This document shows positions 1 through 45,106 of a stretch of 45,106 nucleotides of DNA, piece by piece. The position numbers were made by a program, and so were the translations under genes. Origin of the DNA: an uncultured Bacteroidaceae bacterium (GTDB lineage Bacteria > Bacteroidota > Bacteroidia > Bacteroidales > GCA-2748055); assembly GCA_964583445.1 (NCBI GenBank), contig CAZOXI010000001.1, positions 1 to 45,106 on the forward strand, written 5' to 3'. The notes beneath the pieces are model-generated. The model did not search any database, was not told where the DNA came from, and saw nothing but the letters and a program-made list of their open reading frames with translations. The number at the start of each line of letters is the position of its first letter. Position 1 is the first letter of the stretch.

Positions 1-1
1 G

Positions 2-1474
2 GCCATTCACCTCGGGGGACCAGCCGCGCTTTTCTGGATGCTCATTACGGCTGTTTTTGGCATGTGTACCAAGTTCGTCGAGGTGACCATCTCGCACAAA
101 TACAGGGACATCCTTCCTGATGGCACCATCTCAGGCGGTCCAATGTATTACATGAAAAAGCGTCTGAATATCAAGACCAAATCAGGGAAGATCATCCGAA
201 CCGGGGCAATCCTGGGTGCTTTTTTTGCTTTTGCCACCATCCTTTCTTCATTCGGGACAGGTAGCCTGCCACAGATCAATAGTATTGCAGATGCCCTGTT
301 CAAATCATTCGGACTGAAGCATATCATCACCGGTGCTGTGCTTGCGGTACTGCTGGGAATGGTGATTATCGGAGGGATCAAGCGGATTGCAAAAGTAACC
401 TCCACTCTGGTACCCGCCATGGCACTCATTTACCTGGTCGGCGCCATCCTGGTGATCGCCACCAATTACCAGAACATTGGTCCCTCTTTTATATCCATTT
501 TTGCAGATGCTTTCACCGGTACTGCTGCCGTCGGAGGATTCCTGGGTGCTTCCTTTGCATTTACCTTTAATAAAGGTGTGAACAGGGGATTGTTTTCCAA
601 TGAAGCAGGCCAGGGTTCCGCGCCGATTGCACACTCTGCAGCGAAAGCCCAGGAGCCGGTGTCTGAGGGCATGGTTGCCATTCTTGAACCTTTCATTGAT
701 ACCATCCTGATCTGTACCATCACGGGACTGGTACTGCTTTCTTCCGGGGTATGGAATGAGAAGATCGATAATACATTTGAACAGGCCGACCTGGAGATAC
801 TTGAGGGCACCTATACCGATGAAGATGTTTCCAATGTGCAGCTGTTGAGCCGTTATTTCAGCAATGATACTACCCTGAAGAAGTATAACGGCACGCTCCA
901 GGTAACAGATGGTGTGATCCGTACCACCGGGATCACTGTGCTGCATGCTGAATCTTTTGCAGAGGAGGTGAGCATCTACAGTGACGGACAACCCTACACC
1001 GGGGTGGTTCCCATTCAACAGGGACGTATGGACCTGGGCAGCGAAGTCCTGTCGGGGAAAAACATTTCTATGCAGGGAAAATCACTGATACACAGTGCGG
1101 CGTTGACTACGGAAGCATTCAAGCGAAGTATCCTGGGTGATTACGGACAATATATCGTTGCCATCGGGCTGCTGCTGTTCGCATTTTCCACGGCCATCTC
1201 ATGGTCTTATTACGGCGGACGTGCGGTTACCTACCTTTTCGGAACGCGCTTTGTGATCGTCTACAGGATGATTTACGTGGTGGCGTTTTTCCTCGCCTCG
1301 TTTACAGACACGACCATCGTCTGGAATCTGTCCTATATCACCATCGCGCTGATGACAATCCCGAACCTGCTGGGCATCCTGATCCTCCGGAAAGACATAA
1401 AATCCACCATCAAACAGTACTGGAACGATTTCAGGAAGGACTGGCCGAACGAACGGGTGCCCAGGGGAAGTTAA
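2..1474 (+). CDS. alanine/glycine:cation symporter (AGCS family), 5'-truncated by the window edge
   Basis: The frame is open from base 2 ([21 protein letters not shown]...), so the ATG at 38 is internal. Multi-TM protein with AGCS-like motifs ([23 protein letters not shown]). It carries a hydrophilic insertion of about 110 aa (WNEKIDNTF...AALTTEAF) between TM segments. Confidence 0.85.
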
Positions 1475-1540
1475 TGGTTGTCCTGCTAAAGCTGCTGACA
1501 TGCCTGTGCGATCCTGGCGATAGCTGTGGGATAGCGCTGA

Positions 1541-2941
1541 TTACTTCCGTTGCAGCAGCAGCACGTTTTCGATATGATGCGTATGCGGGAACATGTCTAC
1601 GGCCTGGCTCCGTGGGTACCTGTATTTTTCTGACATCAGCTGTACATCCCTGGCCTGTGTAGCCGGGTTACAGCTCACGTAGACGATCTTTTCCGGGGCC
1701 AACTCCAGCAGGGCCTCCACGACCTGTTGGTGCATGCCGGCACGCGGCGGATCGGTGATGACCACCTCGGGTCGTCCGTGTTCAGCGATGAAGTCAGCAT
1801 TGAAGAGGTCTTTCATGTCACCGGCGTGAAAGGAGGTGTTGGTGATACCATTCAGCGCTGAATTTACCTTCGCATCTTCAATGGCCTCAGGGACGGATTC
1901 GATGCCCACCACCTTGCCTGCACCGGCAGCGATGAAATTTGCGATGGTCCCGGTCCCGGTATACAGGTCATAAACCACTTCGTCACCCCTGAGCGCGGCA
2001 AATTCCCTTGCTTTCCTGTACAATTCCAATGCCTGGACAGTATTGGTCTGAAAAAAAGATTTGGGACCAATCTTGAATTTCAGTCCGTCGAGCATTTCGA
2101 TGATATGGTCACGTCCCCTGAATACTTTGATTTCCTGGTCATAGAGGGTCTCGTTCTTTTTGGGGTTGACAACATACATCAGGCTGGTGATCCCTTCCAC
2201 TTTGCTACTGAGATCTTCCAGCATTTCGTAGATCACCGGTTCATCGTACTGGACGGAAAGCACCACCATCACTTCACCGGTCGTGGCGGTCCTGATGATC
2301 ACATTGCGCATAAGTCCCTCGTTGGTTTTATGGTCATAGAAACTCAGTTCATGCTTCAGCGCAAATTCCCTGAGCGTATTCCTGACCAGGTTACTGGGGT
2401 CTTCCTGGAGATAGCACTTTTGCACATCCACAACGCGGTCGAAACGACCGGGCACATGGAATCCCACACCGTTGCGGTTTTCGAACACCCGGTCACCCGC
2501 AGCTTCTTCATCCGACAGCCAGCGGTGATTGGAGAAGGTGTATTCCAGTTTGTTGCGGTAGAAGCGGGTCTTTTCCGCACCCAGGATCGGATCGACCCTG
2601 TCAATTTCGATTTTCCCGATACGCTGCAACGCATCCAGCACCTGCTTTTCCTTGTATTTGAGTTGCTCGCTGTAGGGCAGGTGTTGCCATTTACACCCTC
2701 CACAGGTCCCGAAATGGGAGCAAAAGGGATCGGTGCGTTTTTCAGAATAACTGATATAGCGCGTGACCCTTGCTTCGCGGTATTTCTTTCGTTTGCGGGT
2801 TACCTGCAGATCCACCACGTCGCCCGGTATGGCACCCGGAACGAATACCACCATGTCGTCGATCCTGGCGATTGATTTACCTTCCGCTGCGATGTCTTCT
2901 ATGATTACGCCCTCATAGACCGGTAATTTTCTTCTCCCCAT
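1541..2941 (-). CDS. rlmD: 23S rRNA (uracil-5-)-methyltransferase RlmD/RumA family
   Basis: N-terminal TRAM-like domain, Fe-S cysteine cluster CSHFGTCGGCKWQH, SAM-MTase motifs (DLYTGTGT, DPPRAG). The ORF-track start at 2965 is a TTG, so I prefer the ATG at 2941 (MGRRKLPVYEG...). Confidence 0.9.
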   Translation of the reverse strand: MGRRKLPVYEGVIIEDIAAEGKSIARIDDMVVFVPGAIPGDVVDLQVTRKRKKYREARVTRYISYSEKRTDPFCSHFGTCGGCKWQHLPYSEQLKYKEKQVLDALQRIGKIEIDRVDPILGAEKTRFYRNKLEYTFSNHRWLSDEEAAGDRVFENRNGVGFHVPGRFDRVVDVQKCYLQEDPSNLVRNTLREFALKHELSFYDHKTNEGLMRNVIIRTATTGEVMVVLSVQYDEPVIYEMLEDLSSKVEGITSLMYVVNPKKNETLYDQEIKVFRGRDHIIEMLDGLKFKIGPKSFFQTNTVQALELYRKAREFAALRGDEVVYDLYTGTGTIANFIAAGAGKVVGIESVPEAIEDAKVNSALNGITNTSFHAGDMKDLFNADFIAEHGRPEVVITDPPRAGMHQQVVEALLELAPEKIVYVSCNPATQARDVQLMSEKYRYPRSQAVDMFPHTHHIENVLLLQRK

Positions 2942-3001
2942 TGCGTACTGTTTTTGATCCTGCAAAGATAGTCAGTGGATCGGGAAATGCACATTCTTTC
3001 C

Positions 3002-3112
3002 ATTCAATAACAGGGGACGAACACTATTCAGTAACAGGAGCAAACGCTATTCAATAACGGAGCAAACGCTATTCATTAACGGGGCAAGCGTTATTCAATA
3101 ACAGGAGCGAGG
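3002..3112. repeat. tandem array of five 22-24-bp units (ATTCAATAACAGGRGCRAACGCT-like)
   Basis: Units read directly at 3002-3025, 3026-3048, 3049-3070, 3071-3092 and 3093-3112. The last unit encodes the C-terminus and stop of the DUF302 gene (APVIE*). Confidence 0.9.
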
Positions 3113-3567
3113 ATTTGCTCGGTTTCTGCAGCGGCGTCCGACATGGTGTTGCGGATAATTTTGTTCATAGGTTTGGACATCAGTCCGGAGTTCATGCGCG
3201 ACACATATACATCACCGCTCGATTTTTCATATACAGCGATCCGGCAGGGCATCAGCGAGGAGACGATTCTCTCATCGTCCTGGTTAAGGATCTTATATGC
3301 ATGGTCGGGATGACAGATCTCGTAGACCTTTACCTGGCGTACATCTTTTCCGAATTTGTGCATGGTGGCCTGCAGGTCATTTACATGGGGGATCTTCCAT
3401 CCCATGGTTTCAACCGATTTTTCAATTTCAGCGAGTGTTGTTTCAAAATCATGTTTACTTTTGTTCTCTTTAAGCATCAGGGAAGGAGCGCTCAGGAAAA
3501 TTACGAGCAGTGCAATAATGGCGCCTGCTATGATTCCGATAATGATTCCGGTTGTCATGTTTTTCAT
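3091..3567 (-). CDS. DUF302 domain-containing protein with N-terminal TM/signal anchor
   Basis: 158 aa. N-terminal hydrophobic helix, then a DUF302-like core (KVYEICHPDHAYKIL...MPCRIAVYE). Confidence 0.8.
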   Translation of the reverse strand: MKNMTTGIIIGIIAGAIIALLVIFLSAPSLMLKENKSKHDFETTLAEIEKSVETMGWKIPHVNDLQATMHKFGKDVRQVKVYEICHPDHAYKILNQDDERIVSSLMPCRIAVYEKSSGDVYVSRMNSGLMSKPMNKIIRNTMSDAAAETEQILAPVIE

Positions 3568-3641
3568 TGTTAAGGTGTGATTTAATAATTTTATAATAAG
3601 TACAAAGATCTATCAATTTTGTTCAGGAATGCTGCTTGTAT

Positions 3642-4247
3642 ATGGTAAGAATAGGAAGGCAAATACCACATTTTGAGCACGTTGATCTCTCTTCGGTTGA
3701 GGCTGCTTTTTCCAAAGACAGGGTGTACAGGTACAGCCTGTCGATGCGTTTCAGCGATACATTAATGGACACGGGCAGGGCCAAGACAGTTGCCGTGATC
3801 ATGAAAAATCCGAGTGCTGCAGATGCGTTCCGGGCAGATGCCACGATCAGGAAGGTGGAGACTTTTGTATACCATCGTTTCCCGGATGTACGCTGGCTGC
3901 ATATACTGAACATCTTTGCATTCCGCGCCACGGAGCCGGGCGACCTGCACCGGGCCTACGCAGAGGGGGGAGCCATGCAGGTGATCGGAGCCGATAATGA
4001 CCATGTGATCGGAAAGGTGGCAGGTGCATCTGACTATGTGATCCTGGCCTGGGGAAACAACAGCGGGATCGATACGGTGTTGTATGAAGAGCGGGTCATC
4101 CGTATTAAGCATCTTTTGTCAGAGGTTCCCGCAGGGAAAATTTATTGTATAACAGGGAAGCAGAAAACAAAACACCCCCTGCATGGTCTAATGTGGGGAT
4201 ATGCGTATGAAATCTGTCCCGCGATTGAATATATGCAATTACAATGA
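3642..4247 (+). CDS. DUF1643 domain-containing protein
   Basis: RVYRYSL...VAVIMKNPSAADA...DATIRKV...ILNIFAFRAT...VILAWGN matches the DUF1643 pattern. The track start at 3636 is a TTG and the first ATG is at 3642. The stop overlaps the next start (ATGA at 4244-4247). Confidence 0.8.
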   Translation: MVRIGRQIPHFEHVDLSSVEAAFSKDRVYRYSLSMRFSDTLMDTGRAKTVAVIMKNPSAADAFRADATIRKVETFVYHRFPDVRWLHILNIFAFRATEPGDLHRAYAEGGAMQVIGADNDHVIGKVAGASDYVILAWGNNSGIDTVLYEERVIRIKHLLSEVPAGKIYCITGKQKTKHPLHGLMWGYAYEICPAIEYMQLQ

Positions 4248-6172
4248 TATCAGTTGATAACGTAACCATACGATTCGGAGGATTTACTCTTTTTGACAGC
4301 ATCTCATTTCAGCTCAACAAAAATGACCGCGTGGGGCTGGTGGGCCGCAATGGTGCCGGGAAGACCACCTTGCTGAACCTGATTGAAGGGCGGCAGCAGC
4401 CTGACGAGGGCAGCGTGGTGCGTTCCGGTGACACAGACATTGGTTACCTGCCCCAGCAGATGAAGCATTCAAGTTCCAGGACCCTGTATAATGAAACATT
4501 GCAGGCATTCGGGCATATCCTGGAGATGGAAGCCAGGATCGCCGCCCTGAACAAGGAGATGGAGGAGCGGAGGGATTATGAATCCGAGGGGTACATGAAA
4601 TTGATCGAGCAGCTTGGGACACTGACAGAGCGCTTCGAGCTTGAAGGTGGCAGTGCCATCCATGCAGATGTGGAGCAGACCCTGGTCGGCCTGGGATTCA
4701 GCCCGGCGGACATGGACCGTTCCGTGACCGAATTCTCCGGGGGATGGAGGATGCGGATCGAGCTGGCAAAGATCCTGTTAAGGAAACCGGATTATATCCT
4801 GCTGGATGAGCCCACCAATCACCTGGATATTGATTCCATCCAGTGGCTGGAAACTTACCTGTCCAATTTCGATGGCGGGGTGCTGCTTATTTCCCACGAC
4901 AGAATTTTTCTCGATCGTGTTACCAACCGGACCCTGGACCTTTCGTTGGGAAACATTTATGATTACAAAGTCGGTTATTCTGAATATGAAAAGCTGAAAC
5001 GGGAACGAATCGAAGTCCAGTCAGCCTCCTACCAGAACCAGCAAAAAATGATCAGGGATACGGAAAAGTTCATTGAGCGTTTCCGTTACAAAGCCACCAA
5101 GGCTGTGCAGGTGCAATCGCGTGTCAAACAGCTGGAAAAACTTGACAGGATCGAGGTGGAGCAGGAGGATACATTACAAATGAATCTCCGCTTTCCCGTT
5201 GCGAAGCGATCCGGGAAAATAGTGGTTGAAGCAGAGAAATTATCGAAATCATATGGTGACAACGAGGTGCTGAAGGATGTGGACCTTGTGATCCAGCGGG
5301 GAGAGAAGGTGGCGTTTGTGGGCCGTAACGGGGAGGGAAAGACCACCCTTTCGCGTATCATTGTCGGTGAACTGGAGTACAGCGGGGGATTCCGGTTGGG
5401 GCATAACGTGGAACTCGGCTATTTTGCGCAGAACCAGGATGAGCTCATGGATGAGAACAAGACCGTGTTTGAAACGGTGGATGCAGTGGCGGTGGGCGAT
5501 ATCCGGACAAAGATGCGGGATATTCTCGGGGCTTTCCTGTTCCGGGGTGAGGACGTCGATAAAAAGGTGAAAGTGTTGTCAGGAGGCGAGCGTTCGCGGC
5601 TGGCCATGGCGATGATGATCCTGCAGCCGTTCAACTTGCTGATTTTGGATGAGCCCACCAATCACCTGGATATGAATTCCAAGGATATCCTGAAAAATGC
5701 ATTGCTGCAGTATGACGGGACACTGATCGTGGTCTCGCACGACCGGGAATTCCTCGATGGACTCGTTGACAAGGTGTATGAATTCCGGAACAAGGGGATC
5801 AAGGAATATATCGGGGGAATCTTTGCGTTCCTCGAAAAGCGGAAGATCCGTTCCATCCGCGAGATCGAACGGCGCACCGGTACGAAGAAGTCCGTTCCGG
5901 AAAACCGTTCCGGGTCAAAGCAGGACTATGAGGCGAAGAAAGCATTTGAGCGTAAGCTGCGGAAGTATGAGCGTTCCGTAAAGGAGGTGGAGGACGCCAT
6001 AGCGGCGATGGAAAAAGAGCTCAGCGAGATGGACAGAATAATGGCAGATCCGGACAATATTGAAGACCAATCGCTGTTTGTTTCTTACAGGGAGAAGCGT
6101 CAGAAGCTGGACCGGTTAATGGAACAATGGGAAAAGGCATCCGCCGATCTTGAAAATTTGAGCAGCAGATGA
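4244..6172 (+). CDS. ABC-F family ATPase (two ABC cassettes, no TM domain)
   Basis: Two Walker A motifs (GRNGAGKTT, GRNGEGKTT), two signature motifs (FSGGWRMR, LSGGERSR), an inter-domain linker and a C-terminal coiled-coil. Confidence 0.9.
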   Translation: MISVDNVTIRFGGFTLFDSISFQLNKNDRVGLVGRNGAGKTTLLNLIEGRQQPDEGSVVRSGDTDIGYLPQQMKHSSSRTLYNETLQAFGHILEMEARIAALNKEMEERRDYESEGYMKLIEQLGTLTERFELEGGSAIHADVEQTLVGLGFSPADMDRSVTEFSGGWRMRIELAKILLRKPDYILLDEPTNHLDIDSIQWLETYLSNFDGGVLLISHDRIFLDRVTNRTLDLSLGNIYDYKVGYSEYEKLKRERIEVQSASYQNQQKMIRDTEKFIERFRYKATKAVQVQSRVKQLEKLDRIEVEQEDTLQMNLRFPVAKRSGKIVVEAEKLSKSYGDNEVLKDVDLVIQRGEKVAFVGRNGEGKTTLSRIIVGELEYSGGFRLGHNVELGYFAQNQDELMDENKTVFETVDAVAVGDIRTKMRDILGAFLFRGEDVDKKVKVLSGGERSRLAMAMMILQPFNLLILDEPTNHLDMNSKDILKNALLQYDGTLIVVSHDREFLDGLVDKVYEFRNKGIKEYIGGIFAFLEKRKIRSIREIERRTGTKKSVPENRSGSKQDYEAKKAFERKLRKYERSVKEVEDAIAAMEKELSEMDRIMADPDNIEDQSLFVSYREKRQKLDRLMEQWEKASADLENLSSR

Positions 6173-6222
6173 GCAGAAAACAGACGAAATTGCGTATTTT
6201 GTAAGATTACTGGAGATTCTGA

Positions 6223-7503
6223 ATGAGAAATATACATTACATCATATTGTCCTTGTTCCTGGTTGCAGGATGCACTGTCACACGGAATGTGAACGTTCCC
6301 GTTTCGCAGTTCTCTTCGATGTACAATCCCAGTGAGTTCTCCTTGAGTGCAGACTACCGGTTGTACCACATCAATGATGATATGACCTCCATGTACATCC
6401 GGTTGTTCCCGCGTGAGTTGCTGTTCAACCAGGCCAATGAGGCTGCTGAATACCGTGCACTGGTTGGGATCACCTATATTATATATGAGCTGGGGGAGGG
6501 ACGGGAGATTGTTGCGAAGAGCGATTCCACTACTTTCCAGATCAAACTAGGCAGGCAACATGAGCAGAATACCGCATATTTTACTACCCGCGTCCTGAAT
6601 ATAAGAAGTGGCAAACAGTACATGATCAGGATCGAATCGAAGGACATGAACAGGGGCTCTGTGGGCCTGGAACATATTTATATTGACAAGCGTAACAGTT
6701 TCTCTGCGCAAAATTTCAGTGTTGTTTCGGCGCAGACAGGGTACCCCCGTTTCCTGGATTATATCTCACCCAACGAGGTGTTTAAGCTTGATTACCGTGT
6801 AGAAGGATATGATACCATTTTTGTAGATTTTATTAAGTTCAGGAATCCTTATCCGAGGCCTCCCATCACGATGAATGCACCCTCTTTTTTCGAGGCAGCG
6901 CCGGATACCACCTTTGCCCTGGCATGGGCTGACAGTACGATTTTCACTTTGCCGGAGAAAGGAATGTATCATTTCCGGGTGGATACGACCCGGTCCGAGG
7001 GGATCACCCTCCACCGTTTCGGACCGGATTTTCCGCAGGTCCAGTCTGAAGAAGCACTGATGGAGGCGTTGTTCTACGTCGCGACACTTACCGAGTATAA
7101 CAATATGCGGCGGGAGGAAAATAAGAAACTCGCAGTGGATAATTTCTGGCTGGCGCGGGCCTCATCGATGGAGCGCTCGCGGGAATTGATCCGGGTGTAT
7201 TACAACCGTGTGGTTTATTCAAATCTCTATTTTACTACCAATCGGGAGGGATGGAAGACCGACCGGGGAATGATCTTTATTTTATTCGGTCCGCCGGATC
7301 GCATTCGCTCGGGGGGCTCAGAGGAGCGGTGGTACTATATTTCAAACCGGCAGGGGAAAATTATTGAATTCATCTTCGACCGTGTGCCCGGACAGTATTC
7401 AAATCATGACCTGGTCTGGCGAAAAAACGGTCAGTCGATGGGTTACGTCTCTTCTGCGGTCAGTGCATGGCGATCCGGTAAAGTTTACTCATTAAGCAGG
7501 TAA
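6223..7503 (+). CDS. GWxTD domain-containing lipoprotein
   Basis: Lipobox LFLVAGC near the N-terminus and a GWKTDRGMIFILFGPPD motif near the C-terminus. Confidence 0.85.
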   Translation: MRNIHYIILSLFLVAGCTVTRNVNVPVSQFSSMYNPSEFSLSADYRLYHINDDMTSMYIRLFPRELLFNQANEAAEYRALVGITYIIYELGEGREIVAKSDSTTFQIKLGRQHEQNTAYFTTRVLNIRSGKQYMIRIESKDMNRGSVGLEHIYIDKRNSFSAQNFSVVSAQTGYPRFLDYISPNEVFKLDYRVEGYDTIFVDFIKFRNPYPRPPITMNAPSFFEAAPDTTFALAWADSTIFTLPEKGMYHFRVDTTRSEGITLHRFGPDFPQVQSEEALMEALFYVATLTEYNNMRREENKKLAVDNFWLARASSMERSRELIRVYYNRVVYSNLYFTTNREGWKTDRGMIFILFGPPDRIRSGGSEERWYYISNRQGKIIEFIFDRVPGQYSNHDLVWRKNGQSMGYVSSAVSAWRSGKVYSLSR

Positions 7504-8276
7504 TGCAAAAGGAAAAGGATAAGATCGTATATGGTATTCATGCCGTTACAGAAGCGCTGGATGCCGGCCGGGAACTTGAGAAAGTATTGATCAAGCGTGA
7601 ACGGGGAACCAGTGATACATTTGGAGCACTGCGGGGGCGCCTGATTAAAGAAAAGATTCCTTTTCAGCATGTCCCGGCGGAAAAACTCAATGCCATCACC
7701 CGGAAGAATCACCAGGGGGTGATCGCATATGTATCAGAAATTTCCTATAGCGAGATCGAGTTCATTTTACCCGAGCTCTTTGAAAAGGGAAAGACGCCGC
7801 TGCTCCTGGTACTTGACCAGGTTTCGGATGTACGTAATTTTGGTGCCATTGCGCGAACGGCTGAATGTGCAGGTGTGGATGCGATCGTGGTTCCGAACAA
7901 AGGGAGTGCGCGGATCACCGCTGAAGCTGTTAAGACCTCTGCCGGAGCGCTCCACAGCATTCCTGTGTGTCGTCATCCCGACCTCAGGCTGTTACTTGAC
8001 TATCTTAGGAGCAGTGGCTTACAGGTTTTTGCGGCTTCAGAAAAAGCTGAAACTGCGATCTACCAGGCGGACCTGACCGTTCCGGTTGCGATCCTGATGG
8101 GATCAGAGGACCAGGGGGTTTCGCCGGCCCTGATGGAGTTTGTCGACCAATCAGTGTCCATCCCGCAATACGGAACGATCGGATCTCTGAACGTTTCGGT
8201 GGCAGCAGGGGTGGTGATCTATGAGGCTTTGCGTCAGCGCATCCAGGCGGCTACTCCAGCGGGATCTGCCGGTTGA
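7503..8276 (+). CDS. rlmB: 23S rRNA (guanosine-2'-O)-methyltransferase RlmB (SpoU/TrmH family)
   Basis: SpoU substrate-binding N-domain plus motifs LVLDQVSDVRNFGAIARTA, LMGSEDQGVS and GSLNVSVAAGVVIYE. TAATG start/stop overlap with the upstream gene. Confidence 0.9.
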   Translation: MQKEKDKIVYGIHAVTEALDAGRELEKVLIKRERGTSDTFGALRGRLIKEKIPFQHVPAEKLNAITRKNHQGVIAYVSEISYSEIEFILPELFEKGKTPLLLVLDQVSDVRNFGAIARTAECAGVDAIVVPNKGSARITAEAVKTSAGALHSIPVCRHPDLRLLLDYLRSSGLQVFAASEKAETAIYQADLTVPVAILMGSEDQGVSPALMEFVDQSVSIPQYGTIGSLNVSVAAGVVIYEALRQRIQAATPAGSAG

Positions 8277-8715
8277 TGCTCTCTTCGAGCGAGATAAATG
8301 TTTCGGTGCGCGAGACCCCGGAGATGGGCTGCACCTTATCCACCAGCACATGTTTCAGGTCTTCATTGTTCCTGGTATATACTTTAATGAAAATGGAATA
8401 CCCTCCCGTAATGTAATGACATTGGGTGATCTCGGGAATCTCCCTGAGCTGCTCCACAACTTCGGGGTATAATCCCGCGTTATCGAGAAAAATTCCGACA
8501 TACGCACAAGTTTGAAAACCGACCTTCTTCGGATCCAGTGTGAATTCAGAACCTGATACGATTCCGAGTTTCATCAGTCGCTGTATGCGCTGGTGGATTG
8601 CAGCGCCGGAAACATTGCATTCCCTTGCGACCTCAAGGTAGGGGATCCGTGCATTTTTTGTGATAAGGGCCAGTATCTTCTTATCAAGGGTGTCGATGTG
8701 TGCTGATTCTTCCAT
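8251..8715 (-). CDS. Lrp/AsnC family transcriptional regulator
   Basis: 154 aa. AsnC-type HTH (LDKKILALITKNARIPYLEVARECNVSGAAIHQRIQRL) plus a C-terminal RAM/ACT-like domain. Confidence 0.9.
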   Translation of the reverse strand: MEESAHIDTLDKKILALITKNARIPYLEVARECNVSGAAIHQRIQRLMKLGIVSGSEFTLDPKKVGFQTCAYVGIFLDNAGLYPEVVEQLREIPEITQCHYITGGYSIFIKVYTRNNEDLKHVLVDKVQPISGVSRTETFISLEESINRQIPLE

Positions 8716-8852
8716 TGTTTTGGTATACTATATCCCCGGATGCTTAAAAACAGGTTTAAACTTTGAATTAATTATTTGTGTCTGTTTTTCTGTTATCCGG
8801 GCGAATGAATTATTATTTAACAGGGTTTTATCTAAAATTCTATGAAAGTTTA

Positions 8853-8875
8853 AATTTAACCAAGCTGGTTAAATT
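8853..8875. promoter_or_regulatory. perfect 10-bp inverted repeat AATTTAACCA-agc-TGGTTAAATT (candidate operator or MscS terminator)
   Basis: Read directly. It lies between the stop of the MscS gene (8944, minus) and the start of the Lrp/AsnC gene (8715, minus). Confidence 0.35.
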
Positions 8876-8943
8876 ATCAATAAGAGAAGGTATGTTATAA
8901 AATATTTAACTCCTTCCGGACTGGCAGGTGACTTCGTATCGTT

Positions 8944-10203
8944 TTAGTTCTGCTGTGCCAGTGCCCGCCAGTCGGCGCCGGTAGGATTCTGAAACACGCG
9001 GAGTTCAAATTCCGGTATCACTGCGAGGATGTGGTCGAAGATATCGGCCTGTATGGCTTCGTAGTTGGCCCAGGCCTGGTCATTGCTGAACACATAGATT
9101 TCAATGGGGATCCCGCGTTCTGTGGGTTGCAGGTGCCTGACCAGGAAGGTCATGTCCTGGTGAATCTTCGGATGGTTGTGCAGGTACAACTCCAGGTATT
9201 TTCTGAATGTACCCAGGTTGGTAAGTCTTCGTCCATTGATCAGGTCTGAAGTATCTATCCCCACTTTTTGGTTGAAGGCTTCGATCTCTTTTTCCTTTTC
9301 TTCGATATAGTTTTTCAGGATGCGGATCTCCTTAAATTTTTTCAATTCACTGCTGTCCAGGAATCGCACACTTTGCATGTCCAGGTTCACGCTTCTTTTG
9401 ATCCGTCTTCCGCCCGAATCCTCCATCCCTTTCCAGTTGTTGAAGGAGTCCTGCACCAGGGCGTAGGTCGGGATTGTTGCGATGGTCTTGTCCCAGTTCT
9501 GCACCTTCACGGTGTTGAGCCCGATATCGATCACATCTCCATCGGCGTTGTATTTGGGCATGGAGATCCAGTCGCCGACATTCACCATTTTATTTCCGGC
9601 CAGTTGTATACTGGCAACCAATCCGAGGATGGTATCCCTGAAGACCAGCATCAGCACGGCGGCAAATGCACCAAGCCCGGTAAGCAGTCCGTTGATGGAT
9701 TGTTCGGTGAGAATCGAGATGATGATGAGTCCTGCTATGATAAACACCAGGATCTTCACAAGTTGCACATATCCCTTGATATTCCGTCCTTTCGAAACCG
9801 GCAGTTGCTGGTAGATCTCGTGGAAGGCACCGATAACGGAATCCAGGACCAGTGCACTGATCATTACGATGTAGAGTTTGGTAATGATCCTGATGAAATC
9901 TACCAGTCCGGGTGCATCGATAAGAAAGATCACGGTAGCATTGACCACCAGTGCGGGGGCAATGTGGGCAATACGTTTGAAGACTTTTTTCTTCATTAGT
10001 ATATCGTCGTACTGGTTTTTGGAGCGTTTAACCAGTTTTCCGACCACCCTGACCAGGACTATTTTGGTGATCCGGTCTGCGAGGAAGGCCAGCAATACGA
10101 TAGCGACAAACACCGTGATGTTTTCTATGATCTGGACACCGTTTCCGGGAAGTCCAATATTTTCGAGGATTGACTGGTATTTATCAAGCAGGTTTTCAAT
10201 CAT
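8944..10203 (-). CDS. mechanosensitive ion channel (MscS family)
   Basis: N-terminal TM helices followed by the MscS beta-domain (VGDWISMPKYNADGDVIDIGLNTVKVQNWDKTIATIPTYAL). Confidence 0.9.
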   Translation of the reverse strand: MIENLLDKYQSILENIGLPGNGVQIIENITVFVAIVLLAFLADRITKIVLVRVVGKLVKRSKNQYDDILMKKKVFKRIAHIAPALVVNATVIFLIDAPGLVDFIRIITKLYIVMISALVLDSVIGAFHEIYQQLPVSKGRNIKGYVQLVKILVFIIAGLIIISILTEQSINGLLTGLGAFAAVLMLVFRDTILGLVASIQLAGNKMVNVGDWISMPKYNADGDVIDIGLNTVKVQNWDKTIATIPTYALVQDSFNNWKGMEDSGGRRIKRSVNLDMQSVRFLDSSELKKFKEIRILKNYIEEKEKEIEAFNQKVGIDTSDLINGRRLTNLGTFRKYLELYLHNHPKIHQDMTFLVRHLQPTERGIPIEIYVFSNDQAWANYEAIQADIFDHILAVIPEFELRVFQNPTGADWRALAQQN

Positions 10204-10228
10204 TTTCCGGGTCTTTAATAATATTTTT

Positions 10229-10236
10229 CAAAATTA
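10229..10236 (-). promoter_or_regulatory. candidate Bacteroidota -7 promoter element (TAATTTTG = TAnnTTTG) for the MscS gene
   Basis: The plus strand reads CAAAATTA, 26 nt upstream of the minus-strand ATG at 10203. Confidence 0.3.
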
Positions 10237-10307
10237 GAATTATTTGGAATTCTGTTGATCAAATTAATTACTTTTCGCTGAAATACTTCAAGCTAACTGA
10301 GAATAAT

Positions 10308-10315
10308 TATATTTG
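10308..10315 (+). promoter_or_regulatory. candidate Bacteroidota -7 promoter element (TATATTTG) for the sigma factor gene
   Basis: Exact TAnnTTTG match 43 nt upstream of the ATG at 10358. Confidence 0.3.
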
Positions 10316-10357
10316 TTTGTTTGTAAACCCAGATCAAGCGTACGGTAATAAGATTAC

Positions 10358-10936
10358 ATGAAGAGCTTTTCAGATGAAGATATCATACTTGGCCTTAGAA
10401 AGCGGGACAACCAGGTGATCCAGTTCATCTACAAAAATGATTTCGGTAAGATAAGTGCGTTGATCACCAACAACAACGGATCTGATGATGATTCAGAGGA
10501 TGTCTTCCAGGAGGCGTTGATCATTATTTTCAAGCGATTACGTGAAGAGCCCGATTTTGAACTCACCAGTACCTTCAGTACCTATTTATATTCGGTTGCC
10601 CGCTTGATCTGGCTGAAGAAGCTGCGTGATACGAAGAAGATGGAGGTCACCGAGCTGAAGCGGGAGATGGAGGATTACATTGAATTCGAAGAGCCTCCTC
10701 CTGTCGCAGACAAGGACTTGCGCCTGGCGGTATACCAGCGTAACCTGAAGCTGATCCCCGAAGATTGTCAGAAAATCCTCACCTTAACGGCCAGGGATGT
10801 TGCCGCAAAGGATATTGCGGAGAAGCTGGGTTTCAGGAGTGATTCGTATGTGCGCAAGAGAAGACATTTCTGCAAAGAGTTTCTCGTGAACAGAATCAAG
10901 GAAGACAAGGAGTACCAGGCGTTGATTGAAGATTGA
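10358..10936 (+). CDS. RNA polymerase sigma-70 family factor, ECF-like
   Basis: 192 aa. Region 2-like DSEDVFQEALIIIFKRL...TYLYSVARLIWLKKLR and region 4 HTH (CQKILTLTARDVAAKDIAEKLGFRSDSYVRKRRHFC). Confidence 0.8.
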   Translation: MKSFSDEDIILGLRKRDNQVIQFIYKNDFGKISALITNNNGSDDDSEDVFQEALIIIFKRLREEPDFELTSTFSTYLYSVARLIWLKKLRDTKKMEVTELKREMEDYIEFEEPPPVADKDLRLAVYQRNLKLIPEDCQKILTLTARDVAAKDIAEKLGFRSDSYVRKRRHFCKEFLVNRIKEDKEYQALIED

Positions 10937-10974
10937 GTCGGATGTTCTCCCGGGGTTACTTATTTTTCTGCGGG

Positions 10975-13821
10975 TTACTTTCTTTTTACCAGGGCTTTCC
11001 TGATTTGTTTCCTGTAGATCACTCCTAAAACAATAATTGTAAATAACACCAGGATCAGCACCAGGTAGGATGATGCTGAGGTGGTATAGAGGGGTGTGTT
11101 ATCGCCCACCATCAGGAATGCAGACCAGAAGTAGGGATTTGCTTTCAGGTTGTCCGACGAATTGATATAATCGATCTTCGCCTGTCGCAGTGCTTTTTTC
11201 TTGCTTGATCCCTTCTTCAGGTTTTCATAGAAGTTGCTCATCAGTTCTGCACTGGAGAGGTCTGAAACCTGCCAGAGGGTCATAACGATACTTGGACACC
11301 CGGCATAGATAAATCCGCGTGCCATGCTCATCATTCCTTCCCCTTTTTGCATTTTTCCAAAGCCGCTGCTGCACGAGCTGAGCACCACCATGTCGGCATT
11401 CAGTGGCAGGTTGTATATTTCATACGTAAACAGGTCATGGTCCTGCGTCGTGTCGCTGAAGTTCCTGGTGAAAGCCAGTTTGGAGTACATCGGATTTTCG
11501 TCATCCATGATCGTATGCATCGCCAGGTGCAGCACCGAGTAATCAGATGCCAGTGCCTTGAAATTTGCTTCTGATGCTGCAGAATCGAGGTAGATATCTG
11601 CCGTCACTGTGTTAGAGATGTTCTTCACCTCTTCTTCTGCACCCGGCAGTGGCATCAGGAAATCGCGTTCTGACTGTCGGTTCCAGATGGATTGCAGCTC
11701 TTCATCCAGCAGGTTCTGATATTCGGGAGCGAATGCAAGCACTTTGTTATTGGGGGATTTGGTCCGGATCCGCTCGCTGAACAGCAGGGTAGAGGAGTAG
11801 GAGTACCCCACTGAAAGGTCGTATATGAGATAGGGCAGGTTCCTGTAATTGGGGCGGGTATCGTCGAAATCGCTGCTTGTCAGAAATGATTCAAAGGGCA
11901 GGTACATGATTGCGCCGTCGGGCACAAAGGTGATCTCCCGGCTATCCGTCACCTCCAGCACCGGTGCCACCAGGATATCGTAGAAGTATTTGGCCAGTGC
12001 CGTGTAGTTTTGAAAGGTTTGGTGCACATCATTGCTGAAATCCTGGTTCTGCAGCAGCGAGAAGTAGTCGAAGCACAGTTGAGGAAAAAGTGAATCTACA
12101 GGCTCCGTAAGGACTTCGATGTTCTCTTTATCGATCACAAATGTCGTAAGAATGGAATCTGACAGGACGTACTCGACGAGGCATTCTTTGTGATTTAAAT
12201 GATCCTGTATCTGTTTCGGTGCAATAAAGTCTTGGCTATATTTTAAATTAAAATAGTTTGGAAAATTATTTTCAAGAGAATCTAATAACAAATTGTATCT
12301 ATTCTTTATTTTTAAATAGGATTGATTAAAACTTGCAATAATTTTTTCGTTTGGATTTTCTTCGGCTCTTTCTTTATAAATTAATTCAGATAGGTGATTT
12401 AATTCCTTTTTTAATGAGTCTTCAAGAGTTTTTAAATTATTGGGTAGATCAGAAAATTTTATTGCCTCACCACTTTTAATTTCAGAATATAATGAAAAAG
12501 CTTTCATGTTTTCTGCATACAAAAAGGCTTTGAATAAATATTTTACATCCTCAGTTGTTTTATATAATCTAACAGCTACATCAATAGCTTCGTGAATTAT
12601 CGATATACTGGTACTAGATTCAATAAATATACTTTCTTCATTGCGCATATGAAGTCTAAAGACCATTAAATACTCAATGCTTTTTGAAAAATTGTTTAGG
12701 GATTCAATTAAATCATCTAGATTGTTGTTTTGTGCATATAATTTTAGAGAAGCGTTACCGTAAAGTCTATGATAGTCGATAATTGTTCTATTAAAAGATT
12801 GTTCATTTAAAATGTTTTGGGCAGGATCTGAATTTTCAATGTTAAACTCCAAATTACTAAATCCATCAGATAACCAATCTATACAGCTTATATAGTCATT
12901 CTTCAAATAGTGTATTTGTCCAATTAAAAGGTAAGTCTGATATAGTTTTTCAAAATGAGTAGTTTTGCCGCTTTCCTTGTATTTAATATTCTCTAATAAA
13001 TAAGCAAGAGCTCTGTTAAGATCTCCTAATTTTGTATAAATAGAGGCTGCTCTAAAATTATAAATCAACAAATACTTATACTTACTTTTGAGATTTTTAT
13101 CATAGATTTCCTTTGCTAATCTAGTTTGGTCTAAAGCTTTCAAGTAATAATATTCATCTTCTGAATAATCACCTTTATTTTGATAAGCTTCAGCTAAAAA
13201 CATATGCTTATTGAACAGAAGGTCATTAACTAGTTCTCTTTGTTCTTGATTAAGATTATTATCCTTTATATCTAGACTGCTCAAGATATCAATTGCTTCA
13301 TCATTTCTGTTTTGCTCAACTAAAATATTTCCTATATTGACATAAACCTGCGCGTATTGATATTTATCTGTAGTCTGTTTATTTTCAAAAAATTCTAAAC
13401 AATATCTATAGTAAAGTTCTGCTTCTTTATAGTCTGAGTAATTAAAATAGATGTTTGCCTTTGTATTATAGATATAACCCAAATAAGGAGAGTTCGGATT
13501 GTTTAAGATAAAATATTTCTCAGCTAAATTTAGATGATGTAAAGCCTTTTTGTAGTTATTTTTGTTTCTATATACGACTCCTAAATTAGCATTTGTTATT
13601 ACTGTATTTTCATCATTAACACCATAATAAGCTTTTTGATACTGTAATATCTTATTATAGTAGTACTCGGCACTATCATATTGTCCAGCATTATAGAATT
13701 TAAAAGCTAGTGTATCATAACTCTTAATCGTTCTGCTTCTAAAGATTGAATCCTGATTCTGTGCATTAGAGTTAATACAGAGAAATGATGTCAGTACTAA
13801 TATAGATAATACTTTTTCCAT
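10975..13821 (-). CDS. TPR-repeat / CHAT (caspase-like) domain protein with signal peptide and C-terminal TM anchor
   Basis: 948 aa. Signal peptide MEKVLSILVLTSFLCINSNAQ, then about 540 aa of Y/N/K-rich TPR-like repeats. The CHAT domain has an intact His (LHLAMHT) and Cys (VVLSSCSSG) dyad. C-terminal helix YLVLILVLFTIIVLGVIY followed by a basic tail. Confidence 0.9.
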   Translation of the reverse strand: MEKVLSILVLTSFLCINSNAQNQDSIFRSRTIKSYDTLAFKFYNAGQYDSAEYYYNKILQYQKAYYGVNDENTVITNANLGVVYRNKNNYKKALHHLNLAEKYFILNNPNSPYLGYIYNTKANIYFNYSDYKEAELYYRYCLEFFENKQTTDKYQYAQVYVNIGNILVEQNRNDEAIDILSSLDIKDNNLNQEQRELVNDLLFNKHMFLAEAYQNKGDYSEDEYYYLKALDQTRLAKEIYDKNLKSKYKYLLIYNFRAASIYTKLGDLNRALAYLLENIKYKESGKTTHFEKLYQTYLLIGQIHYLKNDYISCIDWLSDGFSNLEFNIENSDPAQNILNEQSFNRTIIDYHRLYGNASLKLYAQNNNLDDLIESLNNFSKSIEYLMVFRLHMRNEESIFIESSTSISIIHEAIDVAVRLYKTTEDVKYLFKAFLYAENMKAFSLYSEIKSGEAIKFSDLPNNLKTLEDSLKKELNHLSELIYKERAEENPNEKIIASFNQSYLKIKNRYNLLLDSLENNFPNYFNLKYSQDFIAPKQIQDHLNHKECLVEYVLSDSILTTFVIDKENIEVLTEPVDSLFPQLCFDYFSLLQNQDFSNDVHQTFQNYTALAKYFYDILVAPVLEVTDSREITFVPDGAIMYLPFESFLTSSDFDDTRPNYRNLPYLIYDLSVGYSYSSTLLFSERIRTKSPNNKVLAFAPEYQNLLDEELQSIWNRQSERDFLMPLPGAEEEVKNISNTVTADIYLDSAASEANFKALASDYSVLHLAMHTIMDDENPMYSKLAFTRNFSDTTQDHDLFTYEIYNLPLNADMVVLSSCSSGFGKMQKGEGMMSMARGFIYAGCPSIVMTLWQVSDLSSAELMSNFYENLKKGSSKKKALRQAKIDYINSSDNLKANPYFWSAFLMVGDNTPLYTTSASSYLVLILVLFTIIVLGVIYRKQIRKALVKRK

Positions 13822-14025
13822 CTATAAAATATTCAAGCTGGTATAAACATTGCAGCAAGGTAATAGAAAATTGTTATTTTTTCAAAAAATTAAATACCAC
13901 ATAGTCAATGAGTTATAAAATTAATTTCACTTTTTTTTATTTTTTTGGGTAACGTTTTCTGGTGATTTGGAATAAAGGGTTGAACGATCAACAAAACAAG
14001 TATTAACCCTAATTGAAAAAACGTC

Positions 14026-14142
14026 ATGAAAACTTCAAAAACAAACATCGAGAATTTTGCAATTGATGCAATGACCCAGGAAGAAATGAATTTTTTAACA
14101 GGTGGTGGAGAACCTATTGATATGATTATTCCTCCCAGGTAG
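14026..14142 (+). CDS. 38-aa double-glycine-leader peptide precursor (not in the ORF track)
   Basis: MKTSKTNIENFAIDAMTQEEMNFLTGG/GEPIDMIIPPR. Gly at -1/-2, hydrophobic residues at -4, -7, -12 and -15, and Glu at -8 fit the GG-leader consensus. ATG start, TAG stop. Confidence 0.55.
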   Translation: MKTSKTNIENFAIDAMTQEEMNFLTGGGEPIDMIIPPR

Positions 14143-14204
14143 TAAAAAATTCCAGAAGCTGTTTATAAATTGATTCAGCAAATTGAGATAATACTTCGAT
14201 ATTA

Positions 14205-14860
14205 CTCAACGGAAACTATCCAGTCACGGAAACGTCCGGGCTGTAGCAAACAAGGAAACAAGTACCGGTGGCATACGGTGTGTGCGGAGCCGGATGACAT
14301 ACACTCAGTCATGAGATGAAGCAGACCGCTGCTATTCAAAGGTGGAGTCGAACGAGCCGGACCAGGAAACGAACTGGTAAGGTAGCATTTCGGAACACCC
14401 GGGGATACACGGAACTTGCGGAAGATGATCCAGATCATGAAGCTGGGAAGGAACGCGACCAGGCATTGAAGCGTGCCGGAAGTGCGAAGCTCAGGAGGAG
14501 CATGTGGACAGGAAAATCAGGATGACCAACAAATGGAACCTGTATACCCCCCTGGCACACAACCCTCTGAAAGTGCCGCGAATAAATGCACGCAGGGATC
14601 CATACAATGGAGCCAGAGATGCCCGATAGCGCAAAGCTAAGAAAGAGCAGCGAACGGGAGCAGTCCGGGGAATCAGAAAATGAAACTGACGGATGCCCGA
14701 AGATCGCAACGCTCAGTCAACGCTGAGAATCTGGCAGAAAAGAGACGGAACATAAGCTCAGACTTCTGAATACCATACCGTTACCGGGAGAGATCCAGGT
14801 AAACCGATGTAGGATGAACAGCGAGCTGATCATTGACAACCTATTATGAGAGAATATTTA
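14205..14860 (+). ncRNA. candidate long noncoding/leader RNA: ORF-poor, purine-rich, GGA/GGAAC-dense block
   Basis: No ORF longer than 78 aa on either strand, and none looks protein-like. I counted 29 GGA trinucleotides and 9 GGAA(A)C motifs, all on the plus strand. G+C is about 57% in a sampled 60-nt line, against about 20% in the adjacent block. Several short hairpins are present, e.g. ATGAT-ccag-ATCAT and CTCAG-tcaacg-CTGAG. Confidence 0.3.
14211..14236 (+). promoter_or_regulatory. candidate ECF-type promoter GGAAAC-N16-CGTC
   Basis: GGAAAC at 14211-14216, a 16-nt spacer, then CGTC at 14233-14236. It sits at the left edge of the purine-rich block, upstream of the anti-sigma-like gene. Confidence 0.3.
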
Positions 14861-14882
14861 TGAAAAACCGATACATATAGTT

Positions 14883-15665
14883 ATGAAACGAGACAGGCAC
14901 ATTATCCAGAAGTACCTCGATCATGACCTATCAGACAAGGACATGAAGAGGTTCGAAGCGGATCTTGAAAGCAGTCCCGAGCTTCAGGCAGACCTGGGAT
15001 TACACCAGGAGATTGATGAAGCACTGGCCGATACAGAAGTATTGAGCTTTAGGGATCAGCTGACGGATCTGCGGAAAGAGACCAAGAAGGACGGAAAGAA
15101 TGCGAAAGCACCGATCCGTTTCAACAAGCCCTGGCATTATGCTGCATCAGCAGCCATTGCCCTGATCCTGGCCATCGGCCTTGCTTCAGTACTTGACAGA
15201 CCACTGAGCAATAAGGATTTGCTTAAAAAGTATTACAAACCTTACGAGGTGGCACTGATGAACAGGTCGCTCAACGAAAATTTGACGACAGCGGAAAACA
15301 TGATGGCAGAGACCTACCTCACTAAGGCCAGCCTTTTCTACCAGGAAGGGGATTTCAAAAATGCCATCGAGCACTTTGAGCTGTTCCTCGAGAACCAGCC
15401 GAACGATGCCGGCGCACAACTTTACCTCGGTATCTCTTTTTACGAAGAGGACAGGTATCACGATGCAGAAGCATCACTGACCAAAGTGGTCGATCACCAG
15501 GACAACCTATATGTCGATAAGGCAGAATGGTACCTGGGACTCTGTTACCTGGCACTGAACGAGAATGACCTCGCACGCAGAAAGTTTGCAGGACTCGCAT
15601 CAGGGAACAGTGACAAGGCTGAAGAAGCGAAGCAGTTATTGCGCAAGATCAAGGTGCGTGATTAA
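14883..15665 (+). CDS. anti-sigma-factor-like single-pass membrane protein with extracytoplasmic TPR domain
   Basis: The N-terminus resembles anti-sigma domains (IQKYLDHDLSDKDMKRFEADLESSPELQADL). One TM helix (AASAAIALILAIGLASVL), then TPR repeats (YQEGDFKNAIEHFELFLENQPNDAGAQLYLGISFYEEDRYHDA). Confidence 0.7.
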   Translation: MKRDRHIIQKYLDHDLSDKDMKRFEADLESSPELQADLGLHQEIDEALADTEVLSFRDQLTDLRKETKKDGKNAKAPIRFNKPWHYAASAAIALILAIGLASVLDRPLSNKDLLKKYYKPYEVALMNRSLNENLTTAENMMAETYLTKASLFYQEGDFKNAIEHFELFLENQPNDAGAQLYLGISFYEEDRYHDAEASLTKVVDHQDNLYVDKAEWYLGLCYLALNENDLARRKFAGLASGNSDKAEEAKQLLRKIKVRD

Positions 15666-15725
15666 CCAAAGACTTCAAAAAAAACAGAACTGTGTACTGT
15701 ACTGTATTGAAGGAAAGAGGCTGTA

Positions 15726-16580
15726 ATGGACGAAAACCCAACATACGAGGAGTTGATGGCTGCAAACCGTAAGCTTAGGGATAAGGTGGATTGGCTGGAA
15801 GGCGTCTACCACACTCACCGCGATGCCGGGCTGCAGGTCAGATCAAGGTTCCTGTCCAATATCACACACGAGATCAGGACACCCATGAACGCGATCCTCG
15901 GGTTTTCAGACCTGCTGACAAACAGTTCTCTTACAGACAGCGAGCGGGAGGAATATATTGAGTACATCTCCCACAACAGTAAAACGCTCTTAAAAATAAT
16001 GGATAACATCATCGACCTGACACTCCTCGAGACTGATAATCTCGAAATGAAAAAGGAGGAGGTCTTCGCCGAAGACCTGTTCAGGGAGATCTACGAGTTC
16101 TATAACTCGTAGGTCGTCAGGGGGATGAGTTACAGGGTGGCGCTTCTGATGACGACACCCACCAGGTACAGACGGATCACAGTCGACGCTGATGGCTACA
16201 GGCTGCACAGGATCCTCGACAACCTGGTCAACAACGCGATCTCCCAACAGTCAAAGGGGGTGGTCGAAATGAAGATGGATATCAAGGATGAGAAAAAAGT
16301 CTTTTTTACCATCGTCAGCGAGAGAAATGAGCTGCTCGAAGAAAGAGCCCAAATGATCTTTGAAAATAATGGTGACACGGATGACTGGCACAATCACCTC
16401 GATGCCACGGGCCTGGCCTACAAGCTGGCACGTGACCTGGCAAAAGCCATGGGTGGTTCTGTCAGACTGGTGCAGGTAGACGAGAAAAGAATCGGCGTGT
16501 GCATGGAACTACCGGTAAAGAAAATCGGTATTGCCCATAAGAAAGACACCCGAAAGAAGATATCCACGCTGTTGAATTAA
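15726..16580 (+). pseudogene. sensor-less histidine kinase interrupted by an in-frame TAG (16110-16112), with a degenerate ATP-binding domain
   Basis: ORFs 15726-16112 and 16125-16580 share one frame. The first carries a coiled-coil and an H-box (FLSNITHEIRTPMNAILGFSDLL). The second carries an N-box (HRILDNLVNNAI) but no DxGxG G1 box. Confidence 0.7.
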
Positions 16581-16623
16581 CGGGATTGATGAGTGCCCAA
16601 TTAGGGTTAGATCGTTCAAAATA

Positions 16624-17046
16624 TTAAAAGGGCAGATCATCAAATCCCGAATCATCAGCAGGTGGATCCTGAGGAAAGGGAACATTGTTATCGTCAGGAA
16701 CCTGTGGATCCGATTCTTGCATGCCGGAAGTATTAGGGGTAATACTTGTTGATTGTTCGTTTTCAATTTTCCAGGCATCGAGATTGGTGAAATAGGAGGT
16801 CTGACCATCTTTCTCCCACTTTCTTCCGCGGAGGTTAAAACTTACCTTCACCTGGTCGTTGATATTCAACCCGTCAAGTAAACCCGTTTTGTCCTGTACA
16901 GCCTGGAATTTGATGTATTCGATGAATTCAAATCCCGTGTTGTTGGTCTCTTTTACTTCCAGGATAAACTCTCGTTTCTTGAATTTGTCTGTTACTTGCT
17001 GGGTTGGAAAGATCTCGACGATCCGTCCCGAAATTTCAAAGCTCAT
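16624..17046 (-). CDS. DUF3127 domain-containing protein (OB-fold-like) with SSB-like acidic C-terminal tip
   Basis: MSFEISGRIVEIFPTQQVTDKFKKREFILEV...YIKFQAVQDK...SYFTNLDAWKIE is typical of DUF3127. The tail is low-complexity and ends DDSGFDDLPF. Confidence 0.8.
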   Translation of the reverse strand: MSFEISGRIVEIFPTQQVTDKFKKREFILEVKETNNTGFEFIEYIKFQAVQDKTGLLDGLNINDQVKVSFNLRGRKWEKDGQTSYFTNLDAWKIENEQSTSITPNTSGMQESDPQVPDDNNVPFPQDPPADDSGFDDLPF

Positions 17047-17144
17047 ATGTTGTTTGTTTAATTCATGACAAAACTAATAAAAACGACTGCAATATTTTTG
17101 CAGTGAACGATAATAAAAGAGGAAAAGCCAAACAATTGAGAAGT

Positions 17145-17181
17145 AAAAAGCCAGGCTGGCATTACGCTAACCTGGCTTTTT
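17145..17181 (-). terminator. rho-independent terminator (bidirectional hairpin) after the FKBP gene
   Basis: AAAAAGCCAGG-15 nt loop-CCTGGCTTTTT: a 7-bp GC-rich stem flanked by an A-run and a T-run, 46 nt past the stop at 17228. Confidence 0.7.
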
Positions 17182-17227
17182 CAATATTAAAAAAATTCAG
17201 ATCTCCTGCTATTCAACTATAGATCTT

Positions 17228-17923
17228 CTATTCTCCGACTGAAAGCAATTCAACTTCAAAGATCAGCACTGCATTTGGCGGTATGGTCGGTGAAGGTGGA
17301 CGCTGACCGTAGGCAAGCTCAGAGGGAATGTAGAATTTGTACTTCGATCCCACACTCATCAGCTGTAGTCCTTCGGTCCAGCCCGGGATTACCTGGTTCA
17401 GTCTGAAGGTGGCAGGTTCGCCACGCTCCACGCTGCTATCGAATACTGTACCATCAACGAGCGTACCGTGATAATGAACCGTTACCTGTGATGTATCAAC
17501 GGGCATCGGACCGTCACCTTCCTGGAGGGGTTCGTATTGTAACCCTGATTCAGTTGTGAACACACCCTGGCGCTGTGCATTTTCAGCAAGAAAATCCTCA
17601 CCTTCCTGTGATTTCTTATTCATTACGCCCTGGATTAACTGCATCTGCAGCATTTCAACTGTTTGTGCATCGAAAACGGATGAATCATTCAGCACAGTAT
17701 TGATGCCTGACCCGACCAATGCGGGTTCAATGCCGCCAAACATGTCAGTAGTCTGGTAACCTATGGAAAGACCCAGGAAATAACTCAGGGAATCCCAATC
17801 ATTTTGAAGGTTTACCTGGGACTCAGACTTGATCTGCTCACCGCCGATAAAGCCCTTAACAAGATATCCTCCGGCAAATGCAACAATCGCTATGATGACT
17901 GTTGTTAATGTTTTGTTGTTCAT
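17228..17923 (-). CDS. FKBP-type peptidyl-prolyl cis-trans isomerase (FkpA/FklB-like, membrane/periplasm-targeted)
   Basis: N-terminal hydrophobic segment, a dimerisation-like domain, and an FKBP core ([43 protein letters not shown]...[10 protein letters not shown]). Confidence 0.9.
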
Positions 17924-17961
17924 AATGGTTAATTAAAATTTAATTAAGTGAAGCTGCGAAG

Positions 17962-18627
17962 TTAAGAAAAATTTTTCACGGCACGAGTGATCTCCCTTTT
18001 CCCGGGAGGACCGGGTATTTTTTTTACACGAAATCCGGCAGCTTCCAAATGCCGCCTTACCTGTCCGCGTGCAGAATAGGTGGTCAGCACCGCCCCGGCT
18101 GCAGCATGATCGAATACTTTCCTGAACATTTCAATACCCCAGAGTTCTGGCTGGACTTCCGGGGCAAAAGCATCAAAATAGATCACATCGAATGTTCCCC
18201 CGGGCGAGGCAACCCTGAAATCTGCTTTTTCCTTGTAAATTTTGAAATTCGAGCTGAGTTCCACATCCTCGTTCCAGGCACACTCATGGATCTTGTTAAA
18301 AATCTCCGGATCGTCACAGCCCGAAATCCTGGAGAGATTCAGGAGCTCCTTTTCTGCATTGGTGACAGGATACTTTTCAACAGCATGATAGAATACTTTC
18401 CTCCCTGTCCTGGCAGCATGAATATAAGTTAATAACATGTTCAACCCGGTACCCATGCCATATTCCAGTACCCGCACAGGATCCTTCCCGGAATAGAGCA
18501 ATCCCGCCTGGATGTAAATATGCTCCGACTCCTGAACGGCACCATGTATGGAATGGTAATGCTCGCCCAGTTCAGGAACAAATATTGTATGCGACCCATC
18601 TTCAGTTTTAACCAGCCTTCTGTTCAT
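17962..18627 (-). CDS. mnmD: tRNA (5-methylaminomethyl-2-thiouridine) methyltransferase MnmD (MnmC methyltransferase-domain homologue)
   Basis: 221 aa. VLEYGMGTGLN SAM motif and FDVIYFDAFAPEVQPELW, the motif typical of the MnmC/MnmD (DUF752) family. Confidence 0.85.
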   Translation of the reverse strand: MNRRLVKTEDGSHTIFVPELGEHYHSIHGAVQESEHIYIQAGLLYSGKDPVRVLEYGMGTGLNMLLTYIHAARTGRKVFYHAVEKYPVTNAEKELLNLSRISGCDDPEIFNKIHECAWNEDVELSSNFKIYKEKADFRVASPGGTFDVIYFDAFAPEVQPELWGIEMFRKVFDHAAAGAVLTTYSARGQVRRHLEAAGFRVKKIPGPPGKREITRAVKNFS

Positions 18628-18934
18628 AATCCAAAATTAGACTTTATTTTTCCAAATACCTATCCCAATAGAATGTAGGTATGACAGCCTGAATATGAAT
18701 TGATTTAATAATTTGGCGGGAATGTTAATAACTCACCAGGAAGCCACTGTATATATACTGTAAATTCGTATGAAAATGATGGTCAGGGTATACATTGAAT
18801 AGCAGAAGGGGCAGTGGGGAAGCTGTTGAAGACCACGAAGGGTGATAATCATGACGGTCGCCTTTTTATGGTGAAAAAGATTGATCTCTACGGCACATTT
18901 TGTTGATCTGAAATGACCCCCGATGCGTGTCTGA

Positions 18935-19279
18935 TCAATGTCTGACCTGAAATGTTAGTAAACACTGCCAGCTTTTTCTGGAGATTGCTGGTAAGCCTGT
19001 CTGAGAAACCCGGGGCTGATTGCGATGGAAAGGAATTTGAGCTGTTGAAGCCCCGGTTTTCAGTAGGGTTCTTTGAGTAACGAAATCAACGCAGTGAAGC
19101 AACCGCCTGTCTTTTACTCCTGTCTCTACCAAAGGGTTAGAATTTGCTGCAATTACTGGCAGGTGTGTGCCCGGATTCAGGAGGTCCGGGCTTTTTGCTT
19201 CCTGTGTCATGTATTCTTCAATAAATTTATCCCTCGACCAGAACAGAATCACCGCTCCCCCGCCATGTATCCTCATCAA
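18935..19279 (-). pseudogene. possible remnant of an alpha/beta-hydrolase (HGGG oxyanion-hole type) gene
   Basis: The 114-aa ORF begins ...YFLMRIHGGGAVILFW, which resembles the HGGG block of HSL-type esterases. No GxSxG nucleophile motif follows. It lies in a 780-bp stretch that otherwise lacks genes. Confidence 0.25.
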
Positions 19280-19365
19280 GAAATAACTGGTGATTGTGGT
19301 ATGTGGAGAATTTCATGGAAAACCGTCTGCTAAATAATTATTTTTTCCTTCCTGCCTTAAATATG

Positions 19366-19373
19366 TACATTTG
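19366..19373 (+). promoter_or_regulatory. candidate Bacteroidota -7 promoter element (TACATTTG)
   Basis: Exact TAnnTTTG match 37 nt upstream of the ATG at 19410. Confidence 0.3.
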
Positions 19374-19409
19374 TGGTGCGCTTACTAACCTTACAAATTA
19401 ATATTAAAT

Positions 19410-20309
19410 ATGAAACCGACTTTATTAGTCCTGGCAGCAGGAATGGGAAGCCGTTATGGCGGACAAAAACAAACCGATGCATTCGGACCCTCGGGTGAAA
19501 CAATTACTGATTATTCCATCTATGATGGTATTAAAGCCGGCTTCGGCAAGGTCGTATTTGTGATCGCCCCGCGGATGGAGGAAGAGTTCAAAAATGAGTA
19601 TATCAAAAGGTTTCCTGCTGACCTGCAGGTAGAATATGTGATCCAGGATGTAAAAAATGTTCCTGAAGGATTTACGGTTCCCGAAGAAAGGGTCAAGCCC
19701 TGGGGCACTGCCCATGCTGTCCTGATGGCCAAAGATGCTATTAGCGAACCATTTGCGGTGATCAATGCAGATGATTTCTATGGAAGGGAGTCCTACCGGA
19801 TCATGCACGATTTCCTGGTACAGGCGCAGCCGGGTGAATACAGCCTGGTTGGGTTTACACTTTCAAAGACGGTTTCTGAACACGGTTCTGTGGCGCGTGG
19901 AATATGTGAAACTGATGAAAATGAATTTCTAACCGAAATCGTTGAACGGACCAGGATCTTCAGCAAGGATGGAAAGATCTGGTACGAGGACGAGGATGGG
20001 AGCACTCATGATCTCTCCCCGGACGCGAAGGTTTCAATGAACCTGTTTGGCTTTACCCCCGATATTTTTGGACACCTGGAAAGTCAGTTCCGGTCATATA
20101 TCGAAAAGAACATCGACAGTGCCAAGGCTGAATTTTTTATCCCATATGTTGCAGATAACCTGATTCGCAATAAAGAGGCATCTTTCAAGGTCCTGGGGAC
20201 TCCCGAGTCATGGTTCGGGGTGACCTACCAGGACGACAGACCACATGTATTGAACATGATCAACAGGCTGGTGGAAGAAGGGGCCTATCCCACACCGCTC
20301 TGGAAATAG
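19410..20309 (+). CDS. sugar-1-phosphate nucleotidyltransferase family protein
   Basis: N-terminal nucleotide-binding loop LVLAAGMGSRYGGQKQ on a GT-A-like fold, 299 aa. The next gene starts 3 nt after its stop. Confidence 0.75.
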   Translation: MKPTLLVLAAGMGSRYGGQKQTDAFGPSGETITDYSIYDGIKAGFGKVVFVIAPRMEEEFKNEYIKRFPADLQVEYVIQDVKNVPEGFTVPEERVKPWGTAHAVLMAKDAISEPFAVINADDFYGRESYRIMHDFLVQAQPGEYSLVGFTLSKTVSEHGSVARGICETDENEFLTEIVERTRIFSKDGKIWYEDEDGSTHDLSPDAKVSMNLFGFTPDIFGHLESQFRSYIEKNIDSAKAEFFIPYVADNLIRNKEASFKVLGTPESWFGVTYQDDRPHVLNMINRLVEEGAYPTPLWK

Positions 20310-20311
20310 CA

Positions 20312-21436
20312 ATGGAACAGCTGATCAAAGAGCTGCTGACAGCTTACGGTTTTGTGCCTGCTTCCATGAAGGTGACTCCTATTCCACAGGGGCGCATTCA
20401 TGATTCCTATCTTGTTGAACATGTAGATGAACCCGGCCCGCCGCTGGTACTGCAGAAAATGAATCACCATGTCTTCAGGGACATACCGGGACTTATGAAA
20501 AATATGGAACTGGTCTCCGGGCACATTGCTTTTAAGAACAGGAAGGCGGGTAAGGATCCTGCCAGGAACGGAATCCTGCTGGTGGAAGCGGAAGGGGGTA
20601 AAAGCTATGTGGGCAATGACGAATCGGGATACTGGCGCATGTTCTGGTTCATTGAAGATCAGAAAAGTTACGAGATCGCATCGAACGAAAACATTGCCTT
20701 TGAAGGGGGAAAGGCCATTGCCCACTTCCAGGCCATGCTTACAGATCTCGATCTGGAGAAGGTCGGGGATACCATTCCCGGTTTTCATAACCTCGACGCA
20801 CGGGTCAGCCAACTGAAGGATGCCGTTGCACGTGCCCCGGCAGAGCGACTGAGAAAGGCTGGCTCCATGATCGAACTGGCGGAAATGCATCTCACACCGG
20901 TTGCTGAATTGTATGCATCCTCCAGGGATGGAGAGGTGCCGGTGCGGATTACCCATAACGATACCAAATTCAATAACATCCTCTTCAGCCGGGAGGGTAC
21001 GGCAACATGTATGATCGACCTGGATACCGTCATGAAAGGGTATGCCTGGTTTGATTTTGCAGATGCACTCCGGACCTGCGCCAGCCAAGCTACCGAGGAG
21101 GAGACCGATATGGAAAAGGTCGGGTTTGATATAGCTATCTTCAGGGCATTTACAAAGGGATATCTTTCAGAAGCAACTCTCTTCCTGACAAAAGAAGAAA
21201 TGGCATTGCTGCCTCTCGCCCCGATGGCGTTTGCATACATCCAGGCCATCAGGTTTCTGTCTGATTACCTGGATGGAGACGTGTATTATACAACCACCAG
21301 GGAGGATCAGAACCTTACCAGGGCAGCCAACCAGTTCACACTGATGCAAAGCATGCTTGTCCGGCAGGAGGAGATGAAAAGGATTGTTAAATATGTGATT
21401 GAAGAGCTGCAGACCCGCCAGGAAACTGGAGTGTAA
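20312..21436 (+). CDS. aminoglycoside-phosphotransferase-fold sugar kinase (N-acetylhexosamine-1-kinase/NahK-like)
   Basis: GRIHDSYLV near the N-terminus, catalytic loop ITHNDTKFNNILF and CMIDLDT. I set the start at the ATG at 20312 (MEQLIKELL), because the track's 20210 start overlaps the upstream gene. Confidence 0.75.
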   Translation: MEQLIKELLTAYGFVPASMKVTPIPQGRIHDSYLVEHVDEPGPPLVLQKMNHHVFRDIPGLMKNMELVSGHIAFKNRKAGKDPARNGILLVEAEGGKSYVGNDESGYWRMFWFIEDQKSYEIASNENIAFEGGKAIAHFQAMLTDLDLEKVGDTIPGFHNLDARVSQLKDAVARAPAERLRKAGSMIELAEMHLTPVAELYASSRDGEVPVRITHNDTKFNNILFSREGTATCMIDLDTVMKGYAWFDFADALRTCASQATEEETDMEKVGFDIAIFRAFTKGYLSEATLFLTKEEMALLPLAPMAFAYIQAIRFLSDYLDGDVYYTTTREDQNLTRAANQFTLMQSMLVRQEEMKRIVKYVIEELQTRQETGV

Positions 21437-21525
21437 TAAATGTTTGCTGGTTTTTTTTATATTCGATTGCAAAGATGTTATATGTCTATAAGGTGCCCAC
21501 TCAGTATTAACACACAAAATTATGA

Positions 21526-24690
<3,165 letters not shown>

Positions 24691-24722
24691 TGTTCCGGGA
24701 TTAAAGAAATGGATTGAGGGAA

Positions 24723-24814
24723 ATGAATTCCGAAAAACTGAAAAACACCCTGCTGGCCATCATTGCATGCCTGCTCTGGTCCTCTGCATTTGTGGGGATC
24801 AAGATCGGATTGCC
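24723..24814 (+). repeat. left copy of a perfect 92-bp direct repeat (identical to 30560-30651)
   Basis: Compared base by base: ATGAATTCCGAAAAACTGAAAAACACC...GATCAAGATCGGATTGCC is identical in both copies. The flanking bases differ on both sides. Confidence 0.95.
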
Positions 24815-24869
24815 TTGCATCATGAAATTTTTTGTCCGCCGGGTTAACTTACTCTTAAGACAATTGTAA
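24723..24869 (+). pseudogene. 5' fragment of the EamA transporter gene (first 31 codons, then unrelated sequence and a stop)
   Basis: MNSEKLKNTLLAIIACLLWSSAFVGIKIGLP is identical to the N-terminus of the intact gene at 30560. It then diverges (CIMKFFVRRVNLLLRQL*). Confidence 0.85.
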
Positions 24870-25100
24870 GGAGCGGCACATTAAATTTTTATGAATCTGC
24901 TGCCCGTATTCCTGTAACTGCCTCCACAGCTGCATTAATTACGATCCCATACACTAAACCGGAGTATTGAATCCTAAATTCTTTAAGACGATATTAATAT
25001 GTATTCAAGCATTTAGTAACCATATATTAAAAATTTAGCAATCAGTTTAGATAACCTGGCCAGTACTTTTACACTCGTTATTAATTTAAAACTGATTGAA

Positions 25101-26045
25101 ATGAAAAGACATTTACTTACAATTGTATTACTTGCATTTGCCGGTATCTATACCGCAACAACGGCACAGTCACTAACCCTTAAAATTATCGAAACCCACA
25201 AGGATGGAGAAACCTCCATTTCGTATGATGACGGAGAATATGAAGGAGATTCCATTGATAAGGTGAACGATGATGACCTGGATATGGGATGGGAAGGTGA
25301 GGACCTGAATGTGATGACTGCTTACACCCGTTTCCAGAACGTCACTATTCCGCAGGGCACACCAATTGATTCTGCAGTACTTATTATATATGCACATGAG
25401 GATGAAACAGCACCAGCATATATTACTGTATATGCTGAAGATATCGATGATTCTCCTATGTTCTCAGATGATGAGGCGCTTGCAGACAGGGAAATGACCA
25501 CTGCATCTGTAGCCTGGGATTGTGTCGATGACTGGACCATGTGGCAGCCTTACCATTCGCCCAACCTGGCTGTATTGATAGAGGAAGTGGTGAACAGACC
25601 CGGCTGGGTATCCGGAAACAGCCTTACCCTTTTCATGAAGGGCGAAGACCAGGGAGCAAGCCTGCTGGATAACGGCAGAGATTTTGAGTCATTTGAAAAC
25701 ATCGAAGACCCTGAAGATGGCGGTGACGGACTGCATCACCCGGAGCGGATCCCGGTACTTAAAGTTTTCTGGGGAGGTGTTACATCTGCCATTGATGCAA
25801 GGACGGAAGCCCAATCACAATTTAATATTTATCCAAACCCCGCCAATGAAGTATTGCATATTGATCCTTCTGTGGAGGGTACTTACGCTGTTTCCGTATT
25901 TACGCTCAGCGGTCAGCTTGTAAAGCATACTGAAAACAATTCCGCAGCAACCACCATGGACATCAGTAATCTCCACAAAGGGATTTACATCATAGAAACT
26001 CTTCAGAATGGCGATCGCTCCAACAGCAAGGTAGTGATTCACTAA
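25101..26045 (+). CDS. secreted acidic protein of unknown function with T9SS type-A C-terminal sorting domain
   Basis: Signal peptide MKRHLLTIVLLAFAGIYTATTAQ. The C-terminal 75 aa or so (FNIYPNPANEVLHID...ISNLHKGIYIIETLQNG...KVVIH) match the Por secretion tail pattern. Confidence 0.8.
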   Translation: MKRHLLTIVLLAFAGIYTATTAQSLTLKIIETHKDGETSISYDDGEYEGDSIDKVNDDDLDMGWEGEDLNVMTAYTRFQNVTIPQGTPIDSAVLIIYAHEDETAPAYITVYAEDIDDSPMFSDDEALADREMTTASVAWDCVDDWTMWQPYHSPNLAVLIEEVVNRPGWVSGNSLTLFMKGEDQGASLLDNGRDFESFENIEDPEDGGDGLHHPERIPVLKVFWGGVTSAIDARTEAQSQFNIYPNPANEVLHIDPSVEGTYAVSVFTLSGQLVKHTENNSAATTMDISNLHKGIYIIETLQNGDRSNSKVVIH

Positions 26046-26071
26046 ATGATGCGTGTTTTACAAATGGTTCA

Positions 26072-26112
26072 GGTGATCCGGATACAACGTGTCCGGGTCA
26101 CCTTTCCTTCTT
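26072..26112 (+). terminator. candidate rho-independent terminator
   Basis: GGTGATCCGGA-tacaacgtg-TCCGGGTCACC (11-bp stem with one G-U pair), followed by TTTCCTTCTTC. Confidence 0.55.
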
Positions 26113-26226
26113 CAGAAATGGTTACGGGTGATTTATTTTTCTTTTTTGCGCATCTGAACAGCTTCTGATCATACAGTTATTAAACGCTATGGCAGGCATT
26201 CAATAGTTATTAATCCTACTCAACTT

Positions 26227-29124
26227 ATGATAAAAAGAGCGGTTGAACTGATCCTTATTTCAGTTGTGTTTTTGCAGTACCCGTTGATTGGCCAGGATGG
26301 CCGTTTGCTTACCGGCCGGGTGTTGGATGATGTAACCGGAGAACCCCTGGCTGGTGCAACTGTCCAGGTGGCGAATACCCTCCGGGGAACTGCAACGGAC
26401 CTGGACGGTAATTTCTCGTTCAGCGAACTGAGCCAGAGCGGTTTTTCGATTGAAATCAGTTATATCAGCTATGAATCCGCAACGGTTCCTGTTGCATTTG
26501 GAAGTGCCAGCAATAAAAATATCATTGTCAGGCTCAAACCACTGGCGACCGGGATTGATGAGGTAAGGGTGCTTGGACAGGCAGAGGGTCAGACAAAAGC
26601 CTATCTGAAACAGCGCCTCGCAGAAAATATAAAAAACGTGGTTTCGTCTGAACAGATCGTTAAATTTCCTGATCTGAATGCTGCGGAAGTGATGCAACGC
26701 ATTCCAGGTATTACCTTGCAGCGTGATCAGGGAGAAGGAAGATATGTTCAGTTGCGGGGCACCCCGCCGGAACTGACAAATTTTAATATTAACGGGGAGC
26801 AGATCCCTTCTCCCGAAGGTGGTGTGCGGTATGTCGGGCTGGATATGATATCAGCTGACCAGATCGAATTTATAGAGGTTACAAAAGTGCTTACCCCGGA
26901 TATGGATGCAGACGGAATTGCCGGGAATGTCAACATTATTACAAAATCCGCAAGTCCCGGAGAACCCAGGATATCCGCATCACTGGCAGGAGGATATAAC
27001 CACCTGATGGGAACAGACAATGAACAGATCCAGTTTTCGTATGGCGCGAGGGTAAAGAAGTTTGGATTCCAGGTGAGTGGCAGCTATTACAACAATAACC
27101 AGGGATCACATAATATGGAATATGATTATTCCAGGGGACCGATCCTTTCACAGGGACAATCTGGTGACACCACAGCAAATAATTTCTATGTGCTTTACGA
27201 GGATGTAGAACTGCGCCACTATACGCTGAACAGGAAAAGGCTGGGCCTGAGTGCGAATTTTGATTATCAGCCCAATGAAAACAACATGTTTTACTTGCGC
27301 GGCATGTACAATAAATTCAGTGATTTTGAGATCCGTCAGCGATTGTCACACGGACTTTCGGATGCAAATGACCTGCTGGAGTACAGGGAGACCAGTCTTC
27401 ACAGAAACGTCAGGCAACGCACAGAATACCAAGAGATTACCTCATTTAACCTGGGCGCGGAACATGAAATGTTTCTTGGAAGCTCGCTTGATTACGAGGT
27501 ATCTTATGCAATTGCCTCGGAGGAAATACCGGATTATATGTTCGCAGATTTTGACCAGGGGGGGATTGATGTGCGCATCGACAAGACCGACCCGGTCTGG
27601 CCGAGGATTGCCCTTGTGGATGCCGGTGATTCACTGGATGCCGTTTCGTATGGTGCATATCAATTTGATGAACTTTCCTTCCATGAAAGCATTGTCCGGG
27701 ATGTAAACACTACAGCCAAAATCAATTTTAAGTTGCCATATATGATTGGTAATCAGCAATTAGGGTATGTTAAGATGGGGGCAAAAGTCCGGGTGAAGGA
27801 TAAATATCGCAACCAGGATGCGCAGGTATTCAATAAATATTTCGAAAATGTGGCCCTCTATTCGCAAACAGGTCCGGTACTTAATCTGAATACGATCGAC
27901 GGGAACTTCCATGAACCTGACCTGCTGGGTCACGGATATGAGCTGTCCCATATGGTTGATCCCGACAGTATAAACGCCTTTTACGAAGCCCATCCGCAAC
28001 ATTTCAAATTCGATGAGCAGGATACGTGGGAAGATACCTACCAGGAGGACTATACGGCCAGGGAAAATATCTACGCAGCATACATGATGATCCGTCATGA
28101 TATCGGCCCCCTGATGCTCCTCGGGGGACTCAGATATGAACGAACAGATCTGATCTATACCGCGCAGGATGCCTGGACCGATTATTCAGACGGATTATTA
28201 AAGAAGAAGAAAAAATCGGATTCGCGCACAAAAAGTTTCTGGTTGCCGCAGGTACAGATCAAGTACCAACTTGACAACAGGACCAATATCAGGGGCGCCT
28301 TTACCTATTCATATTCACGTCCCAACTTCGATGATGCAATCCCTTACCGCAGGGAAAGCGATAATGGTGATATTGATAAGGGCAATCCCACACTTGACTA
28401 TCCTTTGTCCATGAATATCGACCTGCTGGCAGAGCGTTATTTGTCCTCAGACGGAATCCTCTCAGGTGGAATTTTTTACAAGAAAATAGATAATTTCATT
28501 TTTAATTTTGTCCGTCGCGCACATGAAGGTGAAAATTTCAACCTCTTTGGACTCAGGGAGATCACCATGGCTGTGAACGGGATCGAAGCCTATGTGTATG
28601 GTGCTGAATTTCAAAGCCAGTTTAAATTGAACTTTCTGCCTGGATTTCTGAAGAATTTCGGGATTTACTCCACCTATACATTTACAGAATCAGAAGCTTA
28701 TATCAGCAAAAGATATCCACAGGATGAAAACACGGTGATCCTGCGTTTTGACGACTATAATTCAGAATTTTTCACCAACAGTGATGAGACCGAAGTCATC
28801 CCGCTCCCCGGACAGGCAAAGCATACAATCAACCTCGCATTATTTTACGAGTCAAAACGATTGTATGCAAAAATTTCCGGCAACTATCACACTCCTTTTC
28901 TCGATGAACTGGGCAATGACAGCGGTCTTGATGTGTATTATGACCAGATTCTGCATCTTGATTTTACTGCCAATTTTAAGTTATCACCCCATTTGGTTTT
29001 ATTTACTGATATCATCAATATTACAGATGCACCTTTGCGGTATTATATGGGCACCCGTGATTATTTCAAACAGCAGGAGTATTATTCATGGTGGGGCAGG
29101 ATAGGACTTAAACTAAATATGTAA
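26227..29124 (+). CDS. TonB-dependent receptor with N-terminal carboxypeptidase-regulatory-like domain
   Basis: GRVLDDVTGEPLAGATVQVANTLRGTATDLDGNFSF (CarbopepD_reg), a plug domain (AAEVMQRIPGITLQRDQGEGRYVQLRG), then a long beta-barrel. 965 aa. Confidence 0.9.
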   Translation: MIKRAVELILISVVFLQYPLIGQDGRLLTGRVLDDVTGEPLAGATVQVANTLRGTATDLDGNFSFSELSQSGFSIEISYISYESATVPVAFGSASNKNIIVRLKPLATGIDEVRVLGQAEGQTKAYLKQRLAENIKNVVSSEQIVKFPDLNAAEVMQRIPGITLQRDQGEGRYVQLRGTPPELTNFNINGEQIPSPEGGVRYVGLDMISADQIEFIEVTKVLTPDMDADGIAGNVNIITKSASPGEPRISASLAGGYNHLMGTDNEQIQFSYGARVKKFGFQVSGSYYNNNQGSHNMEYDYSRGPILSQGQSGDTTANNFYVLYEDVELRHYTLNRKRLGLSANFDYQPNENNMFYLRGMYNKFSDFEIRQRLSHGLSDANDLLEYRETSLHRNVRQRTEYQEITSFNLGAEHEMFLGSSLDYEVSYAIASEEIPDYMFADFDQGGIDVRIDKTDPVWPRIALVDAGDSLDAVSYGAYQFDELSFHESIVRDVNTTAKINFKLPYMIGNQQLGYVKMGAKVRVKDKYRNQDAQVFNKYFENVALYSQTGPVLNLNTIDGNFHEPDLLGHGYELSHMVDPDSINAFYEAHPQHFKFDEQDTWEDTYQEDYTARENIYAAYMMIRHDIGPLMLLGGLRYERTDLIYTAQDAWTDYSDGLLKKKKKSDSRTKSFWLPQVQIKYQLDNRTNIRGAFTYSYSRPNFDDAIPYRRESDNGDIDKGNPTLDYPLSMNIDLLAERYLSSDGILSGGIFYKKIDNFIFNFVRRAHEGENFNLFGLREITMAVNGIEAYVYGAEFQSQFKLNFLPGFLKNFGIYSTYTFTESEAYISKRYPQDENTVILRFDDYNSEFFTNSDETEVIPLPGQAKHTINLALFYESKRLYAKISGNYHTPFLDELGNDSGLDVYYDQILHLDFTANFKLSPHLVLFTDIINITDAPLRYYMGTRDYFKQQEYYSWWGRIGLKLNM

Positions 29125-29207
29125 CCAGCTTGTTGGAGCAAGGAGACTTTCATTTCCAATTGCAACATGCCGGATTATTCAGCATAAATCAGATTAAATT
29201 ACATAAG

Positions 29208-30425
29208 ATGAAGAAATTAAGAACGGAGAAGAAAATGTACCATGTTCATTTCCTCAAGAGGATTACATTCTTGTTTGTTAGTGGCCTGTTATTACCTGCC
29301 GGTTGTATACAACGCGGAAGCGAATCAACTTCTGTAATAAAGGAAGCGGACAGTTTGTTGATCCAACAGCGGCTTGAAGCACGTGAAGATTCACTGGAGC
29401 TGGCCCAGGCACTCAAGGCGCAGGCAAATTTCGCACATAAACTGCAGGCAGCCGTTGAAACAGATCCCGTGGCTTCACTTGAGGGGGAAGATGCAGCCGA
29501 TGATCCTGCCATCTGGGTGAATAAAATGCACCCGGAGCAGAGCCTCATTTTGGGAACCAATAAAACAGGCGGACTAAATGTGTATGACCTGTCAGGGAAA
29601 GAGCAGCAAGTAAGGAATATTGGCAATGTAAACAATGTGGATCTCAGAGATGGTTTCAGTCTGAACGCTACAGAAGTGACCCTGGTGGCCACCAGTAACA
29701 GAAGTATTAATGCGGTGTCATTGCTGATCCTCGATCCTGTCACCGGAGTATTATCAGATACTATCCTGAATATTCCTTCGACGGTTGATGAGGTCTATGG
29801 GCTTTGCATGTTCATAGATCCTCAGACAAAAGACTATTTTGTATTTGTGAATGGTAAAGACGGGAAGATTGAACAGTGGTTGATTCAGGATACTAATGGA
29901 ATAAGTGGGGAATTGGTACGTACTTTCAGTGTGAACAGCCAGCCGGAGGGAATGGTAGTGGATGACCAGAACAGTTTGATCTATATCGGTGTTGAGGAGG
30001 AGGGTATTTATGTCACGGGTGCCGGAGCTTCAGATCCTGCTGAATTGAATTTCATCCCCGGTAGTGGCAGAATGAATGACGTTATTGAATTCGATATCGA
30101 AGGTTTAGCCATATTTTCTCACAACGGGCAACAATATCTCATGGCATCCAGCCAGGGTAATTTTTCATATGCACTGTTTGCCATTGGTGAGACCACTGCT
30201 TACCTGGCAAGCTTTGTCATTTCAGATGGTAGTGTTGACGGGGTTGAGGAAACCGATGGACTGGACATCACAACTGCATCTTTACCGGCTCCGTTCAGCG
30301 ATGGACTGCTCGTGGTCCAGGATGGTTTTAATGAGGATGGCGAACAGGCAAAAAACCAGAATTTCAAGCTGGTACCGATGACCGGGGTCAGGGAGCTATT
30401 GGATCGCATTCACAGGGCAGACTAG
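29208..30425 (+). CDS. beta-propeller phytase (3-phytase, BPP family) lipoprotein
   Basis: Strong resemblance along its length to Bacillus PhyC-type phytases (EDAADDPAIWVN, VDEVYG, NSQPEGMVVDD, DIEGLAI, ASSQGN, ETDGLD, NQNFKLVP). Lipobox LLLPAGC. The ATG at 29208 or 29235 is preferred over the track's TTG at 29130. Confidence 0.9.
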   Translation: MKKLRTEKKMYHVHFLKRITFLFVSGLLLPAGCIQRGSESTSVIKEADSLLIQQRLEAREDSLELAQALKAQANFAHKLQAAVETDPVASLEGEDAADDPAIWVNKMHPEQSLILGTNKTGGLNVYDLSGKEQQVRNIGNVNNVDLRDGFSLNATEVTLVATSNRSINAVSLLILDPVTGVLSDTILNIPSTVDEVYGLCMFIDPQTKDYFVFVNGKDGKIEQWLIQDTNGISGELVRTFSVNSQPEGMVVDDQNSLIYIGVEEEGIYVTGAGASDPAELNFIPGSGRMNDVIEFDIEGLAIFSHNGQQYLMASSQGNFSYALFAIGETTAYLASFVISDGSVDGVEETDGLDITTASLPAPFSDGLLVVQDGFNEDGEQAKNQNFKLVPMTGVRELLDRIHRAD

Positions 30426-30559
30426 AATCTTGCGGGCGCAAGCAGCAGCAGCGTAATATTTCTCATATGTCCTGCATCCTGAAGTGTCCCTTTTCAGGGC
30501 ACATTATAAGGCTGATTATTATCTCTCCACATGTGCTGAAATAATTACCTTTGCAGCGC

Positions 30560-30651
30560 ATGAATTCCGAAAAACTGAAAAACACCCTGCTGGCCATCAT
30601 TGCATGCCTGCTCTGGTCCTCTGCATTTGTGGGGATCAAGATCGGATTGCC
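30560..30651 (+). repeat. right copy of the perfect 92-bp direct repeat
   Basis: Identical to 24723-24814 and forms the first 92 nt of the intact EamA gene. Confidence 0.95.
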
Positions 30652-31489
30652 GTATACCACCCCGTTGCAGTTTGCAGGGACGCGTTTTTTTATTTCGGGT
30701 TTGCTGGTGTTGCCGGTTGCCTTCTACTATAACCCACGCTTTCTGTACATCTTCAGGACGAATTACAGGTTCATATTGTTCCTTGGTCTGCTGCAGACCT
30801 TTTTGCAATATGCACTGTTTTATACGGGGATCGATAAAGTGCCCGGATCAGTGGGTGCCATTGTGATTGGTTCAGGGCCATTGTTCATCGCTATTGTAGC
30901 CCATTTTTTTGTCCCGAACGATACAATGACTCTTAAAAAAGCTGGGATCATCCTGTTTGGATTCTCCGGGATCGTCCTGGTAAGTGTCGGCAGGAGTGAA
31001 GGAATCGATCAGGCGGTCAGACTGGTGGGAATCCTGATCCTTCTCGGGAACAATATTATTTCAGGATTTTCGAATGTGATCATTGCGCTGGAGAACAAAA
31101 AAATTCCACCGCTGGTGCTGAGTTCAGTGTCCATGATCTTTGGCGGCCTGGTCCTGTTCCTGTTCTCTATCCCGGTAGAAGGTCTGGACCTGTCTCCAAA
31201 ACCCCTTCCGTATTACCTTTCACTGGGTTGGCTCAGCATGCTTTCCGCACTGGCGATCTCAATCTGGGTGATATTGCTGAAGAAACCAGGAGTGAAGGTG
31301 TCAGATCTGAACATGTGGAAATTTCTTATACCTGTCTCTGGAGCGATTCTGGCCTGGGTCATTCTTCCGGAGGAATCACCTGACCTCCTGTCAGTGCTTG
31401 GAATGATCATTACCGGGATTGCACTGATTATTATCAGCAGGAGTCAGTTAATTGAGCGGGCAAATGGGCGCAGGGAACGGTCAAAATGA
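30560..31489 (+). CDS. EamA/DMT family transporter
   Basis: About ten TM helices with two EamA-like halves. The start is set at the ATG at 30560 (MNSEKLKN...) because the track's 30551 start is a TTG. Confidence 0.9.
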   Translation: MNSEKLKNTLLAIIACLLWSSAFVGIKIGLPYTTPLQFAGTRFFISGLLVLPVAFYYNPRFLYIFRTNYRFILFLGLLQTFLQYALFYTGIDKVPGSVGAIVIGSGPLFIAIVAHFFVPNDTMTLKKAGIILFGFSGIVLVSVGRSEGIDQAVRLVGILILLGNNIISGFSNVIIALENKKIPPLVLSSVSMIFGGLVLFLFSIPVEGLDLSPKPLPYYLSLGWLSMLSALAISIWVILLKKPGVKVSDLNMWKFLIPVSGAILAWVILPEESPDLLSVLGMIITGIALIIISRSQLIERANGRRERSK

Positions 31490-31524
31490 TTAGTTTAGTA
31501 GTCGGATAATTTGTTGCCCCCGCT

Positions 31525-33570
31525 TTGGAATACAAAAAAAGTATATTTCTTTTTGTTATGGCGATGTGTATGTCGCTCAACCAGCTAGCCGGTCAGCCTA
31601 TGGCCAGGGGAGGCGTGCTTGATCTGCGCGATGTTGAACTCAGGAAGGATGGTCCCGTGGAACTGGAAGGGGAATGGCATTTCTACTGGGGAAAGCTGAT
31701 CGATCCCGCCGGCCCTGCAGATACTTCAGGCTTGCTGGTACCGGTACCTTCTGCCTGGCACCGTTTAAAAGGAGAGGTGCCCGGGATCTCTGCCCACGGA
31801 TATGCTTCGTACAAGCTCAGGATCCTCGTCCCAGCCGGACTGGAGAATATCGCATTCCGTTTCACGGAGGTTTTCTCAGCCTCGGGGTACTATGTAAATG
31901 GGAAAAATATTGGTTTTAACGGACTTCCGGGGACCAACAGGTACCAGGCGGTGTTCGGATATACTCCATCGATGTTCGTGGTTCCGGTCACCGATTCGGT
32001 ACTCGATCTCGTGGTGCATGTCTCCAACTTTGAGCACCGTTCCGGGGGAATCAGGGGCAATGTTGAGATCGGTACTCCCATGCAAATCATGGTGGAAAGT
32101 GCGGAACGACAATACCGGGATTTTTTCCTGCTCGGGGCGCTCCTGGTGATCGGGGTCTATTTTATGGTACTCTACCTGATGCGTGCCAGGTTGTATATAC
32201 TTTTCTTTTCACTGATCGGTCTGATCATGGCATTCAGGGTCATGCTCCTGAGCGATACAACACTATTTTCCGGTGATTGGGTCTCAGGGATCAGCAGACT
32301 CAGGCTGGAATACCTCAGCTTTGACTTGCTGGTGCCCTTGTACGTATTGATGTACCGCTTCCTTTTTCCCGATGATTTCCCTGTCCGGTTGTTCAGGATC
32401 ATCCTCTGGATCTGCAGCCTGATGATCGTCCTGGTGATCATTACCCCGGTGAGCCTCTTCACTCAGGTGTTCCCCTATTACCTCGTATTTGTCATGCTCA
32501 CTGCCGTAGCGATCTTCTTTGTGCTGGCCAGGTCCTGGCTGCGGGGCAGGATCTATGCCCCGGCATTTACGATCGGTTTTGCTGTTGCTGTTTTTGGTGC
32601 GATCATGGATATGCTGAATGTTGCTGATGTAACGGAAATGCCGATGATCAGTCATTTTACCATGTTTATTTTTCTGTTGATCTATGCCATTGTCTTTTCA
32701 GCAAAGCACATTGACGAGCTGCGTCGAAACAGGCTTGCATCGGATGAGATCCTCCAACACAATGAAGCCCTGATCGCTGGTGCAGAAGAGAAGGAGCAGC
32801 AGAACAGATCGCAAAATGAAGCACTCCATATGGCCCGGGAGGAGCTGCAAAAAAGCAGGGCATCCCTGGAAACTGCCATCGAGCTGCGTAATAAATTCCT
32901 GACAGTGCTCGGACACGATATCAAGGCGCCCATCGGATATGCGAAACAGGTGATCGATATGATATTGAACGGGGACCTCGAAGAACGGGAGCAGACGGAG
33001 ATGTTGAAACTCGTGTCAAACAGCTCCCATACCACACTGGGCCTGTTGGAGAACCTGATCTATTGGGGACGTTCACAATCCGGTGAATTACGCAATATGG
33101 CTGTTCAGTTTCAGCTGAACAGGATCATCAATGAGACGATCGATCTGTTTGATCTTCCATTGAAAGACAAAATGATCAGCCTGGTCATGGAGATTCCCGA
33201 TGAAGTCCGGGCCTTTGCCGATAAGGACCACATGAAGCTTGTACTCAGGAACCTGTTGTCGAATGCGATCAAGTTCACCAAGACGGGGGGAAGGATCGTT
33301 GTGAGGGGAGCGATGGACCAGGACAGCAATGAGACATGGATCGAGATCGAGGACAATGGGGTAGGCATACCTCCCGCGGAATTAAAAGCCCTGCTTACGT
33401 CCGATGGGCTTTATTCTACAGTAGGGACCAAAAAAGAAAAGGGAACCGGTATTGGATTGCAGTTGTGCAGGGAGCTGACCGGGATCAACAACGGGACATT
33501 TCAGATCGAAAGTGAGGTCGGGAAGGGCACCCTTTTCCGCGTGATCCTGCCCCTGCACCCATCACACTGA
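31525..33570 (+). CDS. 7TMR-DISM sensor histidine kinase
   Basis: 7TMR-DISMED2-like extracytoplasmic domain (GGVLDLRDVEL...LEGEWHFYWGKLIDP), seven TM helices, a coiled-coil, an H-box (LGHDIKAPIG) and HATPase motifs (NLLSNAIKFT, DNGVGI, GTGIGL). The TTG start at 31525 gives a good signal peptide; an alternative ATG is at 31558. Confidence 0.9.
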   Translation: MEYKKSIFLFVMAMCMSLNQLAGQPMARGGVLDLRDVELRKDGPVELEGEWHFYWGKLIDPAGPADTSGLLVPVPSAWHRLKGEVPGISAHGYASYKLRILVPAGLENIAFRFTEVFSASGYYVNGKNIGFNGLPGTNRYQAVFGYTPSMFVVPVTDSVLDLVVHVSNFEHRSGGIRGNVEIGTPMQIMVESAERQYRDFFLLGALLVIGVYFMVLYLMRARLYILFFSLIGLIMAFRVMLLSDTTLFSGDWVSGISRLRLEYLSFDLLVPLYVLMYRFLFPDDFPVRLFRIILWICSLMIVLVIITPVSLFTQVFPYYLVFVMLTAVAIFFVLARSWLRGRIYAPAFTIGFAVAVFGAIMDMLNVADVTEMPMISHFTMFIFLLIYAIVFSAKHIDELRRNRLASDEILQHNEALIAGAEEKEQQNRSQNEALHMAREELQKSRASLETAIELRNKFLTVLGHDIKAPIGYAKQVIDMILNGDLEEREQTEMLKLVSNSSHTTLGLLENLIYWGRSQSGELRNMAVQFQLNRIINETIDLFDLPLKDKMISLVMEIPDEVRAFADKDHMKLVLRNLLSNAIKFTKTGGRIVVRGAMDQDSNETWIEIEDNGVGIPPAELKALLTSDGLYSTVGTKKEKGTGIGLQLCRELTGINNGTFQIESEVGKGTLFRVILPLHPSH

Positions 33571-33650
33571 TTCCTTTGGATTTGCTGGTTGTTCCATTCA
33601 AGGGTTTGAGGACCCGGAACTATCCGGATTGCTGATGCAGGATCGAATTG

Positions 33651-33965
33651 CTATTCATTCCATTCCAGGGTACCGGATCGCTTCTCAATCACTTTACCCG
33701 CCTTGATGGTCTTTCGCTCAACGGAATTTTCCTCCATATCGAGGCGGTCCACCTGCAACGTATATTCCGGGATCTCAGCAGATTTTTCAATGATAACGTC
33801 GATCACCGGGTCGGGGTCAGCAATGCTGATGGTCGCTGAATACTGCGCTGCTTTTTTATCCCTGAATATATGATCTGTATGATGCTCCATCCGGAGTGTG
33901 TAATGGATATCGCGCTGGATTTCCGGGGCGAGCTGCTCAATGGTTTTAACTGTAAGGACCCTCAT
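33651..33965 (-). CDS. hypothetical protein (104 aa)
   Basis: An ATG-initiated ORF 18 nt downstream of the GH2 gene on the same strand. I recognised no motif. Confidence 0.45.
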   Translation of the reverse strand: MRVLTVKTIEQLAPEIQRDIHYTLRMEHHTDHIFRDKKAAQYSATISIADPDPVIDVIIEKSAEIPEYTLQVDRLDMEENSVERKTIKAGKVIEKRSGTLEWNE

Positions 33966-33983
33966 ATTGGTTGTTTTTTTGTC

Positions 33984-36416
33984 TTATTTCTGCTTTGGTG
34001 CGACAGATTTCAATTGTACTTCTGCGGGTGTTAATCCTTCCGACTTTGCCTTGATGATCAGGTCACCCGGTTCCATTACCGACTGGATGATCAGCACATG
34101 CCTGCCTTTGTGTACTTTTTTTGCCGTGGCATTGTAAGGGGTGTGGTCGGAGGGGTCCCCGTTATCGATGACTTTTATCTTTCCCGGACCGATCAGCTGG
34201 TAACTGATGGTGTTGTTGGCAATGGGCGAGGTGATCCCGGCTTCATCGGTGACGCGTGTTTCGATATGCACTACGTCCTGACCGTCGGCGATCAATTTTG
34301 TTTTGTCCGGTTCCATCAGGATCATATTTGGTCTTCCGGCTGTGACAAGGGAATCCCTTACGTAAAGGATCTCTCCATCTTTGTTCCTGAAGGTTGCTTT
34401 TGCACTGATGGCGCCAGGCTTGAAGGCCACCCTGGTTTTGATGACCCCGTCTTTGAAATTTTTCCTGGCAAACAGGGCCAGCAGGGAATCGTTCAGGGTC
34501 AGCTCCACCTCGGGACAGTTGCTGTAGACTACTACCTGCAGTGCTTTGCCCTCTTCATTGAAGTTCCAGTGACGAACCACCGGGGCCCCTGCCCACGGGA
34601 TCTGCCAGTTTGTGCTGTTATTCAGGGAATCCACCAGTTGCCTGTCCACAACGGCGATCTTCACCATGGGTTCTTCCGAATAGATACTTTGTGTATAATA
34701 TGCATAGGGCTTCACTTCGCCGTTGGTTTTCAGCAATCCGTTGTTAAAAGACCGGTTGGGCCAGCCCGCCGATTCGCCGAAATAGTCGATGCCTGCCCAG
34801 ATGAACTGTCCCACTACAAAGGTGTCCATATCCATCCAGGAGTTGTCCATATAGCTGATCTCCCCGTAGTCGGACCTGCGTTGTTCGCTGTATGCCTTTG
34901 TTTCTGAAGCCATCCAGATCAGATCAGGATATTTTTCATGCCAGGCTGCAAAGGAATCGGTCCTGTAATTGTAACTCACAAGGGGTTCGACATGGATATA
35001 GCCTGACGGGATCTCATGTTCCTTTTTCGGTGACCCCGGGTGCAGCCCGCAGGTGATCATCCTGCTGCTGTCGATCGAACGGGTGAGCTCAGCAAGCGTT
35101 GCATACCATTCTTCACCATCCGCGGGATCCTTCAGCTGTTCAATGGTTTCATTCCCCATGCTCCAGGCGATGATGGACGGATGATTGAAATCCCGCCTGA
35201 TGAAATAGGTAAGGTCTTTTTCATATGTATTTTCGAAGTCATACGGACTGGAGGGATGTTTCCAGTGCATCTCCCATTTGTCGTACATTTCCCCGATCAC
35301 GAGGAATCCCATGCGGTCGCAGAGATCCAGCAATCCCGGTGAATGCGGGTTGTGGGCCAGGCGGAGGGCATTCACGCCCAGCTTTTTGAGTTTTTTAAGC
35401 CGGTATTCCCAGGTGGCATTCGGAACGGCAGCGCCTAATGCCCCGCCGTCATGGTGCAGGCATACCCCTTTCAGCCATACCTTTTCGCCATTCAGGATGA
35501 AGCCTGATTCGGGAGAGAAGGCAATGTCGCGGATCCCAAATTTTGTAGAGAGATGATCGGTAACTTTCTTTTTATGGATCAGGAAGCTCTTGAGTTCATA
35601 TTGTACCGGGGCTTTATCAGACCACATCTGCGGTTCGGGAACCAGGTGTTCTTCGCGCACGGTCATCCGGCTTTTTCCCCTGACTGTCCGTGAAGAAATC
35701 GTGCTCCTGACCAGCGTGCCATCGGGTGCCAGCAGGTCTGAACGGATCTTGTACCTGATGGTCCGGTTTTCCCTGTTCACCACGTCGATCTCTGATACCA
35801 CATACCGGTTTCCTTCACGCGATTCGGTGGTGACGCGGGAATGATGCACGGGGAAATGCAGTTTTTCGGTGGCCACCAGCCTGACATGCCTGTAGATTCC
35901 AGCACCGGAATACCAGCGATCGACAGGCATGTTTGAGCAATCGGTCCTGACCGCGATTACATTCACGGTATCCTTCCTTACAAATGGTGTGATATCGAAA
36001 TGAAATCCTATATAGCCGTATTTGTGCGCTCCGACATTGTTGCCATTCACCCATACATCGGCATTCATGTATACACCGTCGAAAACCAGGTAAAACTGCT
36101 CTTTCTGATCATAGGCACCCAGGTACATGTCTTTCCGGTACCAGGCTACACCGCCGGGATAGAAGCCGCCGGCTGTACCGGAGGAATTTTCCCTGCTGAT
36201 CTCCCGCGTGATCATCCAGTCATGGGGAAGCGATACGAACTCCCAGCCGGAATCATCATATTTGACTGCGCTGAAGGCTGCATCATCACCCTGTTTGAAT
36301 CTCCAGTTCAGGACAATGCGTTCATCCACACGCGGAGCTGTATCCCCCGTGTTGATGATCAGCATTGCCGATCCGGCGATCAGTATTGCCAACAGTATCC
36401 AGTGATATGCTCTCAT
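33984..36416 (-). CDS. glycoside hydrolase family 2 protein with C-terminal Ig-like domain
   Basis: N-terminal TM/signal sequence, GH2 sugar-binding domain (WEFVSLPHDW), a TIM barrel with acid/base motif IIAWSMGNE, and a C-terminal Big-like domain. Confidence 0.9.
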   Translation of the reverse strand: MRAYHWILLAILIAGSAMLIINTGDTAPRVDERIVLNWRFKQGDDAAFSAVKYDDSGWEFVSLPHDWMITREISRENSSGTAGGFYPGGVAWYRKDMYLGAYDQKEQFYLVFDGVYMNADVWVNGNNVGAHKYGYIGFHFDITPFVRKDTVNVIAVRTDCSNMPVDRWYSGAGIYRHVRLVATEKLHFPVHHSRVTTESREGNRYVVSEIDVVNRENRTIRYKIRSDLLAPDGTLVRSTISSRTVRGKSRMTVREEHLVPEPQMWSDKAPVQYELKSFLIHKKKVTDHLSTKFGIRDIAFSPESGFILNGEKVWLKGVCLHHDGGALGAAVPNATWEYRLKKLKKLGVNALRLAHNPHSPGLLDLCDRMGFLVIGEMYDKWEMHWKHPSSPYDFENTYEKDLTYFIRRDFNHPSIIAWSMGNETIEQLKDPADGEEWYATLAELTRSIDSSRMITCGLHPGSPKKEHEIPSGYIHVEPLVSYNYRTDSFAAWHEKYPDLIWMASETKAYSEQRRSDYGEISYMDNSWMDMDTFVVGQFIWAGIDYFGESAGWPNRSFNNGLLKTNGEVKPYAYYTQSIYSEEPMVKIAVVDRQLVDSLNNSTNWQIPWAGAPVVRHWNFNEEGKALQVVVYSNCPEVELTLNDSLLALFARKNFKDGVIKTRVAFKPGAISAKATFRNKDGEILYVRDSLVTAGRPNMILMEPDKTKLIADGQDVVHIETRVTDEAGITSPIANNTISYQLIGPGKIKVIDNGDPSDHTPYNATAKKVHKGRHVLIIQSVMEPGDLIIKAKSEGLTPAEVQLKSVAPKQK

Positions 36417-36431
36417 TCCATTGACTGCGTA

Positions 36432-37082
36432 TTATGCTGAGATGATGGTTGAATATCGGTCCAGTAGTTTCTCTATTGCTTCAAGGTGCGCGGCTTTTAA
36501 TCGCCGGTTGACAGCGGGTTGTGATATCTGAAGTTGCTCACTGATGTCCACCTGGTTTTTGCCGGAGAGACTCAGGAAGAGGGCTTCTGCCTGTTCGTCT
36601 GACCAGTCATGGATCAAAATATCCATGAATCCGCACGCCACATATAATTCACCGTCCAGGTGTTCACTTCCTGTTGAGATCACCAGGCGCTGGTTTCGCT
36701 TCATGGTTCTCATCCCTTCCTCTGCCAGCCGGAAGGCTGTTCCGTCAGATTCCCGCAGGTGGTCCTGGAAGAGTTCAATGGGACCGATACCGATGGAGAG
36801 GCGCAATTCCATCCGTTGATCCAATTCCTTGTGTGCGCGGGAGCGGAACTCGCTGGCCAGCATCAATATGGCATGTAATGCTGATCCCGGTTTTTTTGAT
36901 AGGCAAAGGAATTCATCCATCCTGATGATCTCATAGTCCAGTTGCTGCTCTGGGTCGATGTGCCGGTTGACTTCGCTGATCGCGGACCTGATGATATCGG
37001 GGATCTTCCCCAGGTGCGCATTGGGGATCTTTTTGCTTTCCGCGATTTCGCCAGAGATCACCGCATAGATTTGTTCAGACAT
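36432..37082 (-). CDS. SatD-like (nucleotidyl-cyclase-fold-like) protein with C-terminal sigma-70 region-4-type HTH; putative regulator
   Basis: AVISGEIAESKK, RMDEFLCL and SIGIGPI mimic the SatD blocks GDIvxSR / GDEFQ / GIGxG. The C-terminus is an HTH (VDISEQLQISQPAVNRRLKAA). It lies 15 nt upstream of the GH2 gene on the same strand. Confidence 0.5.
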   Translation of the reverse strand: MSEQIYAVISGEIAESKKIPNAHLGKIPDIIRSAISEVNRHIDPEQQLDYEIIRMDEFLCLSKKPGSALHAILMLASEFRSRAHKELDQRMELRLSIGIGPIELFQDHLRESDGTAFRLAEEGMRTMKRNQRLVISTGSEHLDGELYVACGFMDILIHDWSDEQAEALFLSLSGKNQVDISEQLQISQPAVNRRLKAAHLEAIEKLLDRYSTIISA

Positions 37083-37400
37083 AAAGAGGGTGATTAAAAA
37101 ATATATGTTATATCAAAAAATATTAGTGAAAAAAATAGAAAGTAAAGATATAATAATTATAGGTTATAATCCAAATCATAATTTAAATATTGAATATTTT
37201 AGAATGATTCCAGATTTTTCCGAAAGTGGCTTGAGCGGACCCTGGCGAACGCCATTGGGGGGTTTTAGATGCGGTATGGATATTCTCTTTCGGGGCGGTG
37301 GTTAAATATTGCCCATACCGGAAGTTAAATTTTCGATCGCGGGATTGAGACGTGGGTTCACCATGCAGATGAATTTTCGGACATGCAAAACAACCGGAGG

Positions 37401-38375
37401 TCACCCCGGTGCTCTTCTCAGGCGGAGAAATGCTGCCCGGGCAGTGGGTTTGTACCTGATGTTGCCAAGGATCGCGGCGATACCGATTCCGCTGATCATT
37501 TGCCAGATGCCCCACCAGGCAGCCATAAAGGCCATCCCGCCGTTGGCATCAAATAATTTGGGATTGAAGATCAGTACCAGGGCAAGGCCGGAATTCTGGA
37601 TACCGGTCTCAATACTCAGGGTGCGGCGGTCGGGGATTGAGGTGCGGGCGATTGTTCCCACCAGGTATCCGGTAAAAAGGGTTTGGGAATTCAGGAAAAG
37701 CACGATCACGCCAATAGGCAAGATATAGCCCGGGATATGTTCCAGGTTGGCATACAATGCTCCGAAAATGAAGGTCATGTAGAGGAAAATGGATGCGATC
37801 TTTACGCCTTTAAGATAGCGTTTGGTGATTTTCGGAAAGTAATGTGCAAACAGCATTCCAAGTACCAGGGGCAGTCCCAGGAGAATGAACACGATCCTGG
37901 CCATCTCCAGGAAGTCGATCTGGATCGGGATGTTCAGTTCGCCCCCACGGGCATAATAATTGACATACCGTCCTCCCCAGAACGCAAAATTCAGGGGTGT
38001 AAGGAAGGATGCTGCCAGGGTGGCAAAGGCGGTAAGACTTACCGATAGCTCAATGTTTGCTTTGGCAAGGGCCGAAATGAAATTGGAAATATTGCCTCCC
38101 GGACAAGCGGAGATCAGGATCATACCCATGGCAACCGATGGCGGTGGATTCAGGAGTATCACAAGGGCAAAGGTCAATGCCGGAAGCAGCAGGAATTGAG
38201 AAAAGATTCCCAGCAGGGCTGACTTCGGATTGAGGAGGAGTTGTTTGAAATTTTCAATTTTAATTTCCAGCGCCACACCGAACATGATGCATGCCAGTGT
38301 GATGTTCATGTAAAGCAGTCCCCCGTCACTGAAATTCAGGCGGATATCATCTATGGCAGACAATGATTCAAACAT
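37401..38375 (-). CDS. bile acid:sodium symporter (BASS/SBF) family transporter
   Basis: 324 aa, polytopic, with an SBF-like N-terminus (NITLACIMFGVALEIKIENFKQLLLNPKSALLGIFSQFLLLPALTF). Confidence 0.85.
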   Translation of the reverse strand: MFESLSAIDDIRLNFSDGGLLYMNITLACIMFGVALEIKIENFKQLLLNPKSALLGIFSQFLLLPALTFALVILLNPPPSVAMGMILISACPGGNISNFISALAKANIELSVSLTAFATLAASFLTPLNFAFWGGRYVNYYARGGELNIPIQIDFLEMARIVFILLGLPLVLGMLFAHYFPKITKRYLKGVKIASIFLYMTFIFGALYANLEHIPGYILPIGVIVLFLNSQTLFTGYLVGTIARTSIPDRRTLSIETGIQNSGLALVLIFNPKLFDANGGMAFMAAWWGIWQMISGIGIAAILGNIRYKPTARAAFLRLRRAPG

Positions 38376-38506
38376 AATCTCAATGGTTTTCCGGTTCCAA
38401 TATAACGTTTTTTTTTAATGGGAATCATATTGCTCGTCAAACGACGGAGGCGGGATGGCAAGAAAAATCTTTATCTTAGCCGTTTCTTTATTAGTATGGG
38501 CGCCGA

Positions 38507-39535
38507 ATGAGTTTCAAACTGGATACCGAGAATTGGGAAGCTTTTTCCCGGAAAAAAGTGCTGGTCACAGGTGCGGATGGTATGCTGGGGAATAATATTG
38601 TCAGGGAACTTTTATCAAGAGGCTGCCGTGTGAGTTGCTTTATTGAGAAAAGTCATGACGGGCATACGCTCAGGGAGCTCCCGGTACGGTTGGTGAAGGG
38701 GGAACTCTGTAATCCCCATGACCTCGGGCCACTGTTCAGGGAGAATGATTATGTGATTCATACTGCAGGGGTCACGGCCATGTGGCCTGCCAGGTCTAAA
38801 GTCTCCTGGGACATTAATTACCGCGCGGTGCAGTTGCTGGTCAGGTTATCAAAAGAACACAACATCAAAAGGTTCATTCATATTGGCACTGCAACGTCAT
38901 TCGGACACGGACCGATGCATGATCCCGGTGATGAGAACCGGCCCTATTCGAACCATGTATTCGGGCTGGATTACCAGGATACAAAGTTCAGGGCACAGGA
39001 ATACCTGTTGCGGGAATACCGGGACAACCGGTTCCCGGTGATCATACTCAACCCGACCTATATGATCGGCAAATATGACAACGGGAACGGCTCCAATAAG
39101 ATGATCCTCTACATATACAAGCGCAAAATCCCGGGATTCAGTTCGGGCGGCAAAAACTATGTGCACGTCAGGGATGTGGCACATGCTGCTGCCAATGCGC
39201 TGACCATGGGGACATTGGGCGAGTGTTATATTACCGGGGGGCGCAACCTTTCTTACCAGGATTCATTCCGGATTATCGCACAGACCCTCGATGTCCAGCC
39301 CCCGGGGTTAAAGTTCCCGCGTTTCATTTCAATATCTTTCGGTGCATTGCAGTCTGCAATTGCCACGCTTACACGTAAGCCTCCGACGGTGTCCTACAGG
39401 ATGGCACGTATTGGTTGTGAAGAGTGTTACTACTCGCCGCAGAAGGCGATCCGCGAATTGAAAATGCCACAAACACCTATCGAGGATGGGATCAGGGAAT
39501 CGATCGAATGGTTCCAGGAAAGGAAGATGGTGTAA
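38507..39535 (+). CDS. NAD-dependent epimerase/dehydratase (extended SDR, dihydroflavonol-reductase-like)
   Basis: Rossmann motif VTGADGMLGNNIV and catalytic YQDTK. Confidence 0.85.
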   Translation: MSFKLDTENWEAFSRKKVLVTGADGMLGNNIVRELLSRGCRVSCFIEKSHDGHTLRELPVRLVKGELCNPHDLGPLFRENDYVIHTAGVTAMWPARSKVSWDINYRAVQLLVRLSKEHNIKRFIHIGTATSFGHGPMHDPGDENRPYSNHVFGLDYQDTKFRAQEYLLREYRDNRFPVIILNPTYMIGKYDNGNGSNKMILYIYKRKIPGFSSGGKNYVHVRDVAHAAANALTMGTLGECYITGGRNLSYQDSFRIIAQTLDVQPPGLKFPRFISISFGALQSAIATLTRKPPTVSYRMARIGCEECYYSPQKAIRELKMPQTPIEDGIRESIEWFQERKMV

Positions 39536-39746
39536 CCTTTACATTTATTTTTTTGATGATTTCATGATGCGGCTGCAATCTGCATGATGCGCTTGTGCAA
39601 TATGCAGGTTGCGATCCCTTTATGCTTGATGCGATCGCAGGTGTTCTTTGTTGGTCCCTGCGAAGTTTCCGCAACCAATAAACGATTCTGTTGTTATATG
39701 CGTTATATAATTGTAATTTACATGCATAAGGAATATATTGTATAGG

Positions 39747-40385
39747 ATGAGAGGTAAGGTGCGCAACATACAATTTCGCATCGCAGGACTGATGCTCCTG
39801 TTCGTGCTGGCCGTTCCGGGTTGCCTGAAGGAACTCCCGGATGAACTGCCCACGGAGTATACATGGGAGCCCCTGTTTGCTTTTCCCATCGGGGAGGCTG
39901 ATTTTGGACTGAAGATACCACATGGATTTGATACATCGTTGCTGCGGGTCGATACTGCTTCCGGATTTCCCAGATGGGCGATCCTGGAATCGATCCCGTT
40001 GGCAGGTGGCGTTGACTTTGATTTTGAAAGGGTACTCGGTAAACGGGAAGAGATCAATATGGTATTGCTCCGGGTGAATACCTATAACGGTTTCCCGATC
40101 GAGGTGGAAATCCAGGCCTACCTGGAGGATGGAGGAGGTGAAGTACTTGATTCCCTGTTCGACCCGAGGATGATCATGCAGAAGGGGGTTTTGCAGGGTG
40201 GTGGCAAGACATTGCAGGCCACACATACCCAGGAGGAGGTTATTTTTGACGAGGAACGGTTGGATTTATTGCTGCAATCAAAGCGAATTACCTTCAAAGG
40301 AGAGCTGAACAGTGTCCCCTATTTCCCCGAATATACTTTTAAAGTGCAAATGGGTGCGGTGCTTGGGATTGTTTCGGATCTCTGA
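39747..40385 (+). CDS. hypothetical lipoprotein
   Basis: Signal peptide with lipobox LFVLAVPGC and no other recognisable motif. The first ATG is at 39747; the track's 39738 start is a TTG. Confidence 0.6.
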   Translation: MRGKVRNIQFRIAGLMLLFVLAVPGCLKELPDELPTEYTWEPLFAFPIGEADFGLKIPHGFDTSLLRVDTASGFPRWAILESIPLAGGVDFDFERVLGKREEINMVLLRVNTYNGFPIEVEIQAYLEDGGGEVLDSLFDPRMIMQKGVLQGGGKTLQATHTQEEVIFDEERLDLLLQSKRITFKGELNSVPYFPEYTFKVQMGAVLGIVSDL

Positions 40386-40415
40386 TCTCTCAACCTGCCT
40401 TGCTGCCAACTTATT

Positions 40416-41882
40416 TTGAATGGAACTTTGACAAAAGGTATACGAACATATGGCCATCTGTTTCCGGCCGGGAAGGTAAAATTGCTTTTTCCAGGCGTGC
40501 TGTTTCTGTTCCTTGCTGTTTCCTTGCATGCACAACAGTCCAATACCCTGTTCCTGTTGCACTCCATACCACAGTCCAACCAGCTGAACCCGGCTGTACA
40601 ACTGAAATGCAAATGGTTCATCGGCATACCTTTGCTCAATACCATGCACGTGAATTACTCGAACTCTTCTTTTACTTACAACGACCTGTCCGATGGGACA
40701 GCGGTGGCACTTGATGATGTCTACAGCCGGCTGAACCGCATGAACATGATCTCCGCGGAAGCGATTGCCTACCCGGTTTCACTCGGATACAGGGACGGGA
40801 CCAATTATTACACCTTTTCGATAGCGGACAGGTTCACGACCTACCATTCCTTTTCGAAGAAAATGGCAAGTGTGTTGTTGTACGGAAACGCCCAGTTTAT
40901 CGGGGAAACAGCCAGGTTCAACAATACGCGCTTCAACGCCTCCTATTTCAGGCAATACAGCGCCGGCTGGTCATTAAGGTATGATCGGTTCACCACCTTC
41001 GGTGTGAGGGGGAAACTGCTGTTCGGCAAGGGCAGCCTGCATACGGGATCCTCCAGGGTCAGGCTCGGGACAGATATTGAAACATTTGCACTCAACATGA
41101 CCGGCGATGTGACTTTCAACAGCTCACTTCCCCTGGTGCTTACACAGAACAGCGCCGGTGCCATCACCGACATTCAGCTCCAGGAAGTGGATTATCTTTC
41201 GTTACTGATGAATCCCAGGAATGTCGGTCTTGCTGCAGACGTTGGCGTGATCCATTCTTACAGCAACAACATCACCCTCAGTGCAAGTCTCCTCGATGTT
41301 GGCGCGATTCTGTGGACCGATGATGTGTATAATATTGAGGCGGAAGTGGATTTTGTTTACGAGGGGGCCGGCGAGGGTACCGATTTTTCGGTTGCGGCGT
41401 ATTACCGCGACCTGTCGGATTCCATTGCCAGTGATATTATCTACGATGTTTCCACCCGTTCTTATGTATCGGCGCTTCCCACGCAGCTGATCCTTGGGGG
41501 ATCCTACCAGTACAATGAACACGTGTCGCTGGGAGCTGTGGTGCGCAATATGCTGGTAAACAGGCGGCTGTCATCTTCCCTGACCGCCTCGGTCAATGTT
41601 TCGCTGCTCGACCGGTTCCAGGGGAGCCTCAGCTGGTCGTACCTGAACAATACGCCCCTGAACGTGGGTGCCGGCCTGGCGTATACGGGACGGGGAATGC
41701 AGGTGTATGCAGTCACAGATAATTTCCTGGGCTTCTTCCGGCCACTGGATGTGCGGACCCTCAATTTCCGCTTTGGCATGAACCTGATGCTGGGTTGCCC
41801 TGTGAAATATAACAGGGACCCGGGCGACGAACGGTTCATGGTCCCGTGTCCACCGGGTGCACTGAAGAAAATTCGTAAATAG
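40416..41882 (+). CDS. outer-membrane beta-barrel protein, PorP/SprF-like (DUF5723-like)
   Basis: Signal peptide ending SLHAQQ, followed by ...SIPQSNQLNPAV, which resembles the PorP/SprF N-terminal signature. Alternating beta-strand pattern. TTG start with no in-frame ATG before the signal peptide. Confidence 0.5.
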   Translation: MNGTLTKGIRTYGHLFPAGKVKLLFPGVLFLFLAVSLHAQQSNTLFLLHSIPQSNQLNPAVQLKCKWFIGIPLLNTMHVNYSNSSFTYNDLSDGTAVALDDVYSRLNRMNMISAEAIAYPVSLGYRDGTNYYTFSIADRFTTYHSFSKKMASVLLYGNAQFIGETARFNNTRFNASYFRQYSAGWSLRYDRFTTFGVRGKLLFGKGSLHTGSSRVRLGTDIETFALNMTGDVTFNSSLPLVLTQNSAGAITDIQLQEVDYLSLLMNPRNVGLAADVGVIHSYSNNITLSASLLDVGAILWTDDVYNIEAEVDFVYEGAGEGTDFSVAAYYRDLSDSIASDIIYDVSTRSYVSALPTQLILGGSYQYNEHVSLGAVVRNMLVNRRLSSSLTASVNVSLLDRFQGSLSWSYLNNTPLNVGAGLAYTGRGMQVYAVTDNFLGFFRPLDVRTLNFRFGMNLMLGCPVKYNRDPGDERFMVPCPPGALKKIRK

Positions 41883-42055
41883 ACGGTAAGCCGGGATGCT
41901 GGCTGCATTCGCCGGATCACGAAAAAGTTACGTTCAGGGATCAGCTCCTGTCCGGGCATTACCTTTACATCGTGGAAATCCTGCAGGCAGGACCGGCGAA
42001 GCAGCTGTTTTCAGGACGGGCATTACCGGTGCATCAGTGGGAGCCCTGCGTCAGT

Positions 42056-44377
42056 TTATCGTGTTGGTTCGTAGAGCAGGGTATATTCAGAATTATACTC
42101 CGGGTACCCTTCAACCTCCAGCACCAGCTTGAACCTGTCGGTGTTCCATTTTGGCAGGATCCCCCTGGCGGTGGGACCCGCGAGGTTTTCATTTGGATTC
42201 AGGTCCCTGTGGTCCCAGTTCAACAGCACCAGTTCGCCGCTGCCTTCTGCAACAAGCTTCACGCGCACCCGTCCAGGGGGCAATGAGACATACCGGTCGT
42301 TCAGGATGAAGAGATCCGTTTCAAAGCGTTCTCCCTCGCGCCATTTCAGCTGACCAATCCGGGCACTTGCAAGCACCGGCCGGCACGCATCCCGCACTGC
42401 ATAGAAAGCAGGTTTCGGGATGTTGGGCCAGTTGACCAGGCTGGTGTTGGCCGCGGTAGGCCAGGGCTCGTTGAAGCTCCAGTTCAGGGCCATGCTGCTA
42501 TAGGGTTTCTGCCTGCGGGCTTCCTCGAACATATACTTATATCCTATGGACTGCAGCAACTGGCCATTTTCGACCAGCTCCTTCAGCGAGCGTGCTTCAC
42601 CGAAATAAACTTCGATGATGTCCTGCATCAGCCAGCCCTTTTCTCCATGGGCATTGAATGCATGGTGTTCCTCCCAGGCAGTGTTCGGACGTGGCGGCCA
42701 CAATTCCTCCCTGGGTATGATGGTCTCCAGCACATTAACAGCAGAGGGGGAGGGCAAACCGAATTTGATATATGCAGTGTGATGTGCACGTTCCATGCGG
42801 TCATGCACCTCTTCACCAGTATCCTTGTCCAGGAAGCGGTAGGGTCCGTGCGCCATGCCGGCCAGGGGCGACGTGTTCATAAAGGGTGTGTTGGGATCCA
42901 GTTCCAGGCAGAGGCTGTTCAGTTTCCGCAGTACCAGGGACTGTTCTGTCATTCCGGCGGGCGCATTGAATAATTCATCTCCCCCTGACCAGATTGCAAT
43001 GGAGGGATGATTGCGCAGGGCCTTGATGATGGAGACCGCTTCCTGCTCCAGGAGTTCCATGAATTCCGCTGTGGCCTGGTAGTGGTTCGCTGCCAATGGA
43101 AACTCCTGCCAGACCATGAGTCCTTTTTCGTCGCAGTCCCTGTAGAATGCTTCCTTGTTGACAATGCCGCCTCCCCATACGCGCAGCATATTGAAGTTGG
43201 CTTCCACGGCGCGGTCGGTAAGTTCGTCATAGCGCTCTTCTGAAATTATCCCGGGGAAGACCTCCGGGTTCACCCAGTTGGTCCCCTTGACAAAGACCTT
43301 ACGTCCGTTGATCACCAGCTGTGCCGGTGCCTTGCTGCGCGACACCAGGCTTCCTGCCGGTTCACTCCAGGCATCTTTATTCGATCTGCCATTGTTCCAA
43401 ACGTCTGCGCGATCTTTGCCTGTGTCATATCCACCTGCGTTCATCACCAGTTTCACTTCCCGGAAGCCGATATATTCTTCCTTGATCTGCAACAGTTCGT
43501 TTTCTGCATTTCTTACCTCCAGGGCGGAGTTGTAGAGGTAGGGTTCACCATGATCATGCGGCCACCAGAGCCTTACCTGTTCCAGCTGAGCAGTGATCTT
43601 CACCTGGTTGGAACCGGGTGTAATGATCTTGCTGGCAACTACCTGGTCATTCGCGTCCCTGATCTTCCAGATCACTTCCTGTCCCGGCAGGTTGGTTCCC
43701 GAGATATCCAGTTCGATCAGTGCACTGGTGAGCTCCTCGTTTAGCGTATAATGGATCAGCGCTTCTTTGATAAAAGATTCCTGCCTGATCTCCAGGAATG
43801 ATTCCTGCCAGATGCCAGAGGGGACTAGCCGCGGATGCATGTCTGATGAATAGCTGATCATCGGCTTCAGGCTTTGTGCGGCCTGTGAGCGGTCGGGAGA
43901 TGCTGGCTGCATTTTTGGTACCGGGTAGATGCGGACTTCCAGTACATTTTCCGCTTGCAGGTCGCCCGTGAGTTCCAGACTGACCGGGGTGAACATGCCT
44001 TTTTGGTGGAACAGCTCTTTGCCATTCAGAATGATATCGAATTCATAATCAATTCCCCCTGAAACAAAAAAGATACGGGCACCTTCATCTGTGGAGGGCC
44101 TCTCAAATTCAGTTTTGTAGGTGAAGGTCTGGTCCTCCATCCAGCCATAATCCTTCCAGTTGTCATCGAAATACCAGGTCCCATAGCCTTCCTCCCGTGC
44201 AATGTCCAGCTGGATGGCCCCGGGTACGGTGGCTTCAGCAACCTGGGTACGGGATCTTCCGGGACGGTTATATTCCAGTTCCCATTCGAGCTGGATCTTG
44301 TTTCTATAAGGAGAAAATTGCCCCTGGAGACCAGTGGAAATGGCCAGTATTGCGATTATGAGTGTTCTTGTAATCAT
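42056..44377 (-). CDS. glycoside hydrolase family 2 protein (beta-mannosidase / exo-glucosaminidase-like clade)
   Basis: Signal peptide, VINGRKVFVKGTNWV, MLRVWGGGIVNKEAFYRDCDEKGLMVWQEFPLA and IAIWSGGDE. Confidence 0.85.
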   Translation of the reverse strand: MITRTLIIAILAISTGLQGQFSPYRNKIQLEWELEYNRPGRSRTQVAEATVPGAIQLDIAREEGYGTWYFDDNWKDYGWMEDQTFTYKTEFERPSTDEGARIFFVSGGIDYEFDIILNGKELFHQKGMFTPVSLELTGDLQAENVLEVRIYPVPKMQPASPDRSQAAQSLKPMISYSSDMHPRLVPSGIWQESFLEIRQESFIKEALIHYTLNEELTSALIELDISGTNLPGQEVIWKIRDANDQVVASKIITPGSNQVKITAQLEQVRLWWPHDHGEPYLYNSALEVRNAENELLQIKEEYIGFREVKLVMNAGGYDTGKDRADVWNNGRSNKDAWSEPAGSLVSRSKAPAQLVINGRKVFVKGTNWVNPEVFPGIISEERYDELTDRAVEANFNMLRVWGGGIVNKEAFYRDCDEKGLMVWQEFPLAANHYQATAEFMELLEQEAVSIIKALRNHPSIAIWSGGDELFNAPAGMTEQSLVLRKLNSLCLELDPNTPFMNTSPLAGMAHGPYRFLDKDTGEEVHDRMERAHHTAYIKFGLPSPSAVNVLETIIPREELWPPRPNTAWEEHHAFNAHGEKGWLMQDIIEVYFGEARSLKELVENGQLLQSIGYKYMFEEARRQKPYSSMALNWSFNEPWPTAANTSLVNWPNIPKPAFYAVRDACRPVLASARIGQLKWREGERFETDLFILNDRYVSLPPGRVRVKLVAEGSGELVLLNWDHRDLNPNENLAGPTARGILPKWNTDRFKLVLEVEGYPEYNSEYTLLYEPTR

Positions 44378-44540
44378 AGCTTTCAGGTGTAAGACAAAAG
44401 TAGTGAAATGATTTGATATTGCAGGGAGAATACGGCGAAAGGCAAAAACCGCTCCCGGGATGAGGGACTTCGGCTGATGCCGGTGCCATTGCCGGATTGG
44501 AGAAAAGTGTTAATTTCATGTGATCATAAAACGATTGATT

Positions 44541-45106
44541 ATGAAAAATATTGGATTCCCACTGTTGCTGGTGTTGTGTTGCACCATGGTATTTTTTTCA
44601 TCCTGTAATAATGAAGTGCCCCGGGAGGCGGGACCTGATTTCAGCGGGGAGCTCACCCAGGAGGAGATTGACGGAGGGGTGATGACCCCGGAGATCCTGT
44701 GGAAATTCGGCAGGATCGGGGAACACAGGCTATCTCCCGATGGTAGGGTGGTGGTATATACAGTGACCCGCTACGATGCTGTTACGCAGGAAAAGGTAAC
44801 GGATCTTTTTATCATCACTGCAGCAGGGACCGACCTGTTGAAGCTGACCGAAAGTGACGGGTCACATTTTAATCCCAGGTGGAAGCCGGGCACCAGCAAG
44901 ATCGGCTATCTTTCCGATGCTTCAGGGGATGTGCAGCTGTGGGAAACGGATATCAACGGTGCGGAAAAGGTCCGGGTATCCGATGTGGAAGGCGGGATCA
45001 GCGGATTCGAATATTCCCCGGATGGCAGCCGCGTGTTGTATCTGAAGGAGGTTAAGTTCAGGGAGACCCCTGCAGAGCTGTATCCCGACCTGCCGGAGTC
45101 GAATGT
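44541..45106 (+). CDS. S9 family peptidase (prolyl oligopeptidase/acylaminoacyl-peptidase-like) lipoprotein, 3'-truncated by the window edge
   Basis: Absent from the ORF track because it runs off the window. MKNIGFPLLLVLCCTMVFFSSC lipobox, then a beta-propeller N-terminus (TPEILWKFGRIGEHRLSPDGRVVVYTVT...GFEYSPDGSRVLY). Confidence 0.8.
   Translation, partial: MKNIGFPLLLVLCCTMVFFSSCNNEVPREAGPDFSGELTQEEIDGGVMTPEILWKFGRIGEHRLSPDGRVVVYTVTRYDAVTQEKVTDLFIITAAGTDLLKLTESDGSHFNPRWKPGTSKIGYLSDASGDVQLWETDINGAEKVRVSDVEGGISGFEYSPDGSRVLYLKEVKFRETPAELYPDLPESN

Follow-up and report, generated by a model that had tools for sequence, protein, structure and literature searches.

A conserved sigma factor, TPR-CHAT protease and double-glycine peptide module in Bacteroidota as a candidate peptide-autoinducing signalling system

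The window (the whole stretch of 45,106 nt that was analysed, from an uncultured Bacteroidaceae bacterium) carries within 6.2 kb (10358–16580) six elements that an initial annotation had grouped together, and each of them was located where it had been placed: an ECF-type sigma factor, a TPR-CHAT protease, a gene for a double-glycine (GG) leader peptide, a long spacer, a single-pass TPR protein resembling an anti-sigma factor and a soluble histidine kinase (Table 1). The sigma factor matched the TIGR02937 sigma70-ECF model over its full length with 45.6 bits (cut-off 42.9), which upholds its assignment, although the score against Pfam Sigma70_r2 (23.7 bits) fell slightly below the cut-off of 24; two cysteines of the sigma4 region, C137 and C172, are invariant in the family alignment. 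The sequence TAnnTTTG is the -7 consensus of Bacteroidetes housekeeping promoters, as known from Bacteroides. Of 62 sigma genes, 33 have a box of this type on their 5' side, and the window's copy, TATATTTG, is kept in its clade. An ECF-type bipartite motif is absent upstream of the window's sigma gene.

Table 1. Features of the locus, with positions counted from the first nucleotide of the window
Feature	Position	Strand	Basis
TATATTTG box 5' of sigma gene	10308–10315	+	fits housekeeping -7 consensus TAnnTTTG
ECF-type sigma, 192 aa, sigma2 and sigma4 regions	10358–10936	+	TIGR02937, family alignment
TPR-CHAT protease, 948 aa, periplasmic and membrane-anchored (predicted)	10975–13821	-	Pfam, AF2, Foldseek, topology prediction
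TPR-CHAT: C-terminal TM anchor, aa 911–941, then K/R-rich tail	10999–11091	-	predicted topology
TPR-CHAT: caspase-like CHAT domain, aa 545–910	11092–12189	-
TPR-CHAT: catalytic C817	11371–11373	-	invariant dyad
TPR-CHAT: catalytic H769	11515–11517	-	invariant dyad
TPR-CHAT: helical/TPR sensor half, aa 22–541	12199–13758	-
TPR-CHAT: signal peptide, aa 1–21	13759–13821	-	predicted topology
Low-GC mosaic cassette: CHAT sensor half (aa 1 to ~530), divergent promoter region, peptide gene	12200–14170
ECF-type bipartite promoter motif, GGTAACGTTT-N11-GGAATAA	13948–13975	+	ends 51 nt 5' of peptide ATG
GG-leader peptide gene, 38 aa	14026–14142	+	TIGR04149 leader match, conservation
Peptide leader, 27 aa, ends ...EEMNFLTGG	14026–14106	+
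Peptide core GEPIDMIIPPR	14107–14139	+
Purine-rich non-coding spacer, 740 nt, peptide gene to anti-sigma-like gene	14143–14882	+
Single-pass TPR anti-sigma-like protein, 260 aa	14883–15665	+	TPR families, AF2 model, operon adjacency in relatives
Anti-sigma-like: N-terminal helical domain, cytoplasmic (predicted), aa 1 to ~70
Anti-sigma-like: TM segment, aa 85–109	~15135–15209	+	predicted
Anti-sigma-like: periplasmic TPR domain (predicted), ~aa 136–255	15288–15647	+
Soluble histidine kinase, HisKA and HATPase_c	15726–16580	+	domain matches

The description of the second protein as a TPR-CHAT protease with an intact His/Cys dyad, a signal peptide and a TM anchor held throughout. Pfam placed a CHAT match at aa 609–907 (E=1.5e-54) and matches to multiple TPR families at aa 30–285, and the AF2 model (pLDDT 83.5) consists of an all-helical part (aa 1–541) followed by a caspase-like alpha/beta domain (aa 545–910). 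Across 21 CHAT orthologues, H765, H769 and C817 are invariant, and both the signal-like N-terminal h-region and the C-terminal TM segment with its K/R-rich tail are kept in the orthologues. The top PDB matches of the model in Foldseek were the Craspase TPR-CHAT protein Csx29, DdvA and separase, each with a probability of 1.0, and the predicted fold supports placement in the separase/craspase/DdvA-type TPR-CHAT class.

According to topology prediction and AF2, the TPR protein encoded after the spacer has one TM segment with the TPR domain C-terminal to it, as the initial annotation had it, and the predicted topologies also bear out its proposal that this domain and the CHAT protease share a compartment, both being periplasmic. 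Matches to anti-sigma models were weak: NF052375 scored 25.7 bits (cut-off 100), zf-HC2 matched sub-threshold in 7 of 20 family members and RsrA matched the N-terminus at E=0.2, the N-terminal helices being modelled with low to moderate confidence. An anti-sigma identity is suggested mainly by the operon adjacency of paralogues and orthologues with sigma (co-operonic in 27 loci); the window's copy falls in the peptide/kinase-linked paralogue clade, not in the sigma-adjacent one, and its gene does not adjoin that of sigma.

The exact length of the spacer and its lack of a credible ORF, as previously described, were reproduced, and between 14143 and 14882 neither an Rfam match, a plus-strand terminator nor a convincing RNA structure was found. 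A 5' block (~14143–14470) and a 3' block (14748–14882) are kept in the closest relatives and the middle is not. With spacer lengths of 60–740 nt across the family, the 740-nt form is, to judge from these alignments, lineage-specific and lies outside the module core, of which it had been taken to be a component. In the kinase, neither a hydrophobic or TM segment nor a sensor domain was found, and its reading frame is broken by a single in-frame TAG (16110–16112) at a position occupied by Lys in relatives. Relatives have the gene intact at 276–288 aa, among them one that is 94% identical at the DNA level, and it is whole in L088, L001, L003 and L005; the nonsense codon inactivates the kinase in this genome.

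The 38-aa micro-ORF, MKTSKTNIENFAIDAMTQEEMNFLTGG followed by the core GEPIDMIIPPR, is a real and conserved GG-leader peptide gene, as had been suspected: it is kept at homologous loci together with its promoter, and it is retained beside CHAT orthologues down to ~30% identity. The leader shows the canonical hydrophobic residues at -4, -7, -12 and -15 and E at -8, and scored 21.2 bits against TIGR04149, under the cut-off of 25. In at least 36 loci the peptide gene is divergent from CHAT and encodes an acidic core with the pattern D-hydrophobic-hydrophobic-x-P-P; CHAT-linked cores measure 10–25 aa and are acidic, Cys-free and Pro-rich. By tblastn, the 45-kb window contains no homologues of PCAT, HlyD, LytTR or radical-SAM proteins, in agreement with the earlier remark that both a C39 exporter and a radical-SAM maturase are missing from it. 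Type-B loci encode a Peptidase_C39 plus ABC protein (732 aa), HlyD and LytTR 3' of the kinase, and in fuller loci the C39-peptidase ABC exporter and HlyD sit in the peptide operon. Because such loci carry this canonical exporter, the GG leader is probably cleaved by it and not by CHAT, which had been suggested as the maturase.

A search for GGT[ACT]AC[CG]TTT-N11-GGAAT[AT]A returned the motif upstream of the peptide gene as the sole match in the window, even with three mismatches allowed (expected 0.10). The initial annotation had passed over this sigma-type promoter. Related loci contain 40 matches in 1.4 Mb vs. 1.0 in shuffles; 28 of these 40 stand 38–112 nt upstream of peptide genes, and most of the others precede GG peptides overlooked by the HMM. 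In other species the motif immediately precedes sigma/anti-sigma operons: a relaxed form adjoins the 5' end of sigma in 14 of 62 loci, almost all of which have such an operon, and this is the classic signature of ECF autoregulation. The CHAT gene, by itself, lacks the motif. Since one motif precedes both peptide genes and sigma operons, the peptide gene is very likely a direct target of sigma.

Co-occurrence was assessed in 42 species-representative TPR-CHAT orthologue loci with at least 3.5 kb of flank on each side. The anti-sigma-like gene was present in all 42, the cognate ECF-type sigma adjoined CHAT in 33 and was missing from the flanks in 9, and a GG-leader peptide gene was found in at least 25; in about a third of the loci none was detected, short-ORF detection being insensitive. 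The reciprocal search, which started at sigma, covered 16 loci and found CHAT in 13 and the anti-sigma-like gene in 12 of them. This two-way co-occurrence spans families of Bacteroidales, Prolixibacteraceae, Marinifilaceae and Lentimicrobiaceae. No other gene family was found to co-occur across the architectures of the TPR-CHAT loci, a REC-domain protein was absent from every locus examined, and the neighbours of the module in the window's clade are housekeeping genes. The association of sigma, TPR anti-sigma and GG micro-ORF that the initial annotation had proposed to look for is far above chance, and co-occurrence holds in both directions; these genes are not accidental neighbours, and the data support a conserved functional module across many Bacteroidota. 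Its core has four parts, namely the ECF-type sigma, the anti-sigma-like TPR protein with its small periplasmic domain, the TPR-CHAT cysteine protease, which its C-terminal anchor is predicted to fix to the inner membrane, and the GG-leader peptide gene. The soluble histidine kinase often accompanies this core: it was correctly described as sensor-less and interrupted, but it is not a constant part of the module, occurring in only ~60% of the loci (26 of 42).

The locus is also compositionally mosaic, a feature overlooked in the initial annotation. Composition profiles give the low-GC cassette a GC of ~0.27 and a GC3 of ~0.2, vs. ~0.6 elsewhere in the locus. The peptide gene and aa 1–520 of CHAT have a GC3 of ~0.2, aa 545–948 of CHAT and the neighbouring genes one of ~0.65, with a step at ~aa 520–545 of CHAT, and the GC step is common to several independent assemblies. 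The N-terminal half of CHAT diverges ~2 times faster than the C-terminal half, the phylogenies of the two halves are incongruent, and two orthologues (L004 and L010) are 86% identical in the C-terminal half vs. 37% in the N-terminal half. By these measures the peptide gene and the CHAT TPR half behave as one fast-evolving, recombining cassette, and their being joined in this way suggests that they may be a ligand/receptor pair.

Links between CHAT proteases and ECF-type sigma factors have precedents. Csx29 (TPR-CHAT) cleaves Csx30, an inhibitor of the ECF-like CASP-sigma (PMC10028731), and the anti-sigma factor DdvA bears a periplasmic TPR-CHAT for which a role as DdvA's own site-1 protease, acting ahead of RseP, has been proposed (PMC11506125). 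The initial annotation was aware of no characterised ECF pathway under the control of a CHAT protease; this is outdated, Craspase/Csx30/CASP-sigma and DdvA/DdvS having come before. Whereas DdvA holds the TPR-CHAT inside the anti-sigma factor itself, the CHAT and the anti-sigma-like protein of the window are split; the module is a real, uncharacterised, split and peptide-linked relative of CHAT/ECF systems.

As the best explanation of the whole we favour a peptide-autoinducing sigma/anti-sigma/CHAT signalling module, with a probability of about 0.45. Going by homology, by topology and by gene adjacency in the operons of relatives, the housekeeping-type promoter would drive synthesis of sigma, which the TPR anti-sigma-like protein would keep sequestered. 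Free sigma would transcribe the peptide gene, a step well supported by the shared bipartite motif; its targets would probably include the anti-sigma-like and kinase genes that follow. A C39-peptidase ABC exporter, which is in-locus in fuller versions and would have to be encoded elsewhere in this genome, would secrete the pre-peptide and cleave it behind GG, and the N-terminal TPR half of CHAT, which is hypervariable, could be the receptor for the mature, acidic GEPIDMIIPPR. By analogy with DdvA and RseA/DegS/RseP, ligand-activated CHAT may then cut the anti-sigma-like protein within its periplasmic part, in the manner of a site-1 protease, after which intramembrane proteolysis would lead to release of sigma.

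Alternatively, the anti-sigma-like protein could receive the peptide through its small TPR domain, perhaps together with the soluble kinase to which it is translationally coupled, with CHAT a modulator instead of a site-1 protease that either trims variable tails after a conserved PP-[RK] or degrades the signal (turnover or quenching). Many peptides stop at PP[RK] and have close relatives with extra tails, which fits trimming; Arg/Lys specificity is known among related clan-CD enzymes, TPR domains are classical peptide binders, and the anti-sigma-like and kinase genes overlap or abut in many loci (8721–9467 and 7955–8728 in L033). We nevertheless regard this exchange of roles as somewhat unlikely, considering that the partner inherited along with the peptide gene is the TPR half of CHAT and not the TPR domain of the anti-sigma-like protein, whose gene has normal GC, that type-B peptides (…DDLWPP…) lack a basic residue behind PP, and that ~40% of loci are without the kinase, whereas the anti-sigma-like protein and CHAT go together in every case. 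In structure and architecture the nearest precedents are DdvA and Craspase, both of them defence regulators, and the low-GC sensor half, which evolves fast and recombines, is reminiscent of arms-race loci, so that a DdvA/DdvS-type switch against envelope threat or phage also has to be weighed. In such a switch the CHAT TPR half would sense a foreign or envelope cue, CHAT would remove the anti-sigma, and the peptide, as a sigma target, would be an output (alarm or kin signal, or effector) and not the input ligand. This is quite unlikely in our judgement: PADLOC matched none of the components, the conserved neighbours include no defence genes and are housekeeping in the window's clade, and the physical and compositional linkage of peptide gene and sensor half is more simply that of a ligand/receptor pair.

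That the locus makes a bacteriocin or RiPP, the GG peptide being an antimicrobial or a modified natural product that sigma, the anti-sigma-like protein and the kinase regulate, with CHAT as an immunity or processing accessory, appears improbable. The leader is similar to the TIGR04149 RiPP precursor family, type-B loci have PCAT and HlyD, and in L033 a radical-SAM enzyme adjoins a second, Cys-rich GG peptide; against this, the CHAT-linked cores are unlike cationic or hydrophobic bacteriocins and are without residues for the usual modifications, and neither a maturase nor an immunity-like gene is conserved with the module. Nothing except the low individual HMM scores (sigma region 2, peptide leader, N-terminus of the anti-sigma-like protein) speaks for unrelated genes brought together by chance around a spurious micro-ORF; this reading is refuted by the two-way co-occurrence across families and the conservation of peptide and promoter, and we give it negligible weight.

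Should the steps of the favoured signalling module hold, their outcome would be a peptide-autoinducing loop. In this genome the nonsense codon breaks the kinase branch. Cumulatively, the set of sigma, anti-sigma-like protein, CHAT and peptide is indicative of a signalling loop that is driven by a peptide and has so far been uncharacterised.

All six elements that the initial annotation had described were recovered by ORF listing and family searches (see the table below), and the neighbourhoods of TPR-CHAT orthologues, which it had proposed as a check, strongly support their association as a conserved module. Scanning reference genomes, one per species, yielded at least 596 relatives in Bacteroidales, Prolixibacteraceae, Marinifilaceae, Lentimicrobiaceae and others, of which 80 loci were retained, each with flanks of 10 kb at most. 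Using profiles built from the window and the first relatives, and counting on the 42 loci in which both flanks of CHAT reach 3.5 kb or more, we found the anti-sigma-like TPR gene in 42/42 loci, the cognate sigma gene in 33/42, the soluble kinase in 26/42 and the GG-leader peptide in at least 25/42. In the reciprocal search, which started from the sigma family on metagenome contigs (16 loci, both flanks 4.5 kb or longer), CHAT was present in 13 of the 16 and the anti-sigma-like gene in 12. Moreover, full-length TPR-CHAT orthologues retrieved by protein search had the same neighbours on their contigs. All-against-all clustering revealed no other neighbour family common across architectures, and the MscS, DUF3127, FKBP and methyltransferase genes near the module represent clade-specific synteny.

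Features of the module and its intervening DNA in the window
Feature	Position	Strand	Description
TATATTTG box, 5' of the sigma gene	10308-10315	+	conserved
ECF-type sigma	10358-10936	+	192 aa; TIGR02937 match
TPR-CHAT protein	10975-13821	-	948 aa; PF12770 and TPR matches
Putative bipartite promoter motif	13948-13975	+	GGT[ACT]AC[CG]TTT-N11-GGAAT[AT]A, ~50 nt 5' of the peptide gene
GG-leader peptide ORF	14026-14142	+	38 aa; MKTSKTNIENFAIDAMTQEEMNFLTGG followed by GEPIDMIIPPR
Spacer	14143-14882	+	740 nt; peptide gene to anti-sigma-like gene
Anti-sigma-like TPR protein	14883-15665	+	260 aa; TM aa 85-109, C-terminal TPR domain
Histidine kinase	15726-16580	+	HisKA and HATPase_c; no hydrophobic segment, no sensor domain

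The arrangement of these genes varies among relatives. In the window, the kinase, anti-sigma-like and peptide genes are divergent from CHAT and the sigma gene is convergent with it. The fuller, type-B loci (L006, L023, L027, L033, L035 and L038) carry two anti-sigma-like paralogues, one abutting the sigma gene and the other lying in a peptide/TPR-protein/kinase operon, and in many loci a sigma/anti-sigma operon beside CHAT is the sole arrangement. Three related contigs (L001 1080-2303, L003 827-2068 and L005 1339-2478) also have a tyrosine-recombinase (Phage_integrase) gene between Methyltransf_30 and NTP_transferase; the equivalent site lies at about 18628-19409 in the window, where the gene is apparently absent, as it is in the related contig L088. 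The site resembles an integration hotspot that lies close to the module but has no connection with it.

The CHAT domain of the protease (PF12770, aa 609-907, E=1.5e-54) is preceded by multiple TPR matches, and the His/Cys dyad, previously noted as intact, is conserved, H765, H769 and C817 all being invariant in an alignment of 21 full-length orthologues; by these features the protein is predicted to be a clan CD caspase-like enzyme. In the AF2 model (pLDDT 83.5, pTM 0.78), helical repeats occupy aa 1-541, aa 545-910 fold as a caspase-like alpha/beta domain and the chain ends in a helix. The top 20 Foldseek matches of this model were Craspase, DdvA and separase (probability 1.0, TM-score up to 0.58 on the target), the best PDB matches being Craspase Csx29 (7zoq, 7y84, 8d9f), with DdvA (8rw5, 8rot) among the top matches. 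As modelled, the protein is of the separase/Craspase/DdvA type, in which an N-terminal TPR superhelix precedes the CHAT fold. A PDB profile search with the CHAT alignment returned TPR proteins only and was uninformative on the protease domain. Since a short N-terminal hydrophobic h-region ending in an A/G-Q motif and a C-terminal transmembrane segment with a Lys/Arg-rich tail are both conserved among the orthologues, the positive-inside rule puts most of the protein on the periplasmic side, and the prediction of a periplasmic TPR-CHAT protease with an intact dyad is strongly supported. In four long-read MAG contigs (L021, L024, L026 and L030) the CHAT gene is fragmented, as is the peptide gene in L026 and L030; these splits are probably assembly frameshift errors rather than true pseudogenes.

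The sigma factor aligns with model positions 24-164 of 165 of TIGR02937, scoring 45.6 bits where 42.9 is the cut-off, and falls just below the cut-off of Pfam Sigma70_r2 (23.7 against 24 bits). It fits the ECF (group IV) class, having the sigma2 and sigma4 regions only and a length within about 170-200 aa. Two cysteines of the sigma4 region, C137 and C172, are invariant among 18 diverse family members and may form a redox or metal site. ECF sigma factors are typically co-encoded with their cognate anti-sigma factor and autoregulate their own promoter. Among the relatives, 27 anti-sigma-like genes abut the sigma gene; the window's sigma gene has no such neighbour and is preceded instead by the TATATTTG box, which matches the Bacteroidetes housekeeping -7 element.

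The 260-aa anti-sigma-like protein has a single hydrophobic segment, helical in its model, and is predicted to span the membrane once with its N-terminus inside. As a candidate anti-sigma factor it gives weak matches (NF052375, 25.7 bits against a cut-off of 100; RsrA, E=0.2), zf-HC2 matches are sub-threshold in 7/20 members of the family, and AF2 models aa 2-69 as four short helices, its confidence there being low to moderate. The juxtamembrane segment has a conserved ...YYKPYE... stretch. Comparison of the N-terminus with PDB and Pfam gave sub-threshold matches only, and the 260-aa protein contains no conserved Cys or His and no CHCC zinc site. Public sources name the family only 'tetratricopeptide repeat protein'. 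In a neighbour-joining tree the sigma-linked and the peptide/kinase-linked paralogues separate, and the window copy falls in the latter clade, so that the only anti-sigma candidate of the window is the peptide/kinase-linked paralogue. In Prolixibacteraceae (L042 7231-8763, L046 15671-17182 and others) the protein reaches ~510 aa, with an unassigned insertion of ~250 aa separating its TM segment from its TPR domain; some loci of this family have two or three tandem copies of the peptide gene, and the kinase is absent. As had been noticed before, the window's kinase is sensor-less and interrupted: although both domains are present, it is not an intact sensor histidine kinase, because a single in-frame TAG (16110-16112), in a gene that is well conserved elsewhere, stands where relatives have the Lys codon AAG. 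The gene is intact in L088, a contig 94% identical to the window, and the TAG reflects either recent loss at the strain level or a mistake in the assembly.

The micro-ORF proposed as a GG-leader peptide gene is maintained divergently from CHAT down to ~30% CHAT identity, and its leader pattern is conserved in more than 36 homologues. By inspection, the leader has the canonical hydrophobic residues at -4/-7/-12/-15, E at -8 and GG at -2/-1 (...I13..M16...E20 M21..L24 T G26 G27/G), and TIGR04149 matches aa 1-28 just below its cut-off (21.2 against 25 bits, E=1.9e-4); the ORF is therefore predicted to encode a double-glycine leader. Across the family the leader takes the form MKT…F…[ED][LM]N[FY]L[KR]GG, and the cores, which are short and acidic, contain no Cys (GEPIDMIIPP, GDPVEDLVHPP or DDDLWPP, and KxADAYADLD in Prolixibacteraceae).

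Upstream of the peptide gene lies a bipartite motif for which the 1.4 Mb of loci contain 40 matches, where shuffled sequences give 1.0, and which occurs once in the 45-kb window even with three mismatches allowed. Peptide genes follow 28/40 copies, and most of the 'orphan' copies precede GG peptides missed by the HMM. A relaxed form is found directly 5' of the sigma gene in 14/62 loci, almost always where sigma and anti-sigma genes share an operon. ECF promoters have as their hallmark autoregulation combined with a T-tract and a -35-like AAC element. Given its AAC/T-tract composition and its placement before sigma operons, the motif is most likely the promoter of the cognate sigma, with the peptide gene a direct target; that a conserved GG-leader gene lies behind a motif common to sigma operons is strongly supported. 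A scan with the sigma-70 consensus, which is not appropriate for Bacteroidota, gave counts not above shuffles. The peptide 5' UTR showed no consensus structure in 12 sequences (RNAalifold), and a GGGTT/AACCC hairpin considered there was rejected as it is not in register across clades. Two further observations concern individual loci: in L037 an ECF-type motif copy (10954-10981) precedes a 65-aa HTH-like ORF, and inside the type-B operon of L033 a second, Cys-rich GG-leader peptide (6283-6456) adjoins a radical-SAM enzyme (4780-6189). Together they raise the possibility that in some species the sigma regulon may extend beyond the signalling peptide.

In type-B loci with sufficient flank (L027, L033, L035 and L038), the peptide operon continues with genes for LytTR proteins (104-137 aa) lacking a REC domain, for a 732-aa Peptidase_C39/ABC exporter (PCAT) and for HlyD. 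The suggestion that CHAT matures the GG leader did not hold as a main reading, since the PCAT encoded in these fuller operons is likely both leader peptidase and exporter. In the 45-kb window we detected no homologue of PCAT, HlyD, LytTR or radical-SAM enzymes, in agreement with the initial annotation as regards the C39 exporter and the maturase; the exporter is thus either encoded elsewhere in the genome or the circuit is incomplete.

The spacer downstream of the peptide gene, listed originally as an element in its own right, indeed has no credible ORF in the window, yet it is not core to the module: the distance from peptide to anti-sigma-like gene ranges from 60 to 740 nt across the family, the window having the longest. 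Alignment to the closest relatives is confined to its 5' block (~14143-14470) and its 3' block (14748-14882), and against the 94%-identical relative it shows 93% identity, like other intergenic DNA. No + strand terminator was found in the spacer, Rfam gave no match there or elsewhere in the window (gathering and E<=1 thresholds), and the 5' block yields a modest RNAalifold fold with no real covariation. Antisense ORFs of 175-194 aa called by gene callers in L001 and L088 were rejected as artefactual, the antisense strand being rich in pyrimidines: their lengths are not conserved, they are absent from the window and they have no family matches. A stretch at 14218-14335, conserved in L001, L008 and L088, contains an imperfect palindrome (CCGGTG-GCATAC-N3-GT(G/A)TGC…CCGG); no Rfam family matches the stretch, which shows no clear covariation and could serve as a binding site for a protein or as a small RNA element.

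The low-GC peptide gene and the N-terminal TPR half of the CHAT gene, which the initial annotation had not singled out, form a mosaic cassette. GC is ~0.27 across ~12200-14170 of the window, and GC3 is ~0.2 in CHAT aa 1-520 and about 0.2-0.31 in the peptide gene, stepping at CHAT aa 520-545 to the ~0.65 typical of the rest of the locus. The same step appears in the independent assemblies L001, L003, L004, L008, L010, L011 and L040, so it is not an assembly chimera. Further, the N-terminal half evolves about twice as fast as the C-terminal half (identities of 55% vs 86% for L008 and of 39% vs 76% for L004), and the two halves have incongruent histories: in the C-terminal half L004 groups with L010 (86%), whereas in the N-terminal half it groups with L011 (51%, vs 37% with L010). 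The simplest reading of these compositional and phylogenetic patterns would be that a 'peptide plus TPR sensor' cassette has been exchanged by recombination. Exchange of this kind is what a ligand/receptor pair would be expected to leave, as in the pherotype cassettes of Gram-positive systems.

The initial annotation was aware of no characterised ECF pathway gated by a CHAT protease, a view now outdated: Csx30, an inhibitor that binds the ECF-like CASP-sigma, is cut by the TPR-CHAT protein Csx29 (PMC10028731), and DdvA, an anti-sigma factor with a periplasmic TPR-CHAT, is proposed to cleave itself ahead of RseP, its architecture having been reported only in Myxococcota and one Comamonas (PMC11506125). 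With DdvA the module shares a periplasmic separase/craspase-type TPR-CHAT with a His-Cys dyad, the coupling, predicted for the module, to an ECF sigma through a single-pass anti-sigma and the proposed role of CHAT as site-1 protease ahead of RseP. Unlike DdvA, in which zinc-binding anti-sigma, TM segment and TPR-CHAT form one polypeptide, the module is split into a separate protease, which has a signal peptide and a C-terminal anchor of its own and lacks an anti-sigma domain, and a small anti-sigma-like protein with a TPR ectodomain lacking the CHCC site. It also adds a sigma-driven GG peptide and a soluble kinase, with PCAT, HlyD and LytTR in fuller loci, and it is widespread in Bacteroidota, without a CBASS/CRISPR regulon or other CRISPR/defence context. 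Craspase (type III-E CRISPR) uses a TPR-CHAT to control proteolytically the inhibitor of an ECF-like sigma, as is proposed for the module, but it is cytoplasmic, RNA-guided and bound to Cas7-11, whereas the module is predicted to be extracytoplasmic with a peptide as candidate trigger; no cas gene and no Cas7-11/gRAMP, Csx30 or Csx31 family was found among the conserved neighbours of 86 loci.

In regulated intramembrane proteolysis of anti-sigma factors (RseA/DegS/RseP, RsiW/PrsW/RasP), an extracytoplasmic cue triggers a periplasmic site-1 cut that is followed by a site-2 protease. The module resembles these systems in its single-pass anti-sigma-like protein and its proposed site-1 then site-2 logic; it differs in that its candidate site-1 protease is a clan-CD CHAT rather than a serine protease or metalloprotease, and its candidate cue a self-made exported peptide. 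Gram-positive pheromone circuits based on GG-leader peptides include ComC/ComAB/ComDE and BlpC/BlpAB/BlpHR. Common to these and the module are the GG-leader peptide, the C39-peptidase ABC exporter, histidine kinase and LytTR of fuller loci, a peptide gene under the pathway that it probably feeds (autoinduction logic) and a pherotype-like cassette of peptide plus sensor domain. In place of a membrane peptide-sensing kinase phosphorylating a REC-LytTR regulator, the module has a soluble kinase of the HisKA type and LytTR proteins without receiver domains; its output is an ECF sigma with its anti-sigma, the CHAT protease is integral to it and its host is diderm. The leader is also similar to that of TIGR04149 RiPP precursors (Bacteroidetes GG-type, radical-SAM-modified); the module peptide scores below the cut-off, its core is Cys-free and no radical-SAM maturase is linked to it, the one in L033 lying beside a different peptide. 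Literature searches that joined CHAT, ECF, Bacteroidetes and double-glycine did not bring up any account of the module, and CHAT does not appear in the main text of an ECF re-classification paper (PMC7826278). The module is real and uncharacterised.

We favour a mechanism in which the 260-aa anti-sigma-like protein would sequester the sigma factor, the exported peptide would be bound by the TPR half of CHAT, and CHAT so activated would make the site-1 cut in the anti-sigma, with intramembrane proteolysis ensuing; for this complete scheme we estimate a probability of roughly 45%. A broader proposal, that it constitutes a peptide-autoinducing, quorum-sensing-like circuit in Bacteroidota, in which an exported, ECF-driven GG peptide would gate CHAT through its hypervariable TPR half, cleavage of the TPR anti-sigma would free the same sigma, and peptide gene and receptor half would pass between lineages as one 'pherotype' cassette, is possible, though we would sooner expect it to be wrong in some part. 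CHAT might alternatively act on the peptide, with the TPR domain of the anti-sigma as the receptor; the cassette, however, joins the peptide to the TPR half of CHAT itself, and we consider this improbable.

The structural likeness to DdvA leaves room for a threat sensor of that kind with the peptide as its output, which we find decidedly unlikely; PADLOC gave no defence-system match for any component. A bacteriocin locus would explain a GG leader and its C39 exporter, yet the CHAT-linked cores are acidic and without Cys and no maturase is conserved with the module, and little probability attaches to this reading. To our knowledge, no periplasmic TPR-CHAT other than DdvA has been linked to an ECF sigma, and we know of no trigger for DdvA; the module provides a candidate for the ligand, a predicted promoter for the sigma, and a protease and an anti-sigma that can be separated.

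Cultured carriers (L037, L044, L046, L048, L050, L056 and L060), whose genera include Marinifilum, Labilibaculum, Prolixibacter, Sunxiuqinia and Ancylomarina, make the module experimentally tractable, and with its breadth they make the idea of a caspase-like protease as anti-sigma site-1 protease directly testable. We know of essentially no characterised peptide-based cell-cell signalling in Bacteroidota. If the favoured mechanism is true, the module would represent a new input mechanism for ECF signalling and would offer a compact transcriptional switch, gated by a peptide, whose specificities have diversified in nature.

Follow-up and report, generated by a model that had tools for sequence, protein, structure and literature searches.

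An AT-rich compositional mosaic within a TPR-CHAT gene of the Bacteroidia points to a variable sensor module rather than a recent foreign insert

The DNA analysed here (the window, 45,106 nt in length) belongs to an uncultured Bacteroidaceae bacterium, and homologous loci from other genomes are designated by L numbers. The locus under study is a conserved module, widespread in Bacteroidia, in which genes for an ECF sigma factor, an anti-sigma factor, a TPR-CHAT protein and a small peptide lie side by side. The relevant features are the following:

10358..10936, plus strand: ECF-type sigma factor, 192 aa, convergent with the TPR-CHAT gene (TIGR02937)
10975..13821, minus strand: TPR-CHAT gene, 948 aa, an intact ORF (Pfam CHAT and TPR_12)
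10975..12183, minus strand: CHAT protease half, conserved, with the C-terminal membrane anchor, codons 547-948 plus stop; GC3 0.63, genome-typical composition
12184..13821, minus strand: AT-rich, hypervariable TPR/all-alpha half (putative sensor), codons 1-546; GC3 0.22, four-fold G+C 0.18
12185..14204, no strand: AT-rich block, 27.4% G+C against 49.0% in the surroundings (two-change-point fit and composition profiles)
13822..14025, no strand: divergent promoter region between the TPR-CHAT and peptide genes, G+C 0.26, with conserved blocks in an alignment of 19 orthologous intergenic regions
13947..13976, plus strand: ECF-type promoter-like motif GGGTAACGTTT-N11-GGAATAAA, 50 nt 5' of the peptide start
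14026..14142, plus strand: gene for a 38-aa peptide with a putative double-glycine leader, MKTSKTNIENFAIDAMTQEEMNFLTGGG / EPIDMIIPPR, identified from its sequence; G+C 0.35, GC3 0.29
14143..14882, plus strand: purine-rich, ORF-less spacer of 740 nt from the peptide gene to the anti-sigma gene, outside the AT-rich block save for its first ~60 nt
14883..15665, plus strand: anti-sigma-like protein, 260 aa (Pfam TPR; NCBIfam NF052375 at 1e-5, under cut-off)
15726..16580, plus strand: histidine kinase (HisKA and HATPase_c), interrupted by an in-frame stop codon (TAG, 16110-16112); a frequent neighbour of the module

The sigma factor is recognized over residues 39-179 by the TIGR02937 sigma70-ECF model (45.6 bits; cut-off, 42.9), while its score against Pfam Sigma70_r2 is just under the cut-off (23.7 bits against 24). 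Its gene is present in 54 of the 65 homologous loci, and the anti-sigma-like gene likewise adjoins the module in 54 of 65. The product of the latter begins with an anti-sigma-like segment and continues with a single hydrophobic helix and a TPR region on the extracytoplasmic side. The spacer that precedes it varies between 150 and 740 nt among orthologues and has no Rfam match in the window. The histidine kinase is found in 41 of the 65 loci and is uninterrupted (284 aa) in L081.

The TPR-CHAT protein opens with a signal-peptide-like segment; a TPR/all-alpha half and then a CHAT caspase-like half follow, and a hydrophobic helix lies at the C terminus. The CHAT domain (PF12770) is matched over residues 609-907 and profile positions 3-289 of 289 (185.9 bits; cut-off, 24; E=1.5e-54), and TPR_12 (E=1.1e-17) together with related families spans residues 38-284. 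Two residues, H769 (LHLAMHT) and C817 (VVLSSCSSG), are invariant across 15 aligned homologues and, on the basis of their motifs, are putatively assigned as the catalytic His-Cys dyad. Foldseek searches returned TPR solenoids as well as separase (9hn4_B, across 731 columns); the succession of a TPR alpha-solenoid and a CHAT domain in one chain, typical of separase, Csx29 and DdvA, is thus present here.

The original prediction placed an AT-rich block at approximately 12200-14205, with its left breakpoint at the TPR/CHAT junction inside an intact ORF. A two-change-point likelihood fit (lnL gain 115) agrees with these limits almost exactly, delimiting the block at 12185-14204 (left edge in 12180-12240, right edge in 14194-14224) with a G+C content of 0.274 inside and 0.490 outside. 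In the AlphaFold model, which is weak in the CHAT half (pLDDT below 50 at residues 655-858), the protein is all-alpha to residue 541 and beta strands begin at residue 546, so that the left breakpoint does match the domain junction. Sliding-window G+C falls from 0.44-0.53 to 0.24-0.30 across ~12150-14150, and nowhere else in the 45 kb is there a 500-nt window below 0.38. Besides the TPR half, the block takes in the divergent promoter region (204 nt) and the peptide gene (38 codons).

Codon usage is just as uneven along the gene as had been anticipated. GC3 is 0.223 in the N half and 0.629 in the C half (chi-square 158, p=3e-36); per 40-codon window, it stays at 0.12-0.33 in all windows through codon 540 and at 0.48-0.78 from codon 580. 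For comparison, GC3 of the 33 other long ORFs of the window ranges from 0.44 to 0.68, the lowest 300-codon window among them reaching 0.43. Counts of leucine codons, TTA33/TTG9/CTG2 for the N half and CTG33/TTA2 for the C half, bear out the predicted switch. Although N, K, Y and I abound in the N half (FYMINK 0.43 vs 0.31), amino-acid composition alone is, as was argued from the start, insufficient to account for the pattern: G+C at four-fold sites is 0.18 in the N half vs 0.66 in the C half, and G/C-ending codons are rarer in the N half for 18 of 18 testable amino acids. The compositional mosaic is therefore confirmed.

The same mosaic, with conserved boundaries, recurs in about 20 orthologous loci of different Bacteroidales species. 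In L001-L005, L009, L013, L018, L023, L048 and L081 one limit falls within codons ~520-570 and the other ~200-390 nt upstream of the ORF. Separate trees of the N and C halves, proposed at the outset as a means of recognizing a swap and built here by neighbour joining, agree within the window's clade, where (WIN,L081,L001), WIN being the window, is recovered with bootstrap values of 98% and 100%, and this congruence speaks against recent import. The grouping of L017 with L016/L019, by contrast, has 100% support in the C tree and is lost in the N tree (10%), a discordance indicative of recombination. The nearest relatives of the window's N half are the same orthologues; no donor was found for it among low-GC taxa, phages or plasmids, and its identity to low-GC genomes does not exceed 25%. 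Nor does the block resemble a recently acquired genomic island, a possibility that we reject: no tRNA was found in the window, repeats flanking the block are at chance level only, the L081 gene list for the syntenic region contains no integrase or transposase, and the block is present in all orthologues.

Composition of the two halves relates differently to that of the host. GC3 of the CHAT half follows host G+C closely (rho 0.91), whereas that of the N segment does so weakly (0.49). In 35 of 37 mid-GC hosts and in 34 of 39 low-GC hosts, residues 22-350 have a lower GC3 than the CHAT half. A few mid-GC lineages (L016/L019, L078 and L064/L067) possess an N segment of normal GC3, and AT-richness is therefore not obligatory.

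The two halves also differ in their conservation. The window and L001 share 54% identity over the N half but 86% over the C half, and pairs from Labilibaculum and Marinifilum show 72-76% for N1 against 95-98% for the C half. Other pairs show recombination directly, with abrupt breakpoints near +1150 nt within the gene: L090 and L091 are 44-72% identical over the first ~1150 nt of the gene and 98-100% identical from +1184 through the end of the locus, while L101 and L108 display the opposite pattern, being 97-100% identical until +1110 and 72-91% thereafter, with unrelated downstream context. For the window's own lineage, the observation is limited to excess divergence from L001, direct recombination events being seen in other pairs. 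AT-richness and hypervariability run out together, at codon ~550 for the window's clade and at codon ~350-400 for clade B. The ends of metagenome contigs fall within the N half in 18 of 32 cases, compared with 11 of 43 for the same span downstream.

L081, the nearest relative (95% identical), carries the same N allele as the window, and four-fold-site divergence between the two is 0.18 in the N half vs 0.27 in the C half. N-half divergence likewise does not exceed that of the C half in the close pairs L002-L003 and L016-L019, which argues against a raised mutation rate. Between the window and L001, and between L016 and L017, four-fold sites are saturated in the N half while the C half stands at 0.75-0.9, indicating discrete allele differences. 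The dN/dS ratio is 0.05-0.15 in both halves alike. Sequence comparison thus supports the view that the N-terminal TPR segment behaves as a separate, hypervariable and recombining unit, with a conserved CHAT half.

The peptide gene follows a different course. It was found at the equivalent position in all 19 of the closest orthologous loci examined and also in many remoter ones, including those of Marinifilum, Labilibaculum, Prolixibacter and Sunxiuqinia. The window peptide matches the TIGR04149 leader model weakly (21.2 bits; cut-off, 25) and bears a motif ending in EEMNFLTGGG, and its Marinifilum homologue scores 19.2 on TIGR01847 (cut-off, 15.7); neither the window nor the annotation of L081 contains a C39-peptidase exporter. 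The promoter-like motif at 13947..13976 is nearly invariant across 19 loci, and exact GGGTAACGTTT occurs a single time in the window, at this motif. In its general form, GTAACG-N12-18-GGAAT, the motif is found in exactly one copy per locus in 38 loci, and wherever the peptide gene has been mapped (19 loci) it lies immediately 5' of that gene, on the same strand. Despite the scrambled TPR half beside it, the peptide gene retains a flank-like identity (80-85% between the window and L001, 93-96% among L070-L073, and similarly in L016-L017). The window, L002 and L003 have the core EPIDMIIPP in common, yet share just 50% identity in their TPR halves. Nearly the same core accompanies the most divergent TPR alleles of their group in L107 and L108 (N1 identity, 59%), and yet the cores of L106 and L108 differ at 77% N1 identity. 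As judged from these alignments, the peptide gene is conserved, and its variation does not follow that of the TPR alleles. The predicted hypervariability of a TPR-plus-peptide unit accordingly holds for the TPR part when compared with the CHAT half, but not for the peptide.

We consider it reasonably probable that the AT-rich block unites a hypervariable sensor segment with a promoter region and a peptide gene, and that AT-richness is an old, intrinsic trait of this segment. The TPR segment would exist in this family as many deeply diverged alleles, occasionally passed from one related lineage to another through homologous recombination, the breakpoints falling in conserved flanking sequence, while the CHAT half and the neighbouring genes would evolve slowly and vertically. 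It is established that bacterial mutation is AT-biased and that GC3 is correlated with recombination (Lassalle et al. 2015, PMC4450053). The forces which hold third positions G+C-rich elsewhere, possibly GC-biased gene conversion in heteroduplexes and/or weak codon selection, may be ineffective within deeply diverged alleles, codon selection perhaps being weakened through linkage to sites under diversifying selection; the segment would then lie near the AT-biased mutational equilibrium. Since non-ORF DNA in the window has a much higher G+C (0.42) than the four-fold sites of the N half (0.18), such relaxation suffices only if the same GC-favouring force also holds up intergenic DNA. As for function, domain content and gene order suggest that the extracytoplasmic TPR-CHAT protein might sense a ligand through its variable TPR and act as a site-1 protease on the anti-sigma factor, the cleavage of which would free the sigma factor to drive the peptide promoter.

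Several other explanations can be weighed against this one. A scheme in which N-terminal cassettes, drawn from a mainly low-GC pool (most Marinilabiliales have 28-38% G+C), are replaced in mid-GC hosts before they ameliorate would fit several observations: the N-segment GC3 of mid-GC hosts (0.20-0.34) equals the whole-gene GC3 of low-GC genera, allele GC3 varies among similar hosts (0.27-0.51 in clade B), and cassette transfer across backgrounds is directly seen in L101/L108. Repeated import is nevertheless unlikely, because every mid-GC allele examined is closest in its N half to other mid-GC orthologues, the low-GC genomes share so little identity with that of the window, and the N and C trees remain congruent in its clade over synonymous-saturated divergences; moreover, it cannot explain why the N segment falls below the CHAT half in GC3 in the great majority of low-GC hosts. 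Selection for AT-richness at the DNA or RNA level, through a nucleoid-associated silencer bound to the long AT tract over the divergent promoters or through rare AT-ending codons or unstable mRNA limiting the output of a potentially harmful protease, would fit the gap between four-fold sites and non-ORF DNA, the AT-richness of the conserved, non-hypervariable peptide gene and promoter, and the maintenance of the feature across many species. We regard it as decidedly unlikely, given that the AT boundary follows the clade-specific limit of hypervariability rather than a set distance from the promoters and that the gene is intact in lineages with normal N-half GC3 (L016/L019, L078).

The original prediction, in which the TPR half and the peptide gene were swapped in together as one recent foreign cassette encoding a co-diversifying, pherotype-like receptor/ligand pair, is very doubtful. 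Its insight that the TPR part is hypervariable and recombining stands, the AT-rich block does span both elements, peptides of different species diverge in their C-terminal tails and in the residues that separate the GG motif from the conserved core, and the peptide-gene region of L107/L108 (84-93% identical, vs 98-100% further upstream) indicates that the peptide can fall inside a divergent tract. Its 'recent' and 'foreign' parts, however, are largely refuted by the mosaic common to some 20 species, by the congruent trees, by the allele which the window and L081 share without excess divergence, and by the absence of flanking repeats, tRNA and integrase; co-swapping of the peptide is contradicted by its flank-like identity beside scrambled TPR halves and by the core pairings described above. 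Targeted hypermutation of the sensor half, such as C-to-T deamination, would place divergence and AT enrichment together at all three codon positions, as observed, but is highly improbable in view of the unraised N-half synonymous divergence in close pairs, the arrangement of allele differences in discrete blocks with sharp breakpoints, the lack of a reverse transcriptase, template repeat or deaminase gene in the locus annotation, and a composition profile of the window free of strong strand skew. An artefact of chimeric assembly or of amino-acid composition has virtually no probability and is rejected: the window does resemble a metagenome-type contig and the N half is biased in its residues, but the ORF is unbroken over the junction, many independent assemblies show the same mosaic, and the shift affects four-fold sites and every synonymous family. 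On the reading favoured here, the AT-rich front half of the gene would mark a variable module, not a recent foreign insert.

A TPR-CHAT protease coupled to an ECF-type sigma factor recalls Craspase, the type III-E CRISPR system composed of Cas7-11 and the TPR-CHAT protease Csx29, with substrate Csx30 and sigma factor RpoE (PMC10028731), in which protease activation, as proposed for the module of the window, leads to cleavage of a protein controlling the sigma factor. Craspase is, however, cytoplasmic and RNA-guided, whereas the window protein carries export and anchor signals. Membership in type III-E is rejected, as no cas genes or domains were found in the window and its neighbours, the sole tandem array of the window has a 22-nt period without spacers and is not a CRISPR array, and the window protein matches no PADLOC defence model.

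DdvA provides another parallel, combining an extracytoplasmic TPR-CHAT part and a His-Cys dyad with genetic coupling to an ECF sigma/anti-sigma pair; its CHAT domain has been proposed to be a signal-activated site-1 protease that initiates regulated intramembrane proteolysis. The adjacent cognate ECF sigma gene characteristic of DdvA-type loci is present here (10358..10936). In DdvA, however, a cytoplasmic zinc-binding anti-sigma domain and the TM helix precede TPR-CHAT in one polypeptide, whereas the 948-aa protein of the window lacks an anti-sigma domain, bears a signal-peptide-like N terminus as well as a C-terminal anchor of its own, and is accompanied by a separate 260-aa anti-sigma-like protein with its own TPR. 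The gene for a peptide with a putative GG leader also goes beyond the DdvA set-up. DdvA-like proteins have been reported only from Myxococcota and one Comamonas species, and neither a hypervariable TPR nor a compositional mosaic is reported in the DdvA paper.

In polymorphic toxin loci of the Rhs/CDI type, a core of typical G+C carries a variable, AT-rich tip, and a small gene lies next to it. As in those loci, a compositional break within one ORF marks a variable, recombining module beside a small gene. Here, however, the variable part is the N-terminal TPR sensor rather than a C-terminal toxin, the small gene encodes a conserved peptide with a putative GG leader rather than immunity, and no orphan cassettes were seen. 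Pherotype loci such as comQXP of Bacillus and agrBDC of Staphylococcus possess a polymorphic recombining sensor, a conserved catalytic part and a small secreted-peptide gene alongside, and their peptide and processing enzyme co-vary with the sensor. The window-type loci resemble them in their polymorphic, recombining sensor part, conserved catalytic part and sharp intragenic breakpoints, but differ in that the output domain is a protease instead of a kinase and that the peptide core is conserved across TPR alleles rather than tracking them.

The G+C content of the window, counted per 200 nt, lies at 0.44-0.53 up to about position 12100, falls to 0.24-0.30 over 12200-14100 and stands at 0.52-0.54 from 14200 onwards; in 500-nt windows across the 45 kb, this AT-rich block alone drops under 0.38. 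A two-change-point likelihood fit places the block at 12185-14204 (supported edges 12180-12240 on the left and 14194-14224 on the right), with a G+C of 0.274 inside versus 0.490 outside. Its left edge falls within a single intact ORF coding for a TPR-CHAT protein, and the features concerned are the following:

10358..10936, ECF-type sigma factor (TIGR02937 above cut-off)
10975..13821, minus strand, TPR-CHAT gene, 948 aa
12185-14204, AT-rich block, spanning the first 546 codons of the TPR-CHAT gene, the divergent promoter region (204 nt) and a 38-codon peptide gene
14026..14142, plus strand, 38-codon peptide gene of the double-glycine (GG)-leader type, encoding MKTSKTNIENFAIDAMTQEEMNFLTGGG-EPIDMIIPPR
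14883..15665, 260-aa protein whose N terminus is anti-sigma-like, with a single hydrophobic helix and a TPR domain
15726-16580, plus strand, histidine kinase neighbouring the module, split by an in-frame TAG at 16110-16112

GC3 in 40-codon windows of the TPR-CHAT gene is 0.12-0.33 through codon 540 and 0.48-0.78 from codon 580, so that the step was confirmed by the sliding-window profiles at the place where the original prediction had put it. Between the N half (TPR, codons 1-546) and the C half (CHAT protease, codons 547-948), GC3 changes from 0.223 to 0.629 (chi-square 158) and four-fold-site G+C from 0.18 to 0.66. G/C-ending codons shift in one direction for 18 of the 18 testable amino acids, and the predicted switch in leucine usage holds for the complete halves (TTA33/TTG9/CTG2 versus CTG33/TTA2). 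The other 33 long ORFs of the window have GC3 values of 0.44-0.68, their lowest 300-codon window being 0.43, and the step within the TPR-CHAT gene far exceeds the variation elsewhere in the window. Given the synonymous shift and the GC3 range of these other ORFs, amino-acid composition alone cannot explain the step, as had been suspected; amino-acid bias is rejected on the four-fold sites and on the shift of all 18 testable amino acids. A chimeric assembly was also considered as the source of the mosaic and rejected.

The left breakpoint had been proposed to coincide with the TPR/CHAT domain junction. In an AlphaFold model (15 homologues), helices extend up to residue 541 and beta strands start at 546; the Pfam matches cover residues 38-284 for TPRs and 609-907 for CHAT. 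The breakpoint therefore lies where the alpha-solenoid meets the protease. The model was not good enough in its CHAT half to be used, and a PDB sequence profile and Foldseek returned generic TPR proteins only, with separase low in the list. The catalytic-domain His and Cys of CHAT are invariant among aligned homologues, and dN/dS of 0.05-0.15 in both halves of close pairs indicates purifying selection on each. A signal-peptide-like start, and an end formed by a hydrophobic helix followed by basic residues, suggest that the protein is exported and membrane-anchored. PADLOC gave no defence-system match.

The AT-rich block had been interpreted as a foreign cassette. We compared it with related TPR-CHAT loci from other genomes and metagenome contigs (80 from a scan of one genome per species and 43 from a metagenome scan; L-numbers below, L081 being the window's nearest relative). 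A large N/C contrast was found in L001-L005, L009, L011, L013, L014, L018, L023, L048, L056 and L081, and a smaller one in L006, L007 and L010. Each of these loci comes from a different Bacteroidales MAG species (flank G+C 0.39-0.52), and in every one of them GC3 is 0.20-0.34 in the N half and 0.46-0.68 in the CHAT half. In the clearest cases (L001, L003, L004, L005, L009, L013, L018, L023, L048 and L081), the fitted block begins 180-390 nt before the ORF and ends at about codon 520-570. Bootstrapped neighbour-joining trees, built separately for the two halves, both give ((((WIN,L081),L001),L004),(L002,L003)),L005, where WIN is the window, with 98% and 100% support for (WIN,L081,L001); their congruence speaks against a recent swap within this clade. 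Nucleotide identity between the window and L081 is alike (91-97%) across flanks, block and CHAT half, and L081 carries the same allele at a four-fold-site divergence of 0.18 in the N half versus 0.27 in the C half, which does not bear out a recent origin. A search of 5.8 billion proteins with the N half put these same orthologues first, at 95% and then at 50% or less; no low-GC genus exceeds 25% identity to it. Phage collections searched with the N half yielded no match, and plasmid collections just weak TPR matches on Acaryochloris plasmids. Neither a tRNA in the window nor an integrase near the block was detected, and direct or inverted repeats at the cassette borders amounted to short AT-rich matches at chance level. 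Rfam searches of the window and of 13800-15000, at the gathering and E<=5 thresholds, gave no match. A 31-nt direct repeat, 77% identical, joins 12373-12403 (inside the TPR half) and 14162-14192 (right block edge); it was rejected as a recombination site, a chance match being expected in such AT-rich DNA. The shared mosaic, the congruent trees and the lack of donor, repeat or integrase therefore do not support a recent foreign insertion. Between clade members that without exception show the contrast, synonymous sites have reached saturation; the AT-rich state must therefore be actively maintained and cannot be a mere leftover.

The expectation that the TPR half is variable and the CHAT half conserved held up. 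The N half consistently evolves faster than the rest of the neighbourhood: between the window and L001, identity is 54% for the N half versus 86% for the CHAT half, 93% for the sigma factor, 90% for the anti-sigma and 89% for the kinase. The corresponding nucleotide profile gives 80-93% in the flanks, 81-85% in the CHAT half and 51-70% in the AT-rich coding part, recovering at +1600, the same place as G+C. The N:C ratio of synonymous divergence is about 1 or lower for WIN-L081, L002-L003 and L016-L019; for WIN-L001 and L016-L017, divergence has reached saturation in the N half and stands at 0.75-0.9 in the C half (NG86 dS was distrusted for WIN-L001 on account of the extreme composition, and four-fold sites scaled to a composition-specific saturation level were used instead). 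A steadily faster clock would hold this ratio constant; its variation points to discrete allele differences, and constant hypermutation of the N half was rejected. Recombination is seen directly in two pairs. From +1184 nt through the locus end, L091 and L090 share 98-100% identity, and before that point 44-72% (amino acids: C half 99%, residues 22-350 49%). L108 and L101 share 97-100% as far as +1110 and 72-91% thereafter, and their DNA downstream of the gene is unrelated. The grouping of L017 with L016/L019 has 100% support in the C-half tree and 10% in the N-half tree, and species pairs of the cultured genera Labilibaculum and Marinifilum share 95-98% of the C half and 72-76% of residues 22-350.

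Ends of the metagenome contigs (L082-L124) fall inside the N half in 18/32 cases, and within a matching span downstream of the gene in 11/43; this excess could reflect strain-level variation or low coverage of AT-rich DNA. Most of the family's database entries are 'CHAT domain proteins' truncated to 380-700 aa, and such frequent truncation by metagenome assemblies and gene callers is attributable to the AT-rich, hypervariable N half. In L022, L027, L029, L034 and L041 the CHAT ORF is just 430-610 aa long although located mid-contig in large MFD MAG contigs, the interrupted N half representing either frameshift errors in AT-rich homopolymers or real pseudogenes.

The original prediction further held that the peptide gene was swapped in and co-diversified with the TPR half, and this part is not supported. 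Peptide-gene identity is flank-like (80-85% for WIN-L001, 93-96% for L070-L073), and the core EPIDMIIPP is common to the window, L002 and L003 despite 50% identical TPR halves. The cores of L107 and L108 are near-identical, yet their N segments diverge more than any others in the group; only there does the divergent tract visibly enter the peptide gene (84-93% versus 98-100% farther upstream). The peptide gene thus does not behave as part of the variable cassette. The peptide scores 21.2 bits against TIGR04149 (cut-off 25), and a divergent GG-leader peptide gene precedes the TPR-CHAT gene in 19/19 of the closest orthologous loci examined and likewise in many distant ones, Prolixibacter, Sunxiuqinia, Labilibaculum and Marinifilum among them. 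The core motif [DE]-x-[LMIV]-[LIV]-x-P-P is common to the window's clade and clade B (L010-L023 and relatives). Upstream of the gene, a promoter-like element, GGGTAACGTTT-N11-GGAAT(AAA) at 13947-13976, is nearly invariant across orthologues and is kept where TPR halves share just ~26%. Each of 38 loci (for example L001 at 5847-5871 and L016 at 5669-5693) has exactly one copy of GTAACG-N12-18-GGAAT, directly upstream of the peptide gene and on the same strand in the 19 loci with a mapped peptide gene; GGGTAACGTTT-N11-GGAAT (13947-13973) looks like the putative target promoter of the module's ECF sigma factor.

Several further observations concern this neighbourhood. Marinifilum and Labilibaculum loci (L040, L051, L055, L057, L060, L068) carry 3-5 tandem, nearly identical peptide-gene copies ~100-900 nt upstream of the TPR-CHAT gene, the outermost often diverged. 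An ORF-less, purine-rich spacer of 740 nt (14143-14882; plus strand A 34%, G 27%, T 17%; G+C 0.48; no Rfam match) separates the peptide and anti-sigma genes; it is ~92% identical to that of L081, less diverged than the pair's four-fold sites, aligns poorly with L001 and is just 150-320 nt long in most orthologues. A 194-aa ORF across the L081 spacer was judged spurious (low-complexity S/L/P/F/C-rich translation, missing from the window). The kinase TAG, which leaves ORFs of 128 and 151 aa with no indels relative to the intact 284-aa L081 gene, is either a nonsense mutation or a sequencing error. In L010, L013 and L018 the sigma gene lies 1.4-2 kb past the CHAT gene rather than immediately after it; in L010 the fitted low-GC block runs on through the extra DNA between the two, which suggests an inserted segment. 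At 3002-3108, between two minus-strand genes, 4.7 copies of a 22-23-nt unit, ATTCAATAACAGGAGCAAACGCT, match at 83%; lacking spacers, this array was rejected as a CRISPR.

AT-richness and variability coincide in extent. Low GC3 and low identity both reach about residue 550 in the window's clade and both stop at about residue 350-400 in clade B; the GC3 step of L056 lies at about residue 400-450. The two parts were compared in 76 full-length genes. Where flank G+C is 0.40 or higher, residues 22-350 have a lower GC3 than the CHAT half in 35/37 hosts (medians 0.31 versus 0.52), as they do in 34/39 lower-GC hosts (0.26 versus 0.33), and host G+C is tracked by CHAT-half GC3 (rho 0.91) and weakly by N-segment GC3 (0.49). 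AT enrichment thus belongs to the variable segment whatever the host, and its presence in lower-GC hosts too speaks against a mainly imported origin from low-GC donors. Close pairs have equal synonymous divergence in the two halves, which opposes a difference in mutation rate, so the halves must, we infer, differ in fixation bias. Because exchange would run through the flanks, deeply diverged alleles would be unable to form internal heteroduplexes; they would also contain numerous sites under selection. Neither GC-biased gene conversion nor weak codon selection would then be effective in the N segment, which would drift toward an AT-biased mutational equilibrium. Such a loss of GC-favouring fixation bias in diverged alleles is a plausible cause of the AT-richness, and GC3 correlates with recombination in bacteria (PMC4450053). 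Selection for AT-richness itself stays a live rival, since N-half four-fold G+C (0.18) is well under that of non-ORF DNA in the window (0.42), and since a few lineages (L016/L019, L078) keep a normal N-half GC3.

Of the cassette reading there survives a separately evolving, recombining sensor module, which on present comparisons appears neither recent nor foreign nor co-swapped with the peptide. Within-gene jumps in G+C are usually read as recent horizontal transfer; this one is old, spread over many species and tied to hypervariability, a warning against composition-based island calling. As halves of one mRNA, the two segments have equal expression and equal close-pair synonymous divergence, yet very different GC3 equilibria, and the locus offers a natural test of recombination-linked fixation bias versus translational selection as the setter of G+C in these genomes.

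The locus also points to a widespread, uncharacterised Bacteroidia module, sigma and anti-sigma genes accompanying the TPR-CHAT gene in 54/65 loci. In the scheme we propose, the variable TPR would bind a ligand, the CHAT domain would then cleave the extracytoplasmic domain of the anti-sigma, and the freed sigma factor would drive the peptide promoter. The ligand could be the GG-leader peptide; the lack of co-variation between TPR alleles and peptide argues that the variable surface reads something else. We regard as rather unlikely, though worth stating, the full combination of an undescribed peptide- or ligand-sensing proteolytic pathway of Bacteroidia, a TPR receptor maintained as ancient, horizontally exchanged specificity alleles under balancing or arms-race selection (kin discrimination, phage or competitor sensing), and extreme AT-richness as the long-term footprint of escape from GC-biased gene conversion. 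If true, the AT-richness of these alleles would offer a natural within-gene control for what keeps bacterial G+C content.

The module is an undescribed relative of TPR-CHAT/ECF sigma systems; no description of it was found in literature on CHAT with double-glycine, quorum sensing or Bacteroidetes. An intragenic compositional mosaic marks the variable module of Rhs tips and pherotype sensors, which the TPR-CHAT gene resembles in this respect. The nearest characterised analogue is DdvA-DdvS of Myxococcus, whose periplasmic TPR-CHAT forms one protein with a transmembrane anti-sigma and has been proposed to initiate regulated proteolysis in response to a signal (PMC11506125); unlike DdvA, the window's module has protease and anti-sigma as separate proteins and an added peptide gene. 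Craspase provides a cytoplasmic parallel (PMC10028731). The module described here resembles both systems in logic, with a TPR-CHAT protease placed upstream of an ECF sigma factor, but differs from them in that it is split and exported, is coupled to a secreted-type peptide and has a swappable sensor.

Follow-up and report, generated by a model that had tools for sequence, protein, structure and literature searches.

Genes and features of the locus

The window, that is, the whole stretch of 45,106 nucleotides analysed here, contains a short ORF located between the gene for a caspase-like protease and the gene for a membrane protein resembling anti-sigma factors. The features of this region are as follows.

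10358..10936, + strand: ECF-type sigma factor, 192 aa (TIGR02937, 45.6 bits against a cut-off of 42.9)
10975..13821, − strand: TPR-CHAT caspase-like protease, 948 aa (Pfam CHAT, 1.5e-54, and TPR families)
13947..13976, + strand: promoter-like motif, GGGTAACGTTT, 11 variable nt, GGAATAAA; candidate ECF-type −35 and −10 elements
13977..14025, + strand: near-invariant 5' leader region preceding the ATG, AGGGTTGAACGATCAACAAAACAAGTATTAACCCTAATTGAAAAAACGTC
14026..14142, + strand: peptide ORF of 38 codons, translation MKTSKTNIENFAIDAMTQEEMNFLTGGGEPIDMIIPPR, stop codon TAG
14026..14106, + strand: leader part of the peptide gene, residues 1–27, the last two being Gly26-Gly27
14107..14142, + strand: predicted mature part GEPIDMIIPPR and the TAG stop
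14143..14882, + strand: ORF-less purine-rich spacer from the peptide gene to the anti-sigma-like gene
14221..14243, + strand: hairpin 1, CAGTC-A-CGGA / AACG loop / TCCG-GGCTG
14264..14293, + strand: hairpin 2, ACCGG-TG-GCATAC-GGT-GTGTGC-GGAG-CCGG
14883..15665, + strand: anti-sigma-like membrane protein, 260 aa, with an N-terminal helical domain, a transmembrane helix and a periplasmic 3-TPR domain
15726..16580, + strand: soluble histidine kinase (HisKA and HATPase_c), interrupted by an in-frame TAG at 16110-16112

The order of genes (ECF sigma factor, divergent TPR-CHAT protease, peptide, spacer, anti-sigma-like TPR protein, soluble histidine kinase) is shared by loci L002, L010, L011, L017, L019, L020 and L022 as well as by short contigs, and persists with anti-sigma-like proteins down to 50% identity. 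Every contig reaching far enough shows one orthologous locus. The peptide gene probably heads the anti-sigma operon. A sequence-only reading of this DNA had described a 38-aa ORF at 14026-14142, divergent from the CHAT gene at a distance of 204 bp. The coordinates, translation, TAG stop and divergent arrangement are confirmed, and the ECF sigma/anti-sigma-like/histidine kinase context is more informative than the CHAT neighbour alone. The same reading had assigned the ORF to the AT-rich block of the CHAT gene. The ORF does lie at the edge of a block with 27% G+C, which approximately comprises the TPR half of the CHAT gene and the intergenic region, but its own G+C content, counted from the sequence, is 35%. 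The description of the ORF as unannotated holds loosely, as public gene callers do call it and its homologues under the name 'hypothetical protein'.

The sigma factor gene is syntenic in all long loci. Its product is matched by Pfam Sigma70_r2 (4e-5) and by the sigma70-ECF model TIGR02937, in line with the definition of ECF factors as retaining sigma-70 regions 2 and 4 only. Autoregulation of the sigma gene from a promoter of the kind seen before the peptide gene was considered and rejected: its upstream region does not carry that motif and keeps instead the box TATATTTG, which fits the Bacteroidetes housekeeping −7 consensus TAnnTTTG.

The N-terminus of the CHAT protein resembles a signal peptide, and the C-terminus carries a transmembrane helix followed by a basic tail; from these features the protein is predicted to face the periplasm. 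The motifs of the His/Cys dyad, HLAMH and LSSC[SN]S (LSSCSS in the window), are conserved in six orthologues. The two halves of the gene differ strongly. The N-terminal TPR half (approximately 12100-13821) is AT-rich (28–33% G+C) and hypervariable, with protein identity of 28–55% if a near-clonal pair is excluded, whereas the CHAT half has 46–51% G+C and is 52–85% identical among orthologues. Recent horizontal transfer was rejected as the source of the AT-rich block, given that all orthologues share the low-GC TPR half.

The membrane protein at 14883..15665 has 257 homologues. It is matched by the NCBIfam 'antisigma' model NF052375 over residues 10-118 below the cut-off (1e-5) and by zf-HC2 at a sub-threshold level (0.19). 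In the AF2 model (pLDDT 71), three helices at the N-terminus precede a further helix (residues 83-103) and a TPR domain (136-255). Foldseek matches to the model cover the TPR part only, with neighbours that include YbgF, Rap-Phr and TPR domains whose solved structures contain short C-terminal peptides; a profile search against PDB with the N-terminal domain produced no significant match. The label anti-sigma-like is based on these sub-threshold matches and on the modelled architecture, which fits a transmembrane anti-sigma factor with a cytoplasmic N-terminal domain, one transmembrane helix and an extracytoplasmic sensor domain. The soluble histidine kinase encoded downstream is intact in L002 (284 aa), and the codon that is TAG in the window is AAG in L002, L008 and L010. 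PADLOC defence models found nothing among the sigma factor, the CHAT and anti-sigma-like proteins, the kinase and the peptide.

The peptide family and its double-glycine leader

The reading frame of the peptide ORF is intact in 14 of 14 distinct DNA versions, in which indels comprise whole codons. Of the 38 columns for each codon position, 16 vary at position 1, 14 at position 2 and 29 at position 3. The dN/dS ratio is 0.32 in frame (0.29 after the Gly-Gly) versus 1.08–1.12 in the shifted frames, which contain 33–70 stops. The frame is open in 119 distinct versions, down to 44–46% identity in the most distant aligned members. Judged by this mode of evolution, the ORF is a genuine conserved small gene that is translated.

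The family comprises at least 119 distinct homologues that keep the frame, from uncultured Bacteroidales/Bacteroidota. A profile search yielded 126 clusters, all 38–84 aa long and without a Pfam domain; all named clusters are 'hypothetical protein', and the family is previously unnamed. Assemblies carrying the peptide include GCA_016936975.1, GCA_039714915.1, JARGFP01 and JAIPBT01.

The leaders are 25–27 residues long and have the form M-K-T...F-A-x-D-A-[MI]-x-x-x-E-[ML]-N-[FY]-L-x-G-G, the double-glycine pattern MTxxEMxxLxGG being retained across the family. The Gly-Gly (residues 26-27 of the window peptide) and positions −4, −7, −12 and −17 are conserved in all 119 homologues, with L/I/V at −4, M/L at −7 and I/M/L at −12; position −8 is Glu in 106 of them. 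The spacing listed in the sequence-only reading (Gly at −1 and −2, Leu at −4, Met at −7, Glu at −8, Met at −12, Ile at −15) is correct for the window, and the family upholds it at all these positions except −15, where Ile occurs in two homologues and the residue is mostly K or T, hence not hydrophobic. Conserved instead near −15 are Ala at −16 and Phe at −17. A terminal Gly-Gly after an N-terminal leader of approximately 15–30 residues, together with hydrophobic residues at −4, −7 and −12 and an acidic one at −8 (LSxxELxxIxGG), is thus present throughout, apart from position −15 and the minority without Glu at −8. The concern that such spacing might be common by chance is dispelled: among 475 small ORFs of the window, the peptide ORF is the sole match to a strict regular expression for the spacing, which is expected to match 0.04 times per random 45 kb of the window composition and did not match in 100 AT-rich simulations.

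The leader is of the double-glycine type, as indicated by this family-wide spacing and by TIGR04149, the Bacteroidota GG-leader model (GG_sam_targ_CFB, 'rSAM-modified RiPP'), which, alone among curated models, matches the peptide (residues 1-28, E = 1.9e-4). The score of 21.2 bits is below the curated cut-off of 25. Of 14 family members scanned, none reached the cut-off and four had E ≤ 0.01, the query being the best. Other precursor classes matched at lower levels: PF03047 (ComC) scored 12.3 bits against a cut-off of 20.4, the mersacidin-type (lantibiotic) leader model 14.8 bits against 27.6, and PF14406 (ribosomally synthesised peptide in Bacteroidetes) gave no match at E ≤ 1. Hence formal membership in TIGR04149, PF14406 or ComC was rejected.

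No exporter had been noted in the window by the earlier reading, and none was found: approximately 31 window ORFs, scanned or typed, include no C39 peptidase, ABC exporter, HlyD-type partner or radical-SAM protein, the sole ABC protein (4244-6172) being of the soluble ABC-F type. Related loci likewise contain no C39 exporter or maturase, and neither the window nor any related locus has an ATP-grasp, lanthipeptide or immunity gene. The missing linked exporter is not unusual, because GG peptidases are often encoded apart from their precursors (PMC8939145).

The part following the Gly-Gly is 11–27 aa long among the 119 homologues. It consists of a short variable linker, the motif D-h-h-x-P-P (h, hydrophobic), found in 115 of 119 homologues, and usually a C-terminal Lys/Arg or polar tail. 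Peptides of subfamily 2 carry ...DPVEDLVHPPEK, and subfamily 3 reads EKGGDLIIPP, without Pro before the Asp. The core proposed earlier to be short and Cys-free is Cys-free family-wide, with no Cys after the Gly-Gly in any of the 119.

Among near-clonal contigs, the predicted mature segment 14107..14142 is a polymorphism hot spot, with differences involving all bases and a 6-nt indel. Hypermutation of the DGR type was rejected as the source of these differences, since they are not A-specific and the window contains no reverse transcriptase. In the compared loci, no co-variation was seen between the peptide allele and either the anti-sigma-like gene or the TPR cassette. The TPR sequences of L013 and L008 are identical but their peptides differ; L005 shares its peptide type with L013 but has a TPR sequence that cannot be aligned to it, and L012 differs from L014 almost solely in the peptide. 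Peptide alleles and TPR-cassette alleles thus assort independently, and co-variation in the style of pherotypes was rejected. As a separate observation, recombination among near-clonal strains has hot spots in the mature part of the peptide and in the CHAT gene's AT-rich TPR half.

Promoter-like motif, 5' leader region and spacer

The motif GGGTAACGTTT-N11-GGAATAAA upstream of the peptide gene occurs once in the window and not at all in shuffled sequences. Exactly one copy per locus is present in 16 of 16 loci with upstream sequence available, and the distant loci L020 and L022 keep it as GGGTAACGTTT-N11-GGAATTAA. We infer a candidate ECF-type promoter from its resemblance to Bacillus sigX/sigW-type −35 boxes (TGtAACnTTT). 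If it is such a promoter, peptide production would track sigma activity. The 5' leader region between the motif and the ATG is as conserved as the ORF in alignments of 9–17 loci; it is A-rich and contains no Shine-Dalgarno sequence, as is usual in Bacteroidota.

The spacer downstream of the peptide gene is 61% purine with 48% G+C. Its length is 204–300 nt in some lineages and 674–741 nt in others, and its indels relative to relatives are not multiples of three. The spacer is probably intercistronic or 5'-UTR RNA. Rfam gave no match at the gathering threshold in the whole window and none at E ≤ 10 in 13850-14950, and the spacer of the window contains no tandem repeats. A 194-aa minus-strand ORF across the L002 spacer was dismissed as spurious: it is a Ser/Leu/Pro-rich antisense of purine-rich DNA, and in the window it is broken by 1-nt and 4-nt indels.

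Hairpin 1 shows a compensatory change of C:G to A:U (RNAalifold); L011 has GGG/CCC as its inner stem, and L016 has GAA/TTC. Hairpin 2 is invariant within the close lineage; its equivalents in L009, L019 and L021 differ in stem sequences.

Comparison with known systems and possible functions

Substrates of peptidase-containing ABC transporters (PCATs) include class II bacteriocins, ComC/CSP, BlpC pheromones and GG peptides of Gram-negative bacteria; for the latter we follow Dirix et al. 2004 as cited in PMC8939145. The peptide shares with them a leader of approximately 27 residues up to the Gly-Gly, MTQEEMNFLTGG corresponding to LSxxELxxIxGG. With the pheromone-type members it also shares a short, Cys-free, unmodified-looking predicted product and mature-part alleles that are polymorphic among strains. 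Unlike in PCAT systems, the peptide gene lies inside an ECF sigma/anti-sigma-like/TPR-CHAT locus, and the transporter, the membrane-bound sensor kinase with a response regulator, and the immunity gene are not adjacent.

The second relevant class is that of the 'GG-Bacteroidales' RiPP precursors (TIGR04149/PF14406), which adjoin the radical-SAM maturases TIGR04148/TIGR04150 (PMC4573289). The phylum and the kind of leader are the same; in contrast to these precursors, the window and the related loci contain no radical-SAM/SPASM neighbour, none of the 119 homologues has a Cys-rich core, and D-h-h-x-P-P is specific to the peptide family.

The closest counterpart of the flanking genes is DdvS/DdvA of Myxococcus xanthus, an ECF sigma factor and a transmembrane anti-sigma factor bearing a periplasmic TPR-CHAT region. 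For the CHAT domain of DdvA, the proposed role is that of site-1 protease during regulated anti-sigma proteolysis, which would gate the sigma factor; its activating ligand is unknown and expected by the authors to be a protein or peptide, and DdvA-like fusions were reported only from Myxococcota and one Comamonas (PMC11506125). CHAT is absent from the text of the ECF classification paper. The locus studied here resembles DdvS/DdvA in combining an ECF sigma factor with a TPR-CHAT protein that is predicted from sequence to be anchored in the inner membrane, to face the periplasm and to have a His/Cys dyad. It differs in that the anti-sigma-like protein (14883-15665, + strand) and the CHAT protein (10975-13821, − strand) are two polypeptides rather than one, and in that the former has its own small TPR domain and no zinc-binding Cys/His motif. 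The GG-leader peptide gene and the soluble kinase are additional here, and CBASS or CRISPR genes are not present.

Ligand-triggered anti-sigma proteolysis is exemplified by RsiV with lysozyme and by RsiW/PrsW with antimicrobial peptides, and TPR receptors of the RRNPP type (Rap-Phr), which are cytoplasmic and occur in Firmicutes, bind short peptides. By analogy, a ligand acting on an extracytoplasmic or TPR sensor may switch a transcription factor here as well. The TPR fold of the locus is of the kind that grips short peptides, its likeness to Rap-Phr being structural (Foldseek) rather than sequence homology.

Given the conserved double-glycine leader and the fixed place between the CHAT protease and the anti-sigma-like gene, the product is probably not a bacteriocin but a secreted peptide linked to a signalling switch of the envelope. 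The explanation that we consider best, and hold tentatively at somewhat short of an even chance, is a sigma-linked, exported GG peptide acting on the periplasmic module that flanks its gene. The motif GGGTAACGTTT-N11-GGAATAAA would serve as an ECF-type promoter, with the peptide gene as the first cistron of the anti-sigma/kinase operon. A C39-peptidase ABC transporter encoded elsewhere would cut after the Gly-Gly and export an unmodified, Cys-free peptide of 11–20 residues, GEPIDMIIPPR in the case of the window. Once released, or while still in the periplasm, this peptide would act on the flanking module; candidate receptors are the TPR-CHAT protease and, in the anti-sigma-like protein, the TPR domain, which is of a peptide-binding type. 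Its binding might tune CHAT-dependent cleavage of the anti-sigma factor and the release of sigma. The peptide would serve not as a toxin but as a feedback ligand or as an autocrine or kin signal. The conserved motif after the Gly-Gly, the lack of Cys in 119 of 119 homologues and the lack of a maturase or immunity gene argue against a toxin or RiPP. Against the sigma-linked reading, a peptide of 11–20 residues that had passed the outer membrane would have to re-enter the periplasm by some path; judging from the sequences, the leader scores below the cut-off of its model, the anti-sigma-like protein matches anti-sigma models below threshold, the window and related loci encode no C39 peptidase, and no partner co-varying with the peptide was found in the compared loci.

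A full pheromone circuit may be built on the same components, and we regard it as possible but doubtful. The GG peptide would be produced under sigma control, exported, and sensed in the periplasm by the anti-sigma-like TPR domain or by TPR-CHAT, with CHAT as the site-1 protease freeing sigma and thus closing a loop of autoinduction. If true, Bacteroidota would have a new kind of signalling, autocrine or between cells, and the circuit would provide the first natural ligand for a periplasmic TPR-CHAT/ECF switch, and the recombining peptide alleles and the hypervariable TPR cassette would hint at strain discrimination. To our knowledge, no peptide quorum-sensing system is established in Bacteroidota. 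GG-leader peptides and ECF sigma/anti-sigma switches are each well known, and TPR-CHAT gating of a sigma factor was described only recently; here, a conserved gene for a GG-leader peptide belongs invariably to such a candidate switch across a whole clade of uncultured Bacteroidales. GEPIDMIIPPR and its relatives are candidate ligands or outputs that can be synthesised, with two candidate receptors and one candidate target promoter. Should the link be functional, peptide signalling in Bacteroidota would be open to experiment and the activator of a TPR-CHAT-gated ECF sigma factor would become testable.

A direct partnership with the adjoining protease, as its substrate, decoy or securin-like pseudosubstrate, or with another member of the module, seems to us unlikely. 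D-h-h-x-P-P would then meet the CHAT domain, and the GG-like N-terminus would be no more than an amphipathic helix or would direct the peptide along a different route. The peptide gene always adjoins the CHAT gene in contigs reaching far enough, conservation of the peptide motif is paralleled by that of the CHAT domain, in contrast to the hypervariable TPR half, and many members have an acidic-x-x-Asp (caspase-like) string or Lys/Arg directly after the PP; separase provides a precedent of a protease restrained by a pseudosubstrate inhibitor (PMC11506125). However, an export-type GG consensus, matched at each key position by all 119 homologues, would be needless for a mere protease-binding tail, and subfamily 3 does without the Pro preceding the Asp.

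The peptide could also be a cis-acting leader with a functionless product, its translation, perhaps with pausing at Pro-Pro, remodelling the spacer hairpins and thereby setting the expression of the anti-sigma-like protein and kinase; we consider this improbable. The position of the ORF is suitable, directly 5' of the anti-sigma-like gene on the same strand with no separate promoter evident, two hairpins with compensatory changes lie 60-150 nt downstream, and Pro-Pro is kept in most members within D-h-h-x-[PA]-P (115 of 119). But purifying selection acts on the whole peptide, including the N-terminal MKT..F-A and the Gly-Gly, whereas arrest peptides usually conserve the C-terminal part only. 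Moreover, between 1 and 13 codons separate PP from the stop, depending on the member, the hairpin distance and the spacer length (204–741 nt) are variable, and no terminator-like U-tract follows the hairpins. Even if the ORF were a mere regulatory upstream ORF, a family of 126 unnamed clusters with no Pfam domain merits a model of its own, so as not to be missed or left as 'hypothetical'.

Little probability is likewise left for a bacteriocin or RiPP precursor of the Bacteroidota GG family, matured and exported by unlinked enzymes and located here incidentally. Such an assignment would agree with the fact that the only curated model touched describes 'rSAM-modified RiPP' leaders, with the large number of Bacteroidota GG precursors and their often unlinked peptidase (PMC8939145), and with the shuffling of mature-part alleles among strains, as in bacteriocin loci. 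It is at odds with the sub-cut-off TIGR04149 scores (E ≤ 0.01 in only four of 14 members) and the absence of a PF14406 match, with the absence of Cys from all 119 cores and of radical-SAM, ATP-grasp, lanthipeptide and immunity genes from the window and related loci, and with a core motif that is conserved, not hypervariable. The incidental position is disfavoured because the sigma/anti-sigma synteny holds in every contig that is long enough.

That the ORF is no gene but a chance frame within a conserved regulatory or RNA region is highly improbable: the promoter-like motif and the 5' leader, which flank the ORF and are non-coding, are conserved at least as well as the ORF, but the codon periodicity of substitutions, the in-frame dN/dS of 0.32 versus 1.1 out of frame, and the frame preserved through indels and across 119 distinct versions to 44–46% identity all contradict it.

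One relative, P0006, is a tandem-repeat form.

The peptide gene and its family

The ORF that the sequence-only reading placed at 14026-14142 is present as described. It lies on the plus strand, encodes MKTSKTNIENFAIDAMTQEEMNFLTGGGEPIDMIIPPR, ends with a TAG stop and is, as claimed, divergent from the CHAT gene (10975-13821, minus strand), whose start lies 204 bp away. Four relatives were found by exact-word search, more by exhaustive search, and nine further loci by scans of genome and metagenome collections. The reading frame is kept in all 14 distinct DNA versions, every indel comprising whole codons. In these versions, 16 of the 38 columns vary at codon position 1, 14 at position 2 and 29 at position 3. 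By the Nei-Gojobori method, dN/dS equals 0.32 in frame, in agreement with purifying selection; the shifted frames give 1.12 and 1.08 and contain 33–70 stops. The ORF is a real, translated and conserved precursor gene with a double-glycine (GG) leader.

A profile built from 20 members retrieved 126 clusters, all of 38–84 aa and lacking Pfam domains. The named ones are all annotated as "hypothetical protein" from metagenome-assembled genomes of Bacteroidales/Bacteroidota; the family is new and unnamed. Conservation was counted over 119 distinct peptides, with positions numbered back from the second Gly and h denoting a hydrophobic residue.

Conservation among 119 distinct peptides
GG: 119/119
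-4, L/I/V: 119/119
-7, M/L: 119/119
-8, Glu: 106/119
-12, I/M/L: 119/119
-15: K or T in most, Ile in 2/119
-16, Ala: 112/119
-17, Phe: 119/119
Cys after GG: 0/119
D-h-h-x-P-P motif: 115/119
C-terminal Lys or Arg: 90/119
Length after GG: 11–27 aa, median 16

The classical double-glycine leader consensus is LSxxELxxIxGG. Given the conservation in the 119 peptides, the leader therefore follows this pattern in the form MTxxEMxxLxGG, and the GG-type reading is supported. The leader spacing proposed earlier is correct for the window sequence; its Ile at -15, however, is not a family feature. The short Cys-free core was also recognized properly: with 11 residues after GG, the window peptide is the shortest in the set. 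Such spacing is rare in random AT-rich sequence. Of the 475 small ORFs in the window, the peptide ORF alone matched a strict regular expression (-15, -12, acidic -8, -7, -4, GG); by chance this pattern is expected 0.04 times per random 45 kb, and it was not matched in 100 AT-rich simulations. The sole curated model matching the peptide is TIGR04149, a Bacteroidota GG-leader model (residues 1–28, 21.2 bits, E = 1.9e-4). The score is below the cut-off of 25, and membership of the family in TIGR04149 was rejected. Three subfamilies are visible among the relatives.

Subfamilies of the peptide
Subfamily 1 (window type): ..EPxD-hhh-PP and a tail
Subfamily 2: MKTVDFKSFAKDAIKEtELNYLKGG...DPVEDLVHPPx[KR]
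Subfamily 3: MRTLNL.FFA.DA.SKNEMNYLKGG...EKGGDLIIPPxK

Separately, the 311-aa protein P0006 from the representatives library carries in a single polypeptide five tandem repeats (..KKGIQKLAAFGLNGKEAEFVKGGGLP..), each similar to a GG leader joined to a short core. This protein may represent another family, with several cores in one precursor.

Conserved neighbourhood and regulatory DNA

The sequence-only reading had left out the sigma, anti-sigma-like and kinase genes around the peptide gene. The main features are the following.

10358-10936, plus strand: ECF sigma factor gene
10975-13821, minus strand: TPR-CHAT gene, 948 aa
14026-14142, plus strand: peptide gene
14143-14882: spacer of 740 nt, ORF-less, 61% purine
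14883-15665, plus strand: gene of the 260-aa anti-sigma-like TPR protein
15726-16580, plus strand: soluble HisKA/HATPase kinase gene

All sufficiently long contigs share the order MscS channel, ECF sigma (+), TPR-CHAT (−), peptide (+), spacer, 250–260-aa TPR protein (+), kinase (+), DUF3127 (−) and FKBP (−), so that the peptide stands beside TPR-CHAT wherever the contig is long enough. Distant loci were fetched using the 260-aa protein (257 homologues), where identity falls to 50–54%. At this distance a diverged peptide gene is still present in two loci, L020 and L022, and only a truncated end, ...DLIHPPRR and stop, is visible in a third (L021). By this synteny, the peptide gene is a fixed component of a locus with ECF sigma, TPR-CHAT, anti-sigma-like and kinase genes.

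The sigma factor passes the ECF model TIGR02937. The 948-aa protein matches several TPR families as well as Pfam CHAT (1.5e-54). Its N-terminus resembles a signal peptide, its C-terminus carries a transmembrane helix with a basic tail, and its HLAMH and LSSCSS motifs are conserved; it is therefore predicted to be a protease that is anchored in the membrane and faces the periplasm. The 260-aa protein has a sub-threshold match to an anti-sigma model (NF052375, 1e-5). Its AF2 model (pLDDT 71) contains three N-terminal helices, a helix at 83–103 and a confident 3-TPR domain, whose nearest solved folds are those of YbgF and of TPR domains in complex with short C-terminal peptides. A PDB profile search with the N-terminal part yielded no match; hence the putative anti-sigma identity derives from architecture and neighbourhood.

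About 80 nt upstream of the peptide ATG, at 13947-13976, GGGTAACGTTT is followed by 11 variable nucleotides and GGAATAAA. The motif has a single match in the window and none in shuffled sequences. All 16 loci for which upstream sequence is available carry exactly one copy, and distant subfamilies keep it as ...GGAATTAA. A near-invariant 49-nt leader follows the motif and ends at 14025. Two conserved blocks with a variable spacer of fixed length have the shape of a promoter, and TGtAACnTTT-type −35 boxes of ECF promoters are similar to the first block. We infer that the motif may be targeted by the ECF sigma factor encoded nearby. The motif is absent upstream of the sigma gene, where CAGAATAATTATATTTGT (10296-10313) is invariant in four lineages. 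It includes a TATATTTG box fitting TAnnTTTG, the −7 consensus of Bacteroidetes housekeeping promoters; thus transcription of the sigma gene seems to be constitutive and not autoregulated. The anti-sigma-like gene has no apparent promoter of its own, and the peptide gene therefore probably heads an operon that continues with the anti-sigma-like and kinase genes.

The spacer has no Rfam match, and its indels relative to relatives break any frame; a 194-aa antisense ORF called in the L002 spacer was rejected as spurious. Spacer length is 204–300 nt in some lineages (29–35% G+C) and 674–741 nt in others. In a sister lineage (L017, 6541-6785), the spacer is purine-rich, unalignable to that of the window, and holds 12.4 tandem copies of the 20-nt GAAAAGGGGACAACGTACCT. 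Two hairpins downstream of the peptide stop are conserved with compensatory changes across lineages and may constitute a locus-specific RNA motif.

14221-14243: hairpin 1, AACG tetraloop; stem CGGA/TCCG in the window, GGG/CCC in L011, GAA/TTC in L016
14264-14293: hairpin 2, ACCGG..GCATAC-GGT-GTGTGC..CCGG in the window; equivalents with other stems in L009, L019 and L021 (stems elsewhere GTATGCA/TGCATAC, GAATGCA/TGCATTC, ACATGCA/TGCATGT)

Possible function of the peptide

Among described systems, DdvS/DdvA of Myxococcus comes closest. DdvA is a periplasmic TPR-CHAT protein fused to an anti-sigma factor; its self-cleavage was proposed to start regulated proteolysis, and its ligand is unknown (PMC11506125). 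Here, in contrast, the anti-sigma-like and TPR-CHAT functions reside on separate proteins, and the peptide gene lies between their genes.

As had been claimed, the window encodes no exporter: none of about 31 ORFs scanned or already typed codes for a C39 peptidase, an ABC exporter, an HlyD-type protein or a radical-SAM enzyme, the sole ABC protein being of the soluble ABC-F type. GG peptidases are often encoded away from their precursors (PMC8939145). An unlinked C39 ABC transporter would export the peptide, cutting after Gly27; the short unmodified product would act on the periplasmic TPR domains encoded beside its gene and would modulate CHAT-dependent release of the sigma factor. This mechanism as a whole is tentative, though the most likely of the explanations considered. 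Alternatively, the peptide could be a substrate or pseudosubstrate of CHAT, which we consider unlikely. A cis-acting upstream ORF, operating through Pro-Pro pausing and the downstream hairpins, is a still more doubtful explanation, and conservation of the whole leader speaks against a mere upstream ORF. Equally improbable is a precursor of a RiPP or bacteriocin that enzymes encoded elsewhere would mature. A toxin is disfavoured by the consistent synteny, by the absence of maturase and immunity genes, and by a core that is conserved and free of Cys. That the ORF is not a gene is barely credible in view of its preserved frame. Owing to its fixed place in the ECF / TPR-CHAT switch, the GG-leader peptide is a good experimental lead.

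Variation between lineages

In all six orthologues, G+C content is 27–33% in the half of the CHAT gene that codes for the N-terminal TPR region (about 12100-13900, minus strand), versus 46–51% in the CHAT half. Protein identity is 28–55% in the TPR half and 52–85% in the CHAT half, the near-clonal window/L002 pair being left out. In near-clonal contigs (L010 vs L014, L005 vs L013) the TPR half is unalignable (~50% nucleotide identity), the flanks being 97–100% identical. Thus it looks like an old hypervariable sensor cassette, and recent transfer as the origin of the AT-rich block was rejected, since all orthologues share the low G+C. These data suggest a sensor domain that is subject to diversifying selection or to exchange of cassettes.

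The second polymorphism hot spot, 14090-14142 in the window, covers the leader end, linker and mature peptide. L012 (684-821) and L014 (1649-1792) show 41 differences over 3.7 kb, of which 24 fall within ORF nucleotides 68–131 (64 nt); between L013 and L008, 19 of 35 fall within nucleotides 63–105 (43 nt). Synonymous substitutions and a 6-nt indel are among the changes, so the variants look like imported alleles, and point hypermutation of the core is disfavoured. The allele types GG-GEPIDxIIPP and GGGxDEPIDMVIPP recur in different lineages. Peptide and TPR alleles assort independently; therefore no receptor co-varying locally with the peptide was found, and a strict pherotype model is weakened.

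The kinase gene contains an in-frame TAG at 16110-16112, also present in an independent Logan assembly; L002, L008 and L010 have AAG (Lys) there. The kinase is therefore truncated or split in the window strain.

Follow-up and report, generated by a model that had tools for sequence, protein, structure and literature searches.

Why should the gene for a 38-aa double-glycine-leader peptide be separated from the signaling genes that follow it on the same strand by almost 700 nucleotides without a protein-like reading frame? This question is raised by a 45-kb contig of an uncultured Bacteroidaceae bacterium, the whole of which (45,106 nucleotides, referred to below as the window) was analyzed and which belongs to a metagenome-assembled genome that is 81% complete. 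The block at issue, positions 14205–14882, comprises 678 nt (229 A, 190 G, 152 C and 107 T; GC content 0.50, purines 0.62) and is single-copy in its genome, as judged by DNA search. An initial annotation, made from the letters alone, described the block as ORF-poor, which it is, the longest ORFs being 78, 72 and 69 aa, and as densely packed with GGA and GGAA(A)C words. It offered three readings: a structured or protein-titrating RNA, an unusually long leader of the anti-sigma/kinase operon, or the decayed remains of a gene.

The surroundings of the block provide a first constraint. Pfam matches and synteny identify an ECF-type sigma gene (10358–10936, + strand), a gene for a TPR-CHAT protein (CHAT protease) on the opposite strand (10975–13821, −), a gene for a TPR anti-sigma-like protein (14883–15665, +) that forms the right border of the spacer, a histidine kinase gene after it (15726–16580, +) and, beyond the kinase in the layout, DUF3127, FKBP and methyltransferase genes (−). 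The CHAT protein is encoded by a separate gene and has a signal peptide and a C-terminal anchor. The peptide gene (14026–14142, +), which borders the spacer on the left, is conserved throughout the loci, with the consensus MKT..I..FA.DAMT..EMNFL.GGGEP.D.IIPP. Relatives were collected by a TPR-protein search of genome and metagenome collections, which gave 28 loci from uncultured sediment and hypersaline Bacteroidales. A locus identical to that of the window is found on contigs of the sequencing runs SRR7048220 and SRR7048225. The order CHAT(−), double-glycine-leader peptide(+), spacer, TPR(+), kinase(+) is found in about 25 of them and is identical wherever the contig reaches. A spacer between the peptide and TPR genes is present in every locus, at lengths of 195–743 nt, and the longest are those of the window's clade (the window, G012/L019, G009/L020 and L034/L035), where the four sequences measure 677–743 nt.

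The composition of the block is unusual for its host genome, in which crude intergenic stretches have a mean GC content of 0.39 ± 0.06 and a transcribed-strand purine content of 0.51 ± 0.05; about 0.9% of 600-nt genome windows reach a purine content of 0.61, and nearly all of these are coding. This strand bias toward purines, with G in excess of C, is common to all 18 spacers examined. A exceeds T and G exceeds C on the + strand in 18 of 18, and the proportion of 78-nt windows with a C/G ratio above 1 is 0–29% per spacer against 48% genome-wide. The skew has the same sign as in the neighboring sense strands and is stronger in magnitude, and it would fit a transcribed + strand. Repeat searches of the block revealed no tandem or strong internal repeats of note, and a tRNA/tmRNA scan gave no matches.

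What of the motifs that first drew attention to the block? The counts given in the initial annotation were reproduced exactly, positions included. GGA occurs 29 times on the + strand and 6 times on the − strand, and the 9 GGAA(A)C words are confined to the + strand: GGAAAC at 14211, 14228, 14254 and 14365, and GGAAC at 14392, 14411, 14450, 14535 and 14747. The expectation of 9–10 GGA quoted with them ignored composition. In 2000 dinucleotide-preserving shuffles of the block, GGA occurs 20.0 ± 3.0 times (p ≈ 0.0005 for 29, an excess of ∼1.45-fold) and GGAA+C 2.0 ± 1.3 times (p < 0.0005 for 9). The proposed comparison with shuffled controls therefore upholds the enrichment of both words: the excess over shuffles is real, moderate for GGA and larger for GGAA+C.

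The array is nevertheless not shared with the other long spacers. In G012, G009 and L034, GGAA+C occurs 6, 1 and 2 times, against about 2 expected, and GGA 26, 23 and 20 times, against 21.5, 19.2 and 19.2 in the respective shuffles, counts that are not above shuffles. Of the 29 GGA words in the window, 21, 10 and 8 are kept at aligned columns in the three relatives, and, among the nine GGAA(A)C words, that at 14228 alone is kept in all four long spacers. G012 is 88% identical to the window, yet the motif array is unconserved.

These comparisons bear directly on the idea of a protein sponge. RNAs of the CsrB/RsmZ type carry many GGA motifs in hairpin loops and titrate CsrA/RsmA. The block resembles them in having a one-strand GGA excess within a long non-coding stretch, with some GGA words at hairpin tops, and differs in that the positions are unconserved and the excess is only 1.45-fold. 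It differs also in the partner, as CsrA (PF02599) went unmatched in the window's genome and in all 13 genomes searched from the genus, 7 of which are at least 90% complete, while control genomes were positive. A search of Rfam 15, suggested in the initial annotation, left the block and 17 related loci without a family: there was no gathering-score match in the window or the 17 loci and, with 13800–15100 searched, none within the block at E ≤ 10, the chance-level matches (E 7–9) all lying outside it. The idea of a GGA sponge of the CsrB/RsmY/RsmZ type thus lacks support on three counts: the positions are unconserved, the genus has no CsrA, and Rfam gave no match. The dense GGAA(A)C words most likely represent a lineage-specific by-product of composition and of small GGA...UCC hairpins, and not a conserved array of binding sites. 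There is a caution here, in that the enrichment of nine motifs on one strand of a single sequence vanished once relatives were compared. The first reading of the initial annotation is thereby divided: its protein-titrating half lacks support, and its structured half is supported by a covarying core and by fold conservation on the + strand, to which we now turn.

In a three-way alignment of spacers, conservation is concentrated in islands, the strongest at ∼14216–14335, and the spacers share a plan consisting, in order, of a hairpin H1, an A-rich linker with the word GGAAA, a second hairpin H2 and a tail, ACAUACACUCAG. H1 (14221–14243, +) has the form CAGUC-A-CGGA [AACG] UCCG-GGCUG, with the GGAAAC at 14228 within its loop, and five of its nine pairs have changed on both sides. 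Besides this covariation, H1 is found in independent single-sequence MFE folds of L020, L034, L023, L024, L026 and L038. It contains G·U pairs, which work only on the + strand and so point to an RNA of that strand. The linker that follows (14244–14264, +) is A-rich and single-stranded, with the GGAAA word (GGAAAC at 14254) conserved in alignments A3 and A4. H2 (14265–14293, +) has an outer CCGG/CCGG stem, separated by an internal loop from an inner stem of 5–9 bp, the sequence of which varies between lineages with complementarity kept; examples include GCAUAC/GURUGC, GUAUGCA/UGCAUAC, GUAUA/UAUAC, GCACU/AGUGC, ACAUGUAAG/CUUACAUGU and GCUGAA/UUCAGC. Like H1, it is recovered in independent MFE folds of many loci as well as in the alignment. 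The conserved tail (14294–14333, +) reads ACAUACACUCAG.CAUGA and is continued in the window's clade by H3 (AUGAC/GUCAU) and then H4 (AGCAG/CUGCU); its primary sequence is conserved in alignment A3, and the H3 and H4 helices are invariant in the 4-sequence alignment.

A covariance model of this core, R1, was built from 12 sequences and recovers 17 instances among the related loci. In the core alignment, which is itself fitted to the model, 85.9% of cells pair compared with 23–41% (≤41.5%) for slid partners, both partners have changed in 9 of the 19 pairs of H1 and H2, and the covariation score of 0.314 (0.198 in shuffles) is reached by 0 of 500 shuffles. Within the genus, 9 of 13 genomes have a match to the model, always at this locus and in exactly one copy per matched genome; the 78 genomes from 13 other genera of the family have none. 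In the distant loci that we call group B, it gives sub-threshold matches at the expected place that align H2 (L041 and L039; E 0.24 and 1.2), and the suggested homology of H2 in that group rests on position and manual inspection. The search for covariation among homologous regions that had been proposed for this block was thus rewarded with compensatory changes in H1 and H2 and a strand-specific fold signal, and, as judged from these alignments, the core, H1-linker-H2-tail, is a small, new RNA motif that is confined to one genus and supported by covariation.

How such a motif might act is constrained by its position. The distance from the core to the TPR start codon ranges from ∼100 to 560 nt across loci, which argues against simple masking of the start site, and no expression platform was found for the core, no terminator or start-masking platform adjoining it. 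A switch, in which the ACAUAC tail would compete with one strand of H2 or pair with the TPR start region, was also considered and set aside; the pairing is possible in some loci and inconsistent across lineages.

Does the rest of the spacer fold as well? The single-sequence fold of a 701-nt block (z −1.5 on the + strand, −0.3 on the − strand) is uninformative alone. RNAalifold consensus folds of the four long spacers were therefore scored against column-shuffled alignments, a procedure that overstates z-scores; they give −7.2 (+) and −5.1 (−) for the whole spacer, −4.6 and −1.8 for the core (14216–14340), −4.8 and −0.5 for the segment 14420–14517, −4.8 and −3.6 for 14736–14837 and −2.7 and −2.9 for 14587–14735. 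No such signal was detected in 14143–14215 or 14341–14428. The second of the scored segments contains what we term module 2 (14436–14504, +), in which the helices 14436–39/14501–04, 14443–47/14490–97 and 14454–66/14473–84 are nested and five pairs have changed on both sides between two deep lineages. Module 3 (14755–14827, +), in the third, consists of an outer AGCUC/GAGCU helix around the hairpin UUACC(G)GGA [GAGA] UCC(A)GGUAA, and its pair 14785/14798 changes from C-G to A-U. The GAGA at 14790–14793 is one of the GNRA-type loops that occur in several of the conserved hairpins. Between the two modules, compensatory changes lend weak support to the helices 14649–52/14710–13, 14657–59/14664–66, 14667–69/14696–98 and 14673–75/14681–83 (14649–14713, +). 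Modules 2 and 3 rest on four sequences that represent two deep lineages, with the structure scored on its own source alignment, and we grade them as probable conserved structures because the sequences are few and column shuffling inflates z.

The remaining segments are of a different character. The AT-rich variable stretch after the peptide stop codon (14143–14215, +) is without a conserved fold (z about 0) and diverges from G009 by 0.43–0.55, with gaps. The indel-prone segment 14341–14430 (+), which carries the GGAA(A)C words at 14365, 14392 and 14411, has a z of −0.6, a divergence of 0.3–0.5 and a 40-nt indel relative to G009, and only a small CAG-loop-CUG hairpin (14363–14376) is common to the sequences compared. 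The segment 14506–14590 (+), with the GGAAC at 14535, is a clade-specific insertion absent from the G009/L034 lineage (∼75 gap columns, divergence 0.5–0.7). Overall, the window and G009 differ at 38% of aligned sites in the spacer, with 157 gap columns in addition, and at 17% of 4-fold sites in the TPR gene; 14341–14430 and 14506–14590 evolve at or above the TPR synonymous rate. Much of the length of the spacer may, on these rates, be unconstrained.

A sparser account has to be weighed, in which only the core is functional, as a pair of hairpins for stabilization or processing at the peptide mRNA's 3′ end, and the other ∼550 nt are neutral filler, grown by duplication and insertion in a hypervariable haplotype block, with a composition and apparent folds that have no function. 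The contrast in divergence between the core (0.12–0.16 against G009) and the linkers (0.4–0.7, with many indels, far above the 0.17 of TPR 4-fold sites) is in keeping with it. The adjoining CHAT gene is saturated at its 4-fold sites (0.4–0.75), as would be the case if the whole block were old and polymorphic; this saturation implies that the peptide/CHAT side is a hypervariable haplotype block within which the spacer linkers evolve roughly neutrally. Spacer length varies nearly four-fold between lineages, tandem duplications are present elsewhere (a 22-nt unit repeated 3.6 times in L022 and a 16-nt unit repeated 3.7 times in L041), and the GGAA(A)C sites are unconserved, as described above. 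This account does not, however, explain why the fold conservation of module 2 is specific to the + strand or why other clades have a like fold signal, with z-scores of −5.3 (+) and −3.2 (−) for L024/L026 and −3.1 (+) and −1.7 (−) for four group B loci. Nor would it predict that both deep lineages retain a GC content of ∼0.50 and a purine skew despite sequence turnover, in a genome with an intergenic GC of 0.39, or that length is held within the narrow range of the four long spacers. We consider it unlikely, though to be taken seriously.

Upstream of the peptide gene, a region that includes its 5′ UTR (13947–14025, +; GGGTAACGTTT ... GGAATAAAGGGTTGAACGATCAACAAAACAAGTATTAACCCTAATT ... ATG) is almost invariant in a 17-locus alignment, across loci with proteins only 60–70% identical, and its motif is unique within the window. 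A helix in this alignment covaries, from GGGUU/AACCC to GGGAU/AUCCC in a second clade. This region is likely to be the start of a transcription unit that takes in the spacer. At the opposite end, the A/U-rich region before the TPR start codon (14838–14882, +; ..ACATGRAAWTTAA..ATA.TGATATG), which is partly conserved in a 20-locus alignment, is presumed to be the translation initiation region of the TPR gene. Between 13800 and 15000, which includes the interval between the peptide and TPR genes, no intrinsic-terminator-like site was found on the + strand; the sequence after H1 and H2 is A-rich or mixed and has no U-tract. The TAnnTTTG −7 box of the Bacteroidetes is absent from 17 of 18 spacers, and a scan for sigma-70-type promoters inside the spacers gave no support. 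A spacer-internal promoter for an alternative sigma factor, beyond the reach of consensus scans, is possible. We favor read-through from the peptide promoter because the upstream region is invariant, because neither an internal terminator nor a −7 box is present and because the layout expected of an ECF promoter, discussed below, is unconserved.

Taken as a whole, the comparative evidence suggests that the block is probably a transcribed, structured, non-coding region on the + strand. The more specific reading, to which we would give somewhat better than an even chance, is that it constitutes an untranslated intercistronic leader RNA of a conserved + strand peptide/TPR/kinase unit and acts in cis. 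Of the proposals in the initial annotation, the long leader of the anti-sigma/kinase operon is therefore the one we favor, on the strength of fixed synteny, a common strand and the lack of a + strand terminator, to which the missing −7 box in 17 of 18 spacers and the sense-strand-like composition can be added. Co-transcription of the unit would begin in the invariant region that precedes the peptide gene. The RNA itself would be modular, with a genus-wide core of ∼107 nt (14216–14322) that contains H1, the linker, H2 and the ACAUAC tail and that, in the window's clade, would be succeeded by lineage-specific modules (14436–14504 and 14755–14827) joined by fast-evolving, indel-prone linkers. Its fold would set, in cis, the amounts of TPR protein and kinase relative to the peptide, possibly by way of RNA processing or stability or of regulated read-through. 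In addition, the G-rich, C-poor and folded character of this long untranslated stretch may protect it from Rho loading and termination.

A leader acting in cis is to be distinguished from an independent, trans-acting non-coding RNA, large and structured or protein-binding, that would work with the ECF sigma/CHAT/peptide system. Several conserved hairpins with GNRA-type loops, together with the conserved loop and tail sequences (AACG and ACAUACACUCAG), could be accommodated by such an RNA, which, having no Rfam match, would be a new family. Against this, the scans revealed no boundaries resembling a promoter or terminator, the single-copy element lies always between the same two genes and on their strand, and the GGA/GGAAC words that a sponge would need are unconserved and have no CsrA partner. 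We regard a trans-acting RNA as rather improbable. A bolder version of the structured reading, and one that we would place no higher, is that the whole 600–700 nt form one large modular structured ncRNA of a new class, dedicated to the ECF/TPR-CHAT/secreted-peptide locus. It would be a sensor or scaffold that couples the peptide to the anti-sigma-like protein and the kinase, with the core as its functional heart and the lineage-specific domains co-diversifying with the peptide/CHAT 'type' of the strain.

It is very improbable that the GGAAAC word at 14211 belongs to an ECF-type promoter, GGAAAC-N16-CGTC at 14211–14236, from which a ∼640-nt 5′ UTR of the TPR/kinase operon would start. In both the window and G012, word content and spacing agree with the textbook ECF arrangement of −35 and −10 elements, but G009 and L034 lack the −35 word, having AC---ATCC where it would align, and the word is unrecognizable in L023, L024, L026, L038 and L031. 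Moreover, CGTC forms part of the H1 loop and 3′ arm, and the covariation and G·U pairs of H1 imply that the RNA containing this hairpin starts further upstream. An ECF sigma-dependent promoter with a GGAAC-type −35 and a CGT-type −10 element 16–17 nt apart was accordingly rejected as a candidate, the layout being confined to the window and G012 and its −10 element falling within H1.

The decayed-gene reading is effectively refuted: the GC and purine contents of the block do resemble those of a coding sense strand in this genome, but all six frames are full of stop codons with no ORF common to relatives, substitutions in close pairs are spread evenly over codon phases (26/28/28 and 43/36/32) without 3-nt periodicity, indels measure 1, 2, 4 and 6 nt overall (2, 4, 1, 1, 1 and 1 nt in the 26/28/28 pair), Pfam gives no match in the block at E ≤ 1, phmmer with the longest + strand frame (115 aa, from G012) gives 0 matches in 1.84 billion proteins, and tblastn finds no translated similarity elsewhere in the genome.

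How does the proposed leader compare with systems already described? In bacteriocin and RiPP operons, stem-loops located after precursor-peptide genes set the ratio of peptide to downstream gene products, as between nisA and nisB. The similarities are evident: in both, conserved hairpins lie between a small peptide gene and same-strand genes whose products are required at lower levels, a strong terminator is lacking, and structure is kept more than sequence. The differences are equally clear, in that the spacer described here extends over 195–743 nt instead of forming one hairpin, conservation includes the loop and tail sequences, there is no U-tract, and the downstream genes encode signaling proteins (TPR and kinase) and not modification or export enzymes. 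Riboswitches and other leaders represented in Rfam share with the core a compact, covarying, multi-hairpin arrangement with conserved unpaired nucleotides upstream of possible targets. Unlike them, the core is restricted to a single genus, has no Rfam 15 match at E ≤ 10 and no adjoining platform, and lies at a distance from the regulated start codon that varies by hundreds of nucleotides.

With regard to the proteins, the DdvS-DdvA pair of Myxococcus xanthus is an ECF sigma/TPR-CHAT anti-sigma module in which, as here, the ECF sigma gene adjoins that of a large periplasmic TPR-CHAT caspase-like protein (PMC11506125). The present locus differs in having a separate CHAT gene, a double-glycine-leader peptide, a separate TPR anti-sigma-like protein and a kinase, and no structured RNA is described for DdvS/DdvA (PMC11506125). 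Beyond this context, a literature search for RNA at such loci and for stem-loops at peptide genes returned nothing directly relevant.

The core motif represents a small new RNA family with covariation support. If the wider interpretation is correct, uncultured Bacteroidales of sediment and hypersaline habitats possess, within a peptide-signaling locus, a dedicated RNA element not represented in Rfam, at the very point where the balance between peptide and signal-transduction proteins would be determined. To our knowledge, few cis-acting RNAs have been described in the Bacteroidota, and the element would offer a testable handle on post-transcriptional control in this phylum.

The 79 or so nucleotides immediately upstream of the GG-leader peptide gene (13947-14025) are nearly unchanged across loci, although the flanking proteins there are only 60-70% identical. 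Their layout is GGGTAACGTTT-N~10-GGAATAAAGGGTTGAACGATCAACAAAACAAGTATTAACCCTAATT..AAAACGTCATG, and the GGGTAACGTTT word occurs a single time within the window. A helix in this region covaries, being GGGUU/AACCC in one clade and GGGAU/AUCCC in a second. A second structured RNA, in the form of a 5' leader, may lie here; a special promoter is another possibility, and the region may serve as both.

A covarying hairpin is also found just upstream of the TPR anti-sigma-like gene in the more distant group B loci (L028 2950-2975, L039, and L041), with the variants GACAGC..GCUGUC, GGCAAC..GUUGUC, and GACAAC..GUUGUC. It lies directly 5' of a TTGACA word and a conserved ACATGRAATTTAAC stretch, after which comes the TPR start codon. 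The end of the AGCUC/GAGCU helix, the outer helix of the 3' structured module of the window's spacer, occupies the same relative place, before ATTGACA (14823-14836).

Variation of other kinds is seen among related loci carrying the same gene unit. The peptide gene is present in two tandem copies in the metagenome locus L037 (1471-1732). The spacer of L022 contains a 22-nt unit, AACCACATGGTACCCGGAAAGG, repeated 3.6 times (1-80, reaching the contig end), and that of L041 a 16-nt unit, CAGGGATCATTGAATC, repeated 3.7 times (653-710). These repeats are young and belong to other lineages, and they show a way in which these spacers lengthen.

The histidine kinase gene of the window is split by a TAG at 16110-16112. 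A contig from run SRR7048225 that matches the window in all other respects carries AAG (Lys) at this site and encodes an intact 284-aa kinase, and the contig from run SRR7048220 shares the TAG; the stop codon is a strain polymorphism.

Elsewhere in the genome, six blocks on the 600-nt scale have a strong purine/pyrimidine strand skew (C34:11695-12429, C609:2085-2769, C10:3883-4726, C456:143-742, C468:1015-1640, and C495:1761-2449). They contain only short ORFs of ~96-118 aa, stop to stop, and may represent additional non-coding RNAs or genes for RNA.

Between the window and the related locus G009, divergence at 4-fold sites is 0.4-0.75 along the CHAT protease gene and amino-acid divergence in the TPR half of its product is ~0.4-0.57, with divergence of only 0.17-0.20 in the TPR anti-sigma-like and DUF3127 genes. 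The stretch 10975-14882 is a hypervariable haplotype block, with a divergence pattern similar to the "type" polymorphism seen at peptide-signalling loci.

Follow-up and report, generated by a model that had tools for sequence, protein, structure and literature searches.

The eamA locus described here probably goes back to a single, old event of insertion and duplication at the 5′ end of the gene, and not to an active mobile element. The window, i.e., the whole stretch of 45,106 nt that was analyzed, is an entire contig of a MAG of an uncultured Bacteroidales bacterium (81% complete, 683 contigs). A repeat search in the window revealed that positions 24723-24814 and 30560-30651 are 100% identical over 92 nt, with a start-to-start spacing of 5,837 bp and 5,745 bp enclosed. 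Genome-wide search led to exactly two copies in the whole 4.0-Mb assembly, and a chance origin of this match is impossible. All features of the locus are on the forward strand and the gene calls were confirmed with Pfam and NCBIfam. The first gene is a lacZ-type beta-galactosidase with Pfam GH2 domains (21529-24690), which is kept as the left neighbor of eamA in relatives. Its stop codon is followed by a 32-nt spacer (U32, 24691-24722), alignable with the spacers of contigs L123 and L129, and by the left repeat copy (24723-24814), a dead 5′ fragment of eamA comprising codons 1-30 and two bases of codon 31. The fragment opens a 48-codon relic ORF (24723-24869), in which 31 EamA residues are continued by 17 unrelated ones, and which has no Pfam match. 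The insert begins with an AT-rich non-coding end (24815-25100, GC 35-38%) and encodes a T9SS-secreted acidic protein with a Por_Secre_tail (25101-26045; PF18962, TIGR04183), a TonB-dependent receptor (TBDR) of the TonB-Xanth-Caul subfamily with Plug and barrel domains (26227-29124; TIGR01782, 454 bits with a cut-off of 310) and a beta-propeller phytase (29130-30425, alternative start at 29235; PF02333, E-value = 9e-76). A right non-coding end (30426-30559) leads to the right repeat copy (30560-30651), the 5′ end of the live eamA. The intact eamA (30560-31489) encodes a DMT-family transporter of 309 aa with two PF00892 repeats, and its right neighbor, kept in relatives, is a 7TMR-DISM histidine kinase (HK, 31525-33570) assigned by Pfam and synteny. 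The geometry described in an earlier note on this DNA, with perfect 92-nt direct repeats around 5,745 bp and a dead eamA fragment, three cargo genes and an intact eamA, was borne out by the repeat search and by Pfam and NCBIfam.

The order lacZ-eamA-HK without the cassette is the common arrangement among relatives. Comparators were metagenome contigs throughout, and the cassette-free order was detected in nine of them (G009, G002, G010, G004, G016, G024, G014, L123 and L127). Adjacency of lacZ and eamA is also present in L129, and ten or more relatives bear an empty site, as the earlier note had anticipated when it proposed to look for lacZ directly followed by eamA. The filled site was found in two other lineages, both about 90% identical to the window and sharing its cassette junctions. 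L034 (ENA, a SPAdes-style NODE contig of 43 kb) presents lacZ-cargo-TBDR-phytase-eamA-HK, and L035 (Logan, from another study) presents TBDR-phytase-eamA-HK. L034 is collinear with the window over 14.4 kb with an identity of 89.7%. Specifically, the identity is 89.1% for lacZ, 90.8% for the cargo gene, 92.7% for the TBDR, 87.7% for the phytase, 90.8% for the rest of eamA and 90.6% for HK, the divergence of the cassette being that of its flanks (88-93% vs 89-92% identity). The junction at which GGATTGCC is followed by T(T/C)GCATCATG is common to the window and L034. The left side of L034 has suffered a 45-nt deletion that removed the first 22 nt of the fragment with its ATG, the GAGG box before it and most of U32; the remaining eamA fragment of 70 nt (bases 23-92) has a 94% identity with the right copy of the same contig (four mismatches). 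L034 and L035 also carry the nearest relatives of the phytase (85 and 83% identical, respectively), the next best being 61% or less.

Because the same junctions occur in lineages that are ~10% diverged, with a cassette as diverged as its flanks and a decayed repeat in L034, the insertion is old and inherited. The cassette would have entered the lacZ-eamA junction in the common ancestor of at least three species-level lineages, with a duplication of the first 92 nt of eamA that placed a dead fragment beside lacZ, and the intact eamA, still preceded by its own conserved promoter, would have come to lie on the right-hand side of the cassette. Subsequently, the arrangement would have been passed on vertically with the surrounding chromosome, and the left fragment would be a decaying relic, which in a sister lineage shows a 45-nt loss and 4 mismatches in 70 bases. 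Vertical inheritance seems to have been blurred by recombination among lineages, and the local phylogeny reads as a mosaic. The earlier note had named as the outcome opposed to its own reading an ancient fixed duplication, with diverged repeats in all relatives; the old insertion and the diverged repeat of L034 come close to this, but some relatives lack the cassette.

The duplication predates the split of the window and L034, as both share the repeat-insert junction and the non-coding DNA that flanks it. With a per-lineage divergence of about 5-7%, ~10 differences would be expected in 92 nt and none was observed. Orthologues of the intact eamA in close lineages are 90-96% identical. Over the 70 bases that can be compared, the left and right copies of the window match at 70 (92 of 92 overall), whereas window and L034 match at 63 of 70 in the left copies and 65 of 70 in the right copies; orthologous copies are thus ~90% identical and the paralogous copies of the window 100%. 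Repeat sites 41, 45 and 66 have, in the two copies of the window alike, a base that is absent from L034 (both copies), L035 and L128. Since ~10 differences were expected and the derived bases are common to both copies, gene conversion is the best explanation of their identity, an argument that draws on three to four informative sites and on one comparator retaining both copies. In L034 itself the signal is weak, with four differences in 70 between its paralogous copies. Homologous recombination of the RecA type would recently have copied one repeat copy over the other in the lineage of the window, and the dead left copy has most likely been overwritten repeatedly from the live eamA. The zero divergence had been attributed either to a recent event or to ongoing gene conversion. 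The latter is supported by the shared derived bases, while the former is contradicted by the old shared insertion, i.e., by the same junctions at ~10% divergence, by a cassette as diverged as its flanks and by the 70-nt, 94% identical repeat of L034.

Concerted evolution of dispersed bacterial repeats is known from tufA/tufB and from rRNA operons. As in these systems, the paralogues of the window are closer to each other than orthologues are, and derived bases are found in both copies. Unlike them, the tract is limited to 92 nt and pairs a live gene with a dead fragment. The two copies are moreover arranged as direct repeats at a distance of 5.8 kb, an arrangement in which the same recombination can also delete the genes between them. 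The general theory of concerted evolution by gene conversion has been treated elsewhere (PMC3924837).

The non-coding ends allow the ancestral spacer to be traced. U32 has its orthologues in the lacZ-eamA spacer of the outgroup L123 (first ~27 nt) and in the 31-nt spacer of L129. In L123 the segments U, M and P are found together in one 83-nt spacer, while in the window U stands before the left copy and M′-P before the right copy; the latter makes up the last ~45 nt of the right non-coding end and aligns with the 3′ part of the ancestral spacer. The last 34 nt of this end are identical in the window, L034 and L035. A motif scan located TAccTTTG, the promoter motif of eamA, at 30546-30553, with 6 nt between it and the ATG, and the motif has the same position upstream of eamA in G005, G003, G016 and G001. 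At the other end, positions ~24949-25100 show 6 mismatches in 152 nt against L034, while the genes are ~90% identical. Being better conserved than coding DNA, this stretch is probably the promoter or regulatory region of the cassette. The left non-coding end was also considered as the remainder of a decayed, full-length second eamA and this was rejected, as only chance matches of at most 12 nt to the rest of eamA were found.

Contigs L128 and L129 represent a fourth lineage with the exact single-repeat form, in which the lacZ end is followed by a 31-nt U-like spacer and a full eamA, 92% identical to that of the window. This form is either the pre-insertion target or the product of a precise deletion. 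The empty site of G009 was examined as a deletion product as well and discarded, its 16-nt spacer being P-like and not U-like. Two models were considered for the original insertion, at roughly equal odds. According to model A, which is plausible although we would place it somewhat below an even chance, an illegitimate insertion with a duplication of ~150 nt (M-P plus eamA bases 1-92) took place in an ancestor with the full U-M-P spacer, a later deletion at an ATG microhomology removed M-P-ATG on the left, and L128/L129 arose by precise deletion through recombination of the repeats. This would account for U-M-P being united in one 83-nt spacer in L123 and divided between the two sides in the window, and for the absence of M-P from L128, as in a deletion product. 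The left relic does erode by deletion in L034, the conversion signal implies recombination between the copies, L128 groups with the window in the eamA tree, with weak support (70/54), and no donor allele with a pre-made cassette-eamA junction is required. However, L128 falls outside the cassette-bearing clade in the HK partition (90/95) and in the combined tree (95/98), and the AU test rejects the grouping of the window with L128 (p = 0.004); because of this placement, one gain without loss is enough. The eamA and HK partitions disagree, and the eamA tree is unresolved.

Model B places the entry of the cassette into a lacZ-U-eamA target by a homology-anchored route of the Campbell or HFIR type. 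L128 would be the pre-insertion target, and the start of the repeat at the ATG would simply be due to the lack of homology between target and incoming DNA upstream of it. Consistent with this model, the repeat is a 5′ fragment of the target, one copy is truncated and the other intact, the sequences upstream of the two copies differ, and a single-repeat allele exists. Campbell-type (single-crossover) insertion-duplication and HFIR are known from plasmid integration and natural transformation, reportedly from the work of de Vries and Wackernagel (2002) and Prudhomme et al. (2002). The locus resembles them in that the direct repeats correspond to the homologous anchor, one target copy is truncated, the other is complete behind an upstream region that arrived with the insert, no recombinase is required and reversion by repeat recombination is possible. 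It differs in that searches gave no donor allele or circular intermediate among the protein-cluster, JGI and GTDB matches other than the contigs of P0125, P0127 and P0128, in that an illegitimate joining step is still required to connect eamA base 92 with the insert, and in that the event is ancient and fixed, with a mechanism known by inference only.

The 92-nt homology permits a precise deletion of the cassette, and the earlier remark that the repeats are a substrate for such deletion agrees with the existence of the exact single-repeat lineage. A further, rather unlikely reading is that the 92-nt anchor acts as an integrase-free switch for gain and loss of the cassette, with precise pop-out by RecA-mediated recombination of the repeats (L128/L129 being its natural product) and re-entry or spread among related lineages by way of this anchor. 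If so, eamA would alternate between its own leaderless promoter when the cassette is present and read-through from lacZ when it is absent, and such traffic would have left its traces in the perfect identity and in the mosaic local phylogeny.

We also compared the window with independent k=31 Logan contigs from three runs, as a check for an assembly artefact. The contigs present no mismatches over the cassette and eamA, and two differing bases in 11,224 on the lacZ side. They stop exactly at the repeat borders: the lacZ contig stops 30 nt inside the left copy, the cassette contig equals window positions 24785-30589 (the insert with 30 nt of the repeat at either end), the phytase contigs of all three runs stop 30 nt inside the right copy, and the eamA contig (L028) begins at base 1 of the repeat. 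Owing to these exact break points, repeat bases 1-31 and 62-92 are identical in the two copies, and this identity and three of the four junctions are independently verified. The junction of the right copy with eamA is supported by one contig of the lowest-coverage run, and the middle 30 nt of the left copy (bases 32-61) come from the MAG only, in which small differences could have been collapsed by the assembler. The eamA contig of run SRR7048218 shows no break at the right repeat end, for which either clipping of tips at low coverage or a second, co-existing allele must be assumed. The complete linkage lacZ-repeat-cassette-repeat-eamA is suggested for this MAG by the assembler and by analogy with L034. 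It is very unlikely that the repeat or its perfect identity was made by the assembler, through a chimeric path or a collapsed bubble, or that the true structure is an empty chromosome with a separate 5.8-kb circle. The fragmentation and incompleteness of the MAG, the inability of a k=31 graph to tell integration apart from an empty site with a circle beside it, the MAG-only middle of the left copy and the unbroken contig speak for such an artefact. Against it, independent assemblies contain three of the four junction types (two of these in at least two runs), the outer parts of the repeat are identical by the contig break points, and L034, assembled independently in another study, leaves no doubt about the integrated order because its repeats differ from each other.

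Selection for a function of the left copy itself, as a 48-aa membrane peptide, as part of the lacZ terminator or as a leader of the cassette, is highly improbable as the reason for the identity. The intact ATG, the GAGG box before it and the persistence of the fragment since before the lineages split are in its favor, but L034 lacks the ATG, the box and the first 22 nt and has three private changes in the fragment, and selection on a separate role would not give both copies the same new bases. Moreover, no RNA family was matched (no Rfam hit in 24600-30700 with E up to 1), and the stretch after the left copy has a fold energy no better than shuffles (z = -0.26). No identical product of the relic ORF is on record elsewhere, and the ORF is probably not functional.

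Concerning mobility, no recombinase, integrase or transposase was found in the insert, of which three genes fill the 5,745 bp (Pfam, NCBIfam), or, by the Pfam labels of the called genes between 13.5 and 39 kb of the window, within about 10 kb around it. The first and last 200 nt of the insert have no inverted match of at least 8 nt, and plasmid and phage collections gave no match to the insert. A single 9-nt direct match, GGCACATTA (24875 and 30498), is at chance level and not kept in L034. The absence of integrase, transposase and terminal inverted repeats had already been pointed out, and Pfam and the comparison of the ends agree with it. By its features the locus is no transposon or IS, having neither transposase nor TIR and a 92-nt duplication that is not contiguous with the ancestral spacer on both sides. 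The cassette has one copy per genome, and neither the contig scans of JGI and GTDB nor a set of ~5.8 billion protein clusters gave a high-identity cassette at another site. A search for the same module elsewhere, as proposed earlier, gave close copies at the same site only (L034 and L035); the nearest others are distant (JGI cargo proteins 49-64% identical, GTDB phytases 46-49%) and none adjoins eamA.

Islands, ICEs and prophages inserted in gene ends carry a replacement end (attL/attR), as at tRNA and tmRNA genes. Like them, the locus has target-derived direct repeats, a restored gene, cargo and empty sites in relatives. Unlike them, it has no integrase, excisionase or mobilization gene and no high-identity second site or host, the divergence of the cassette is that of the chromosome, and the promoter before the restored eamA is the chromosome’s own ancestral spacer. 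The earlier note had read the repeats as an attL/attR signature, and nothing points to site-specific recombination or present mobility. Least probable of all is a recent integrative element, site-specific for the eamA 5′ end and rebuilding the gene, with an integrase lost or acting in trans: the truncated copy, cargo and intact gene, the empty sites, the promoter that precedes and so restores the right copy, and a cassette GC slightly below that of the flanks fit it, but it is largely refuted by L034 and L035, where the same insertion is found ~10% diverged, with a cassette as diverged as its flanks and, in L034, a diverged and truncated repeat, and further by the lack of a recombinase in or near the cassette and of high-identity copies elsewhere in the cluster, JGI and GTDB scans, and by a promoter region that is orthologous to the ancestral lacZ-eamA spacer and not foreign.

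The three-gene cassette is a conserved unit elsewhere in Bacteroidales, where eamA does not adjoin it. The order cargo-TBDR-phytase recurs in G002, G014, L043, L045 and L046, and adjacent pairs of these genes are found in G017 and several partial contigs. By analogy, its putative role is phytate acquisition and uptake. In marine bacteria TBDT genes adjoin phytase genes (PMC3400609), and Flavobacterium johnsoniae bears a TBDT and 3-phytase pair induced by low phosphate (Fjoh_1368/Fjoh_1367; PMC8115612). As in the latter, a PF02333 phytase is located directly 3′ of a TBDR with an N-terminal carboxypeptidase-regulatory-like domain, and both pairs presumably capture and hydrolyze phytate at the outer membrane. 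Unlike the F. johnsoniae pair, for which alone induction by phosphate limitation and growth on phytate are known, the cassette of the window is led by a T9SS-secreted acidic protein and its receptor belongs to the TonB-Xanth-Caul subfamily. The cargo protein consists of a signal peptide, a passenger of ~215 aa and a type A C-terminal sorting domain, outside of which no Pfam, NCBIfam or PDB sequence match was obtained. Its AF2 model (pLDDT 66) presents only generic beta-sandwich matches of low TM (0.22) to GH2 N-terminal domains.

When cargo genes are bracketed by a perfect repeat, this is usually taken for a fresh insertion of a mobile element. The present locus is an example to the contrary, since its comparison with three further lineages points to an islet that is old and inherited and in which gene conversion between a dead gene fragment and its live parent maintains the identity of the repeats. 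This calls for caution when islands are sought in single genomes and MAGs. The locus also documents a conserved three-gene cassette that, by analogy, may serve phytate acquisition and whose first gene has no known function. Current understanding is left unchanged: the islet is an ordinary one in which concerted evolution is clearly seen, and the locus provides a small natural example of this process over 92 nt in an uncultured member of the Bacteroidales.

A repeat search recovered a 92-nt sequence in two copies, at 24723-24814 and 30560-30651 of the window, which are 100% identical and lie 5,837 bp apart from start to start; there are no further copies in the whole 4.0-Mb assembly. The right copy represents nucleotides 1-92 of a 309-codon EamA gene. 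A GH2 lacZ-type gene ends 32 nt before the left copy, and the 48-codon ORF that starts with this copy loses the EamA frame after codon 31. The 5,745 bp between the copies encode three genes, namely a cargo gene (25101-26045) with a T9SS C-terminal sorting domain as its sole recognisable domain, a TonB-dependent receptor (TBDR) of the TonB-Xanth-Caul subfamily (26227-29124) and a beta-propeller phytase (29130-30425, PF02333). All factual statements of the earlier note were confirmed. The cargo passenger is strongly acidic and without an assigned family, and its AF2 model showed only a generic beta-sandwich (pLDDT 66). Elsewhere in Bacteroidales (metagenome contigs L039 and L042-L051), two tandem passenger domains precede the sorting domain, and the 562-aa cargo ORF of the species genome G002 has this two-passenger form as well. 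Only one passenger is present in the 314-aa cargo protein of the window and of the related contig L034, as though an internal repeat unit had been lost. Directly 3' of the cargo gene, a hairpin with a 15-bp stem and a T-rich tail (26071-26103) may act as a terminator or attenuator between this gene and the TBDR-phytase pair. The 152 nt located 5' of the cargo gene (24949-25100) present only six differences from L034 (96% identity, versus ~90% for coding DNA) and gave no Rfam match; a conserved promoter or another regulatory element of the cassette probably lies here.

The MAG is fragmented (683 contigs, 81% complete), and the window makes up one whole contig of it. Independent Logan contigs (k=31) from three runs of one study (SRR7048218, SRR7048220 and SRR7048225) were retrieved via exact-protein matches. 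Those of the cassette and eamA have 0 mismatches with the window, and the lacZ-side contig has two differing bases in 11,224. Their breaks fall exactly where a repeat node with two entries and two exits predicts: the lacZ contig has its last 30 nt inside the left copy, a 5,805-bp contig corresponds to 24785-30589 (the insert plus 30 nt of repeat on either side), in each of the three runs the phytase contig stops 30 nt inside the right copy and the eamA contig begins at repeat base 1. These contigs confirm three of the four junctions and show repeat bases 1-31 and 62-92 to be identical in both copies. The junction of the right copy with eamA is supported by a single contig, which comes from the run with the lowest coverage; in the left copy, the middle 30 nt are supported by the MAG alone. 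Contigs of k=31 fit an integrated cassette and an empty site plus a circle alike; the order of the parts is settled by sequence comparison with relatives. The Logan contig SRR7048218_84912 (L028; window 30560-31779) begins exactly at repeat base 1 and crosses the right repeat border unbroken, where the contig of run SRR7048220 breaks. Either low coverage led to clipping of the AT-rich edge of the insert, or there is a co-existing allele without the repeat-to-insert junction.

The empty site anticipated by the earlier note, with lacZ followed directly by eamA and the 7TMR-DISM histidine kinase (HK), was found in seven species genomes (G009, G002, G010, G004, G016, G024 and G014) and in two more metagenome lineages (L123 and L127). 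G009 is the closest species genome compared (EamA 90%, DNA ~77% identical). The ancestral order is thus lacZ-eamA-HK, into which the cassette was inserted. Among ~5.8 billion protein clusters, the best two phytase matches are 85% and 83% identical, the next being at most 61%, and both come from contigs of other studies. The order is lacZ-cargo-TBDR-phytase-eamA-HK in L034 (ENA, 43 kb) and TBDR-phytase-eamA-HK, up to the contig end, in L035 (Logan); the two are ~95% identical. L034 is collinear with the window over 14.4 kb with 89.7% identity, and the cassette (cargo gene 90.8%, TBDR 92.7%, phytase 87.7%) is as diverged as its flanks (lacZ 89.1%, rest of eamA 90.8%, HK 90.6%). L034 also bears an eamA fragment after lacZ with the same joining base to the insert (GGATTGCC joined to T), although just 70 nt of the repeat (bases 23-92) are left there, with four base differences from the eamA of that genome; a 45-nt deletion took the ATG and most of the spacer. 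The shared junctions and the equal divergence are explained by one insertion-duplication in a common ancestor, subsequently inherited with the chromosome, and not by the recent event that the earlier note had considered.

If the duplication preceded the split between the window and L034, the two copies of one genome should differ no less than orthologous copies do. Between the window and L034, identity is 90% for orthologous repeat copies and 87% for the neutral left flank, hence ~10 differences would be expected in 92 nt, whereas none is observed in the window. Sites 41, 45 and 66 of the repeat have, in both window copies, bases absent from both copies of L034, from L035 and from the single-repeat contig L128; that two independent copies would have acquired the same changes in parallel is not credible. 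Gene conversion between the two copies, which the earlier note had offered as an alternative, is the simplest process for the identity in the window, and both the derived common bases and the missing differences favor it. The signal in L034 is weak (four differences in 70 nt), so conversion there may be older or rarer. A function of its own for the left copy was rejected, because its ORF is not conserved and the sequence after it neither matched an RNA family nor folded unusually. The locus is a small but clear example of concerted evolution.

In the outgroup L123, lacZ and eamA are separated by an 83-nt spacer, which can be divided into the parts U, M and P. U aligns with the 32 nt preceding the left copy in the window, including the common ...GAGG(G)AAATG, and M-P with the final ~45 nt preceding the right copy; the repeat begins exactly at the ATG because the upstream sequences of the two copies differ in origin. 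The promoter motif TAccTTTG (Bacteroidota -7) lies in P, 6 nt before the ATG, and also occurs at the same position upstream of eamA in G005, G003, G016 and G001. The final 34 nt before the eamA ATG (30526-30559) are identical in the window, L034 and L035, while the surrounding DNA is ~90% identical and the lineages are 5-10% diverged. Judging from the motif position and these conserved nucleotides, intact eamA is probably transcribed from its own promoter; its mRNA is perhaps leaderless. L123 additionally harbors, between lacZ and eamA (8918-9000), an upstream ORF of 22 codons that has a GAGG box and overlaps the eamA start, and a phage-type integrase gene (1606-2748), absent from the window, ~3 kb upstream of lacZ.

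A fourth lineage, represented by L129 (JGI 3300007536) and L128 (ENA ERZ27241908, MEGAHIT k141), has an eamA 92% identical to that of the window. Its lacZ end is followed by a 31-nt U-like spacer and the ATG of full-length eamA, with neither M-P nor the cassette. Recombination between the two repeats would leave exactly this structure, which is equally the expected target for a homology-anchored insertion. In a tree of eamA (minus the repeat) and HK, L128 is placed outside the cassette-bearing clade (support 95/98), and an AU test rejected the grouping of the window with L128 (p = 0.004). This signal comes from HK; eamA alone did not separate the four lineages and gave a weak pairing of the window with L128 (70/54). 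L128 is nearer to the window in eamA and far more distant in HK. The eamA 5' end of L035 (4033-4124) has outgroup-like bases at repeat sites 24, 40, 69 and 87. Identity profiles across both genes are mosaic, and the locus is a recombination mosaic among these lineages.

Two histories of the insertion, with the same number of events each, have roughly equal odds. According to model A, entry of the cassette into a U-M-P ancestor would have duplicated ~150 nt, the M-P-ATG on the left would later have been lost at an ATG microhomology, and L128 would have arisen by precise deletion; further erosion of the relic is directly visible in L034. According to model B, loss of M-P would have produced lacZ-U-eamA, as in L128, and DNA with the insert, M'-P (the M-P stretch before the right copy) and eamA(1-92) would then have entered this target with eamA as the anchor, in an event of the Campbell or HFIR type. 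A site-specific element is part of neither model.

The integrative-element reading (attL/attR) of the earlier note was likewise not sustained, and like recency it is set aside, while geometry, empty sites, gene conversion and deletion substrate stand. The insert has no room for a recombinase or transposase and none was found within ~10 kb, its ends have no common inverted repeat, and plasmid and phage collections gave no match. The cassette is present once per genome. JGI contigs and GTDB species genomes contain distant cassettes only (cargo proteins 49-64%, phytases 46-49% identical); those with enough flanking sequence have the gene order of the window, and none adjoins eamA. Thus, the cassette is a conserved functional unit, captured once at the eamA site. 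TBDT genes adjoin phytase genes in marine bacteria (PMC3400609), and a TBDT-phytase pair of Flavobacterium johnsoniae is induced by low phosphate (PMC8115612). The cassette likely serves phytate capture and hydrolysis, and the feature as a whole is an ordinary islet of the chromosome, of ancient origin.
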